DNA of 64,000 nucleotides, taken from the NCBI GenBank assembly GCA_004022145.1, contig RCNU01000001.1; one strand, given 5' to 3'. A model generated the notes under the pieces. It was not told the DNA's origin. It searched no databases and saw only the letters and a list, made by a program, of their open reading frames with translations. A program made the position numbers and the translations under genes. The stretch's first letter is position 1; every line of letters begins with the position of its first letter. Shown piece after piece: positions 1 to 64,000 of the stretch. This stretch comes from Paecilomyces variotii (taxonomy: Eukaryota).

Positions 1-2820
1 GACACACTGGAGACGCTGCATCAAATCACGCAGCTCAATCCGGACGGGCCTGCTCGAATGAAAATCCTCTGTTGTTCATAAGGTTTACCTCCTGCACCGG
101 ACCCCTTTTTATCAGTCCTCACCACTGGGGCAACGTAGCCCGATTGAGTATCTATTCTGTCAGTCCAGACCATGGCCGAGATGATGGCAGATGAAGCTGC
201 ACAGCCGGTCTTCACGTGGCCGTTCGATATCGTGACAACTGTTCGAGACTCTACATTTTTTAGGGATCCTTACAGTTGGCGCGCGCACTTTGTACCGCCA
301 TGTTCCTGCTGATATGAGCCAGTCAGTAACTAATGCTAGCTAGCTAGGGATGGGGTATGTCTCGCTGGCGGTCAAGTTTGACCGGCATTAGCATTATTGT
401 TAGGGACCTCCGCATGCGAACTTTCTATGTGTATCGAGAATTGGAGATACTTACCTGTTCCTTGAGGCATTCTTCTCTCACTGCTCAGCCCCCTTCCGGA
501 TCGTTTTTTCTTTTTTCTTCCTCATCAGCTGCTCCTTATCCGCCACGCCCTAAAAAAGAGGAAACGCGAGCAATGAATCTGGTGGGCTCGAACCATCTTA
601 CAGAAAGAGTCACATCATCGATCTTCCCCACAGGAATGGCCTCCACCAACCAACCGCCGGCAGTAAGCTCTCCCTCTGCAATTCTGCGACAGTAACCGCC
701 AGTGGTGGATCACTGAGCATTATGGTACTTACCATAGAACGGGCTGGGGCTTTAACACCCATTATTGCCTCAGACCGTTGAACTTGTTTCGCAGCAGATT
801 CTTGTTTTTCCTTTTACTCGGCTACAGTATGATTCCACAAATCCGCCCGAACTTGAGAATCTCACAAACAGTAACGGATTTGTCCGAAAGGATCTTGAAA
901 TTAACTCGTACAGGATAGACAGGGGAACAGTTCCGCCGATTCCACTTCAATATTGCACGCATCTCTCCACAAGGCAATTGAGTGGAGTTCTCTCCTCACT
1001 GGATAGTCAAAGTATCACTCGATATTCTAGATACATCCCAACAATTACATACTGACACTCTCAGCAACTACCACGTCACAAGACTGTCCAAGAGGCCAAA
1101 ACTTGAAAAAAAGAGCGTCCCCTTGTACCAATTACGTGGGAGATATCACCACTAGAAATATGCCCCGCGATAATAGGTTCCGCGGCGGCGTTGAACAAAG
1201 CACACCAGCCTCAACCCCGCATTTTTACATCTGCAGCTTGTGGATGAAGTCCAAGCCATATAAACTGATACTACATTATCAAAACCCAGCACTAGTATTC
1301 ACCAATTGAATCACTATACCCCCTCACTTCTAAAACGATATTCCCGAGCGCAAAAAAGCCCCCCCCTTCCCCAAACATATCAAATCCATGTCAGGTACAC
1401 ATACACATCCCGATCGAGTAGTATCTCACGCGTCCTAATCACCAGATCTCGTCGTCACTAATACCAACAATCCAACAGCAATCTCGTATCGATCAATATT
1501 ACCCCTCATCGTCCAATCCTCTTCCGTGGACAATGCCCAAGATCTATCACCACGTAATAACACATGTATACCTACTACTGTACTTACTATGGTACATACT
1601 TACCCCGCAGGAACCACCTGACATCGAGTCTTAGCCTACGTCAGTTTTTCCCGAAGAAACTACTACTATAAACTAACCCTGGTTTTACATATTCCGACTT
1701 GGTTATTCTTGGATGACTGCGCCTCATGATGAAATAATAATACTCTACTCGTTCCTAGTCGTTATGGTGTTAGAGCGGTATATTGCCCGTCATGTAAGTA
1801 CATAAGTAGTAGTTAATTACGAGAGTTCCCAATTTAACACGACGCAATGCGAAGAATACTTTTCAGCATACATTATATAAAATAAAATAACTTTTTCAAA
1901 CAGAAACAATACAGTCATAACATTTCCAATAAGACAAAAAAAAGAAGAAATAAAGGGGAAAGGAAAGAACCCCCCCCCCCATCTTCTCATGGTTTAGACT
2001 AGACCTTGGAAGTTTTTTTATTATGACGTATGGTATATCGTTCATCGCTTAGCTTACCTACCATACTCTACTTTAAACTACCTTAGGTAACGAAGGCAAA
2101 TGACTGACTACTGACTGCTCCACTGTAAATGTTTTGAAAAGGATTGTTTCTGCGAAGAAAAAGGAAAGTGGAAGGGAAATAAATGTTGCGTCTGATGTAA
2201 CTTAATGCCTTTTTGTCCCGTTGGTCGTGGAGAGGCCTACTTTGATCTAACTATCAAGATGGTGCGCACACCAGTGTTCATACTCTACATCGAGAATGGA
2301 TTAGCTCGGGAATATGCTACGAATGAATAATGCGCAATTGACATGGATGCTGATCTGAGCACTGCTTTTGAGAAATAACATTTGATAGGTTCGCATCGCA
2401 TGGTGGATTGGCATACGGCGCGGAATCGATAATAACTGACTGAAGCGATCTGCGGCTATTAACTACACCAGAACAAAGCAGTGATAAGATTGACACGAGA
2501 CATAGAAATACAGAGGCCATCCACGCATCATCATAAGAAAAAAAAAAAGACTAATGTACCATACCTCTAGCAGGGCAAAACCGGCTGTCAACTAATTGAA
2601 CAACTTTTCGCACCATTTGCAGTCGTTACCGACTTCATACCTACCAATTCCCACGAAACTAAGCTTTAAGCTTCTCCTCATCGCTCGACATTTTCACTTC
2701 CTATGTAAAATGATTTCATCGTGGTATCGAGCGTTTTGCTCACTGCACCGATAGAATAGCGGAACCGGGAATTCAAAAGAACAAGCCTCGCCCATCATGT
2801 TTCTCACTCCCCGTTTCTCT

Positions 2821-3657
2821 TCAGACAATCATCTGCACAAGTCCCTGGCCCCCTAATGTCTTGCTGCCAACAAATTCTTGGCTCTTGAGTCCGGCCAGGG
2901 CGTAGAAAAGAGATGCTATGAGGAGGAAAACGGCGGCTGCGATCAAGCTCGACGCGCCCGAGAAGAGACTCATCCACTGAACAATACTCATCGCCAAGTA
3001 CACCACTGCGCGCATCCAAATCGTGGTGAATCGTCTGATAAAGGCGTCAAATTTAGAGGACGTAGGACAGATCCTCAGCAAGAAGGGAATTTCGATGAAG
3101 ATGATCAGGAATGAACAGATACTGAGTATCTCAATCTTAGCGAGCGAGACAGCGAACGCAGAGATCAAAAACTTACAGGCATACTATACTGAAGACGATT
3201 CGTAGCGCGTTGAAGGAGAAGATGTTGGCGATTCCAAGCGCAAAGCACAAGATAATGCATAACACGCCGGTCCTGTATGGTTTATAATCAGTAAACTTTC
3301 AGATCCGTGAATGACGAGTAAGAGATAGTAAGGCTGTCGCGTCCAGAGGAGAATAATCCCGCCCAACTGGGGAATTAGATCGCGACTCTTCCTGCGCAAA
3401 AGCCGACCAAAGGTTCCACGTTGTATGCCATGAACTGGGGCAATGGCAGCTCGAGCTGTTCGACCGGTGCGCGCGAGGTCTGATATGGTATGGTATACAA
3501 AGGACGTAGGGAGAGGGGAAATAGATGCTCACGAACCATTGTCCATAGATGCCTAACAGATGGTATTAGCTCTAATTCAATGCTGCTCAGCGAGCGATGC
3601 AGGCGCAAGTGGAAACTTACTGAAATTCCTGGAGCGGAACTCCTCAGCAAGCGTCAT
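2821..3657 (-). CDS. TVP18: Golgi membrane protein Tvp18 (4 exons)
   Basis: Spliced by hand: exons 3657-3621, 3552-3537 (16 nt), 3272-3177, 3121-2821 give MTLAEEFRSRNFSIYGQWTGVLCIILCFALGIANIF...IEIPFLLRICPTS...SKTLGGQGLVQMIV, which I recognise as Tvp18; GT-AG borders keep the frame. Confidence 0.92.
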
Positions 3658-4841
3658 TTTGAATACTGGATCACAGATCGCAGTACCAGATATAGGCTCC
3701 TGACCGTCTCTTCTAAACCAACAGCGCAGTCACTGTTGAACGACTCGCGTCCTACTGCGTGGAAAGGCACAGATGGCTTGCTCGTCGTTACTCTCGGGTG
3801 AGAATATGGGAGTCGTGACTGTCGTTAAATTTCGTGAAGTTCGATTTCGCAGGCAAATCTGCTGAAAAGCTGAATGCAGCACGCAGGGTTGTCTATGCGT
3901 GGTTGTGAATTGGAGAGGATTCACTGGCGTGGACCAGTCGTCAGCACCCAGAAGATAAACAACGTGGGAGGTTCGGCGGTTCGGAGTCTGGGCGTCAGTA
4001 AGGCGGCAGCGAGAAATAAGGCGTTGAGCCCCGGATTGGTATGTAGAGCAACAAAGAGCAACAGACAGCAGCTATGTCGCACAGAGACGATCCTTGTCTT
4101 GATTAGAAGCTTTCGAAGATGATGCTCTGTCCTTGAGACTGATGGAGATCTTTTTTTCTTCTGACGTGGAACGTTTGGAGTTGCTCTCTAGACTACGGAC
4201 CTGTCAGCTCAGCAGAAGCAGCTACTCGAAATCGGGACAAGCGGCACTCCCGGCAGGAACGGCGACACTGATTCGAGTCTCACTTGCAAGGACCTCTTCT
4301 TTGGGCGTCTTTGCTTCGCGCTTTTTTCTTGTCCAGAAGCTCCGGGGGCATCGGGGGTCGTACGTTTCGAGTTTGGCTGTTTTAGTGCGACTAGGGGGAA
4401 CGGGGTTGCTTTTCATAAAACCACCACCACGCTGGTAAGCTGCAGAGAACTCTGGAGCCTAAAAGTGGATCTTACGATAAAATTATTCTAGAGATCAATA
4501 ATTACAGACTAGATGTGCTAGAGGACAATGGCGTTCTTGGTTAGAAAGTAAATTGGTCCCTGGTCGTCATTTCTTGACTTTAGAAATAATAGCTCCTAGC
4601 GAAACAGATGCAGCGCAGTAGATCTTCAAGTATGTCCGTCAAGCCTCCGCCCCTTGATGTAAACCTAGACCAGGACAGAGGCGAGGGGTGTAAGATGCAA
4701 GCCAGTCTCTTCTCACAAACACCCATGCTTTCAGAGGTCAGGGTGGTCGTTTTAATGATCGCAACCCCGGCATTTGCTAGGACTGTCCCTATAGTATATC
4801 TCCAACCCTCTCAAGATATTGGTATCATCGTAACCTAGTGT

Positions 4842-5666
4842 CTATGCGGCGGAGTAAATAAGACGGAAGATGTCATTGAAGACAAAGTAGCTGCCAGCGC
4901 CGTCGGGCAGAAGCTGGAAAGACTGGGTGTAGCTCATGGGCTTCTGCTCCTGGTCGACCTAACGTTTCCAACCAACAGTAGTTAGTATACACGATGTGAA
5001 CCGTCGGGTATATGAACCAGTGCAACCGGATTCTTGACATACCAGCAGGGCACCAGTGACCATGACCAGGATACCACCGGTCTCACTAGAGGGCTGGGCA
5101 TCGAGGGTAGTCACTTGGTGAACGACCTTCTCGAAAGGCAAGCTCTGTAACCCGTTAGACTCTTGTCACTCTAAGCACTCGAAAGGAATACTTACGGTCA
5201 GCTTCTCGACGATACCAGCGGTACCCTGGACCGAGGACGTCTCGAAGGTGAGCATAGACTGGTCGCGCTGTGTGCATATCCTCCGTCAGCAACTACCTAA
5301 TACCATATCTCCTGGCTTGACTCACGTAGAGAGCCGCGAGACCCGCCCGGTTCTCATCGAACGTCTTGTAGTAGAACTGGACGAACTGCTCTGCAATGTA
5401 GACGGATATATGTTAGGAACATCAATGCGCTTCGATCGGGCCACAGATGCATGTCATCAATGACTGAGAGGACCTCGGATACATACGAGCGATAGAAACG
5501 AAGTCTGCACAACAGAGAAACGTTAGCTTTCATCCTATATCAGAGTCCTCTCGAAGCGCAACATGCGCAGCCGGGCAGGGAGGGGCAGGACGGGCGTAGC
5601 AGCCCTGGTGGCCTGGGCGTCTGCAAGCCGTCTGAAATATGAAAAGAGTGAGCACTTACCACCCAT
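4842..5666 (-). CDS. NTF2: Nuclear transport factor 2 (6 exons)
   Basis: Spliced product [39 protein letters not shown]...LPFEKVVHQVTTLDAQP...YFVFNDIFRLIYSAA; five GT-AG introns with CTAAC/CTGAC branch sites. Confidence 0.95.
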
Positions 5667-6567
5667 CTTGAATAGATATCTCCAGGAGACCGGGACGAAC
5701 ACAAAGTACCAGCGAGAGCTTGTCTGCACCGAGTCGAGAGCGATTGTTGATGTATTATTTCAACACTCGCGGCTGAGAGGAGGTTGTGGGGCAGTCGGGC
5801 GTGGTGGGGGATCTCATAGAGTGAGCCAGTTTGACCGCCGGCGCCTAAATTTTTCTCTCCGAATTTCTCTTTCTTTCCACCACAGTAACTCTCGAATATT
5901 TCTTCATCCTTCTCACTACTCCTGGTTTTTCTCTTTTTGATGGTCGTACAGGACAGCTGCAGATATGGCAGTGCTATTCTCAGACTGTTGAGGCTTGCTG
6001 CTACCTTCAATGATGATGTTATGCTTGCTCTGAAGATGACCTACCTCCCTTGCAACGGAGAGACCCTGGCAGCATTAGAGCAGCAAACTCGATTCTTAAC
6101 TAACACCCAGGGCTTACCTGAGCCAGATGATAACTAATCGTAATAGGTGAGTGATAACAAACAACAACAAGTGTTATGATTCTCTTTGCATGATGTTTAA
6201 TTTTCTAAACGATAACTTCTGACTCACACACCCGTGGAGTTGTACCTTTTGTTCTCTGACTTGCAATCACTTTCGTACTTGTTATTTCGCATCTGTTCTG
6301 TTGACTGGACATTCATTAACAAGTATAATAGGTCTTTTGGCTAGCTCTGCGCTCTGCATGTGTCTTTCTATACAGGGGATTTGTGGTCTTGCCCCATGCC
6401 TTACTTTGATACATGTCCTGAATAGTACTTAGATAGATCTGGATAATAAACACTCGAGTTTGTCGGACCCATTTCATTTCATCGTTACAGCCTCCGTAGA
6501 TTCTACTTATGTGGCAACGCGAGGCACAATATTTATAGTACAAGACAAGAAAGACCGCTGATTCCGT

Positions 6568-9039
6568 TCATTCGGAATCTGAGTCTGCAAACATATCCTC
6601 TGCCTTTGGGCGCGGTTTTCGCGTCGGAGGTTGAGCTTCTGGCCCAGGCTGCTTCTCAGGCGGTCTGTCAGACATGGCTGGCTTTTCCTGCGCCTGAGAA
6701 CCATCTCCCTCCATGGCGATGTCCTCTTCCATCTCGTCCCCGTCCGGATCCTCCAGATCACTATCTTCCATGGGCACACCATCGATGTCACTCATAGGTT
6801 CGCCATCGAGGTTGCCATCTTGATTAGCTATGAGAGCGCCCCCTTGATCGATATCCATCTTAGTCCCCTCGGCCTCAACAGGCTTGGTCGGGTCGAATTT
6901 ACCAGAAGAGACATCTTCCTCGACGGCCTTCCACCGACTCTTACCCTTTGTTCCAGGAGCACTGGCGGCTTTCTCTGCCTCTGCCTTCTCCCTCTCCTTG
7001 GCCAGCTCTTCCTCAGTGGGAGGCGGATTCTCAAAGACCTGGACAAAGTGCTCTTGGCTTGTTTGTGGGAAAACACACCATCCTTCCCACAGGTTCAGTA
7101 TTATACCAACACTCCGCTTCCATTTTTCTGCCTTTAGTCGACCCCAACCAAGGTCTTTCTCCAGCCTTCCCAGATGCTCAAAGACTTGGTGTGATCTGAG
7201 CGCAGATTCGAAAAGCTGTCGGTAACGCCACGCGTGGCGGACGCCGCTAGTAGATGAAGACGAAAGAATATCGGATACCACGTAGAGCCCAACAAGTTTG
7301 GCGGCTGATGTGTCGAGTTTGTCTTTAGATGACGACCGGTTCTCCTGGGATGTGTTATCATAAACCCTGCTGGCTTCAGCCTCGCCCTTTGCAGCGCCTC
7401 TCTCAGCGAGATGATCAGGATTTGCTCCAGTGTATGCCAAAGGATTCAGGACGTTGGTGACGATCATCTCCACAACTTCATCTGCACCCGCGCCAGCATG
7501 CTCAATAGCAAAGGCAGTTACGCGAGCGATATCTCCTCTTCGTAGCTTGGCGTTCGTGGTGGGCAGCCTCGCCAGCAGATGCGTTAGTTTAGCCTTCTGG
7601 AGAGGGTTCATGAAGCCCAATCCATCACTAGGACCTCCTAGACCATCAGCAGCATGTCGTTTGTCGTCTTCCGCATCCGAGTACTCATCTTCAGAGGAAT
7701 TATAATCGTCATCGGAGACGAACTCGTCCATCTGCGTAGTATACTCGAAGCGAATCGCTTTCTCAGGGGGGACCCAGCTAGGACCGCCCTCGAAAAGCAG
7801 CGACGGCGGAGTCACTCCCATGACAGGGTGCCGACGAGCTCCCTTATTTCCAGAATTTGTTAGAATATCCCATAGCTTCCACCGATACCATATACCACCG
7901 GTGCTTCGGGGATTCCACAGCCAAGCCCACTTCTCGTTTTTCTGGACCTCGGGCCGGCTCATAAGCAGAGCTTCGAATTCAGGGCCATAATTCAGCAGAT
8001 TTTCCAACGTTTTGTGAATCAACCGAAGTTGCTTTAGGTCAGATGGAGGTTTAACGTCCACTTGCAGAGCCGGGCCACTTCTTCCGTAGGACGGACCGTA
8101 CGACGCAGGAGGTGCAAATGCACCGCGGTGCGGCCCTGGAGGGGGAGCACGGTTCAAACTTCCAACTTGGTTCTGATTGACCTGTTTCGCGCCAAAGGGG
8201 AGAGAGCTGGATGATGATAGACCAACAGTTACAGGCATGCCAGAGCTGATTGCGGCGGACGAGAGATGTCGCGAGATAGAGAGGTAGAAGCCCCAGCCGA
8301 GATATTTATTTTGCAGTGTGCTCACAGTGGTATCTATATCGCTGGCAGCTGACTCCTTCGCAAGGGTGACGATAGCTGACCATGACTTCCGCTCCGTTGG
8401 AGTTTGGCCGGCCTGGGGCATGATTTTGACATTGTCGACGGCGAGAACTGATGGAATCAACGCCTTTACCACGGCCGGCGATGTTCCCGGTGGTAGTGAA
8501 GCTAGGTATAATGTCGGTTTCGCAGCTGCCCTCTCAGCCTCCTTTGTTTCTGTGGTCCTCTCTTCCTCATCGTCGGATGTTCGAAAAGCAGCCGCCGCGT
8601 CCCGCGCGCCGGATCCTGAGTTTTCGAAAGCAAATAGCCCTTGAGCAGAATCACGTTCCCTATGTAAGGGTTGAAAGCCTTCATGATTGCGTTTCCTCGA
8701 AAGCGATGGAGGAGGCGGTCCCAGACTGCCTGGCCCACTGCTCCGTGGACCAGAGCTCGTAAAGTGCCGTTTCGCAGGACCTCCTCCGAACCCTCCTGGC
8801 CCCGGGTGTCCGAATGTATTCAGTCTTCCTCCTCCTGGAGGACGATTCGTGCTTGGCGTATCTGCATCTTCGTCGAAGGATTTCACAAAATCCTCCAGGA
8901 CAGCGGCCGTCTCAGCTTGTTCTCGGGCGCGCTTTGCTTCCGCTTCGGCTTTCTGGCGTTCAAATAACGATTTCTTGCTGGGCGCCGAGAGTTTGGCCGA
9001 GAGCTCGGGGAAGACCTTCGTCTTCGAGTCGTCTGGCAT
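6568..9039 (-). CDS. U2 snRNP-associated SURP-motif protein (SR140/U2SURP-like; RRM-like, SURP and CID regions)
   Basis: Intronless ~823 aa ORF from ATG 9039; RRM-like LYLASLPPG, SURP-like IHKTLENLLNYGPEFEALLM...WAWLW, CID-like KLVGLYVVSDILSSS...WKRSVGIILNLWEGW. Confidence 0.85.
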   Translation of the reverse strand: MPDDSKTKVFPELSAKLSAPSKKSLFERQKAEAEAKRAREQAETAAVLEDFVKSFDEDADTPSTNRPPGGGRLNTFGHPGPGGFGGGPAKRHFTSSGPRSSGPGSLGPPPPSLSRKRNHEGFQPLHRERDSAQGLFAFENSGSGARDAAAAFRTSDDEEERTTETKEAERAAAKPTLYLASLPPGTSPAVVKALIPSVLAVDNVKIMPQAGQTPTERKSWSAIVTLAKESAASDIDTTVSTLQNKYLGWGFYLSISRHLSSAAISSGMPVTVGLSSSSSLPFGAKQVNQNQVGSLNRAPPPGPHRGAFAPPASYGPSYGRSGPALQVDVKPPSDLKQLRLIHKTLENLLNYGPEFEALLMSRPEVQKNEKWAWLWNPRSTGGIWYRWKLWDILTNSGNKGARRHPVMGVTPPSLLFEGGPSWVPPEKAIRFEYTTQMDEFVSDDDYNSSEDEYSDAEDDKRHAADGLGGPSDGLGFMNPLQKAKLTHLLARLPTTNAKLRRGDIARVTAFAIEHAGAGADEVVEMIVTNVLNPLAYTGANPDHLAERGAAKGEAEASRVYDNTSQENRSSSKDKLDTSAAKLVGLYVVSDILSSSSTSGVRHAWRYRQLFESALRSHQVFEHLGRLEKDLGWGRLKAEKWKRSVGIILNLWEGWCVFPQTSQEHFVQVFENPPPTEEELAKEREKAEAEKAASAPGTKGKSRWKAVEEDVSSGKFDPTKPVEAEGTKMDIDQGGALIANQDGNLDGEPMSDIDGVPMEDSDLEDPDGDEMEEDIAMEGDGSQAQEKPAMSDRPPEKQPGPEAQPPTRKPRPKAEDMFADSDSE

Positions 9040-9320
9040 CGCGACCAAGCCGCAATAGCAACAACTGCTGTCGAAATAGCTTCGCGGGGGAAGTGGTGGT
9101 TAGTATGGGCGTTCTTTGAGCCTGGACGCGGAGGTCAGTTCGGGTGGAGATAGCGGACTTACTCGACACAGTCTAGGCGCCTACGGGGAATTTCAGCACA
9201 GTATGAAGCAACGTCCCTTCAATCTCGCAACTTCGCCATCTACAACCTTGGGATTTTCCAGGCACAGGTTCGACCTGTTAATGCCGTATATCTTATGAAA
9301 GACTTTTGATAAGTAAGAGG

Positions 9321-10498
9321 ATGGCTGCCGTAGAACTGCAATTGTTATTACGATTCCTTTCCCAGGATGCAAAGGTACCGCTGGCGGTGGCAATGAGCAA
9401 AGTGAAAGAGCTCCAGAAAGCCGGTCTCAGCAAGTAAAGAGCTCAACTTCCATATTGACGATAAACAAGTCTAACGCTCGCAGTCCTGATGAAATTGGGC
9501 GATCCGAACTACAGACACTCCAGACGATCTTCAAAGATGACAAAACAGCCAAGAAGGTGCTGAATGCTGCGAAACGCAACTCCAAGAAACGCGCAGCGCC
9601 AAGTAGCTCAGACACTACACCAACCAAGAAGGCAAAGAAAGATGATCCTGACGCTGAGACAACACCTTTTCAGACTGAATCTAACCTCTCTCTCCCGGAC
9701 TCGTCGGCGACGGAGGAAGAGCTGTCAGAGACAGTAGTACTCACAAACAGAGCACCGCTTGTCCTTGCATTTGCAGTGACTGTGCTCAAGTATACAATGC
9801 CTGAGCAGCCCATCTCAAGCAGGCTGAGTCTCGCGCAAGCTGTGGTTAGTGCCAACAGTCGCAGCAAAGCCGTCAGTCTGGGCCTTGAGAGTGGGAACAG
9901 TGCAGAAGAAGAAGGTTGGGGAGAGGGGTTACCAGTGGTGAAAGTTTTGGGAAGAGCGATTAGAGTATTAAAGAGATGGGACTATAATCCCATGGATGGA
10001 AAGCCGGAAGACGGAACTACTTCTGTCTCTGACATCCGCCCATGCCCCGGGGATTCTCAAAACACCGCCCGGGAAGATTCCGGGGAGATGCCTCCTCTCT
10101 GGGGCGTGGACCTGGAAGCCATACGAAAATCCAATGCTCAGGGTAAAAGAGTGGATTCACAAATACATACGGCGGATGCCGCACGAGCATACCTCATGAA
10201 GGCGTTTTCTTTGCATAGGGAATCCAACGGCGAAAGGAAGGAGTCCTTAAGCAAGAAGTCCAATGCTTCCCTGGCCAAAGAGAGGGAAGAGTCTCTTGGC
10301 CTCGTCCTACGTGCCATTGATCTCCTATGTGAGTCATGGGCTTCAACCCTCAGCACCGAGGAATTGGACAGACGTGCCTGGGCCTGGTACTTGCGCGTCA
10401 GGCCGGATGTCCAAAGTGGCACAGCTGGCTGGGGGGAGAAAGGCCAGGTCAGGCTCTCTGATATACTAAGGTTGCGCAGGGAAGTACCGAGCACCTGA
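9321..10498 (+). CDS. Fungal hypothetical protein (2 exons)
   Basis: ATG 9321 (MAAVELQLLLRFLSQDAKVPLAVAM), intron 9434-9483 (GTAAAG..CTAAC..CAG) joins in frame to the 347-aa ORF containing TNRAPLVLAF and AWAWYLRVRPDV..GWG. Confidence 0.8.
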
Positions 10499-10578
10499 AC
10501 ATTTCTGTTCAAGAGTCTACATTGTGCTTGCATCAGCTATCTTTCCTGGGTTCTACTCCAGCTATGCATGCGAAACTA

Positions 10579-12362
10579 TCAGCGGGATACCTGCTCTGTA
10601 TGCTCTACAGTCGAGGCCCCTTGTTTGTCTGCGATGCTGGTGCCTCGTTCCAGCTCAAGCGGTTTCTCAGCTGGATGGTGGACGTTCAGATCGGTGTCCC
10701 GATGGAGATCCATGCTCTCTTTATTGAAGAAGTTCACATAGATGGGGAAGACCCAAGCCAAGATATAGCCCATCATGGGAATAGCAAGGGCAACATGAGC
10801 ATTACGGTTAGTCTGCAGGATAAGAGCAATCAGTAGATGGCTTTGGCGGGCAGGGTTGAATTAGGTCCTGTACTTACAACCACAGCTCCCATCATAGGAG
10901 GAAAGACAGTACCTCCAGAGATTGCTGCCACGAGAAGCGAGCCTCCTCGTTTCGTGTGACGCCCAAGACCTCGCAGGGCCAAAGTGAAAATCGTTGCGAA
11001 GCAGCACTGGGAAGATCCCAATCAGCATATGTTCATCAGAAGAGTTTGTGTTATGTGGTCCACTCACGGATTCAAAACAGAACACCAGAATGAAGAGGGC
11101 AATAGACGTCGTTCCAGATGTGTTCATCGCGGCTACCGAGAAAACGAAGCATAAGAAGAGGTATACCGCGAGCATATAGCGAGGCTTGAATGCCTTCATC
11201 ATCATCAACCCGCTGGCTAGGAAACGATTGAATGCATAGAGGCCCTGGGCGACAGCAAGAAGGTCCGCTAATCCCAATCATCAACAAGGAGCCAAATTGC
11301 GCTTCACTCAGATGGAACACTTACCAGCTTCAGAGCTGGAACGTCCAGCTTCTTGGGCAAAGTTGATGAAGTATCCTGCAACTGCGACCTGGGCTCCCAC
11401 ATAGCAGAACTGGCTCCATACCCCTAAGAAAAGATTGTATTGCTTTTTGAAAGGGCCAGGATCCGCGATATGCTCTCCGATCTGCATTTCAACTGCCTGC
11501 TGGTCGGCGTCGGTGATTTCAGGGAAGGGGGCGAGAAGAAACAGGATAATCAGCAGTGCAACGAAGCAGGCTACTCCCAGATAGACCCATTGCACATTTT
11601 TGAGTCCAGCATTCGTATCCACGGTGTGTGCAAAGAAGACACGAGAAGCGAGAAGTGGCGCTACAAATGTTCCGACCCCTTGGACTGCTTGGGCGAGGTT
11701 CAGTCTGATTTCGCTATATCGTGGTGGGCCGCAAATAGAGAGAAAGCTACATGGTCAACAACCTTATACGCTATGCCAACCTCTGTATGCTGGACTTACG
11801 GATCTGCTGCTGTTTCAAGAGTTGACAGCCCGGCGCCAACTACCTTGTCCATCATTAGATAGATCAACGCAGAGAGAGCCGATTTCATAACACTCACAAA
11901 CATGCTACCACAGAAACCCCCAAATGACTTTTTGACGCCGCTTGGCCAGAATAGAAGGCATCCAACCGCGAGGACCGCAAGACCGGTCATAAATGTGATG
12001 CGAAAGCCGAATCTTCTGACAATCCATCCCGAGATGGTCAACGGACAGATGAAGTACGCGCCGAAATAAGCCGCCTGGAGACCGCTGGACTTGCTGGCCG
12101 TAATGTTGAGGGTGCTTTGGAAATGGGAGTTCAAGACATCCAGTAAGCCATAGCCAAAGCCCCATAGGAAGAAGAGGATAGTAACTGGAAGCTCGATTTG
12201 ATCAGTTTCGTCGTAAAGACGTGGTTAGAGCCGACAAATGGACTCTATGGATGCTATATCCCTACCTAGGAAATTGGGTATGAGGGACTGTCGTAGAGTA
12301 AGATGGACCGCAGACGTGACTGAATCATCCGCCACGGCGATTCTCCGCTTATATGGACCCAT
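10579..12362 (-). CDS. MFS transporter, L-fucose permease (FucP/GluP-like) family, multi-exon
   Basis: Exons encode LFFLWGFGYGLLDVLNSHFQ, LQAAYFGAYF, GLSTLETAADP, RLNLAQAVQGVG, QFCYVGAQV, FATIFTLALRGLG, all typical of the FucP/FHS family; ATG 12362, TGA 10579. Confidence 0.88.
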
Positions 12363-12749
12363 GGTGACCGGCGATACAAGTAAACGGGGGATTGAAACCT
12401 TTTTGACGTCCGTTTCGCAGTAATTTCATAAATTTTATTTGACCCTATCTACCACTGCAGAATAATCAGTCAACGGAACTGACTCTCCATCTCTGGGATT
12501 GATATCTGGTATTATAGAACATGTAGCTAGCTGTATTTCGGGCCATTGTGAAGCGAAGACAGAAGTACCTGAAGCCAATGGCGTCCACTGGACGTACGAA
12601 TGCATCAAATGATGGCGTCTATTAGTCCCTGATGATTAAATCCTCAGCATTAGATATATTGGCCATTGACTCGACTCGATTGGTGGAATCAAACCATGCT
12701 CTTCTAGTTTACACTCCCCTATGCAGGTCATTGGTTGCGTTTTGACCTC

Positions 12750-13008
12750 CCCCGCCGGAGGAGACCCCAGCTTTGCGGGGGAATATTGGGGAAGAATATC
12801 TGATGGCGGTCGGGGAAATAATACCATGAGAAAGCCAGTTAGACCATGGCGGCCACCCTGTTCGAGAATCACCGTGAAAGTGAGAGGTGTCTCTTGCACG
12901 TCCCAAATTTACCTGGTCGGGACTTATCTCCTTACTTAGTGGATGAGTTTCGGCCAGAATTGGGATATCCTCCATTAAACAACACTGGGGCATCCACAAC
13001 ATCTGGGG
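12750..13008. promoter_or_regulatory. Cluster of CreA/Mig1-type SYGGRG sites upstream of the sugar transporter
   Basis: CCCCGC 12750-12755, GCGGGG 12775-12780, CTGGGG 12985-12990 and 13003-13008, about 390-650 bp upstream of the ATG; a short motif, so chance occurrence is possible. Confidence 0.3.
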
Positions 13009-13834
13009 TTGGTTGGTTCCAGACCAGATGTAAATTATCCGGTGGTTGTTTCTTCGCGAATATATACCCCGAGAAACCCGGGGATCACATCTAGCAGCAG
13101 ACAGGGATCATAAGAAGAAAAAAATTTTAAGACAGAAAGAGTGAGAAGTCTCTGTTCTGTTCTATTAATACAATTTTACACTGGATGAGTTGTGCCTCGT
13201 ATGCCATAGCTATGTCCGTCTGTAGTGTTGCTGTTATCCTGGCAGATAGATAGGTACAGTACATATACAATATGGATCAGGTGGATATGCAAAGGTAGTT
13301 TTACATCCACTTCTTCTTAGTGCTTTTTCTTCTCATTTTCTTGGCTCGATATAAGAGTTAAAATTTACCATATCTCTGTTCTTTGGCGGCCTGGAGATAG
13401 AGGAAAAGAGTTAACTTGCGCGCGATTCAGTAGTAGTATACTTAAGAGAGATGGTGAACATTCCGTTTTTGTTTCCGTTTGTTCCGTCGTGGATTCGGAG
13501 GTCCGTCAAAAAAACTTGATTTTTTCTTTTCTTTTCCCTTTTTTTTTCTTTTTTAAATGTTAGGAATAATATACACTACTATATGGAAAGAATTATCTTC
13601 TGATTAAAAAGTAGAGATGTACAGGTTTTAGTATTATTGATTTTGATTTTGATTTTTTTTTTTTTTTGTTGTCTTCATCCCGCTCGTTATAAATTGCCTG
13701 TTGAAGAACCAACGAGAGAGAGAGGATGAAAGAAGAAGCCCGGACAAATGAAGGTTAGCGGAAAGTGACAGGATCCAGGGAATGTTGGAAAGCTTCCCGG
13801 CGTCCGCACCAGAAGCGGAAAGTCTATCAAAAAA

Positions 13835-13838
<4 letters not shown>

Positions 13839-13874
<36 letters not shown>
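13839..13874. repeat. (AG)18 microsatellite
   Basis: Directly visible perfect dinucleotide run. Confidence 0.97.
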
Positions 13875-13876
<2 letters not shown>

Positions 13877-15070
13877 AGAAGGGTCTGGGGGACGGACTAA
13901 CTATTTAATATTTTCCACTAATGCATCGGTCATGCCAGCCAGGAAACTAGAAAAAAAAAGGTAAAAATTTGAAAATCAAAAGAAAAAGAGAGAGAAAGGT
14001 CCAGATAGATAGATTCTCTAGTTGCAGGGCTGTATCTTGTCTTGACAGAGGACGAGCTCGACCTTTGACTGGCGCCCGGGTGGCTGATCCGTAGCGGCGG
14101 CGGCAGTGGGCAATAATATTAATGGGAGATGGCCAGGGGGGAGTTTGCGGATGATAGGAGCCATGTGGAAGACAGGTTTGTTTATACATACATACTACTC
14201 CAGACTGCATCATAGTTAATAATTTACTTGGTTAGTTAGTCAGTTGATTAGTTAGTAGTACTACTTCCTCGTGCATCTCATCCTCCGCTTCCCTGATCGA
14301 TAATATTAATCGATAAACTCTCCAGGGACGGTTGGATGAGATGAATGTGAGCCTGTCGCAGAGATGGTCCGGGTGCACTAACCACTGCACTATCCTGCGA
14401 GGGGGCATAGTTTACTGAGTTAATGCCCTGTTAGCGTCGACTATCGACTATCTCGACTAGTTGAACTGTTGAAGTGACTGTGATATCCGTTCTTGGCGAC
14501 CACTAAAAAACCACCGCCATCTGTTTCAGACCCTTTCCCCTCTCGTCACTACTGCTCCCCATCGATCTCTCTGCCAGGACTCTCGATCCAGTCGAAAGGC
14601 AATCAGGAAACAACATTTAGATAATACATTATTATTATTATATTGAAAAGTGCTCCAGATCTTTCTTGCTGGACTGTTGGGTGGGGAGTAACCGAGTCTA
14701 CCTAGTTGGTCTGGCCCAGGAACTGTTCATCAATTCTTTACTTTTAGTTCGTTCCCGTCGAGTCTGACACTCCGACCGGTCGGTCCGCCCTTCTCTCTCT
14801 CTCTCCCGACGACTCTCTTTTGCCCCAATCCTGCCCTTTCTCCTGCCCTTTGCTCTCCCTCCAAACCTCGTCCTGGTCGTTGTGCCAACTTCTGTCTCTC
14901 CCCTCCGTCTGTTTCCTCCTTCTCTCTCGCGACCCTGCTTCTCGATTCCACCCTCCGTGTCAGCTCGCTTCTATCGCCTGGCCAGCGACTCGATCCATCG
15001 ATCTCTCGACGTGGTCCTTGAGTGAGAGAGCAGAAGGGAAGGAGCAGGCCCGACAGGGCTGAGCAGCGCC

Positions 15071-17236
15071 ATGGCTGGGCGTGTACCATCGCGAGAACAG
15101 CGCGAGCGCTCTCGTTATCGTTCCTCCCAGTCGTCCACCGGGACTCAGGACCATCGGGACTCCCTCTCGCGTCGATCGCTGTCCACCCGTTTCTCGAATC
15201 CCAATGTCTTCTCCGACGAGTTCTCCCTCGATCCTCTCGATCCTCCCGACTCCGACCGGATCCACCGCAATCCCTCCATCTCCTCGCACGACTCCTCGAT
15301 CACCCTCCGCTCCAACAATTACGCGCCTCTACGCTCGAAGCCCTCGTTGACCACCGACGTTGCACCCCCGCCAGAAGTCAATCCCTTTGACGACAATGCC
15401 CGATCCTCCTTGGATGATGTTCCCCATCGATCCAGCCTCCCCCAGAAGGGTGGCATGACGGTGAACCGCAACTCGACAGCTACCGTGTCCTCCGGCGTCT
15501 CGACCCCGACAATTGCTAGACGCAGTCTCAGTACCTCTTCCCACTTCTCCATGCCTCGCGCTCAGAGCCCGTATACCGGGGCCACCGGGCCCAGCCACCC
15601 CTATGCGATGTATCCCCAGCTGGGTGTGAGTCGCTCCCCCAGTGTGACAACCGCGTCGACGGTACGAGGGGTAGATCGACCGTTGATTGGGGCCAATGCT
15701 CCCCAGCATCCCTATGCCATGTACCCGCAGAACATCTTGCCCGAGGAGGGCATGGACGCTGACATTCCCCCGGTCGGGTTTCCCGGCCATTCGCAGCCGT
15801 ATCAACGTCCACCGGGACGAGCAGATGACGATGTCGGTGATATAATCGGCCCCGATGGACATTTGGAACAGTTACCGCCGTATTCTCGTTATCCCGACGG
15901 AATCCCGCCCAAGATCGGTATGGGACCAGCCAGTATCGCCAGTGCCAATCGAGAACGAGACATGCACGATCATGATTGGGACCCGGCAGAGTTGGCAGTG
16001 TCGGGAGTGTCGTCGTCCAGAACGCTGCTGCCAGGTGAGCCAGCTGCTCGACCACCACCGCCGCCGCCGCCCCCGTCGCCTCCGCCTCCAGCTGCCGCAC
16101 AGAGCGAACCCCAAGTGGACAGTTTTGAGGAGAAAGTAAAGCGCAAGGGCACACAGAGGACGTGTTTTGGGGTCCCAATCTGGATGTTCGTTCTCATTGC
16201 GGCCGTTCTAATCATTGGAGCTGCGATTGGCGGTGTCATCGGTGGTGTACTGGGTGCCAGAAAGGGTGAGCAGAGCGGGGCAGCCAGTGCAAGTTCTTCT
16301 CTAAGCCTGAAGCCCGCTTCGGTGGTGACGGTGACGGCTACATCACAGATGGATGCGACTCCTCTGGCGACGGTCCCGGCCAACCTCTTACCGCTACCCA
16401 CTGGCAAGTTTCAGATTCCGGCCAGCGTGAAGAATCAGTCCAAGTTCTGCATGCCAAGCTCCTCTTTCTGGCCCACCTGGGGCTGCATGAGCCAGGGCTC
16501 TCTAGAAGTCGAGGTGGACGGCAAGGTCTCACAGTCGTCCATCACCTTCCAGGAAGAACCCATCAGCGGGACTTTCACGTACGGGGCTCAAGCGCCCGTA
16601 TTCTCTAACCCTGTCTTTCCTCTGCATCTGATGCTGGACAAGGAGGACACCCAGCTTGGTCCAGCCTTGTTCTTCAACACGCAATTCGATAAACTGGTCA
16701 TTGTCGACGAGAATACGTTTCCCACGCCGACTGCCGCCTCGAAGCGCTCCGTTGCTGGAGCCGAACTGTTGGCTGCCCAATGGTCTCGCAAGACGGTCGC
16801 GTCTGCGGGGGATAAGCCGTGGTTCTGCTGGTGGAATGGCACGGCCATGGAGTTCTTCATGTATCTCAACCAGACCACTCAGGATGCCGCCTCGGACGCT
16901 ACGTCGCTGGTTTCCACGCCCACAACAACAGCTTCCCCGACCAATTCCGGTAAAGCTAAGCTCAAGCGGGATTATGTCGGCGACTACCCGCGCAGAATCA
17001 AAATTGAAGAGAAGCGGGATAGCCCCAATGCACAGCAACCATACTGTGTACAGATGCAGGTGCTAGACGATGGAGAAGTTTCGGGCCCCATCAACCAATT
17101 CCAGATCGCGATCGACGAAGTTGAACCGGCACAGACGACGACAATAGCAGTTAAACGAGACGCCGCGGCGTCGTCAACATCATCAGCGCAAGGTTCTTAT
17201 CAGAGCACATGTTATTGCGAATCACTGACCGACTAA
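15071..17236 (+). CDS. Single-pass (probably type II) membrane protein of unknown function
   Basis: Intronless 721-aa ORF: disordered S/P/R-rich N-terminus, basic patch, one TM (IWMFVLIAAVLIIGAAIGGVIGGVLG), Cys/Trp-containing C-terminal domain (PWFCWWNGT, PYCVQMQVL, CYCE). Confidence 0.88.
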   Translation: MAGRVPSREQRERSRYRSSQSSTGTQDHRDSLSRRSLSTRFSNPNVFSDEFSLDPLDPPDSDRIHRNPSISSHDSSITLRSNNYAPLRSKPSLTTDVAPPPEVNPFDDNARSSLDDVPHRSSLPQKGGMTVNRNSTATVSSGVSTPTIARRSLSTSSHFSMPRAQSPYTGATGPSHPYAMYPQLGVSRSPSVTTASTVRGVDRPLIGANAPQHPYAMYPQNILPEEGMDADIPPVGFPGHSQPYQRPPGRADDDVGDIIGPDGHLEQLPPYSRYPDGIPPKIGMGPASIASANRERDMHDHDWDPAELAVSGVSSSRTLLPGEPAARPPPPPPPPSPPPPAAAQSEPQVDSFEEKVKRKGTQRTCFGVPIWMFVLIAAVLIIGAAIGGVIGGVLGARKGEQSGAASASSSLSLKPASVVTVTATSQMDATPLATVPANLLPLPTGKFQIPASVKNQSKFCMPSSSFWPTWGCMSQGSLEVEVDGKVSQSSITFQEEPISGTFTYGAQAPVFSNPVFPLHLMLDKEDTQLGPALFFNTQFDKLVIVDENTFPTPTAASKRSVAGAELLAAQWSRKTVASAGDKPWFCWWNGTAMEFFMYLNQTTQDAASDATSLVSTPTTTASPTNSGKAKLKRDYVGDYPRRIKIEEKRDSPNAQQPYCVQMQVLDDGEVSGPINQFQIAIDEVEPAQTTTIAVKRDAAASSTSSAQGSYQSTCYCESLTD

Positions 17237-18347
17237 GTCTGCGATTTGATCTGGATTTACGACACTTGTTTCCAATTAGGGCATCGGCGTTTTTTTGAGG
17301 GTCCAAGGATCTCGTCTATCATGTGGATATGACTGCTTTTTTCTTCGTTGGCATCTGTTCTCTGTCTATACCACCAGCAAGCGCGTTCAGCTCTACGCGT
17401 CTTTGATTCTGTTGTCTTTCTGATCTTACAGGAGCTATTTATCTTGCAGATGGATTTTTTTCTCTCTTGAATCGTCTTCTGCTACCTTGTGTATATATTG
17501 CCATGGCGAATATTCGGCGTTGTTATGGGAGAAAGGGGACCGTGGCATTATAACTAAATGTTGGCTTTGTTTTGTTCTTTTTTTTTTGGCCAGACAGACG
17601 CATCCCGGTCTGCCTTGGGAATGACATTGGCCCAATGATTCCAGGAACGAAGATCTGAGAGATCAATATTCTTTTACGTTGCACTAGTACTTGGAAAAGC
17701 ATTTAGGGAGTATAATTTATTGGATCATTTCATCTTCACGAGAAATCTTCCGTTCATACGACAGCCCAGTTATTAATATTATTCTCCGCGTCCATGATCG
17801 CATTTTCCGTCCGACTGAGGAACGATTGGCAGAGACTCGAAAAGATCGTCAGGCATCTTTGCTTTTGCATCACGGCTTGCTCTCCCGAGTGATCGCGCAA
17901 AACAGTGACTTCCCGATGACCGGCTTCAACGTCATCGTACCCTACCAACGAACCTGACCAACGCCACCAGAACTGGGCAATGAAGTTGAAGTACTCAAGC
18001 ATATCGCGGACCCTCTAATGACGAGTTCTTATTAAGGAAGAGTAGTTAAATTCGAAGTATCGCCATTGAACCATTCTTCGTACTTGACATCCATTTGATC
18101 AATCAATACATTTTCCATTAATTGATATCCGTCAAATACGCGACCATCTTTGAATAAGTATATAACTCTCACAAAGAAGGAGAGCATCTTTGGAAATCCA
18201 TACATACTGGGAATCTCCCGCATTTGCCACATCTCCCTCCGGACGCAATTCCGATCCCATACATATATACTACGAGCGAGGAGGGACCGTCACGCTCTCT
18301 CCTTTTCTTTCCCTTCTGAATCCTCTTTCTACACGGAATCAAACATA

Positions 18348-19030
18348 ATGAACCCTTTCCTCCGCACCGGCCCAGCTACCAGGGCTGCTAGCTCGACGAC
18401 GAAGCTAGTCTCGAACCTCTTCCGAACTGCTGTCCCGCTGCCCTCGCGGAGATCGTATTCTCATGAAGCCTATGGCGGGGGTGACGAGCCACGAGGCCCG
18501 ACGAAAACTGGCCAGGATCCGAGTCCGACGAGAAACTTGGAGCATCCGGGTATGTCGGTCATCTTAATATAATATACAAACTCGAGAAAGAAAAAAAAAA
18601 GAAAGGAAAGACTAACTAACTAAAACCCCCAGGCCCACCACCACCCAACGTCTCCAAATCCACTTCTAGCAACACCAACAACACAGGATCCCCCTCCCCC
18701 TCTACACAACCACGCCAGAAAACCAATGAATCCCAACCCGGCTCCGCACCCTCTCCCGAATCCGCCTCTTCTCAAAAACCCTCCCGCGAACCCGGCACCT
18801 CGACATCATCCACGGCCCCGCCCATCCCCTCCAACAAAGCCCATCCGACACTGAACGACGGCAAGCAATCGCCCAACGTCGACGAGAGAGGCGAACTCAA
18901 GCCTGATGTTCCCGATGATGTGAAGAAGCATAATCAGGAGATGGATCAGAGGTATGATAAGTCTTATAATAGGATTGGGGATGGGGGGAAGGTGGAAAAG
19001 GGGTTTTGGAAGGAGGAGAGGCCGGAGTAG
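18348..19030 (+). CDS. Hypothetical protein, possible mitochondrial presequence (2 exons)
   Basis: ATG 18348, R/S/T-rich N-terminus without acidic residues ending RRSYS; intron 18550-18632 (GTATGT..CTAAC..CAG) gives EHPG-PPPPN...DVKKHNQEMDQRYD...VEKGFWK, stop 19030. Confidence 0.75.
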
Positions 19031-19141
19031 TGTATCAGTATTATTAGTACCAGTACTAAAGGTTTTTTTTTAATCCAATCTCTTGAAGGGTGGTATTGGG
19101 TTTCGTTTTCTGTTTTTGTTAGAATGTATATGGTACATACT

Positions 19142-19270
19142 CTAGTTACTAGTTACTAGTTACTGGTTATAACTTACATTACGTTAATATGGTGTTGTGT
19201 TGTGCATACAGAATGTAGACTAAAGACGGCGTGGGCTTGGGATTAAGCTATTCTTCTTCTTCTTCTTCTT
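19142..19270. repeat. Short tandem repeats: (CTAGTTA)x3 plus one imperfect copy (19142-19169) and (TTC)6 (19251-19270)
   Basis: Directly visible in AT-rich intergenic DNA. Confidence 0.85.
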
Positions 19271-19695
19271 ATCTAAATCAACTGGTTTAGAACTAGTTGG
19301 AGTATTTATATTATATTTAACTGAATAATTCGATAAAATGCATATGCTCCGCGGACTGGGTTTAAACAGTCATGACGTCATAAGCAGATATACTTCCTGT
19401 TCTCCCGATTCGGGTCCACTGGTGGATCCGCTATCTATGGTATAGTTATCGTTCTATCTGTACTTTTAGGTAGTATTGGTATCTATCTATTGGTACGAGC
19501 ACGAAGAAAATGGGGATATGGGCTGATATCCAGCTTGGGTTGTTGGGTGAATTACTCGTGTACTGTAACTGGGTATGATTTTGGCGGTGGTATACTATAC
19601 TAGTGCTGTAGAAGAAGATTGCCTGGTACAAGGTATAATCTATACTAAGTGATATTGTTCCTGATTTTTCTTGATGGGTATCCAAAAAGATACTA

Positions 19696-20745
19696 TTATG
19701 GGGATTCCAACAGTGGTGTTTCTTCTGAGGGTTCTGTTCCATGGTTGTGTGTACCGTCCGCAGCATCGGTCTGGGTTTGCTCTCCGTCATCTCGAGTCTC
19801 CTTGGGGGAGATGTACTCAAAGTACATTGCCATGAACAGCAACGAGCCCTGCAGCAGCGCTGTCACGATGTATAATCCCCACGTGCTCCAGCCGTCCATT
19901 CCATATCTGGCTGCAAGACTCGCCGCCCACACGAAGCTTCCAGGTGTCTGGATGCACATCATCGGTATACTGAGACTTCCCACGTGTCGCAGGCGGAGAG
20001 TCGTATAGATCTGGGGGAAGTATTGGAGGGAAGCGAGAATAGCGGCCAAGATGCCCATGATGTCGGCCCATGCTTGGAGGGCGGATGGTCGCGTGAATGA
20101 GAGTACGACCGAGACTATCGCAACAACGATGGCATGGTAGATACAGATAAATGTCACGATCTGGGCGGTGCGGTACGTCGGTTCTGCATTGAGCCGTGAG
20201 GTTTTTCCACGGCGTGTCGGTTCTCTCTGGTCCGTCGCGGCGGAATGAGTCGGTGAGGTTGCGGAGGTAGCGCGCGGGAAGTAGACTACAAATAAAACAA
20301 GGCTTCATTCAGACAGTTAGCAATATGGGAGGTGTCCAGCGGTCTGCACGAGTGTCAATTTCTTACATGATGAAGAAACAGAGCCATTGGGCTCCAGCCT
20401 GGAAGATCCCCAACAGACCGGCGAAGCAGGCTATCCCACTAATTGCCTTGCAACAGGCTACATCCTGTGAACTCAATGGCAGTACCAGGATGTTGGCAAA
20501 CGCAAACGTCCCTGAAGTCGTACCCAGAAGGACAAAGTAGGGTGAGATGCCAAAGGAGCTCCGCAGCGAGATGATACGGTAGTGCTGCGGAAGGTAGGAG
20601 ACCAGGATCCCGACCAGGATCACCCTAGCAGCTGTCAGTCGATGCCATCTGAGCCATATGGGGTGGTGTCGCCGTACACAGAGATGGTGAAGTTGGTATA
20701 GCTGGGTGATGCCAGCTCCGCGCAACGCGACGGGAGCGGATCCAT
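19696..20745 (-). CDS. PQ-loop repeat membrane transporter (3 exons)
   Basis: Two PQ motifs (SYLPQH, QYFPQIY), GSLSIPMMCIQTPG, multiple TMs, C-terminal acidic dileucine EETPLL (vacuolar sorting type); ATG 20745 (MDPLPSRC). Confidence 0.9.
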
Positions 20746-21737
20746 CTTGGAAGGCAAAAGGACAACGGATAATCACCGACTATGCTCCGCTTGTCATCGA
20801 TTGCCTGGACGCGTCTAGGTTTCGATGGTCCAAGCTAACCTGGAGCTGCTGGGATGCAGCTTGAGGAGGTTGATGGCGGTCTCCAATCCGCTGATCTTAT
20901 CTGGAGTCGCGGTCTCGTGATCTCGCTACTCTACTTTGGTCGCGTCTGACAACGCATTGCCAGTTCAACCGAGGTGACAAGTCGGTCTGGCGGACTTGGG
21001 AAGACGATAGACACAATAAAGGCCCAGCGAGGACCTGCACCTCCAATACAGCTAGAAAGTAGCGTTTCCTGCCAACTCTCGAGGGTCTACGGGCCATGAT
21101 ATGGTAGTCTAATACTATATTGTGGCTGGAACGCTCAGCGGGCTATGGGGCGCCAAGTCCCGGGGCGTGGCTTAAGCGCCCTACTATGATCTAAGATCCT
21201 ACCATGAGATCCTCAGTGCTTGCTGGAACTACATAGCTGATATGACGCCAATGATATGGGATGACAGGCGATTTCCGTTGAAAATGAAGATCCCCTGGGT
21301 ATTCTGGGGAATTCTGGCCGAGCCAAGACTGCTCAGCCGTCCAGCTCCGGGAAAAGGCTGAGATGTCGTTTGGCATGATCTGAATCTTGCTTGTTCTCTG
21401 GTCTTGTCTTGTCTGGTCTGGTCTTGATGCGCCGATGAAAGCAGCAGGCCGAATACGTCACCCGGCATCATCACCATCAGACCCGTATATTGACACTTCT
21501 GGCTCCCACTTGAGCTTCACCACGCTATTCAACTGAGACAACAGGTCTTTTTCTTTTCCCTTTTACTTTCCATTTCTCGGATCGTCTCTCTTGGTAAGTC
21601 TGAGCATTCCCCGCTGAAACCTCTAATAAAATCACCCCTTGTTTCGATCTAGACTGACCCCCCATCTCTCTTTCTCTCACCACAGCTCAAACGGTATCCT
21701 GTCTTCAGAGCTCTAGGACACGACGAGGACACCAAAA

Positions 21738-23578
21738 ATGAAGCTAAACTGGGCCACGGGCCTCGTGTTTGTGCTCGCGACCGCTGAGGCGGTTGGAGCG
21801 AGCAACTGGTTCAGCAAAGCTGGTAAGTCCTTGACGGTAGTAGCTCCGGGCGCGAACTCGTCTGAAGCGGGAGCTCCTGTCGCAGCTTGCATGGATATCC
21901 TGGCTGACACAAGTTACAGCATACAACAAATGGCACGAGACAGAATTGGAACGATGGCTCTCGGATCACGGTATGCTTGAAATCGTTAATGAACAGTTGA
22001 TAGATACGAACTAACCATGCGTAGACATCCCCTACCCGACTCCTGCGGACCGCAGGGATCTCGAGAACTTGGTCAAGTCCAATTGGGAATCCAAGGTTCA
22101 GATCCCTCTTGCACAGGCCTCGGCTCACACCGGATACCACGCTCACAACGTGAAGGAATGGATCTTTGACACGTACGACTGCCGCCCTCTCTGCTCAGAA
22201 GAGTCGCGATGCTAACTATATCGCAGCTGGTCGGACTCACAACTGAAAGCGTTCCTGGACCGTCATGGAATCCCTGCTCCCCAGCCGCGGACTCGTGATG
22301 TTCTGATCAAAACGGCCCGTGAGAACTACGAGAAAATTGCGAAGAAGCTTGGTGAGACCGCCGCGTATCCGGGTAACTGGCTGTACGAACACTGGAGCGA
22401 GTCCGAACTCAAAGAATGGCTGGATGAGCGAGGATGGCCGGTTCCTCAGCCCACCACTCGTGACAAGCTGATTGCCTCGGTCCGTCGCAACTCGCGCCTG
22501 GCAAGTCAGCAGGCGAAGAGCATTGCCTCATCAGCTTCTGCTTCAGCCGAAGCCGCTCAGGCTACCTTGAGTGATGCTCTTTTCAACGCTTGGTCCGACT
22601 CTGACTTGAAGAAGTTCCTGGATGAGCACGGTGTCAAGGTTCCACAGGGCTCTAAGCGCAATGAGCTGATTGCCCTTGCCCGCAAGCACCGCGCTTCGCT
22701 GGTTAGCCAGGCATCTACTGCTTCCGCGACGGCTTCGTCCTCTGTTGCGAGCGTGATTGGTGCCGCCACGTCCAAGGCTGGAAACGAGTATGCTAGAGCA
22801 ACTGAGGATGCCAAATTGAAGGCGGAAGACGCTTTCGACTCGGCTATCAAGACCTGGTCTGACTCCCGTCTGAAGGCTTACCTGGATGCTCGAGGTGTCC
22901 CGGTTCCTCAGCGCGGCAAGCGGGACGAGCTCCTGGCTCAGGTGAGACTGCACAAGCACAAGGCTTCCACTGGCTACAATGCCTGGACCTTCGACACTTG
23001 GACTACGGATAACTTGAAGTAGGTACTCTTTTGGTTCGTTTTATTGCGCAGATTACTAACTCGCTGCCAGGAAATACCTGTCTTCAGTGAACAAGAAAGC
23101 CGCTGACCGTGCCGGCGTCACCCGTGATGAGCTCGTGAAGCAGGCGCAGGAGGCTTACGCCAGTGCTTCCAAAACCGGAGGTGATAGCTATGCCTCTGCA
23201 ACCTCGTATCTCGCTCAAGCCACCGATGCGATCAAGGACACCACTTTCGACACTTGGTCCCGCTCAGAGCTCAAGGCCTACCTTGACTCTTATGGCATCC
23301 CAACCTACCAGGGCGCCAGCACAAACGAACTGCGCGCCGCTGCTAGACGTAATGCCCAGTACTTCCGGTACGGAACTAGCTCCCCGCAGGGGACGATCTA
23401 TGCCAGACTCCGTGAGACCGGCCAGTGGATCTTGGACCAGCTGAAGATTGGCGCTTCGAGCGGAAGAGCACAGGGTCAGGAAGCTGCTGAGAAAGCTGCT
23501 GAGAACGTGAAGGAGAAGGTCTCTGAGGCCAAGGACAAGGCTTATGAAGCCAGCGAGAAGGCGCATTCGGAACTCTAA
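21738..23578 (+). CDS. Ish1/Msc1-family stress-responsive nuclear-envelope protein, multi-exon
   Basis: Signal peptide plus repeated W-S-(D/E)-S-x-L-K-x-(F/W/Y)-L-D-x-x-G units (WSDSQLKAFLDRHG, WSESELKEWLDERG, WSDSDLKKFLDEHG, WSDSRLKAYLDARG, WSRSELKAYLDSYG); probable 5'UTR intron ~21594-21684. Confidence 0.9.
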
Positions 23579-23946
23579 ACGTCTGCAAGACTATAGGTGA
23601 TGGTGATACTACTCATTCAGAGGATGATATCCGGTGGTTGTGGTGGTTGATAAAATAGGGGATGGCAAGACGTGCTTGCCTTGTGATGATGACTACGATA
23701 TTTCATGCTAATTTTGTCTTGGAGTGTTCCATCACGACCAAGTACCATCGCCTGTTATTCTGTTTCAACCTGTTTTCCTGTTAACTGTATCAAAAACTGA
23801 GAGATTTGATAATGCGCATTTCAAGGGACGTGAATCGTAAATTTGAGGTAGAAACAAAATATGAGATTCGAGAGCCCAAGCTACAGCCTCGCGGCCCTGG
23901 CCAATTGCTCAGCCCAATTCTGCATTGACTCCGAAGATTTTCGCAA

Positions 23947-24686
23947 TCAAGAAGAGGGCGCTTCGGGATCACCCTCAGCAACCAGCTTGCCGACCACAAG
24001 GTACTTCTCAAGGAACCGCTCCTCCCAACTACGCAGATTCTCGAGCTGCTCCTCATTCAGGTCCGCAAGGTCATCCAAGGGTCCCTTCAGATCCTGGGTG
24101 AGCATCTCCTCATCAAAGCTCTGGCAGGCCAGTCCACGAGAGGCATCACGTCCAGCAAAGTTCTCGTACGGGCCACCCTACATGCATCATCGGTGTCTTG
24201 TCAGCAATTTTTGTGGTTCCCTCTCCAGTAACTAACGGGACAGTGCCAGAGGGGTGATTTCCCATACCGGTCCGTAGAAGTTTTTTCCGGGTGTCACGTC
24301 AAACACGCGGCCTCGCACAGCTAGATATACTGGCGCGCCATCTACACCATTGAAAGGTAGCAGCGTAGAGGGAGTGAAGGTGCGGAAAACAACGGGAGGT
24401 GGGCCTTTGGGTAGCGTCACTTGGGACTTGGGGCGGAAGTGATAGTAGAGAACAAGGATGAAGAGGGAGAGGAGGACCAGGTTAATTGGCGAAGCTATAG
24501 ACATGCTGTTGTATATTGGTTCGATGTCAGTTTCGAGAGCCTCGTGATGGTGGTATAGTATGTTATCGGCTGATGGACACTTACGCTTCCGCTGGAGGTG
24601 GTGGGACTTGCTCTTCTGGATATATCCTGTCAGTATAGACGAGGCAAATAGCTGTATATATCATCCAAGTTCTCACCTGTGGCCAT
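23947..24686 (-). CDS. DAP1: Cytochrome b5-like heme/steroid-binding protein (MAPR family, Dap1/PGRMC1-like; 4 exons)
   Basis: N-terminal TM, [53 protein letters not shown]; two short upstream exons give MATEEQVPPPPAEAMSIAS. Confidence 0.9.
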
Positions 24687-25562
24687 TTCGAATGCTGTTG
24701 GACCTAGCTGAACAGTTCAGCTGTGGTTGTAGGTGAGATATCTGGAAAGCAATAATAAGCTACTGCTGCGGAGGTCAGCTTATGCTCCCCGCCATTGGAC
24801 GTCTGGACTCTGATCAGGAACCACGTGATGCGGTCAAGCAAGAGCCATCGTTTCTGCCATACTTTTAGGGCCGCAATCTGAAACGGTCCGGCGTCAATCT
24901 AGTTAATCAATAATGATGGAGGGATCTCCCTGGAGGCTGTGCTCCCCGAGATGAATATCAGCCCAGCTTGCGGTCTTTGCGCATTATGCGCTGGTCTGTG
25001 ACCAGTTAATATCCCCTCCATTCTCTTTCCAGCTGGTTGATCTTGTTCTCTCCTTTCGACGACTAGATATTCTGTCTGTATCTTGCAGTGGGTTGCAGTC
25101 AGTCGTCGTCGAGCAACCAACTAATTAACTATCTTAGTCCTGTTGTCATAGCGATAACTAACGCGACCCTCCTTCGCTTGTCATCTTGTTGCTGGCGCCC
25201 TCCTGAAATGAGCTGACACCCTTGTCATTTTAACTGCCTGCAGTCGATTAATTAGCAGTCACTGTTTTTCATGAGCTTCTCTCTCTTCGTTCCCCTGCTT
25301 CGCAGCATAATGAATAATTGACCCCTACAGAATCTTGCAGTCTTGCTTTTTATTTTATTTTGGGGTACGTGATATACAGTTATACTCTAGTCCTTGCTCT
25401 TGTAATTTCCCTTGTATCTATTGTCCGTTTGCAAGCCTGGACTGTTTTTTTTTATCTCTTCTCGACCACGAGGTTGCTTATCGCCCCCTTTCTCTCCAGG
25501 ACGCGACCATAGTTATTATTACAGATTAACACCAAACCCACACGTTGTTTTCATAGCGCATC

Positions 25563-27085
25563 ATGTGGAAAAAGGCTTTCAGCCGCCCACGGGAACCAGT
25601 TATTGGAAGTCCCAAACTCATAGGAACGACTCTGAATCAACAGAGTCTGAAGGCTATGCCGCGCATTCCGGGAGCTTTGCATGATAACTCGACCAACAAG
25701 AGCCTGAAGAGTCTTCCGCCACTACCAGTGTAAGTCATAACTGGGAAAGGGGAAAAATAAGTGGCTTGGTGTAAGCTGACATCCTGACTAGTGAGGAGGA
25801 GGATCCAGATGCATGGACGCCCTATCCCGATCATCCCGCATACAGGAACTACGACTCCGAAGACCTGGAGAGGGATGTGGCAGGGCATCATTCGCGCCAG
25901 CAGTCCGCTTATAGCGATATACGCTATTCCAGTGGATATTCCGAGGCAAATGGAACACCAGAGATCTCACCTCCCGATTCTCCTGCCCAGGGAGCCGCCA
26001 ACCAGAGACGACCAGATTCTGACGTATCCTCTCTGGAAGAGGAAGCAAGACAGCCGGTGGAGTCTCCGCAGAAGGGAACCAGGTTCAGTAGTCAAATACC
26101 TATCCTGCGCAAGACGGCAAGACAAGCGCCGGAAAAGACAAAGTCGGATATCTACGCGGGAGGCGCCATGGCGAGGGAGATTGGCAATTCCGAACAAGCG
26201 TCTCCGGCGATGCATCACCACAGCTTCTTTGGAAGAAACAAGGATCCAAACCGAGCGGCGGAGAAACGCAATGATCACCAGAAGGATAGCAAGCCAACGG
26301 ACCGTCACTTCTCGGCTAGTCTTGGATTCGAACCACGCACAGTCACTACTATTACAAGCGGGGGAATGCCCAAGAAGCTCAAGAAAACCCATGTGCCTTT
26401 TAAGTCCGATAAACAGAAGACACAAACTGCCGGGGGAGGGTTGGAAGCCCAGGCTTCTAGTAGCCGCCTCCCTGACCCTCCTGCGAAGTCCCCTGATAAG
26501 CATCTCAGTGAAGGATCTCCTAGCCCGTTCAGGACAGATAATAATGCGGTTACCAAGTCAGCCATCGCCCCAACACCAATGATGGCCAGAGACGTCGTGA
26601 CTCCACCAGTGACCGGTACGAGCAACACGCGACCTGTCTCTGAAATGCCCTCTTCAGTGATGGGAAGACGCCGCCCGGTTCCCAGTTCGGCAGCCTCCAT
26701 CAAGAGCACAACCAGGAAACCAACACCTTCTGAATTCCAGGCGGACAAATACAAGTCTTTGCCGATGGCTCCCATTGAAGTCAAATATCAAAGTCGCATC
26801 GACATGCTGGAGGCAAAGCGAGAAGAGCTTAAGCGCCGTCGCATTAGCATCAACGCTATCATCCACGAATTGACCCAGGCTGTGCAACCGACTTCCACTG
26901 TGTATGATCTAGCCGCGAGAAATGAAATCAAGAAGACTGTCTCCAGTCTCAACGATGAGCTCGCCGAGATCAACAAGGAGGAGCACGACCTTGGTTTGAA
27001 GATCCTACGAGCTTGGAAGAAACGCGACGAGGAATGCGTCTATGAAAGTGGGTCGAGCTTATGGGTCAAACGTATGACTAGTTGA
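25563..27085 (+). CDS. Hypothetical protein: disordered N-terminus and C-terminal coiled coil (2 exons)
   Basis: ATG 25563, intron 25730-25791 (GTAAGT..CTGAC..TAG) joins in frame to the 402-aa ORF; heptad-like C-terminus ending SSLWVKRMTS; KSLPP and KSLPM motifs. Confidence 0.78.
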
Positions 27086-27769
27086 AGCTCGGCCTTTCTA
27101 TATTTATTCCCAGCGATGCGACCACTATTTTTCTTTATCTCTGTCCATATTCATTTTCATGTTGGCTGGGCCATCATCTGTCCTGCAAACCACTGCCAGT
27201 CGGTACATATTTGTCCATTGATTGGTGATTATTATGTTCCTGTCCTTGATGTCGTTGTGTCATGTCTTTCCTAGCGTGCTTAGCATCTTCTTCCCGCGCA
27301 TGATATCCTCATTGCTTCTCGCGATACCCACTCTCCATCAACGTTCCTTCGGTTAGATAGCACTCCAGACTCCAGCTACGTCCTTCTTGCGCTCCTTTCC
27401 CACCTTAGATATAGATAATGTCTACGAGTTAGTCTACACTTGACCAGTTAGTATATATATATAGACCTGATACAGTTATGCGTGAAACCTAGCGACGCAG
27501 AAATGCCACAGATGCGTGACATCTGATGTCGCAGGTATATATAGCATAAAATATATTATCCATGCGCATTTGACTCGCTCGGGTAAGTGACTGATCCGAT
27601 GAAAACGCCGAATGATGTACATGAAGCTCGTTGATATCTCATAATTCCCTTTTTTCTTATCGCCCCGCAAATGATAGCCATCTTCCGCACGAACTAGAAC
27701 GTCCCAAGTCTCATCGTCGGTGCTCGGATAGTGTGCGTGCGGTCGGGATGTGTGATGTGGTAAAGAAAT

Positions 27770-28135
27770 TTATTTCTTGCCGGATTTCTTGATACCCTGG
27801 GTTCCAATATTCAGGGGACCCTTGCCCTTGGCCTTTTCCATCAGTTCCTTCTTGGCCTTGGCCTCTGTGCGTAGACAAGATCTGTCAGTGAAAATGCCCA
27901 GAAAGACTCGAGAATGAACCTCTTGCAATAGATAAAGAGGGTGTTCCTCCACTTACCAGCCTTCTGCTTCTCTCTGAACGCGATTTCATCTTCGTCCAGT
28001 TCCTTCTGCTGCTTCTTGGGAGCCTTGAGGGGCTTGGCCTTGCCGCCTGCATTTGGAGAAATGAGTCAGTATGGATGATATGTAGACAGTAGCTAGTAGA
28101 GAGATTCCCTTACCTTCTCTGGAACCACCACCCAT
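27770..28135 (-). CDS. TMA7: Translation machinery-associated protein 7 (3 exons)
   Basis: Spliced [68 protein letters not shown]. Confidence 0.95.
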
Positions 28136-28694
28136 TGTGATCGAGATCGTCCAGGCACCGATGATCGAATAAAAGCTGTGAGGACAGAGATTCGCCCGGA
28201 GGAAGCAGAAAAAATGGAGCAGAGAACTTGCTTATCAGAAGAAGATCAGTTTCCTCTTTTCCCATTTTTGCCCCTCCCTTTTCTTTCCGTCTGCGCTAGT
28301 GCCAGATCGGGCCAAGCGCAAAATCTCTAATCGGACACCGCCAACTTCGGTCCATTGCGTTTACTTCACCTCCAGCCGAACTAACGAGCTTCTCGACACG
28401 TCCGGACGACCAGCTCAATTCACGCGGTTCGAGTCGTCTCTAGCGCGTGATACCTCCTTGCTATCCAGGAAGAGAGCTTGGTACGGCATCCGATGTATGC
28501 AGGACGATAAGTGCTGTCCCGGTAGCGGAGCAAAAGGCAGACATCTCTAGCCGGTTGGAACTTCTTCATACCACCCAGCCCCATTAGTCGTTGCGATCTG
28601 CTGCTAACCGTGCACGCTGTTTTCTTCTTTCGACTACAAAGCTCCAGCAAGGGCCATATTATCTTCTGCATCGACTGTCTAGACCATCGCCGTC

Positions 28695-31263
28695 ATGGAT
28701 TCTCACAGGTCGAGGTCTCCATCGACCCCTTCCGAGGGTGAGATCATCGAATCAGGTTCGGAGACGAAGGCAACTACGTCGCAAACTTCTCTTAATGGCA
28801 CCAGCGTTGACCGTCCCACCAGACCATCTTTATCATCGGCGCCCAGATCTCCTGCCTCACTGACCCGGTCGCCGCGCCCACGGAGATCGAGGACGAGATC
28901 GAGGTCGAGAACGCGCTCGCGCTCCCCTTCCTCGCCCTATCGCGATTTCAGAGGGGAGAAGCGTAGACGTGACGATGATTTTTATGACGACAGGCGCGTC
29001 CGGCATGCACCTCCTCCCCCTCCTCCGCGACGGTACGAGTCGAGATACGACGACAGATACTACGATGACCGGTCGTACGATCGAGGTTACCGCGACCGAC
29101 GCCGCAGGCCTTACCATGACTACGATCGAGAGCAAGGATACGGTGGCAGCCTGCGATACACCGACGATTATGACAGGCCTCGGGACAAGCGCCACAGAAC
29201 GCGTAGCCGGTCACCGTATCGAGACGTGAGGAAGCCGAAGCAGTATTCCGGTGACGAAATGGAACCGAGGAAAAATGATTTTTCGGTCCGACAGGCCGGG
29301 GGAAGGAGGGATTCTACTGAACAGTCAGTGAGCGAACGGGGCAAGACCCCAGTCGTCGCTCAAGAATCTGGAAAAGAGGCTGAAACTCGAGAGAATCAGG
29401 TGCAGCAGCAGGATTCTACCGATGCTCGTCCCCGTAAAGTGACTATGTATGTTTGCCTGCATTTTTATTTTCAGATGGAATTTGGCTGACTGTTTGCCTC
29501 CAGTGTTGATGCTCCAGCTACGGAAAAGACTCACGAAGAGCCAGAGCCGCAATTATCCGAGCCAACAGATGAGGCTGCTCGTCTAGAAGAACGCCGGAGA
29601 CGGCGTGAAGCTATTAAAGCTAAGTATAGAAGTCAGGCGACTCCTTTGCAGCTTCAGGCACTGCGTATTGGGGCTGAAACAGATCCCTCAACTCCGAGTA
29701 CGGAAAGTGCCAGCCAAGTGGCGTCTGGTAGGTTTTGGTCGGCCCCCTTACATTTAGGGGTGCAGTTACTAATGTGCGATTATAGTTTCCCCGCAATTGT
29801 CGTCGTCGGTGACACCAAATGAGACTAGGGCTCCGTCTCCTGAGATTAATCTCTCGAAGGATGAGAACTTGGCCAACGGAGTCGTTCCCACTGACGGCGT
29901 GGATGGAGATGACCCTTCTGCCGCCGATTACGATCCAACCGTTGATATGAGAGAGGAGAAGCAGCGACATGATCAAAGGCATTTCGGTGACGAAGTTTCC
30001 TCTACCGCCTACGATGAGACTAGAACCGCAAAACAGGACGTGCTCATGCCTGATGCTCCCGGTGCGGTGCCACCACCAGCTGCACCGGTAAAAGAGAGAG
30101 ACCCTTTTGACATGTTTGCCGAGGACGACGATGATATGTTCGCTGAAGAGTCTCAAGAGACTTCGCGGCCTGTACATGCCACTGCAACCGCCGTTCCGCA
30201 GCCTCAAGAGCTGGACATGAGCATGATGGACAATTGGGATGACCCAGAAGGCTATTATAATGTGAGGTTGGGTGAGTTAATCAACGGCCGATATCACATC
30301 CAGCAGAATCTTGGAAAGGGTATGTTTTCATCAGTGGTACGTGCGACAGATTCAAAGACAGGGAAGCTTGTTGCCATCAAGATTATCCGCAACAATGACA
30401 CCATGAAAAAGGCGGGTATGAAGGAGATCGCAATCTTGGAGCAGCTCCAGGCTGCGGATCCAGACGACAAGAAGCACATTATCAGGTTTGAGAGGTACTT
30501 TGATCACAAGGGCCATTTGTGTATGGTGTTTGAGAACCTCAGCATGAACCTTCGCGAAGTTCTGAAGAAGTTCGGACGAGACGTTGGTCTCAACTTGCGG
30601 GCGATCCGAGCCTATGCTCAGCAGATGTTCCTTGGGTTGAGTCTGCTTCGCAAATGCGGCATTCTCCATGCGGATCTGAAGCCTGATAATCTGTTGGTGA
30701 ATGAACACCGGAACGTGCTGAAAGTGTGCGACTTGGGATCAGCATCGCCAGCCACCGAGAACGAGATCACTCCGTATCTCGTGAGTCGATTCTACCGAGC
30801 ACCTGAGATCATCCTTGGTATGCCGTACGATTACTCTATCGACGTGTGGTCGATCGGTTGTACCTTGTATGAATTGTACACCGGCAAGATTCTCTTTACT
30901 GGGCGCAACAACAACCAGATGCTGCGGTCCATCATGGAGTGCCGTGGAAAGATCCCTCCTAAGCTGCTGCGAAGAGGCAGTCTTACCCACCTTCACTTTG
31001 ACGATCTTCTAAACTTTAGAAGCGAAGAGCAAGACAAGACAACTGGACGAATTGTCACCAAAATCCTTGACTTTAAGAAGCCAACGCGCGACCTGAAAAC
31101 GCGGCTGATGGGAAAGGACACGCGGGGACTCGGGGATGCAGAAGCGAAAGAACTTGCGCATTTTGTGGATCTGCTGGATCGGTGCTTGAATATCAATCCA
31201 GAGAGACGATGCACTCCGATGGAGGCACTCAAACACCCATTCATCGCGCGGCCCAAGAATTAA
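28695..31263 (+). CDS. PRP4: Prp4 (PRPF4B-type) splicing Ser/Thr kinase (3 exons)
   Basis: RS/RD-rich N-terminus, DNWDDPEGYY, GKGMFSSV, HADLKPDN, DLGSA, TPYLVSRFYRAPE; introns 29447-29503 and 29729-29785. Confidence 0.95.
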
Positions 31264-32273
31264 CTTATTTACTCTGATAGACATAGTTGACGTGCACGAC
31301 TCTCGAGTGGTTATTTAGAGGAGCTTCTTCAGCTCTATCCATGTATATCGGCCTTGGACGCTATGGTGTCGTGTTATATCATTCGATCTTAGATCTGTCT
31401 TAGGATGGCATGCAGTTGACAATAACTGTAAATACTTAATTATACCATGACCCTTTCATTTTCACTTGGCAAGACGGCTACGGCGGATTTGTATCTAATT
31501 TTGCCGTCCAGTCGAGAAAATAGATTACCAGAAGAATGATCCAGTCATTTCTGTCCCGGTATATGGATATGTCTTGTAGGACACATTGCAGATATCATAG
31601 AGTATAAAATTCGATATAAGGGGAACTGATTGATCAATATCTGTTATATAGAGACAGAAATATAACTATCAATCACCAGAAGACAAGAAATGGAGACACG
31701 CATAGGATTTGTTAAAACAACAAAAAGAGAACACTCGAAACCAGATAGATCATCGCCACCAGACATCCAAGTTTTGCCATCAACCTGTTATGTTTGTTAA
31801 CGTAACATAGGATGTATCTTATTGTTATTGCATCATCGTTGAACCGTTATCAACTTCTGGCTAACTACCGTATATTCGTCTTCAATTGAATTACAGCGCA
31901 GGCATCATCGATACCCTTAAATGATAAATAGAATCTGATAATCCAGAGTATTTCAAAAAATAATAATCATCATCTACAATAGCAATCCATTCCTGAAATA
32001 TCTTCTATCAAAACGCTCAAAAGTTCCGTTCCCGGCGACGTCAGCGCGGGCCCTAGCGTGGGCGCCTAAGAAAGCCTGTTTGGTTGACAGCCATGATTCC
32101 CATCAAGATATCATCACACTATTTCTCCCTATTCTGGCTGGAAAAAGCAAAAGGTTCTTTTTTTAAAGGGGTATCGAACCATGCATTCCCGCATACCCCG
32201 GAGTAGTAATACTACATAAGGACATGGCTGTTGATGCGAGAAGATATACAACGACAGCAATCAGACATCTCAG

Positions 32274-33845
32274 ATGCCTTTGAGTAAACGGGCATTTCGC
32301 CCCGAGCGCGAGCCGCTGCGGGATTATGCTGATCTCGAACTACAGCGCTCTCATATCAATGCGCCCTTTTCGTTTCTGAACCCTACTCATGCGGTCTTCA
32401 AACCAACGGAGAAGTACGCCTTGGAAGGCGAGACTGAGAGAAAGAGACCCGAAGGCGAAGAGGAAACGATCGAGCAAGATCGCAAGAAACAACAACAACA
32501 ACCACCACGCGCTGAAGCCGACCAGATCCAGTACCTGTGGCGATCTCGCGATAACCGCAAGGGCCGACATGCCTTGCAGGTACGATATCATGATGAGAAA
32601 GATCCAACAACGAAGCCACGCTATCAGGCTCCGCGGAAGACGAACGAATTCCGCTCCGTGCTCCAGGGCATCTGGCGCATGTTCAGTGTGTTTCCCTATT
32701 GGAACGTCTCGTACCTGGTCGCGGTCGTCTTTACCCTCGGATCCGTGATCTGGGTGATCAACGCCTTCTTCGTCTGGCTACCGCTGGAAGATCCCAGCTC
32801 TGCATTCCCCAATGAGTCCCTGACGGCCGGTGGCGTGACGGCTTTTATCGGCGCGACCACCTTCGAAATCGGCAGCGTGCTCCTGATGCTCGAGGCCGTC
32901 AACGAGAACACCGCGGGTTGTTTCGGCTGGGCCTTGGAACAGGTGCTCCGGGAAGAGACCGCAGAGGCGATTACCGTCGTCAAGCCCGCATCTGAGGACA
33001 AATGCCGTCATCATCACGCGGACCGGCGTGTTTTCGTGGGCAGCGGACGGCGCAGAGGACACTCTTCGTGGACGACCGTCGATGCCGCCGGGGATAGGAC
33101 ATTCACCTGGTTTCCGTCCTGGACGGAATTGAAGACGCATTATCTGCATGAACTTGGCTTTCTCGCCTCCCTGGCGCAGCTGATCGGGGCTACTATCTTC
33201 TGGATTGCTGGCTTCACGGGCCTTCCGGGCATTATTAACCATATGAGTCAACGCGTCACGAATGGCGTTTACTGGGTGCCGCAGATTGTTGGCGGTTCTC
33301 TCTTCATTACCAGCGGGTATGTCGCGGACAAAGCCATATACTAAATACCACGCTCAATGATATCAACGAAAGTACATATGTACATAACTAACTAACTTTA
33401 AATCTCCACTCCAGTCTCCTCTTCACCATCGAAACACAAAAGAAATGGTACATCCCCGCCCCCAACATCCTAGGTTGGCACATTGGCGCCTGGAACTTTG
33501 TCGGAGGGATTGGCTTTACGGTTCGTTCCTTAACCTCCCCCTCACCCCCCCCAAGGCCTAACCATGAAACCATATCATATCACATCATATCATATACAAA
33601 CTAACCTCCCCCCCCTCCAGCTATGCGGCGCTCTCGGTCCCGCGAGCGCCAACTCCGGTGTCGAGTACCAATCCACTCTCGCCACGTTCTGGGGTTCGTG
33701 GGCCTTCTTGATCGGTTCCGTGATCCAATGGTATGAATCGTTGGATAGACATCCTGTTGAAGAGAAGAAGGATAAGAATGATGGTGCAAGTGTTAGTTCT
33801 GATGAGATGGCGACGGAGGAACTTGCTGGGAAAGAGAGGGGTTGA
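32274..33845 (+). CDS. Fungal integral membrane protein of unknown function (3 exons)
   Basis: WRSRDNRKGRH motif; repeated TM motif (F-x-x-G-S / G-A-T-x-F); introns 33317-33414 and 33521-33620 keep the frame to TGA 33845. Confidence 0.85.
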
Positions 33846-36813
33846 GTATATTATAATTGTATATATGTATGTATGAATGAATGAATCATGAATGAATGAA
33901 TATATGAATATGTGGATGAGTTGATGGGTTGATGAATGGATTCACGTCGGCGATGATATTGTATAATATGAAGATATATACATATATCCATCTATCGGGA
34001 CCAGAATAACTGGATCCGCTCAATTTAGATTGCAACTATACTCCAAGCAGCGGAATATGAAGATTCATTTCCCCTCCCCTTCCTTCCTTTCTCTTTTTTT
34101 CTTATTTGAATGTTTAAGGTAGAGTGTATCTCTAACTATATATTACTTCCAAGACTCACGGTCCTCTTTTTAGTTAATATCTTCGTAAAATGACTGACTA
34201 ATAGCAAAAAATACGAATGTTATATAGCAGATATGTTCAAAAGAGATGATAGATACAGTACATGTAACTGATTTGGTCCCCCGGAAGAATTATTGCTCGG
34301 CCTGATTTACTTATTATCGGTGTTAATTCTTATTATTCATAGTATAGGTATATAGTCCTGGAATGCAAAGTTAAAAAAATCCAGTAAATCATGGGCTTCA
34401 ATATCATGATCAACGTCCAGAAACCCAGAGACTGATCAAATCCTGATTTTCATGTAGCCCGTTCACTAATGGGGAGATATCACTCCTATACACGTGTACA
34501 GTGGTAATATCAATGCGATGCCTGGGTCTAGAGCTGAGAAGGCCTTTTCTTTCTTTTTTGTTCTTTTCCATTCCCAGAGGTTAGGGAGATAGGTATTGGG
34601 AACTGGAAAACGAAAGCAGAAAACTATGCATTAGGAGCTGCTTTTACGTACTGTGATGCATGGTATGTGCATGTGTATATATGCAGTAGGTATGAATATT
34701 GTATCTTGCCGGTTTGTTTATATGGGGGGGGGGATGCGCAGCGTGCAGAATAAAACTATATTCTTCTTCTGCAGAGTATGGCTGCAGTCAGTTCATTGAC
34801 CGTAAGCAGGTGGCCTGGCGGAGTCGGCTGTTAGATGAACGAATGATCAATTCCTCGACTTGGCCCAGTTATGGTAGAAGAACGTTAATCTCAGCCCAAT
34901 ACCATGCTCATGGAAAGCGGAAACACCCAATTGGTCGCTTGATATCAGGTACTCATCTCCCAGATGGATGTATTTATGTACATGGGCATGTACAGGACTT
35001 TCATGTACGGAGGTCTTACTGTGGAGTTGATACATGTACACGTCCGTAGCTGGAAGTATAATCTCACGGTATAGTACTTCAGCAGGTACGTATCGGGCAG
35101 GCAGGTTACGTAGGTACCCAGCTGGGTCCGCCCTGACCAAGCCTCGCTAGCTGTTCTGCATCTCCAAGATCGTCTATTCCCCAATGCGCCGGGGAGGAGA
35201 CCGACAGATCGAACGAAAGAAAAAGGCTCGACTCGACCCCGACTTGGAGTCGGTGATCGATGCTAGTAGGTAAAGTGGAGAGCGCAGAGCTGCAGTCCAA
35301 AGTAGAAGAGAACAAACCGCAAGAGCAGGAGCTCCGATGGAGAGGAACGTAGCCGCTCGCGCTAGACTGAATTGAAACCGTAGACGGCCGATCCGACCTG
35401 AGGTTGGAGTTAAGTTTCGTTGTTCAGTGCAGATTGTTCACTGTCCACCGCCAGTCTGGCGGTGTGCCGTGTGCACATATCATGCTCTGTGCTCTCTCTC
35501 TGTATGTTCGCGGCTCCGTGTGTCGGCCAGTTCGTCGACACGTGTACTGGCCGCCGAAGATACTCTAGAGAGATTCTGGCTAGATTCAACGGCCACCTGG
35601 GCGTTTGTCTTTGTACTCGTCGAGTTGAAGATTCACTAGTGCGTTTTTTTCAACCCCATTGAGGATGCGCCTTGGACCGAAGAGGAAATCGAGATTCGAG
35701 ACTAATCACGAGTAGTGCATGTTTAATTCTCAGGCAGCGGGGGAGATGCATACCCAAACTAGTTGCTCCCCTCGACAAATTAGGTAGACACTATTTGTTT
35801 TGATCTTAACTGTCACCAGCGTGGCAGGAAGAGAAGAATGACAGCAAAGACAGATAGATCACTGGACGACTCGAATCAGGTGATCGGATGCGTATGCGCC
35901 TTCGATTTCATGGGATGTAAGTTGATTAGATAGTAAACCCACCAGATGTGGCAATCTATGGTACGAGACGTGGACGATTGACATTTTGACGTCGACAAAA
36001 GATCGCAGTAACATTTTCCATTGACCATTGGATCCAACTGGGGATAAGCCTACAGCGGTCAGGAGGTGCGTTTCTTTCCGGTTGCCCTGTAATGGTTGAT
36101 AGACACCTGCCACGCGATTAATTGACGCTCGAGCATAGACCTTCTACCGATGCGTTGATTAGACCAGACAGATAGAACAAAGGCGCCTTTGAAAGTATGC
36201 GCAAAGTCAATTTCGTTGTCAGGGCCAGCTGCAGGTGGTGAGTTTGTGATGTATCTTCCTCTATTGTTGTCACGGCGGTTAGCGATGTAAGACAATCCCG
36301 TTAGACTAGTGATCTCAGCGATCTTCGATGGAATGGGAGAACCCCTGGACAAGAACGCTATCTAGGGGCTGTCTGGAAGCGCTCAGCTGTGATCAGGGAT
36401 CAAAGAGGCTGCCTGTCTGTCGTCAAGTACGAGTCTATTATTGCGTGCCGAGTTACTGCAGGGAACACGGTGGAATCGATGTTCCGGGCGGCAAGACACT
36501 ACGAAGTCCATGTTGATACATCCCTTTCCTTCTAGATGGAGGCAGGAAGATGTCATCGGTGACTGCGAACCCTCGTACGGGACGCAGGATCGCTCCCCGT
36601 TCGTACTTTTTGTACTACCGCGCAGCAGATCAGTGGCACAGTGATGTCTTTAGCCTGGCATCTTTGCGAGTCGGTAACAGAGGCGGAGCAGCAACGTCAT
36701 GATCGGATAGAGCAGATACTCTCGCAAGCCGATCAGTAGGTCATATCCCAATAACGGGCATCATTTCTTTCGCCACGGTCTTCGAGACGCAGCTGAAGGC
36801 GAACTACTCACTA

Positions 36814-36829
36814 TACGGAGTACGGAGTA
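36814..36829. repeat. TACGGAG tandem (TACGGAGTACGGAGTA)
   Basis: Seen directly; I recall this motif as frequent in Pezizomycotina intergenic DNA. Confidence 0.6.
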
Positions 36830-39800
36830 GAGTACAAGCGACAGCCGTTCGCGTGTTTGGTTCCTCTTTTTTTTTTGCGGAGGGCGATTGACTACTCTAG
36901 TATCTCGAACCAGTCAGTAATTACTCTTCTCGCCTGGGGATTGCGCACTGGGCAGTTATTTTCCGAACGCCTCACGACTATCCACTTGGGATGACCCACC
37001 ATCAGCGCACTATTTGTGTGAGAATTTAGAAAGGAAGCGCCAGGGGCCGGGATCGATCTGCTGCCTGTCAGCTGAACGTCGAGCGCTCCCCTGAATTTCA
37101 GGAGGGCTCTATTGTGTATGAGATGTGACTAGAGTCGGAATGGATACTCTGGCTATCTGCCGGCAAGAAAGAAAGAAAAGGGAACCGATCTCAGTTAACG
37201 ATGCCGTACGGGCTTATCGACAGGGGGAATGCTCTATCGAAAGCGTCAGGATCATTACATCCGCAGCCGCCGGTCCACTCGCTTATTCTGTTGGATCATG
37301 GATGGAGGAACAATCTGTTCGAGAACAGAGAACAAGCCATCCGAGCGGAAAGGCTGGGGCACCGTGGGCCGTGCACGGCGCACGCACCAGAGTTACCAGA
37401 CAATAAGATATGGTCTATTCGGTAGAGGGACATTTACCCTGGCACTGTAGGTTGGTGTATCCGTTGCAAAGATCCTGTACTGGTGGATCCTGGTCGAATG
37501 CGAACTCCCTCGAAACGCAGCGCAGACGTGTTCGTGTGAGAGGCACAGCACCTCGGCCGTTCTGTGCCAGGTACATCCAGCCATGTCCGTGGACCGACCA
37601 GGCTGTGGAATGCACTTGAGACAGATTATGGTATTGCCGGACGATGCGAAACCTCGAGGCTGCGCCGTTTAGGACGTAACGTGGCAGGATGGGAGACAAA
37701 CCAATCAACTGCCACTGGGCATCAAGGGTTCAAGGGCCACAGCGGCCATTCCGTTCTTCTCGAACGCTGTGGGGAGCGAGCGAGTCCGCCTCACTTTGCC
37801 TGTCTGTCGTCCTGTCGTCCTGTCCAAGGTCAAGGCAGACCCGGCTAGATAGACAGGCTTTCCCACTGTCTCTCTGCGCCTCGCCGCATACGTCGATGGA
37901 CTGGTCCGATCGTCACACGGCCAGCGAGTCGGGTGCGACGAATCAGACCGCTAGGGACCCCACGGGCTGATACGAAGTATATCATCGATTAACCTGCCCC
38001 CCGGAAGGGGATGGGATGGGGTTGACCAGGATGAGGGTGACCGTGACGGTGATGATGATATGAAAAGAGAAAGAGAATAAACGATAGACCAACCAGGGTC
38101 ATCGCCACCCCGGCGTTGATGAAGTTCTTCATCCACACCGTCTAGGGTATATTATTAACTATCTACCATAGGTAGACCATTATTTGTTTCAACGGGGACG
38201 GACATGGGAATAATAATGAGTCGACGGTCGACTCAACAGCCATCGAACTAGCACCGTAGACTAGGGACCCTGACTGGACCATGAGCAGTGAGCACAAGAA
38301 TTCCCTTGTTTCTTGCCTGGTTGAATGCTCCCGATCGTCCTGAGGCTACGATTCGTTTCCCGACCTGTTGGTCCGGACCACAGGAAGGTCAGCGAAGCCA
38401 AGAGGGTTCGAAATGCGGACAAGCCGTCAGTTGTCTAGATGCTGAAGTCATCGAGTGCGAGTACAGTATAGAAAACGATGATAGAGTTTCCCATGTATGA
38501 AATCCACTTGAGTATGCGCATGGGGTGGCTTTGCTTTAGCTCGCCTCCCAGTCCCAGCCGTGCCGTGGAGACGGGGTCTGGACTGTGGGAGAGCGAACAC
38601 GAAGACGGAGAGGAGATTATTTTTAATTTGCCCGTGGAGACTCTGGTGCCTGGGAACTTGGAAGTTGGGAAGCGAGTGGACGCTATGGAACTAGAGCATC
38701 TAGTCATCGAGTCATCGACCAACTCTGGCACGCACGGCGATTTCTGCAGGTCAGGCGGCCGTCGTGGATGTGGCGTTGGAACTGGTCACATCCCAACGGC
38801 GGTTGGTGGCCTTGGGGGAAGTTGATTCTTGTTGGTGTTTTTCCTTCTTGTTGGTGTGTGGTGTGTGTTAGTTATGGATAGTTTCAATGGATAGTTTTAA
38901 TGGATAATGATGATAATGATTGATGAATCAACTAACTGACTGTGTTCGATTGGGGATGTTGATGGGGGTTGGAGAGGCTGGTTAGTTCCAATCCACACCG
39001 TTCGCAGCCGCCACGCACTTCTCCCTTCGATGCACGCGGCTGTGAGCCACTCGATAACAAAGCAAGATGGAGCAAGAATATTAATATTAATAGAAGACGG
39101 ACACCGACTCTTGCTTACCGCCACGCACTTTCCTCGCGCCACCGCCCAAAACCCCCCTCCGGCGTCGAGATCCGCCCTGTTGCTTGCTGGTTTCGCCCCC
39201 CGTCAAGTCAGTCTTGCTCCCTCTTTTCTAACTCACTAAACTACTCATCACTCATTCTTCTCTTCTTCCTCTCCATCCACTAAACTAAAACTCCTCTAAA
39301 CCAGTCCAGGCCTGCGACGGTTGAGGGCGCAGGCTGTGGACCGCCCCTTCTCCTCCTTTCTTTCCTATTTGTAGCCTGCGCGTCCTGCTCCACGCTGTGC
39401 TTCTGGGAGGATTCTTCTTCCTGCTGATGTCCATCATACTAAGCATCGAGGGTGCCCGACTTACTTCAACTCGCCCTCTTCTTCCTTTCTCCTTCTCTTC
39501 TCCACGCGACTCCTACAACATCCTTCTTTGCTCCCTCGATCCTCTCTCATCCTCCCCAGACTCTTGTCTGTCCCAACAGCGGGCGTGTCTTCGTACCCAT
39601 CCCCCCTCGAAGCCACCTCGTCTGTTCGCCCACCCTTTCCGTGTTTGTTAATTACGCCGTGAGAGGATCCGGAGTTTCTTGATAATAAATAATCTACCTT
39701 TGCTCCCGGAGAGGACTCGTCGACTGAGTGGTGATATCACATATATCAATCAGACCCATTGGACCAACAAAGAAGGACGCAGATCACATCCCAGAGGAAA

Positions 39801-40043
39801 AACCTACTATTACCACTGCTACTGCTACCACCGACTATCCTATTATTTATTTGGATTGCTGTACCAGGACTATTCTTCCGACTTGCCACGGACCCTTTAC
39901 CCGGAGTTTCCATCCACAGGAAAAGAAAAAGAGGCCCTTCCCGTCCCGGATTGGATCGTCTGGTTTCGCTTGGGTGACAGTTCATCATCCCACTTGCGCG
40001 CCTATTCCCCTTCCTCTTTTTTTTCCCCCTTCTCAACGCTAGC

Positions 40044-41356
40044 ATGTACCCTACTACCCTTCCAACTCCCCCGCCGTCTCCTATCGCGCGCTGCTATGCC
40101 CCCGAGGACCGTTTAGGACTGCTCTTGGCCAACCGGCTGGAGCTCACCAGCATCCTGGGTGTCGGAGCCTATGGCGTGGTCTACACCGCCATTGACATCC
40201 ACACCAACGTCCCCTATGCTGTCAAGGCCCTCAACAAGACCGGACTCGACTCCAGACAGCGCAAGTTCCAGCAGCGCGAGATCAAGCTGCACCATCTGGC
40301 TAGCCAACATCCCAATGTGGTCTCCCTGGTCCGCATCATGGATTCCGTGGATTGTACTTTCGTCGTGATTGAATTCTGTCCCGAGGGCGACTTGTTCTCC
40401 AGTATCACTGAGCGCGGCCACTTCGTCGGGAATGACCCGCTGGCCAAACGTGCTTTCCTACAGACCTTGGATGCCGTTCAGTTCTGCCATTCCATCGGAA
40501 TCTATCACCGCGACTTGAAGCCGGAAAACATTCTGGTCACCGACCACGGGATGACCGTCAAGCTGGCCGATTTTGGCCTGGCTACCACGGACTATTATAC
40601 GTCGGACTTTGGCTGCGGTTCCACCTTCTACATGTCGCCAGGTACGTGCCAGCACTTCGCTTGATTCTGCGACATTTTATTGCTGCAAAACAGAAACTAA
40701 CTAACTTGAAACGTGCAGAATGTCAGCAAACCAACCCGAGACCCATGTCTTGCTATGCCTCGGCCCCTAATGATGTTTGGAGCCTAGGTGTCATCTTGGT
40801 GAACCTGACCTGTGGCCGCAATCCGTGGAAGCGTGCTTCCCCAGAGGACTCAACCTTCCGGGCTTTCCTCAAGGACCCAGAGTTCCTCCGGACCATTCTG
40901 CCCTTGACCCCGGAGTTGAACTACATCCTGAGACGCATCTTTGAATGCGACCCCGTCAAGCGGATTACCATCCCGGAGTTGCGGACGTTGATCATGGAGT
41001 GCCCCGCCTTCACTACCACTTCCTACAGTTCTTGTGTACCGGCTGGACCGAAGATCGCCTACACGGAGGAGCCTGCCGTGGGCTTCATGAACTACGCCCA
41101 GCTGCCGCTGACGCCGCCAGCCCAAGCTTATGACGTGGAGTACTCCGATTCTGCCGTCTCGGACACTTCTCTGACGGACGACGACACCATCTCATCGGTG
41201 TCGTCTTCGTCTGACGATGAGTCGGAGATGCAGTCCAACGGCTACAGATACATTGCTCCCCCCCAGTACTGGGGTTCCATCGGTCAGTTGACCGACGTGA
41301 CAGAAAAGTCCCTGGTTCCGAACCGACCTGCTGGACCGGTCGTCGAGGCTTATTAA
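40044..41356 (+). CDS. Ran1/Pat1-Sks1/Vhs1-type Ser/Thr protein kinase (2 exons)
   Basis: LGVGAYGVVY, YAVKAL, HRDLKPEN, DFGLA, FGCGSTFYMSPEC, DVWSLGVILVNLTCGRNPW; intron 40642-40718. Confidence 0.93.
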
Positions 41357-43867
41357 AAACAAAATATTACACCTTCGACATGGCTTTGGGCACATCAACG
41401 TTACGCAGTCACGAAGTATACGGTTTATTTCTGCACTCGAACCTCAACATCACATACTACTCTATCTAATCATTGGGCGCCTTTTTCCAGTACCACCCCC
41501 AAAAAAAGTCCAATACTTCACGATTTCAACATTACCGCCACTCAAAAAGTGTCTTTTCCATCGAAAAGGCATTGGTTTTCATTTTTTTCTTGGACGGTCA
41601 CCCAACCTAACCTGGTCTCTTTTCTCTTCAACCCGGACATATCATACTTGGCTTGCCGGTCCATCTGTTAATGATGGGCAACGAAGTTGTCCATGGAAAC
41701 CCTTACAGTCCCTGGACTGGCCGGATATATACTTAGACTTACCACTTCACTTCACTTTGTCACGCTCCCACTTGTGAGCGGGTTTGCTTTCAAGGCTACA
41801 TATTGATATCTGTGTTATTATTATCTTTACCTGGGTGGGCTTTTCCTGTTTTGAGGCATTTCTGTTTAGCTTTTTTTCCCCCAAAAGAATTTGCAGGAGA
41901 TGCAAGTTTGGCGTTCGGTTATTACAGCACTGCGGGATCCCACGACGTGCGAAGTTTTCCAAATACCCAAAGGAACGAGGGTCAGTGTTGCAGCATTTGG
42001 CATGGAGTTTCTGGTTGTCAGCGGGAAAGATGATGTATGATCTGAGCAGCCTCCGTTCTCTTTCTTATATACCATATACCCACGATTCTGAAAAAAACTT
42101 CTTTTTTTTGGACAATTCTTAATCTTTCTTTCTTTTCCCTACCAACTTCATGCACCAGGTCAGGCCTTCTTGAAGCTCGTTTTATTGTGATGCATACAGG
42201 GGGTCGACGCCAGCTCTGTCGGCCCAGGGAAAATTCACGTTTTCAATGTCCAAATGGAATTGCAGCTGTGTGTGTCTAGCCAGACCACTGGTGGAAATCC
42301 ACGTGTACATAGGCAAAGTTCAGATACACATACTGGTGCTGCTGAATGAACGAACCTATCCCCAGGAGGGAACCGGTGAATCTTTTTGCATGACCCTCTT
42401 CAATGTAGCAATCCCATAAAACTCTCTGTAGGGTGCGTGTCAATGAGGATTCGTCGAGGAGAGTGACACGTCATGCCTGGCGGACGCATGTGATTTATCC
42501 AGTGTAGCATAATATACTTCTACATATGCGTACACATATGTACCGGAGAGGTAACAATCATCAATAATATAAGAGGTGAGTTAGGCTTAAGTGGTAATAT
42601 AATGAGTACCTTGACACTGCAACATAACTAAATATATATCATGTATATTAACTGATTTATCTACTACCTATTTATACAGTCATATACATACATAGACCTA
42701 CGTAGTAACTAGTTTTATACGTATATTTACCTAAGTATATACACATGTGTACATATGTCTCTGTGTATATGCTACACTACCCCGCCACAAATTACCCCAC
42801 AAGTCTCATAGCGAGCTGGGGTATTCCGGCTGAAATCAGATCGGACCGGTTCGCGGATAGCTGAATAGTTACGATCAATCACAGTCATCTTCTCTATATC
42901 CAGCGCCTTTCCTCTGCAGTCATGGTTCCATACCTGTGGGAACTTGCTGTTGAACTGGTATGGATGGCATTCATCAGAGCAGTTCTTCTGCAGGGTGAAT
43001 AAGGAAGCATGGTACTGTCCTACAGTTACTGTCATCGATAGCATAACTTCACTTGAACTGCGGTTTTTTTTTTCGTTTTACTCGAACTATAAGGTGCATC
43101 TTGACCCCGCTTCCTTTTCTTGCATTCATCTATCTCTGGCATTCTCTCTTCTTATTCTGGCCACATTTCCTTGCCCTTGCCTTTTGTCGAATCCTAAATG
43201 GCACAGAAGCATGGTCTGATTTGAACCATCTAGCTAATTGCTTGAATTATCTGCCTGACTCTAGATCTACGGGGGAAGGGTTGAACCGATATTTATCTCC
43301 TAATTATACAAAGAATCAATAACAACGGCAACGGCAGCCATAATGGGCAAGCTAGTTATCCTTTATGTGATTCGTTTCTAATATTCAAACTAGATAAAAT
43401 TGTCGTGAATCTCCCGGTGCGGGTGAAGGGGGCTGCTGAGGGTGAGCAGTGGTATTCATTATTATTATCTAAAATGATCTGGATCCTAGTGATCTAGTAG
43501 GTCCTATCCGATAATTAGGATCCTAAAAAGGAAAAAAGTCAAGGAACCAAAGGCAGATCCTGACAAAGCTAAGTCCATCCACCAGATGGCAATTTTATGT
43601 ACATTCTGGATCGTCTGTAACCGAGGAGCGGTTCCTTACCTTCAGGATTATTTGGACAGACACCCAAAGTGTCAATAAGTTTCATTTCTTGAGAGATATC
43701 AGGAGAAAGCACACCAGGTTCTCTAAGAGCCTCCTCCAAACGGATGATTGACAGATGACCTGTACATACATACGCTCTGTGCGCCGACACCTTTCTTGAC
43801 CCACGGTTCTCTTCCTTTCGGTCTGCATCACTATACTGCTGCCTGATCCAGTCGTCTCACGTCGGCT

Positions 43868-44770
43868 ATGAATACTACCGAAACTTATGCAACCTCTGCA
43901 ACCAGGAGAAACATGCCTCAAGACCCCACATTATCTATCTCTCCATCCTCACAAATTGCCCTGATAGAAGAATATCCACCGGCGGAGTATAAAGGCACGA
44001 ACGCCTTAAAAAGAGCTGTTGCTGCAAAGAAACAAAAATTGGACAAAGGAAGTCAAGACCAATATCTCTCTTTCCACCATATCACATCGGACAAATTTGC
44101 GAGGATTGAGGAACGTCGCGTCGACCTTGGACGCGGAGCCGCCTTCTCCTACTTTGGCGACATTGAGACCCTAATTATAAAACTCCCTACTCGAGCACAT
44201 GAGAAGGCTCATGCGACGCTGGGCCAGCGAATGCAAGCCCAAGTATTTCAGATGGGAGTCGGCTGGGATGAGTTCGTTGCGATCAATGCAACAGCCATAA
44301 GGGGTAGAAATAATTCTAAGAAGGAGGGTGACTCCGCCTGGCAAAATGAGAAACTTAGACCAAGTAAGGCAGATTGGCCAAATATAGTTATTGAAGCAGG
44401 ATTATCGGGATCTCTCGCGCGGCTACGCAGTGACGCAAGATGGTGGATTGAGAACTCTGCGGGGGACGTGCTTATTGTCCTTGTCATTTGGATCCAGCCG
44501 ACCTCCAAAAGAGCGAAGATAGAGAAATGGATCCCTAATGTTCAACTTACAAGACGCAGTCCCCGTCTCGGCTCCCCTACGGTATCTCCTATTAAGGTTG
44601 CTGATATTAAGATCGATCAATCGTCTGCATCTATGTGTCATGGTGCTCCCTTGCGCCTGGAGTTCGATAGGGTTTTCGGAAGACCACCACGAAATGCCCC
44701 GGAGCAGGATATCATCTTCACGCGAAATGAGCTGGAGGATTGGGCAAGGCTTCTGTGGATAGCTTGCTGA
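43868..44770 (+). CDS. Putative Uma2/PD-(D/E)xK restriction-endonuclease-like fold protein
   Basis: Intronless 300-aa ORF with motif order LIIKLP-x3-HE, KEGDS, WPNIVIEAGLS, L-x-x-D-A-x-W-W, VLIVLVI. Confidence 0.7.
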   Translation: MNTTETYATSATRRNMPQDPTLSISPSSQIALIEEYPPAEYKGTNALKRAVAAKKQKLDKGSQDQYLSFHHITSDKFARIEERRVDLGRGAAFSYFGDIETLIIKLPTRAHEKAHATLGQRMQAQVFQMGVGWDEFVAINATAIRGRNNSKKEGDSAWQNEKLRPSKADWPNIVIEAGLSGSLARLRSDARWWIENSAGDVLIVLVIWIQPTSKRAKIEKWIPNVQLTRRSPRLGSPTVSPIKVADIKIDQSSASMCHGAPLRLEFDRVFGRPPRNAPEQDIIFTRNELEDWARLLWIAC

Positions 44771-45133
44771 TGGAAGTGAGTGGAAGGGCTGCGGTGTCTT
44801 TTCCTTGTAAAACCACTTAGTTAAGACGGAACAGTGGAATGGGCTCGAAAAGGCTCATATCTGGCTTTGATTTTGCTATCTGATGATCGACATTATCATT
44901 ATTGCAAATTGATATGTGATTATCAGGGCGACCTCATGCTGATTCTGCAATGTGTATTTATAGCTTGATAGGGCATCAAAAGCAAAGCAATTAGTACCTA
45001 CTGCCATGCTAACCACTGTATACTATACATATAGTCGGTATGACTACCCATCAGTCCTCCCTGAAAAAATCAAGATAGCTAACAGCCATCTCATTGAGAT
45101 ATCATGGTTAGAATATATGTACTATATACAACC

Positions 45134-46398
45134 TCACATATTCCTTCCCCCCGTAACCATGATAGTCTGTCCATTCACATAAGAAAACCACGGGCTCGCC
45201 ACGCCCACAATCGACCGGGCCGCTTCCTCTGGACTCGCTGGCCTACCCAGCGGGATATCGGGATACTCTTGAGCGGGGGCCTTTGCCGCATCTCCAGAAC
45301 CACCCTTGCGGGCTGCAAGTTGCTTTCCAGGAATACCCAGCGGGACTTTCGTACCGTCCGGGGCGGTGATGAATGCACCGTCCTCTTTGGCGGCAGTCAA
45401 TCGGGTCGTAACGTGGCCAAAGGCAATAGTGTTGGCGCGCACGCCGAATGCAGGACCCCATTCTTTGGCGATGGTTTTTGTAAGTCCGACGACACCGGCT
45501 TTGGCGAGAGCGTAGTTGACTTGGCCTCTAAATCAAATAGGTATCAGTCAGCGAGTAATACTAAATCAATGAACAAATGGAAAATAAGAAGAAGAAGAGA
45601 ACGTACGCATTCCCATGAATACCGCTCGTGCTGCTGATATTGATAATCACCCGTGGCTCCTTATCCTTGACACGGAAATATGGCGCCGCAGCCCGCACGA
45701 GCTTGAAAGGCGCCGTATTGTGAACAGCCAGCATAGTCTCCCATTGCTTATCTGTCATCTGTAAGATTTCTCCAATAGTCAGAATAATATGCGCTTCACA
45801 GACAGTCAAATATATGACTGCAAAACCTCACCTTATGAATAACTCCATCCCACGTAAATCCCGCATTGTTGACGATGATATGGATCTTGCCATTACCGAA
45901 CTCAGCCGCTTTGGCTACCAATGTCTCGATGTATTTGGAATCCGTCACATCGCCCACGACGGCGATGGCGCGGCCTGCCTCTGCGCTGTTGATGGCGTTC
46001 GCTACCGAGTTTGCCTTGTCTGGAGAACGAATGGGGAAGTGTGAATAAATGAGGTTTTATTTATCCAATGCCCCCATGAAGGATCTGGGTCAAATGCCAA
46101 TTTGCGATGCATTGTTTCTCGAAGACTCAAAATATACAGGCAAGATAATACAGTACATGAACATGTCGACTCTACTCCAGTTCTGCTTCACTAACAAATA
46201 ATGGAAAAAAAAGAAACTATACTCACCAGCATCAATATCCGCCACGACCACCTTAGCACCCTCATTGGCAAATAATCGAGCAGCCTCTGCGCCAATGCCC
46301 TGTCCTGCACCGGTGATGATGGCTACCTGGCCTGCCAGCAGGCCTTGGGGGTAGTTGAGATGCTTGTTAATTTGGGAAAGGCGGTCTTGAGGGGCCAT
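45134..46398 (-). CDS. Short-chain dehydrogenase/reductase (3-oxoacyl reductase FabG-like), 4 exons, N-terminal PTS2
   Basis: TGAGQGIG, VNNAG, INISS, catalytic YALAK, VRANTIAFG, NGQTIMVTGG; first intron 46226-46020. Confidence 0.92.
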
Positions 46399-46819
46399 TT
46401 TTCCTTGAGTTACTTTCGAGTTAGAAGAGAATATTTCTGAGGAAATATAAGATGATCCAGATGTGTGGATTAATATAAGATTGAGGGTTCTGGATACAGA
46501 AAGAGTATGTGGCAGGGCCGGTCGGAGCTTAACTATCAGTTTTGGTTATCGAAATTGAGTACCCCGGATTGCGAATTTGCCGAGGCTCAATTGTATGACC
46601 AATCAGGATGCCGAATGGGGGCATTTCCAGATGGATTCATTATTGTTGTATCAGCCATGATATCCAACGTGAGATGCCGCGTTGAAGCCGTAGCTTTTGC
46701 AGTTCATGACATACGTGCAAAGATTCTATTATGGTACAGCAACGATCTCGTTATTTACATGACTTCCAAGTCCTAAATTCGACATACTACGGTAGTTACC
46801 GCGGATGCTGTTTATCGGT

Positions 46820-47779
46820 CTACGAGCAACTCTCTGCCAACCCGCTGTGTCGATAATCAAAAGCCTTTAAGAGTCCCGTCAGATGTGACACTGCAGCCAG
46901 GACAACGAGCACATGGAAGATCTGGTGCGAGCTTCCCAGAAGATCGAACCGGCCCGGTTTTAGACGTTCCGGAATTCGCGCGGCGTAGATTGCTGCTCCC
47001 AAGATATACAGGAATCCCTGGAGCAGCATCCAGAAGAGCCCCATCTGCCGAGCCATCTGTTCTGGACCGAATATCTTCAATCCGTGCATCACCGGGAAGA
47101 TGGCCGACAGCCCCATCCCGACGAACATGGCTGCTCGGAAGGGTCGCAGTTCTGGTGTGCGGAACCGGGGCATGACGGATACGCAGGCGCAGCCTAATCC
47201 AATCAAGATGATCATGCTCCAGTACAGGTCCTGCAGTTTTGGGTGGCAGTAGAAGCCGTAGTAGACACTGGGAATGAAGCTGCCCACGATAAGCCCGACG
47301 ATCCCGACATAGTCAAAGGCGTTTCCCACGCGCGCAACGAACGGAGAATGGTTAGAGATGGTATGGTAGGTTGCTGACATCCCGAGACAGAAGGCAGCTC
47401 CAGCGAAGAAGCATGAAAACGCGATTATATCAGCTTGCGTGGCAGTCTCGTAGCGTGGAGTGAGAGTACGGTAAAGCCAGAAGGCCGAGGGAATCGCGAG
47501 CAGTGACGGCAGCAGATGGCTGTAGATATTGACAGTCTCATTGTGGAGATAGGCCAGCGATTGGAAAGACACCAGAAAAGAGAACGACGCCGGTCGATAG
47601 CCTGTATGGATATGATGGTTGTCGCGCTGCCAGGGCGCCAGGTCGTCCCAGTGGAGGAGCTTCCGGATCACCTTGGGCGGTTTCTCTGCGACGGCTGAAG
47701 CGGTCGAGAGCAGGTCGACGGGTTTGCCATTACCCTGCTCTGGCTGGGAGTCAGCAGGCCGGCGTTGACGGGTAGACAT
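46820..47779 (-). CDS. PAQR/haemolysin-III family receptor (IZH/AdipoR-like)
   Basis: WQRDNHHIHTGYR, HNETVNIYSH, SATYHT, DYVGI, PERLKPGRFDLLGSSHQIFH; about 7 TMs, intronless. Confidence 0.95.
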   Translation of the reverse strand: MSTRQRRPADSQPEQGNGKPVDLLSTASAVAEKPPKVIRKLLHWDDLAPWQRDNHHIHTGYRPASFSFLVSFQSLAYLHNETVNIYSHLLPSLLAIPSAFWLYRTLTPRYETATQADIIAFSCFFAGAAFCLGMSATYHTISNHSPFVARVGNAFDYVGIVGLIVGSFIPSVYYGFYCHPKLQDLYWSMIILIGLGCACVSVMPRFRTPELRPFRAAMFVGMGLSAIFPVMHGLKIFGPEQMARQMGLFWMLLQGFLYILGAAIYAARIPERLKPGRFDLLGSSHQIFHVLVVLAAVSHLTGLLKAFDYRHSGLAESCS

Positions 47780-47995
47780 ATCGACGGCAAACAGCGGAAT
47801 AAGAAGAACAAGAAGAAAAAAAAAAGAAGTCTAAAACATATCTATACATGGAACAAAAAAAAGTGTTGAAGGCATCCCAACATCGCGGGAGGCGTTGAAA
47901 GCTCCGCTGCAAACACTGCAAACTGGCGGGAGATGTTGGGGAAGCTCAGGAACGCGCGAGGATCTCTCGTTCAGACGACCATCTGATGTTTGATC

Positions 47996-49044
47996 ATGGC
48001 GAAATATGTCCCGCCTGGAAAGGCCGCTGCCAGCCGGTTAAAGCCGGTCTCTGTTGATCCTCTGGAGAGCGTGGGCTTTGTCTCCAAGGGTGACAAGCAG
48101 TACGTGTGAAGATATACAACAGTCCCCAATTCCCCCGCCTCCGCTGCTCTGACCCTTGCTCTCGTGCTCTCTCCAGGCTCCTTGACCATCAGGCGCAGGT
48201 AGAGTACTTCCAGAAGATCGTGGACAGGTATATGGAATTCTGCGATCGTCATAACAAGGACTTGGATGCCGCGTTCGATTCGCTTCCTACCAGTGCCTCC
48301 GACGATGCCACCAAGAATCCCCCCGCATCCCTTCCACCCGCACGCTCGGGAGCTCCCATGAAAGGAAGCGCAGCAAGGTCGAGTCCTCCGCCTGCGATCG
48401 AGCTCTCCAGGATCCTCCTCTCCTTGCGTAAGCTCCGGGAGGCTATTCTCGCGACAGCGTCTACAATCCCAGTTCCCTTCTCCCAGCGAGTTCATGTCTT
48501 CTCCATCCGGCTCTCGATCATGGCCCAGCATCCTCCGTCATACTTCCCGTCGCTCCGCTATCTCCTTGACAAGCTCCATACACCAACCCATCCTCTTGAG
48601 CCGTCGGAACTGTCCGAGTTCACCTCCTATCTCGCTCTCGATTATGCTTGTCGACAGGCGGACATGGGGGCCGCATATGAGCTTCGCTCCCGGGCCAGGG
48701 CGCGCTACGGCTTCCGATCGGACTTGGTCGACCGCGTATTGTCCGCATTGATGCATGACGACTGGGTGGCGTTCTGGAGAGCAAGGAAGGGCCTTGATGG
48801 GTACATGCGCAGAGTGACCAACTGGGCAGTCGATAGAGTCCGAAGGCATGCGCTGAAGGCTGTCGGGAGTGCGTATATGAATGTCGACCTCAATTGGATC
48901 GTAGTGGGATGCACTGGTGACGGAGAGGGCTGGACGTGGGAGAAACTAGTGGAAAAGGAAAAGCTAGGCTGGGAGAAGGAGGGGAATAAAATCATCATAA
49001 AGCGGCCCAAGTCGAGGAGGCTGGAGCCGATCAAAGAAGTTTGA
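47996..49044 (+). CDS. SAC3/GANP/PCI-like helical-domain protein (2 exons)
   Basis: ATG 47996, intron ~48100-48176 (GTACGT..CTGAC..CAG); LRKLREAILA and VRRHALKAVGSAYM resemble SAC3/THP3/PCI-type folds; gene is secure, family tentative. Confidence 0.65.
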
Positions 49045-49302
49045 GGCGTTCGTTTTTGGGAAGCAAGGCGTTAGGCGGCATGCAAGCATCCGAAAGGCGT
49101 ACAGGAGGCCTACCGTCAACATACTAGATGGTACACGGGAAAACGGTGCTATGAGCACATGGCTGTATTTGGATTCAAACTTGAGGGCTAGCGCCTGGAG
49201 TTTCTGCGGATCGTTAATCGTACATCATTATGCTTTCATCATGAACTGAGATTCTTAACACATCGTCCCGAGACTCGCCATATCTACTGACGTCCGTGTG
49301 TC

Positions 49303-50922
49303 TCAGAGCTTGAAGTCTGCGTTTGGTCTGTCAATGTTGGTATCCCCCGTGTGAGGCTGTTTCGCAACCTCATCTGCCAGGCGCAGCTTGAGGTTGCGCG
49401 ACTTGTCAGAGCAGAGTTCGTAGATCGTGGCTAGATTAAATGTCAGGCTCTGGAAGGAATTGTTGCCAGAAATTAGGGACTCGAGAAGGCCGCGGGACTG
49501 TAAACAGGTTAGCATAGGATTCTCGCTTTCGATGGCTGACGAGAAGTGAGAACTGACCTCGTTCAGCTTCCCAATATAGAGTAGACAAACTGCCAGGTTG
49601 TTTGTGAACATGGCTTCCTGGTCCTTGCTAGTGCTTTTCTCTAGCAGAGACTTCCACCCAGCCACGGCGTCGTCGTAGCGACCTTCCGCCATGTCTAGCA
49701 GAGGGTTCAGAATCCCTTCACCAAGTTGGGTCGACTCATTCAGAATGTCCCTCGCGGTCCCGACATCGCCAATTCGTATGTTCAGGAAAGCTCTTCTCAG
49801 TTTCTCGGTATCACTCTCAGGCCCGGGCCCTTTCAGACTCTCTAGTGAACGTCGAGCGGCATCCAAGTCGCCCATTTCGATGAGCGCATTCACGCTCCTC
49901 AGACCTAAATCAGCCAATCGATCTTTCCAGACCTGCTTCTCGGCTTTTTCTATTCCTGGGCGCATAATCTCCTGTCGTGCCTCCAGACCGATCTCGTAAA
50001 GGCCTGCAATGCCCCGGCGAGCGTCTCCAAATCCAATGCTCTGCAGTCTGACTGCGAGCACGCGCAGCGGCCATGGTGCGATATGCCTTGGACGAGGCTT
50101 CTGTGTCTGATCGCGTGGCTGGCCTGTGATCTCAAGATCTGGGCTGACATAGTAGAAAGAAGAATTAAGGTCCTCCAACGCCTTAGACTCCTGGGCCGCG
50201 AGAATACCGTTGCCCGTCAGTTCCAAACATGCCAAGCGTATGTAAAATAGCGTAAAAATGGTATTGCTATCTGTCGGCGAAACAAAATGGGATGTCAACA
50301 ACGTGCCGCACAGATGTGCAGCAAGGAGAAAGTGGCCTTCGTTCAATAGCTTGTCAAGGGTCTTGAGCAAAGCGGGCAAGTCTTCGCCGGGAGAAGGTGT
50401 GGTAAAAGCTGCGCGAAAGGCGGGAGGAATCTCGAGTTGTGAGAGAGGATGGTAAATTTCCGCTCGTTGCAAAAAGGAGAGGTCCTTTTTCAGTGCGCTG
50501 ACATCTTCCTTCAGTATATGGTCAAGCTGTGTTTGAATCGAATCATAGTTATCCAACGGGCCCAGGGGGCTTCTGGAAGGCTCAGGGCTGGTCGGAGATT
50601 GAATACGAGACCGGAGAGGAGAGTTGGGACTTTCTGCTCCGCTAAGAGGACTGGCAATTTAATTGTCAGTGTCAATCATCACTGTCATAAAAGCAAGCGT
50701 CAGGAGTACAAGCTTACTCGTCCGTGGCTTCCAGGGGGCCTTTGGTCGAACTGCGAGGACGAGAAGCTGAAACCCAGTCAATATCCTCAAGTACATAGGA
50801 GAAGCAACGCAACAGCCTGGTACAGAGCGGAGGCAAGCTGGCTGCCATAGCTATCTTGGAAGGTTTGGATGCTTACATCTGCTGGAGATGTTGCGACGAT
50901 GTCTGGAGGTCTTTGGCTCCAT
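49303..50922 (-). CDS. TPR protein, TRAPP subunit 12 (TRAPPC12)-like (4 exons)
   Basis: Spliced N-terminus MEPKTSRHRRNISSRSSRPRSSTKGPLE; PWPLRVLAVRL, NNLAVCLLYIG, FNLATIYEL, C-terminal DFKL; intron 49557-49498. Confidence 0.72.
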
Positions 50923-51269
50923 ATTGAGTGGAATTCACTTATACACACGCATTTATTAATTCCATTCAAAATAGGGACATCACAAATTACGCCCTCTTCC
51001 AAATTGTGGTGGAGGATCTATGATGGCCGCAACGTGATAGATGATAGATGGATTGTCCCTCTGCGATAATTGATAGGCGGAGACATGACGGAGAAGCTTC
51101 ATTCTGCCTAAGGCGGTGAGTATGTCTCCTGGATCGGTTGAGCTGGCCTCTGTACAGTACATTCTAAGAGACAGCAACAAGCTCCGGTTCAACTCCGTTT
51201 GCCATCCATTCTTTCATTTTCTCAGTGCAAAAGGGGTCTTTCATTTATTTTCGAAATACTGGAATATAA

Positions 51270-52087
<818 letters not shown>

Positions 52088-52360
52088 ACGCATTAGGACC
52101 TCGTATTTGTTCTCGTTTACACTTGGAATTACTTTGGTCGGTCGTCGTGTATGCTATACCCTGATGGAGTTCACTTCCTTCCTAATACTGGACGGTAGTA
52201 AGGATGCCGTTTCGAAGGAATTAGTCTGTATATTATGCTTAATTGATTTGATGGGAACGAAGAAAGTCCACGGAATTTTTATGCATTTCTCAAAGCCATA
52301 TGGCCACTTTAGGAGTCTTAGGAATGACCGCAGCTAAGGGTTATGAGATATCAGATATCT

Positions 52361-53482
52361 TTAAATTGCCTTTAGATAGCCGGCAACCCTTGCGCTCAAG
52401 TCGCGCCTAGGTTCATCCTCATCGTCACCACTCAGAGCATGGCTAGCTCCTGGAACGACTCCGCTATGCTCAGAGTCCCAGATCTCCTTTTCGGCATTAG
52501 CTGCGTTCTTCCATCTTTGGAGCAGCTTCTCTTTGTCCACCGATGGAGGCGTGTGCTCGTCGTTGCCTGAATACAAAACAAGCAACTTGGTCTTGAGTAG
52601 ACCTTTTGACGGAATCGCCCCAAACGTTTCTTGCAGGCGCTTATCAGTGAGATCCGAACTGAACAGGTCGTCCTCGCGAGGGTTTTCCGGACTATCAGGG
52701 CTAACCAGGCTCAGGAATCTTATGCTGCTGATGGGCGTGTCTGCAGGATAGCCAAGTTGAGCAGTCATGGAGAGTGGCAGGACGGTCTCAACTTTGTTTG
52801 GGGTATACGGCATCAATTTTGCCATACTAACAAGCTGATCATAACAGCCGACCAATACATTGGGTACATCTTTCTCCGTCCCCGTCGTCAAGGAATGAAG
52901 GATAGCCTCGCGGTCCGAAACAGGGGCCTGGAGAATAGCACCGTCCACTTCAGGTCGGACGATGTGTTTCAGACCATCATCAAAGTCGGGGTTGGGAGGA
53001 ATTGGGTTGGATGTATAGAGGTAGTGCAGGACATCCTGGCTACCGGTGGAATGGCCCATGATAACGATCTTCCTGGTCCCATCCGAGGCAGCAGGGTGAG
53101 AGGATTTATATTCCCGTACGTAATTCACGCACTGCGCAATCTCCTCGACGTCTTTGTCCAGACTGCTCATTCCCCATCCCGTATAAGATGAAGAGAGCAG
53201 CAGGTTAAAAACGGACCATTCTGTTGGCTCCAGAGCCGCGACGAGATCCTGTACATAGCGAACGGTACCCAGGCCGTCCGTTAAGCCGCCAATGAAGAGC
53301 AGACTGTGTGGCTTGGTGCTTGGCTTGGATCCATGTTCAAAAGCGACTAGCCTTGGTGACTGTAGAAGTTAGGCAAATTCATCTCTATCAGCGCGCGCCA
53401 ATGCAGATTGAGCATAATCAAGGTGGCATATTCATACATAATGGTGGAGGACACCGGGCTGGGCTGGGGAGTGCGCGGGCAT
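52361..53482 (-). CDS. DUF1749 alpha/beta hydrolase (SidJ-like family; 2 exons)
   Basis: PGVLHHY-SPRLVAFE, LLFIGGLTDG, nucleophile GHSTGSQD, ILQAPVSDRE, DDLFSSDL, SGNDEH, PGASH. Confidence 0.88.
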
Positions 53483-54317
53483 GCTTTACGTCACTGGCTG
53501 AGAGACAGCTGATTCGTGACGGAGTTAGATATTTAGACGGGAGGCCGGGAATACGAAATCGTTGTAGTAATGAGGGTTGAAGCGATTAGAACGACCGTAA
53601 GGACATTGGAGAGAGAAACAAATATCAATGGCTGTCAGATGATGCTGAGTATCCCTTTCTCTCTCTTGTGCCCCGCTCGAAGGCGGGCTCAGATTAGATA
53701 GCAATAGCATGGTTCGTGTAACGACAGTAGTAACGCCAGTACGGGAGGTAACAAAACAGACTGTCGATTAATTAAACCCCATAGGTACGACCACAGATAG
53801 AAGGTGCGTCTGTTTGATTTGTATCTGTACAGAATGCCAGATGAGATAGTGAGCACAGACAACCACTAAAGTACTAATTAAATCACTGGGGTGCAAGAAT
53901 TGCTGATCTGGTAGTTGTACTGTATGTATGTACTGTATGGAGCGTCATACCAGAATCTGTAACGGATTTAACAAGGCACGTAATTTATACGACCGCGGCT
54001 AAGATCAGAGCGTCTTTTATTTGCTCCGCCAACCACATCGAGAGGGTGTTGCATTGCTATAACACCTTGGACGCAAGTCAAATGGACATTGTGTTGTCCG
54101 TCTCAATGAATACTCTAGTATAGAAGCAGACTTGATCTGAGATCGGCAGCGATCTTGTTTTCTCTTTGCAGTTGTTCGTGTCCATCCCTGGGGTATGCGA
54201 TGGTCTTGTTTTTCTGGGGATATAAGCGATTCTCTCTTTCGTATCTAATCGAATCTTTCAGAGCAAGTGTCGCGCATCGTATGTGCGTGAGGTAGGTTTG
54301 ACGTGTCCTGACTCCAA

Positions 54318-56642
54318 ATGGCTCGCGCGCGCAGATCTGGTCGCCTATCTGGTGCAAGAACCAAATATACGGATGATCCGTTCGAACTCGCCGGAATCAG
54401 CGGAGAGTCTGGCTCCGAGGACCAAGAGAAGAGGTCAGCGAGTAAAGGAGAAAGGAGGGCAGCGCGAGATGACTCTTCAGATGAAGACTTTGCCGAATCG
54501 GGAGACGATGTTGAAAACTATGAAGATGAGGAGGACGACGACAATACAGAGGCCGATGTTGGGACCTCACCTCCTGGAACTGAAGTGTTCGACGAAGACG
54601 AAGAAATGATTGATGGTGATGAGAGACCTGTTCGAAAAGTGGTCTCAGCGAGGAACTTTCGATCGAAGAAGAGGAAACCAGATGGCGCAGTCGATGTTCG
54701 CCCAGAAGATACGCATTCTCGCGGTATCTGGAACGCTACCGAGCACGTTGGCAAGTCTACCCATATCAAGTTGGTTTTCGGAACAGACGATCGTGACCGT
54801 CTGGCAATGGCGTATGCCAGAGATCGATGGTTTCGTGGTATTGACTCTGGTTTTCCAACTCGCACGTCTTTGGATGAAGCCCAGACGATGTCCAGTTATG
54901 GATACGGGCCTACATTCGGTATCCACCCAGATGATGCAGAAAGAGAGGCAACTACTGGGTGGGACTGGTATTACCAGGAAGATATTGGTGGGAGATTCCG
55001 AAAAAGACAGCGCGTTGAGAAGATCCAGGAGGAGGATGCGCGGAGCCAATATCTACCGCGCGCAGGTCAACGGAAACACACTGTTATGGTTGGTCCGACC
55101 GATGCCAGGAAGACATACGAGTTGGGACAGTTCGAGGTACTTAATTTCGGTGATGCATGGGGTGAAGCCAAAGCTCGGAACAAGAAAGGAGCAGCAACTT
55201 CCGAAGATTCTGAATCTCGAGCGTCTTCTTCCCGCGCATCAGCCGCTTCTGACAAATCTTCTGGGAAGAAGAAGATGAGAGAAGGGTGGATTCTTAATCT
55301 GGGGAATAAAATCCAATGTCTGGCCTGGGCACCGAACCAATCTGGTCTCACACAATATCTGGCTATTGTTGTGCCCATAACTCAGGAACAGAAGGACGCA
55401 TATCCCAAACCAACAGAGCCAAAGGGTGCCCCAGCGTTTACACCTTCAGAGGGAACACCTGCGGCCTTGCAGATTTGGGCGTTCAAGGCCAGGAAAGGTG
55501 ATTCATTTACAAGGGAACTTGACACGAGTGTACGACCTAAGCTGCGGATGGTTATATGTACCGATTGGGGCGATCTAAGGCGCATACACTGGTGTCAGAT
55601 GCCACGCCAGAGCAGGGAGGAAGATGATGAAGACGTCTCTAAGAACCTTGGGCTTCTGGCCGGCGTATGGGCGGACGGTAGGGTAAGAGTACTTGATATC
55701 AAGCTGAGTCGGAATCCAGATTCGACCGAATTCTGTGAGTACAACGGAGGGATATACGCGAAAGTGTCTCAGACTAACACCAGCATAGACAAGATGCATT
55801 CGCCCGCCTTTGAGTCGAAGCCTCCTTCAACGATCTGTACATGTATGACTTGGTTGTCTCCTACGGATATTGCTGTCGGTTGCGCAAATGGTTTCCTCGC
55901 AGTATGGAGCATCTTGCCCGCCCAGGATGAAAAGCCGGGGACGGAAGCGCTGCCTTACATCTACCAGCGGTATCATACAACTTACGTTCTGAGCGTCGAC
56001 TCCGCCTATCCAACACATGCACATCTCGTGGCGACCACGTCCATGGATGGAGAGACACGACTATCGTCTCTTCTGGACCATCAAAAGGATACGGTAGAGA
56101 CCACCCGAATGCGGATGGGCTCCGCACAGCTCTCATACTCTCCGTTCCTTCAAGCTTTCTTCTCGAGTGACGAGAATGATTTCGCACGGCTGCTGGCTGT
56201 CCGACGCTTCTTTTCAACGACAGCTGTAGCAAGATTGCCCAGTACTGTGACTGCGCTGGCGCAATGCAGCTCTTGGCACCCATCTGCCTTGTTGGGATGC
56301 GCGAGCGGCTCTGTGATTGCCGCAAATCCGTTGAGAAGACTGCTCTATGCCAAAGAGAAGCATTGGCAACAAACCTGGTTTGCACACGAATGGGTGTCTG
56401 GCAAAAGCGACGATAGCTCGGGTATCAGTAGGTTCCACGATGGATTCAAAGCCGAAAGCGTTAGTCTGCTTCGAAACTTGATGGGAGACCGAAAATTAAT
56501 CAATGGAACAATGATCATCACGATCTACGATGAGCCTACGCACGTCACGGCATTATCTTGGAATCTCAACCAGAGATGCGCTGGATGGGCCAGTGCAGGG
56601 ATGGGGTGCGGGCTGGTTAGAGTAGAAGATCTCGCAATGTGA
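54318..56642 (+). CDS. TFC6: TFIIIC WD40 subunit (Tfc6/tau91-like)
   Basis: Acidic/basic N-terminus, GWILNLG..IQCLAWAP, IAVGCANGFLAVW, WASAGMGCGLVRVEDL; in-frame intron 55735-55788. Confidence 0.8.
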   Translation: MARARRSGRLSGARTKYTDDPFELAGISGESGSEDQEKRSASKGERRAARDDSSDEDFAESGDDVENYEDEEDDDNTEADVGTSPPGTEVFDEDEEMIDGDERPVRKVVSARNFRSKKRKPDGAVDVRPEDTHSRGIWNATEHVGKSTHIKLVFGTDDRDRLAMAYARDRWFRGIDSGFPTRTSLDEAQTMSSYGYGPTFGIHPDDAEREATTGWDWYYQEDIGGRFRKRQRVEKIQEEDARSQYLPRAGQRKHTVMVGPTDARKTYELGQFEVLNFGDAWGEAKARNKKGAATSEDSESRASSSRASAASDKSSGKKKMREGWILNLGNKIQCLAWAPNQSGLTQYLAIVVPITQEQKDAYPKPTEPKGAPAFTPSEGTPAALQIWAFKARKGDSFTRELDTSVRPKLRMVICTDWGDLRRIHWCQMPRQSREEDDEDVSKNLGLLAGVWADGRVRVLDIKLSRNPDSTEFCEYNGGIYAKVSQTNTSIDKMHSPAFESKPPSTICTCMTWLSPTDIAVGCANGFLAVWSILPAQDEKPGTEALPYIYQRYHTTYVLSVDSAYPTHAHLVATTSMDGETRLSSLLDHQKDTVETTRMRMGSAQLSYSPFLQAFFSSDENDFARLLAVRRFFSTTAVARLPSTVTALAQCSSWHPSALLGCASGSVIAANPLRRLLYAKEKHWQQTWFAHEWVSGKSDDSSGISRFHDGFKAESVSLLRNLMGDRKLINGTMIITIYDEPTHVTALSWNLNQRCAGWASAGMGCGLVRVEDLAM

Positions 56643-57497
56643 TTTCTTTTTGGAACAGTGTTTATTGCTCAGTTTCACAGAAGTCTCGATTTCAGAGTAA
56701 TAATTCCAGGACGGTAGAGGCCTTCCAGGCCCTGTGTCGATGGAGCGGTGGCTGTAGGGATTTCACCTGCCTTGCAGGTTTGGAGAACTCAGGACGGCAG
56801 AAAGCGGGGTCCCTTTGGGGTTATTATAGTAGCAGATGATGTCAAGTCTTAACTACCTAGTTAGTCTAGAAGATAGTTACTAATTTAGTCTATCTAGACA
56901 ACTCAGCGTGATGGAAGAGCGAGCTGTCTGGAGATGATTTTCAGGGGCGCAGCTGTCGGTGTCCAGCCACACTTTAAATCGCCGCCACAGCCTGCACATC
57001 GTCGACTTCTCGTCTCGATCATCGGGCATCAGGTTGCAATGCGATAGGCGATATCTAGACAGGAAAAGCACATGGCCTAGTCTAGGTATCTGCCAATGAC
57101 TAGTTAGCCCTTGGTGTTCCATGAGGCGATGGATACCTAGCGGGGAGTCGTGGCTGGGCCAACGATGGTCTCGCTGATAGCTTTGTTTCCCAGCCTCCAG
57201 ACGACAAAACAAACCCACCGAGCGGATGGATCTCCACGGCGATGAGGGAAACAGCTGGCAAAGCCCCCCAGCCATCGCACATTTGATTGTAGCTATATCA
57301 GAGGCTGGGATCTCTTCCCTTCGTCCCATTGCCAACTAATTTGATCTCTGGCAGATTCGTCCACAAGAGATCTACTGAAGAACTTTAGTCCAGTGGTGCA
57401 TTGATCTTGAGTGCACTGAATTTCTTTTCTTTCTTTCTCTCTTGTTGTTCACTTGGTCTTATTTCCTTGATTCTATACACCAATTATCGAGTTGAAC

Positions 57498-58370
57498 ATG
57501 TATTTCAATACCGCTGCGGTGCTTCTGGCCATTTCATCACTCTCAGCCGCTGTCCCAGTTGCGAACCAGCAGAACGACGCATCTCTTGAGAAGAGATATT
57601 CCGTCGTTGCTGTCGATGGAAGCTCTCAGACCACTTCACCTGTGATTGAGACCAAGACGGTCGCTACCACGAAGTACGTGACGATCTCACCGACTCCAAC
57701 GCCTTTGCCGTACTGGAACAGTACGCAGCCAGTGGGCTACGCTCGTAAAGCCCGCAGAGCATTCAACGCAACATCAAATGAAGCCGCCCCCATACGGAGA
57801 TTGGCGCGTTCCGCTGAATCTGTGAACGGTTCCTCCTGGAACAGCCTTAAGAGCCGCAGCCAGAACGAGACATCAGGCTCTTCCAGTCCGCTTCACATTC
57901 GAAGCACATGGACGGACGGACCCGCAGCTAACTGGACCACAAACGTCCGCGCCAGGAGCTGGAACAGCACGTACCGGGTTCCTGTTTATGTTCCCAAGAT
58001 GGCTCGAGGCGAAGGCGAAGAGGCTGCTAACTGGACTGCGAGTACTCTGGAGGTCAGAAGCGCGAACGCTACTTCTCTGAAAGCTCGCGGCCTCTACAAC
58101 TCGACCGTGGACAACCTGGAGGTCAGAAACTGGAATGCTACCTCTCTCAAGACTCGCGGTTTCTACGACGGTGAAGGCTCGACCAATGCAACTGGCGCCC
58201 ACAAGTTCGAAGTCCGAAGCTGGAATACCACTCGCGCATCTCTTGGAGTTCGGTCTCTGAACAGCTCATCTCCTGTCGACCTTCCACCTCTGCGTCCTCA
58301 GCCGCAGACTTCCGCTGCCCCGGACACCGTCCCTGCTATGTCCAGGCCTCAGTACGAGGGCGGCTATTGA
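57498..58370 (+). CDS. Secreted repetitive glycoprotein / candidate kexin-processed peptide precursor
   Basis: Signal peptide MYFNTAAVLLAISSLSAA, propeptide ending LEKR, Arg-terminated modules, 13 N-x-S/T sequons, no Cys, no TM or GPI tail. Confidence 0.85.
   Translation: MYFNTAAVLLAISSLSAAVPVANQQNDASLEKRYSVVAVDGSSQTTSPVIETKTVATTKYVTISPTPTPLPYWNSTQPVGYARKARRAFNATSNEAAPIRRLARSAESVNGSSWNSLKSRSQNETSGSSSPLHIRSTWTDGPAANWTTNVRARSWNSTYRVPVYVPKMARGEGEEAANWTASTLEVRSANATSLKARGLYNSTVDNLEVRNWNATSLKTRGFYDGEGSTNATGAHKFEVRSWNTTRASLGVRSLNSSSPVDLPPLRPQPQTSAAPDTVPAMSRPQYEGGY
58047..58169 (+). repeat. Intragenic 69-bp-period imperfect duplication
   Basis: CTGGAGGTCAGAAGCGCGAACGCTACTTCTCTGAAAGCTCGCGGCCTCTACAAC (58047) vs CTGGAGGTCAGAAACTGGAATGCTACCTCTCTCAAGACTCGCGGTTTCTACGAC (58116). 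Confidence 0.9.
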
Positions 58371-59205
58371 TAAACGACGACGTGACATATTGACGATCCA
58401 CATGATACATATTATGAAAATGCCTTCCTGCACATACGGACCATGGAGGCGGTTGCATATGCACGGCGCTTGATATTTCTTTACGAATCACTACGGATTA
58501 ATGGATTGAATGTTGGTCCAGATTGAAAAACGCAATTGGGGGACGGTGATAGATATCTTATTTTGACAGCAAAGAACATAGATTGCCATGGTGTATGATT
58601 ACTTTAGATAGAAACCTCGCTTAACGAATAAGCAATGTCAATCAAATAACCGATTTAATGATTAAAAACAGCGATATTTCCATCCGCTGAGCGGCTAAAA
58701 GAACATCTTCAGCCTTGAATTATCAGTCTCAAGTCTCCAACTATCACATAATACGTAATGGAGTACTATCGCCCCTTCTCTAGTAAATCCGCCCGCCTGG
58801 ACAGCATGAACCACCTTCTCTGCTTGAGGATTGATTTGACTCGATGGTAACTATTCGGAACATATATTTGGATATATTGTCAGTGAGAATACTTGCTATA
58901 GGTGCATTAGTTCACAGGGGAAGCGTAAGATACCTACTAATGAATGAGGTCGGGGACGAGGCTAGCGCGGGAGCCGCTGCTGGGCGTTCTAAAGTTACTA
59001 TCAGAGCTCGTGCAACTTCCCGACCCCGGATCCAGATCATAGCCAGTGATTATCGCATGTCCGCTCCGCCTCTTCTGCTTCTTTCAATTCACTAGCATGG
59101 TGACCTGGTAAACTGCGGTCTCCTCAATCCTTTCTCCGTCTTGCGCAACCGTCATTGAAGTGATCCCGAGCGTGTTCCCCTCCCGGAGGTCCCCTCCCAG
59201 CTACA

Positions 59206-62200
59206 ATGGCTACCACCACTTCCACTTCCGAGGAACAGAGCCGCCTGCTCGAGGAGGCTCTGGGAGTGGTACGGCAGCAGTCGCATATGATGCGAAAATG
59301 CTTAGAGACTCCAGGAAAGCTGATGGATGCGCTCAAATGCGGGTGAGTGGGAAGCAGCCGGTCGGACAGCAGGCAGCCAGATTGCGCGATTGCTTACTGA
59401 CAGTCTGTCCATGGAATAGATCTACCTTGGTCTCGGAACTACGAACGCCCAGTTTGGGCCCGAAACAATACTACGAGCTCTACATGGCCGTCTTTGATGC
59501 GTTGCGACACCTGTCCGTCTACCTGCGCGAAAGCCACCCCGTGAATCACCTCGCCGACCTCTACGAGCTGGTCCAATATGCGGGCAACATCATCCCTCGT
59601 CTGTATCTCATGATCACGGTGGGGACGGTCTACATGTCGGTGGAAGATGCCCCGGTCAAGGAGATTATGAAGGATATGATGGAGATGAGCCGCGGTGTGC
59701 AGCACCCCATCCGGGGTCTGTTCCTGAGATACTATCTCTCTGGACAGGCGCGGGATCATCTACCTACCGGATCAGGAGATGGCCCAGAAGGCAACTTGCA
59801 GGACTCGATCAACTTTATCCTGACGAATTTCGTGGAAATGAACAAGTTATGGGTCAGACTACAGCATCAGGGTCCCTCTAGGGAACGGGAGCAGAGAACG
59901 CAGGAGAGACGGGAATTGGAATTGCTGGTTGGCAGCAACATCGTCCGCTTGAGTCAGTTGGTTGACTTAGAAACCTACAAGTCGGTTATTCTGCAACCTC
60001 TCCTGGAACAGGTGGTTCAATGTCGTGATGTTTTGGCACAGGAGTACCTCCTTGAAGGTAAATATCACTTGCTGTTCGGGTATTTTGGATACTAAATCGT
60101 GTCTCTAGTTATCACAAAGGTGTTCCCTGATGAGTACCACCTCCACACTCTGGATCTCATGCTCTCTGCTATCGCGAGGCTTAATCCGCATGTGGATATG
60201 AAGAAGATCGTCATTGGACTCATGGACCGGCTATCATCTTACGCTGCTAGAGAGTCAGAAACAACGGAGGACCCTGCAACCAAACAGAAGGCCGAGGAGG
60301 AAGCTGTCACCAAGCTTCTGGAGAAATTAAAGGTGTCCGAGAAGGCGAAGGGTGACGAGAGCGCAGAGTCTGGTGCTATCCAGGAAAATGGTGCGAAGGC
60401 CGAAGAGCAATCTGAAGCACCGGACGAATCCGAAAAGCCCTCTGAGGAAAAGGCAACGACGAACGGAGTGACCGGTGTAACGAAAACGGGTATTCCGGGC
60501 GACATCAAGCTGTACGAGATATTCTACGAGCAGGTTGTCAATTTGATTAAGACTCGGGGCTTGCCAATACAGGATGCTCTCGCATTGTTGGTATCTCTCG
60601 TTAACCTTGCTCTGTAAGTCACAATCCAAAATCCGCACGATCTGCCCTTACTAACAGCTTATAGGAACATTTATCCCGATCGTCTAGGTAAGGACAAACA
60701 TAAGGTTCTGATTGTGCTCAGCTGACAGCTTTGCTCACTATGTCAATAGAATATGTCGATCAAGTCCTTGAATATGCCATCCAGAAGACGGCTGAGTATG
60801 CCGACCATGCCGACCTTCACTCGACACCAGCACAGCAGAATATTTTGAGCCTCCTCCTTTCTCCCCTCCGATCATATCACTCCATTTTCACAGCACTCAC
60901 CTTGCCCAACTATATACCCCTTCTCTTATCGCAGTCTTATTCTACGCGCAGGTCGGTGGCAGCCGAGGTTGCCCGCAGTATCTTGCGCAACAAGACTCTG
61001 ATCACTACATCCGAGAATCTGGACAGGGTTCTACAGGTGCTGAGGGTTCTGATCAAAGAAGGCACGCAGCAACCGGTGGGATATCCCGGATTGTCATCAC
61101 AGCGTCGTGGAGGGGAGACGGACGAGACGATCGAGGAACAAGGATGGCTTGCCAGGCTGGTGCACCTGATCCAGGGGCCTGATAATGATACCCAATTGAA
61201 AGTGAGCATAGCAACGAGACAACGTGTATGTGAACAATTCTGACGGATTCCATACAGCTCCTCCAGGCAACCCGCAAGGCGTATACAGATGGTGGCGAAC
61301 GCATCCGTTATACTACACCAGCCATCATCACAGCTTCGTTGCGGCTAGCTCGCAAGTTGAAATCCCGGGAGCATTTCGATGACAACTGGCAGGGCCAGTC
61401 TTCGACTCTGTACCGATTCATGCACCAATGTGTTAGTAACCTCTACCAGAGGGTGAACCCCGGCTGTGCCGATCTTGCTCTTCGGCTGTTCGTAATGTGT
61501 GGTGAGATTGCCGACCAGACCGGCTTCGAAGAGTTCAGCTACGAGTTCTTTGCCCAAGCGTTCACAATCTATGAAGACGCTATCAGCGATTCGAGAGCAC
61601 AGTTCCAAGCAGTCTGCATCATCGCGGGCGCTCTTAGTCGAACGAGAGGATTCTCCAAGGAAAATTACGACACTCTGATCACGAAAGCTGCCTTGCACGG
61701 AAGCAAACTGCTCAAGAAGCCCGATCAATGCCGGGCGGTATATCTGGCAAGCCACCTATGGTGGCTCGTTGAGGACGCCCAGAGAGAGGAAGATCCCAAG
61801 AACGTAAGTCGCTTCTCCATTCCTTTTTTTTTTCTCTTTTTGCTATAGATCTCACCAAACTAAAACCGGACTGGACTAACCTGTACAGCTCTACCGCGAT
61901 GGCAAGCGCGTTCTTGAATGTCTCCAGCGCGCTCTCCGCGTCGCCGACGCTTGCATGGACACTGCCGTATCCGTTGAACTCTTCGTCGAGATCCTCAACC
62001 GATACGTGTACTATTTTGATCAAGGCAACGAAACCGTCACGGTCAAGTACCTCAACGGTCTCATCGAACTGATCCACTCGAACCTGCAGACCAACCAAGG
62101 CGAAGCCAATGCCAGCCTGGAGGCCCCGAAACGCCACTTCGAGCGCACTCTGGAGTATATCCGATCGAGAGAATACGAAGGAGTCATCACTGAGGCGCGG

Positions 62201-62206
62201 ACGTGA
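59206..62206 (+). CDS. VPS35: Retromer cargo-recognition subunit Vps35, multi-exon
   Basis: [76 protein letters not shown]; includes a 23-nt exon 60665-60687. Confidence 0.97.
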
Positions 62207-63232
62207 TGAACGCATGCACACCAGTGGAGAGAAAGAGGAGCGCGGGAGGAAGTAAGTTGAAATAATCCGTATATGCATCGTGTATGTTATGACGGGTGAC
62301 GGTAGAGAGGAGAGCAGGCAGAAGATGACAGCGATGTAAAATGCAGCGTGAATGATATTCTAACAGAGCCAACCAAAGACCCTTTTTTCTTTTTCCTTTT
62401 CCCCTCTTTTTCCAGAACCTAGGTATTTTATACTAGCAGTGTACTATGCATTGAATATAATGCGATCGCAATTATACCAGCCTCTTCAAGTATCAATGTA
62501 CGATGTTCATCTCACCTTCCTCCTTCTAGCGAGACGCATTTGATGCAAGTATGTCTTATCCGCCTCTTATCTACCTCCACAACACGCCACTATTACAGAA
62601 TATTTAGGTATACTACCTCCCCAAGCAATTTACGTGGAGAATACGCAAAGGGACATCGGAAGTGCAAAATGGAAGATGAGAAGTAAAGGCATCCTAGAAC
62701 AACCATCCCATATCTGGTTGTCTGAGTGCCCTGTATCAATGTTCATTTGTCATTGGCTTCATGAGGAGTAAAGAAAAAGCCCTGCCCCTTTTTTTCCTGC
62801 AAAAAAAAAGGAACAAAGCAAGAGAAACTCGACAAAACAGAGCGTAGCCTCTTCCGGGCTACATACAATACACGGGGACATCAGGGTAAAGCATAGAGAA
62901 CAAAGCACTCGATACGGGGGTCGAGGAAGAAGACAAACGCGTACGCCCTTCGTACAGGTAGTATGATGATTCGTGAATATCAGGACATGCAATTGCTGAT
63001 CACGGAGTTTACGCTTCTCCATGGGAATCGCTGCATAACTGTGAATGGGCATACATAACAAGATTAGGAAGGAAGACGCAGGAACCAGACAACTAGAGTA
63101 ATCGAACAGAACAGAACAGAGGTAAACTCAGGATGACGACGCCACGGTGCTCCGGAAAACAAAACCAGACAAGCAACCGAAATGCATGAGAAAGAAAAGC
63201 AGCCAGATCAGCTGTGGTGAATAAGAATAAGC

Positions 63233-64000
63233 TTAGAAGCCCGCCGTCGGTGAAGAAAACTGCCTCCCAGCTGTGCCAATACCGCCAAATGCGGGCAGGC
63301 TGTGGCTAGGGACTGGGCTACCGATATCTCCAGGGACGATACTGCCCCGATGCCCCGGTAGAGAACTGTTGTTGTCTGGCTCGAATTTTACAGACTTGCC
63401 GTTCTCACCTTCATCTTTGATGATGAAAGTGCCACCACCGTTCTGGTGGTTGCCTTCCGTATCACAGATGTCCAACATTTCCGCCAGAGAAATTGGAGGC
63501 TCGTTCGGAGGTCTCAGTTGATCAACCTGCGTCAAGATTCGGTTGACATGGTGGAAGCCTGCTGTTCCCTTGGACGTAGGACTCAATGTATTAAGCTGCT
63601 TGCAAGCCTGGATGACAAGCAGCCGAATAGTGACAGGACGAGACGTATGAGCGCGATGATGTCCACCAATCCCAAATGCGTTACTTGTCCAACCGCTCCC
63701 TATTTCCTGTTAGCATTTTATGCACGACAACCAACACAGCGGTTGACTAACCTGGTCCAGCTCCCCATGATTGAGCTCCTGGGAAAGCAGTCCCGAAGGG
63801 TAACTGCGGCGCCCAGGTGCTTGAACTACCGGGGAGGCTCGGGTGTTTGGGTGCTACCAGGAGTTGTCAGTACATCTCTTTGGAAGGCGTATATCGACTT
63901 GGACACTTACCGCTAAGAGGATCCGCGAAGAACGGCGATCCCCCAAAGCTCGCACGCGCAGGACCTTGGAATGGTCCCGGAATGGCGCTGACACCCGGAA
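63233..64000 (-). CDS. NST1: 3' part of stress-response protein Nst1 (gene continues beyond the window)
   Basis: Last exons encode [19 protein letters not shown]...[19 protein letters not shown]...GDIGSP, which I recognise as the Eurotiales Nst1 C-terminus; two introns visible. Confidence 0.8.

Follow-up and report, generated by a model that had tools for sequence, protein, structure and literature searches.

Fungal Kex2-processed repeat proteins (KEPs) have been defined, in the accessible parts of three surveys, by a signal peptide and at least three similar repeats between dibasic KR, RR, KK or RK sites (PMC7329392; PMC6339444; PMC9769878). In these parts, Umemura (PMC7329392), Le Marquer (PMC6339444) and the first screen of Vogt (PMC9769878) consider dibasic cutting only, and the second screen of Vogt chose repeats by eye and covered Coprinopsis only. 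Peptidomics of KEPs nevertheless detected cleavage after single Arg residues, as well as conversion of N-terminal Gln to pyroglutamate (excerpts of PMC9769878). Kex2 requires Arg at P1, prefers Leu or another aliphatic residue at P4 and tolerates variation at P2 (PMC8528282; bioRxiv 2020.05.27.120113; PMC6258133), and the five best alternative P2 residues of PMC8528282 exclude Ala and Val. At P1' and P2', acidic or small residues are favoured, going by the accessible part of PMC2515848.

Rep1 of Ustilago maydis is, like the protein described below, a secreted precursor, from which Kex2 produces numerous linear peptides that differ in sequence and act at the surface (excerpts of PMC8528282 and PMC3133707). 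The K2PP effectors (Outram 2020, 2021) share with it an LxxR motif with Leu at P4, Arg at P1 and variable P3 and P2. The precursors of dikaritin RiPPs (ustiloxin, asperipin-2a) are likewise secreted repeat precursors of Eurotiales. Outside fungi, codfish antifreeze glycoprotein polyproteins also carry single-Arg and R-A-A-R sites and yield many small glycopeptides; incomplete cleavage is suspected there (both from the accessible part of PMC8622921).

Here we describe a gene in a stretch of 64,000 nucleotides of Paecilomyces variotii DNA (the window) whose product, judged by sequence comparison, may be a non-canonical KEP-like precursor. We put the probability that KexB cuts most of its monobasic LxxR sites and thereby releases short glycopeptides at roughly 0.5. 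Secretion, glycan occupancy, cleavage, the identity of the protease and the role of the products are things that we infer. The gene and its surroundings are laid out as follows.

54318..56642, plus strand: homologue of TFIIIC tau91 (Tfc6), upstream; E 7.7e-15, 65% identity in the Thermoascus-type locus L002
57350..58651, plus strand: extent of the transcript, a single unspliced contig of run X10 that finishes in 13 unaligned A at 58651
57498..58370, plus strand: coding sequence, 290 aa, from the ORF reading and the X10 contig
57498..57551, plus strand: predicted signal peptide, aa 1-18, from hydropathy and alignment
57552..57596, plus strand: short pro-segment, aa 19-33, ending at the canonical Kex2 site LEKR (57585-57596)
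57597..57758, plus strand: conserved Ser/Thr-rich first segment, aa 34-87, ending at KARR; the part to which most of the distant matches align
57759..58253, plus strand: module array, aa 88-252, with 11 modules of 10-20 aa and one sequon each in the parse of the first-pass annotation
57789-57809, 57846-57857, 57891-57902 and 57945-57956: array junctions RR/RLAR, LKSR, LHIR and VRAR
57996-58007, 58047-58058, 58077-58088 and 58116-58127: array junctions KMAR, LEVR, LKAR and LEVR
58146-58157, 58206-58217 and 58242-58253: array junctions LKTR, FEVR and LGVR
58059..58157, plus strand: recently duplicated core, aa 188-220, from alignment
58254..58367, plus strand: Pro-rich C-terminal tail, aa 253-290, which contains a D-L-P-x-L-P-like motif and the sequon at N255
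59206..62206, plus strand: Vps35, downstream; ends from the sequence and the ORF list, syntenic in L002

The ORF has no intron and no Cys. A word-based search matched it to a P. variotii hypothetical protein with 97% identity. A paralogue family within the genome is ruled out, since queries P0001 and P0028 each found one match in the 30-Mb assembly and the gene is thus single copy. Hydropathy peaks at 2.1 over aa 5-19, later hydrophobic 19-mers are absent, and A18 and P20 are invariant in the family alignments as a conserved A-x-P. The Arg at the place of LEKR is nearly invariant in an alignment of 24 sequences. The first segment contains the family motif Y-x-V-V-x-V-D/G-G and a sequon at N74. 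The modules are hydrophilic (GRAVY -0.57), and Ser plus Thr account for about 25-30% of residues throughout. Of the 13 fragments that cutting at LxxR would give, 9 resemble at least one other with 40% identity or more, and five resemble two or more; a repeat search found no DNA tandem repeats inside the gene. At the duplicated core, the Paecilomyces proteins P0004 and P0005 have an additional 23-aa unit of two modules, and they carry 15 sequons. The tail motif recurs in Thermoascus-type relatives and in some that lack modules. The C-terminus has no GPI or transmembrane signal, the highest 19-residue hydropathy past aa 30 being 0.25.

The X10 contig, which has no joint and ends in a run of A, together with the cover in run X2, indicates that the gene is transcribed and intronless. 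An intron or a mis-called ORF is ruled out, as the transcript contig has no joint inside the gene. The idea of a processed precursor had been made to depend on transcription, and the unspliced X10 message speaks for it. The contig gives a 5' UTR of about 148 nt and a 3' UTR of 281 nt, read from a strain that differs from the reference by 25 other letters and 8 gaps. As a control, two Vps35 introns are removed from X10 and the flanking intergenic bins are uncovered. In X2 the neighbours are spliced and the 290-aa gene is covered piecemeal. The transcript was read from 4 of the 24 listed runs, whose contigs give neither level, strand nor exact ends. X5 and X8 are labelled RNA, and we did not count them as transcription because they cover introns and intergenic DNA in a DNA-like manner. 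The gene's words have no match in X21-X24, four runs of the same species label guessed to be RNA, which does not prove absence.

The protein contains 13 N-x-S/T sequons (aa 74, 90, 110, 123, 145, 156, 178, 190, 201, 213, 230, 243 and 255), as the first-pass annotation had counted. Composition shuffles of aa 34-290 have a mean of 4.1 sequons and reach 13 in 1 of 20000 cases. That a sequon often lies at +3 from an Arg was also read correctly: Arg-x-x-sequon occurs 7 times against 0.34 expected, a number reached by 0 of 20000 shuffles. The further claim of 13 modules with exactly one sequon each survives as a near-one-to-one alternation, but the exact count does not. A junction rule fixed beforehand (L/I/V/F/M-x-x-R or KR/RR, not preceding Pro) gives 12 sites and 12 segments, of which 11 have one sequon and one (aa 154-187) has two, because KMAR with its basic P4 is not counted by the rule. 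When 13 sequons are placed at random, only 22 of 200000 trials leave none of the 12 segments empty. Past the leader, LIVFM-x-x-R occurs 9 times against 3.3 expected (4 of 2000 shuffles); since the modules are internally duplicated, all these p-values are inflated and homologues are the better test.

We used the stricter rule because the P4 class proposed before (aliphatic, aromatic or basic), although true of all 13 junctions, is broad: with Ala it comprises 47% of residues and fits 16 of 22 Arg, which makes the P4 statement weak by itself. As a control, LIVFM stands at P4 of 118 of 513 Arg in the 19 other window ORFs of at least 200 aa (23%; background 24%). These ORFs carry 0.41 sequons per 100 aa, the 290-aa protein 4.48.

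How far does the family extend? An exhaustive profile search found 34 representatives and overturned the Thermoascaceae-only range given by word-based searches (6 and 7 matches); a 24-sequence profile led to 31 proteins, 20 of them species-named. A signal peptide, the first basic site and the Thr-rich Y-x-V-V-x-V-D/G-G segment are common to all profile-found relatives. The family thus appears to be Eurotiales-wide, comprising Aspergillus, Penicillium, Paecilomyces and Thermoascus, and uncharacterised as far as our searches reach; the putative orthology in Aspergillus and Penicillium is drawn from sequence and tree. Pfam gave one sub-threshold match for the 290-aa protein (E 0.25) and none for 37 of 37 relatives, the family profile had no match among PDB sequences, and the best ESM Atlas scores (0.84-0.85, to hypothetical proteins) were at chance level. 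In the openly accessible full-text literature we found neither the family nor N-glycosylated KEP peptides; subscription journals and supplements could name an orthologue.

Nine relatives have the leader and the first segment without an array. Some members of the family can thus do without the array, and the first segment (aa 34-87) appears to be the family's oldest part. Five array-less proteins (P0023, P0024, P0028, P0033 and P0038) carry a D-x-G-x-W/Y-H motif and may show the ancestral layout that received the modules. Some of them also have, like the 290-aa protein, an L-P-x-L-P tail, together with a late RR and a W-N-x-S/T sequon.

For the tallies below, 34 of 65 proteins were grouped by eye, with near-duplicates, fragments, short arrays and non-modular proteins excluded. 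The circularity of such groups is limited by two checks. First, sequon counts in species-named proteins separate the genera: 11 of 11 named Aspergillus relatives have 7-17 sequons and 9 of 9 named Penicillium relatives have 0-1, the reverse of an earlier assignment of the sequon type to Penicillium and the sequon-less type to Aspergillus. Second, in a tree of the N-terminal part only (45 rows; P0013 was dropped for want of an anchor), the Aspergillus-type group (97/94) and, more weakly, the Penicillium-type group (89/84) each form one side of a branch.

Within Paecilomyces, the P1 Arg is kept at 26 of 26 places and P4 at 24 of 26, compared with 345 of 404 other positions. In alignment with the Thermoascus type, 26 of 31 P1 Arg residues are retained, as are 16 of 31 sequon Asn residues and 169 of 503 residues elsewhere. 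The P1 Arg is thus the best-conserved position class at an overall identity of 26-32%. In 13 Aspergillus-type proteins, LIVFM occupies P4 of 139 of 220 Arg (41.6 expected). Most of their 160 segments hold one sequon (125, with none in 34 and two in 1), which mostly lies 2-3 residues past the Arg. The 15 Penicillium-type proteins have LIVFM at P4 of 111 of 166 Arg (31.8 expected) and only 2 sequons among 75 Asn, where 18.7 are expected. Their modules are longer, consist of 13% Pro and 29% Ser plus Thr, and stand behind L-x-A-R. In three Paecilomyces proteins, 37 of 40 segments have one sequon. The weakest case is the Thermoascus type (three proteins): aliphatic P4 is found at 16 of 54 Arg against 10.1 expected, counts that 832, 30 and 690 of 2000 shuffles reach, and 9 of 29 segments have no sequon.

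Once the four junction residues are removed, Aspergillus-type and Penicillium-type modules score about zero or below against each other (8 proteins), which means that the junction outlasts the module. The LxxR junction is repeated 5-17 times per protein in the family, with up to 15-18 junctions in some Aspergillus species, and Arg far exceeds Lys in the arrays (202:23 and 124:6); tandem duplication copies any motif, so counts inside one protein are not independent. The sequons missing from the Penicillium type and the weak signal of the Thermoascus type indicate that having one N-glycan in each module is a trait of the Paecilomyces and Aspergillus lineages. The conserved trait of the array is aliphatic-x-x-Arg followed by a small or acidic residue, and not the sequon. 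The expectation that Arg and sequon periodicity would persist in Eurotiales while spacers diverge is therefore borne out in part: Arg periodicity and divergent spacers are seen in Paecilomyces, Aspergillus and Penicillium, whereas the sequon is nearly absent from the Penicillium type and the junction signal itself is weak in the Thermoascus type.

The junction consensus is aliphatic-x-(Ala/Val/Ile/Ser/Thr)-Arg, followed by Ser, Gly, Asp, Glu, Gln, Ala or Asn. One of these seven residues stands at P1' in 32 of 37 Paecilomyces sites, 133 of 147 sites of a further set and 107 of 112 Penicillium-type sites (background about 0.5), and Gln alone in 33 of the 112. At P2, Lys or Arg is found at 5 of 37, 19 of 147 and 20 of 112 sites in the same order; the residue is mostly Ala. 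The genome encodes a kexin (E 1e-154 to yeast Kex2) that retains the acidic S2-pocket residues. From sequence, P1 and P4 of the junctions would suit this enzyme and P2 would suit it poorly, and a glycan 2-3 residues beyond the scissile bond could hinder it. With Ala at P2, an acidic S2 pocket and a glycan at +2 or +3, slow or partial cutting is to be expected.

One could argue that cutting occurs only at KR33, RR87 and RR101. The main product would then be an intact, disordered, densely N-glycosylated, mucin-like wall or matrix chain of 189 aa, with monobasic motifs that are relics of tandem duplication. The protein has only four dibasic pairs (aa 32, 83, 86 and 100), which divide it into fragments of 33, 51, 3, 14 and 189 aa, and all repeats sit inside the last. 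The rarity of basic P2 residues facing a conserved acidic S2 pocket, the weak Thermoascus-type signal and the even Ser and Thr content would all agree with this. However, a relic should decay and accept Lys, and the P1 Arg is the best-conserved class; aliphatic-x-x-Arg with a small P1' is also kept across modules that are otherwise unalike. We hold cutting at these canonical sites alone to be unlikely.

A less likely explanation still is that the repeat is structural, with one or two modules forming a rung of a beta-solenoid or cross-beta fibril in which P4 and P2 point inward and Arg and glycans outward. It covers both an uncut chain and released peptides that restack, as the Rep1 repellents do. 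A small P2 would be compatible with an inward position. The best AlphaFold2 model, from an alignment of 19 sequences headed by an Aspergillus affinis relative, predicts strands over the array; pLDDT is 50-70 for 139 of its 314 residues. VIA-align places this model near generic beta-solenoids, SufBD (Z 13.3, rmsd 3.4, 186 aligned) and CsgA (Z 13.3, rmsd 8.6, 179 aligned). Yet its mean pLDDT is 48.6, the other four models have 33.7-41.6, and Foldseek returned no match at E <= 0.001. The 290-aa protein itself has a pLDDT of 30.5, below 50 at all 290 residues on a shallow 6-sequence alignment, and AlphaFold2 is reported to give repeats unrealistic beta-solenoids (accessible part of bioRxiv 2024.10.30.621056). 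Module lengths are irregular, and the Penicillium-type arrays retain the junction despite their 13% Pro. The absence of a confidently predicted fold agrees with the earlier suggestion that the product is not one folded protein.

About equally improbable is a protein that is processed by a protease other than KexB (a yapsin or a trypsin-like enzyme outside the cell), or whose modules are disposable glycosylated spacers that aid secretion, the active product being the first segment at aa 34-87. The first segment is the only family-wide part, present in the nine array-less relatives too. Non-basic P2 residues suit kexin poorly, and a monobasic-specific yapsin appears as a reference title in the accessible part of PMC2515848. 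Against this stand the strong aliphatic P4 bias, which is the S4 preference of kexin, and the 15-18 junctions of some Aspergillus proteins, which exceed what spacers need. These three explanations can overlap with the release of glycopeptides by KexB.

Other precursor types can be set aside for the following reasons. A K2PP effector carries the motif once, to free a folded and often Cys-rich domain; here it recurs and no folded domain follows, and this type is ruled out by a pLDDT below 50 at all residues (again on six sequences), the absence of Cys and the lack of a Pfam or PDB match. Dikaritin precursors differ in having near-identical, dibasic-flanked cores, and the present gene has housekeeping neighbours. 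The window contains no UstYa/DUF3328 (PF11807) match and the nearest lies on contig C1 at 54 kb, about 1.3 Mb from the gene at 1.36 Mb, which rules a dikaritin out and agrees with the first-pass annotation on the lack of an adjacent UstYa gene and of a dikaritin-type cluster. An alpha-type pheromone precursor is ruled out by the absence of XA/XP Ste13 dipeptide runs past the junctions and of identical cores (there are two single S-A starts), and a GPI-anchored wall glycoprotein by the absence of a C-terminal hydrophobic signal.

With KEPs, the protein shares a signal peptide, a short pro-segment, short tandem modules ending in Arg, variable copy number, the absence of a folded domain and, in the Penicillium branch, Gln at P1'. 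A signal peptide is indicated by hydropathy and A-x-P, and internal short repeats are present. In contrast to KEPs, the modules are only loosely similar and are bounded by monobasic aliphatic-x-x-Arg rather than KR, RR, KK or RK, and each module in Paecilomyces and Aspergillus has an N-glycan sequon. Peptide glycosylation was not found in the accessible parts of Le Marquer 2019 (PMC6339444), Umemura 2020 (PMC7329392) and Vogt 2022 (PMC9769878). The 34 tallied family members have 0-5 dibasic pairs past the leader; since the family falls outside the dibasic definition, published KEP screens would miss it. Table S2 of Umemura lists eight Byssochlamys accessions with GAD or RWQ numbers (accessible part of PMC7329392), and we expect the gene to be absent from it. 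Six leader motifs had no match in the four accessible Le Marquer files (PMC6339444; 89,120 characters, possibly without sequences).

By analogy, the nearest functional model would be Rep1, whose peptides coat Ustilago hyphae. Rep1 peptides are amphipathic and form amyloid, whereas the modules here are shorter, hydrophilic and sequon-bearing, a comparison made with Rep1 by description only. The codfish polyproteins are an analogy only: they are animal proteins of O-glycosylated Thr-Ala-Ala tripeptides and unrelated in sequence, and nothing in the precursor family points to ice binding.

If KexB does release glycopeptides, the signal peptide would direct an unfolded polyprotein precursor into the ER, where the sequons would be N-glycosylated; the Ser/Thr-rich first segment would be O-mannosylated. 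In the late Golgi, KexB would cut at the RR sites and LEKR; its action on the monobasic aliphatic-x-x-Arg junctions would be slower and might stay incomplete, after which a Kex1-type carboxypeptidase may trim the terminal Arg. The products would be the conserved first segment of 54 aa, the tail of 38 aa and up to 11 glycopeptides with a peptide mass of about 1.0-2.1 kDa. Junction and glycosylation potential would be retained while module sequence and number drift. Because this drift appears to be free, the likeliest role would be a bulk or physical one as a hydrated surface or matrix coat, and not a sequence-specific signal or toxin; even given cleavage, we hold such a role to be less likely than not.

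Extended to the whole family, the same processing would make the gene a glycopeptide polyprotein from which kexin cuts a peptide library at monobasic LxxR, with one N-glycan per peptide in Paecilomyces and Aspergillus and Ser/Pro-rich peptides in Penicillium. We offer this tentatively, from the sequences. The Penicillium peptides would probably be O-mannosylated and may often be capped by pyroglutamate. Were it true, fungi would possess a class of gene-encoded glycopeptides to which both dibasic KEP screens and tryptic proteomics are blind, and a hidden monobasic layer in the fungal peptidome. Real products would be a new type of secreted fungal peptide, with one glycan each, in common fungi of food fermentation and spoilage. 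Sister genera appear to have switched between N-glycan and Ser/Pro-rich modules, which would show selection on glycan load, not on peptide sequence. With its conserved cut-site pattern, the family may represent a type of peptide precursor that has been overlooked. Since trypsin cuts at the same Arg, ordinary proteomics is blind to the processing, and this ambiguity may explain why the family escaped notice. The 5-17 natural junctions also offer a way to gauge the tolerance of kexin for non-basic P2 residues and a nearby glycan, a question that bears on protein secretion in industrial moulds.

Penicillium-type modules often begin with Q-F/W-G or G-W-Y past L-x-A-R, with an aromatic head and a Ser/Pro tail (P0009, P0011, P0014, P0015, P0018, P0021, P0022, P0031 and P0040-P0055). 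Such modules are possibly pyroglutamate-capped and amphipathic.

The neighbours named in the first-pass annotation, TFC6 and VPS35, match the tau91/Tfc6 homologue and Vps35. The order Tfc6-gene-Vps35 is retained in L002, to which L003 is identical. A foreign origin is unsupported by the GC content of the gene (0.57), which is only mildly above its surroundings. Elsewhere in the genome, UstYa/DUF3328 has 11 matches in about five places on contigs C1, C12, C23, C56 and C78, likely dikaritin-type clusters unrelated to the precursor gene. About 5.4 kb upstream, the ORF 51434-52087 (plus strand) resembles what we take, from motifs, to be a dolichol-phosphate mannose synthase; a glycosylation-type gene near the precursor gene is probably coincidence. 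Two genes upstream lies a DUF1749 alpha/beta-hydrolase-like ORF (52361-53170, minus strand), for which tblastn gave no match in L002, a locus that may end too early. In the intergenic region upstream, an antisense ORF of 149 aa (56880-57329, minus strand) is probably no gene, as strain contigs have indels of 1-4 nt in and beside it. In A. fumigatus, Afu3g10370 is uncharacterised; two azole tables list it as up-regulated, and on lung cells it is switched off. Going by gene numbering, we presume it to be a possible neighbour of vps35 and a candidate orthologue. The Tfc6 homologue has a GT..AG intron of 54 nt (55735-55788) that is in frame and stop-free, so that a 774-aa ORF spans it, and it is spliced in X2.
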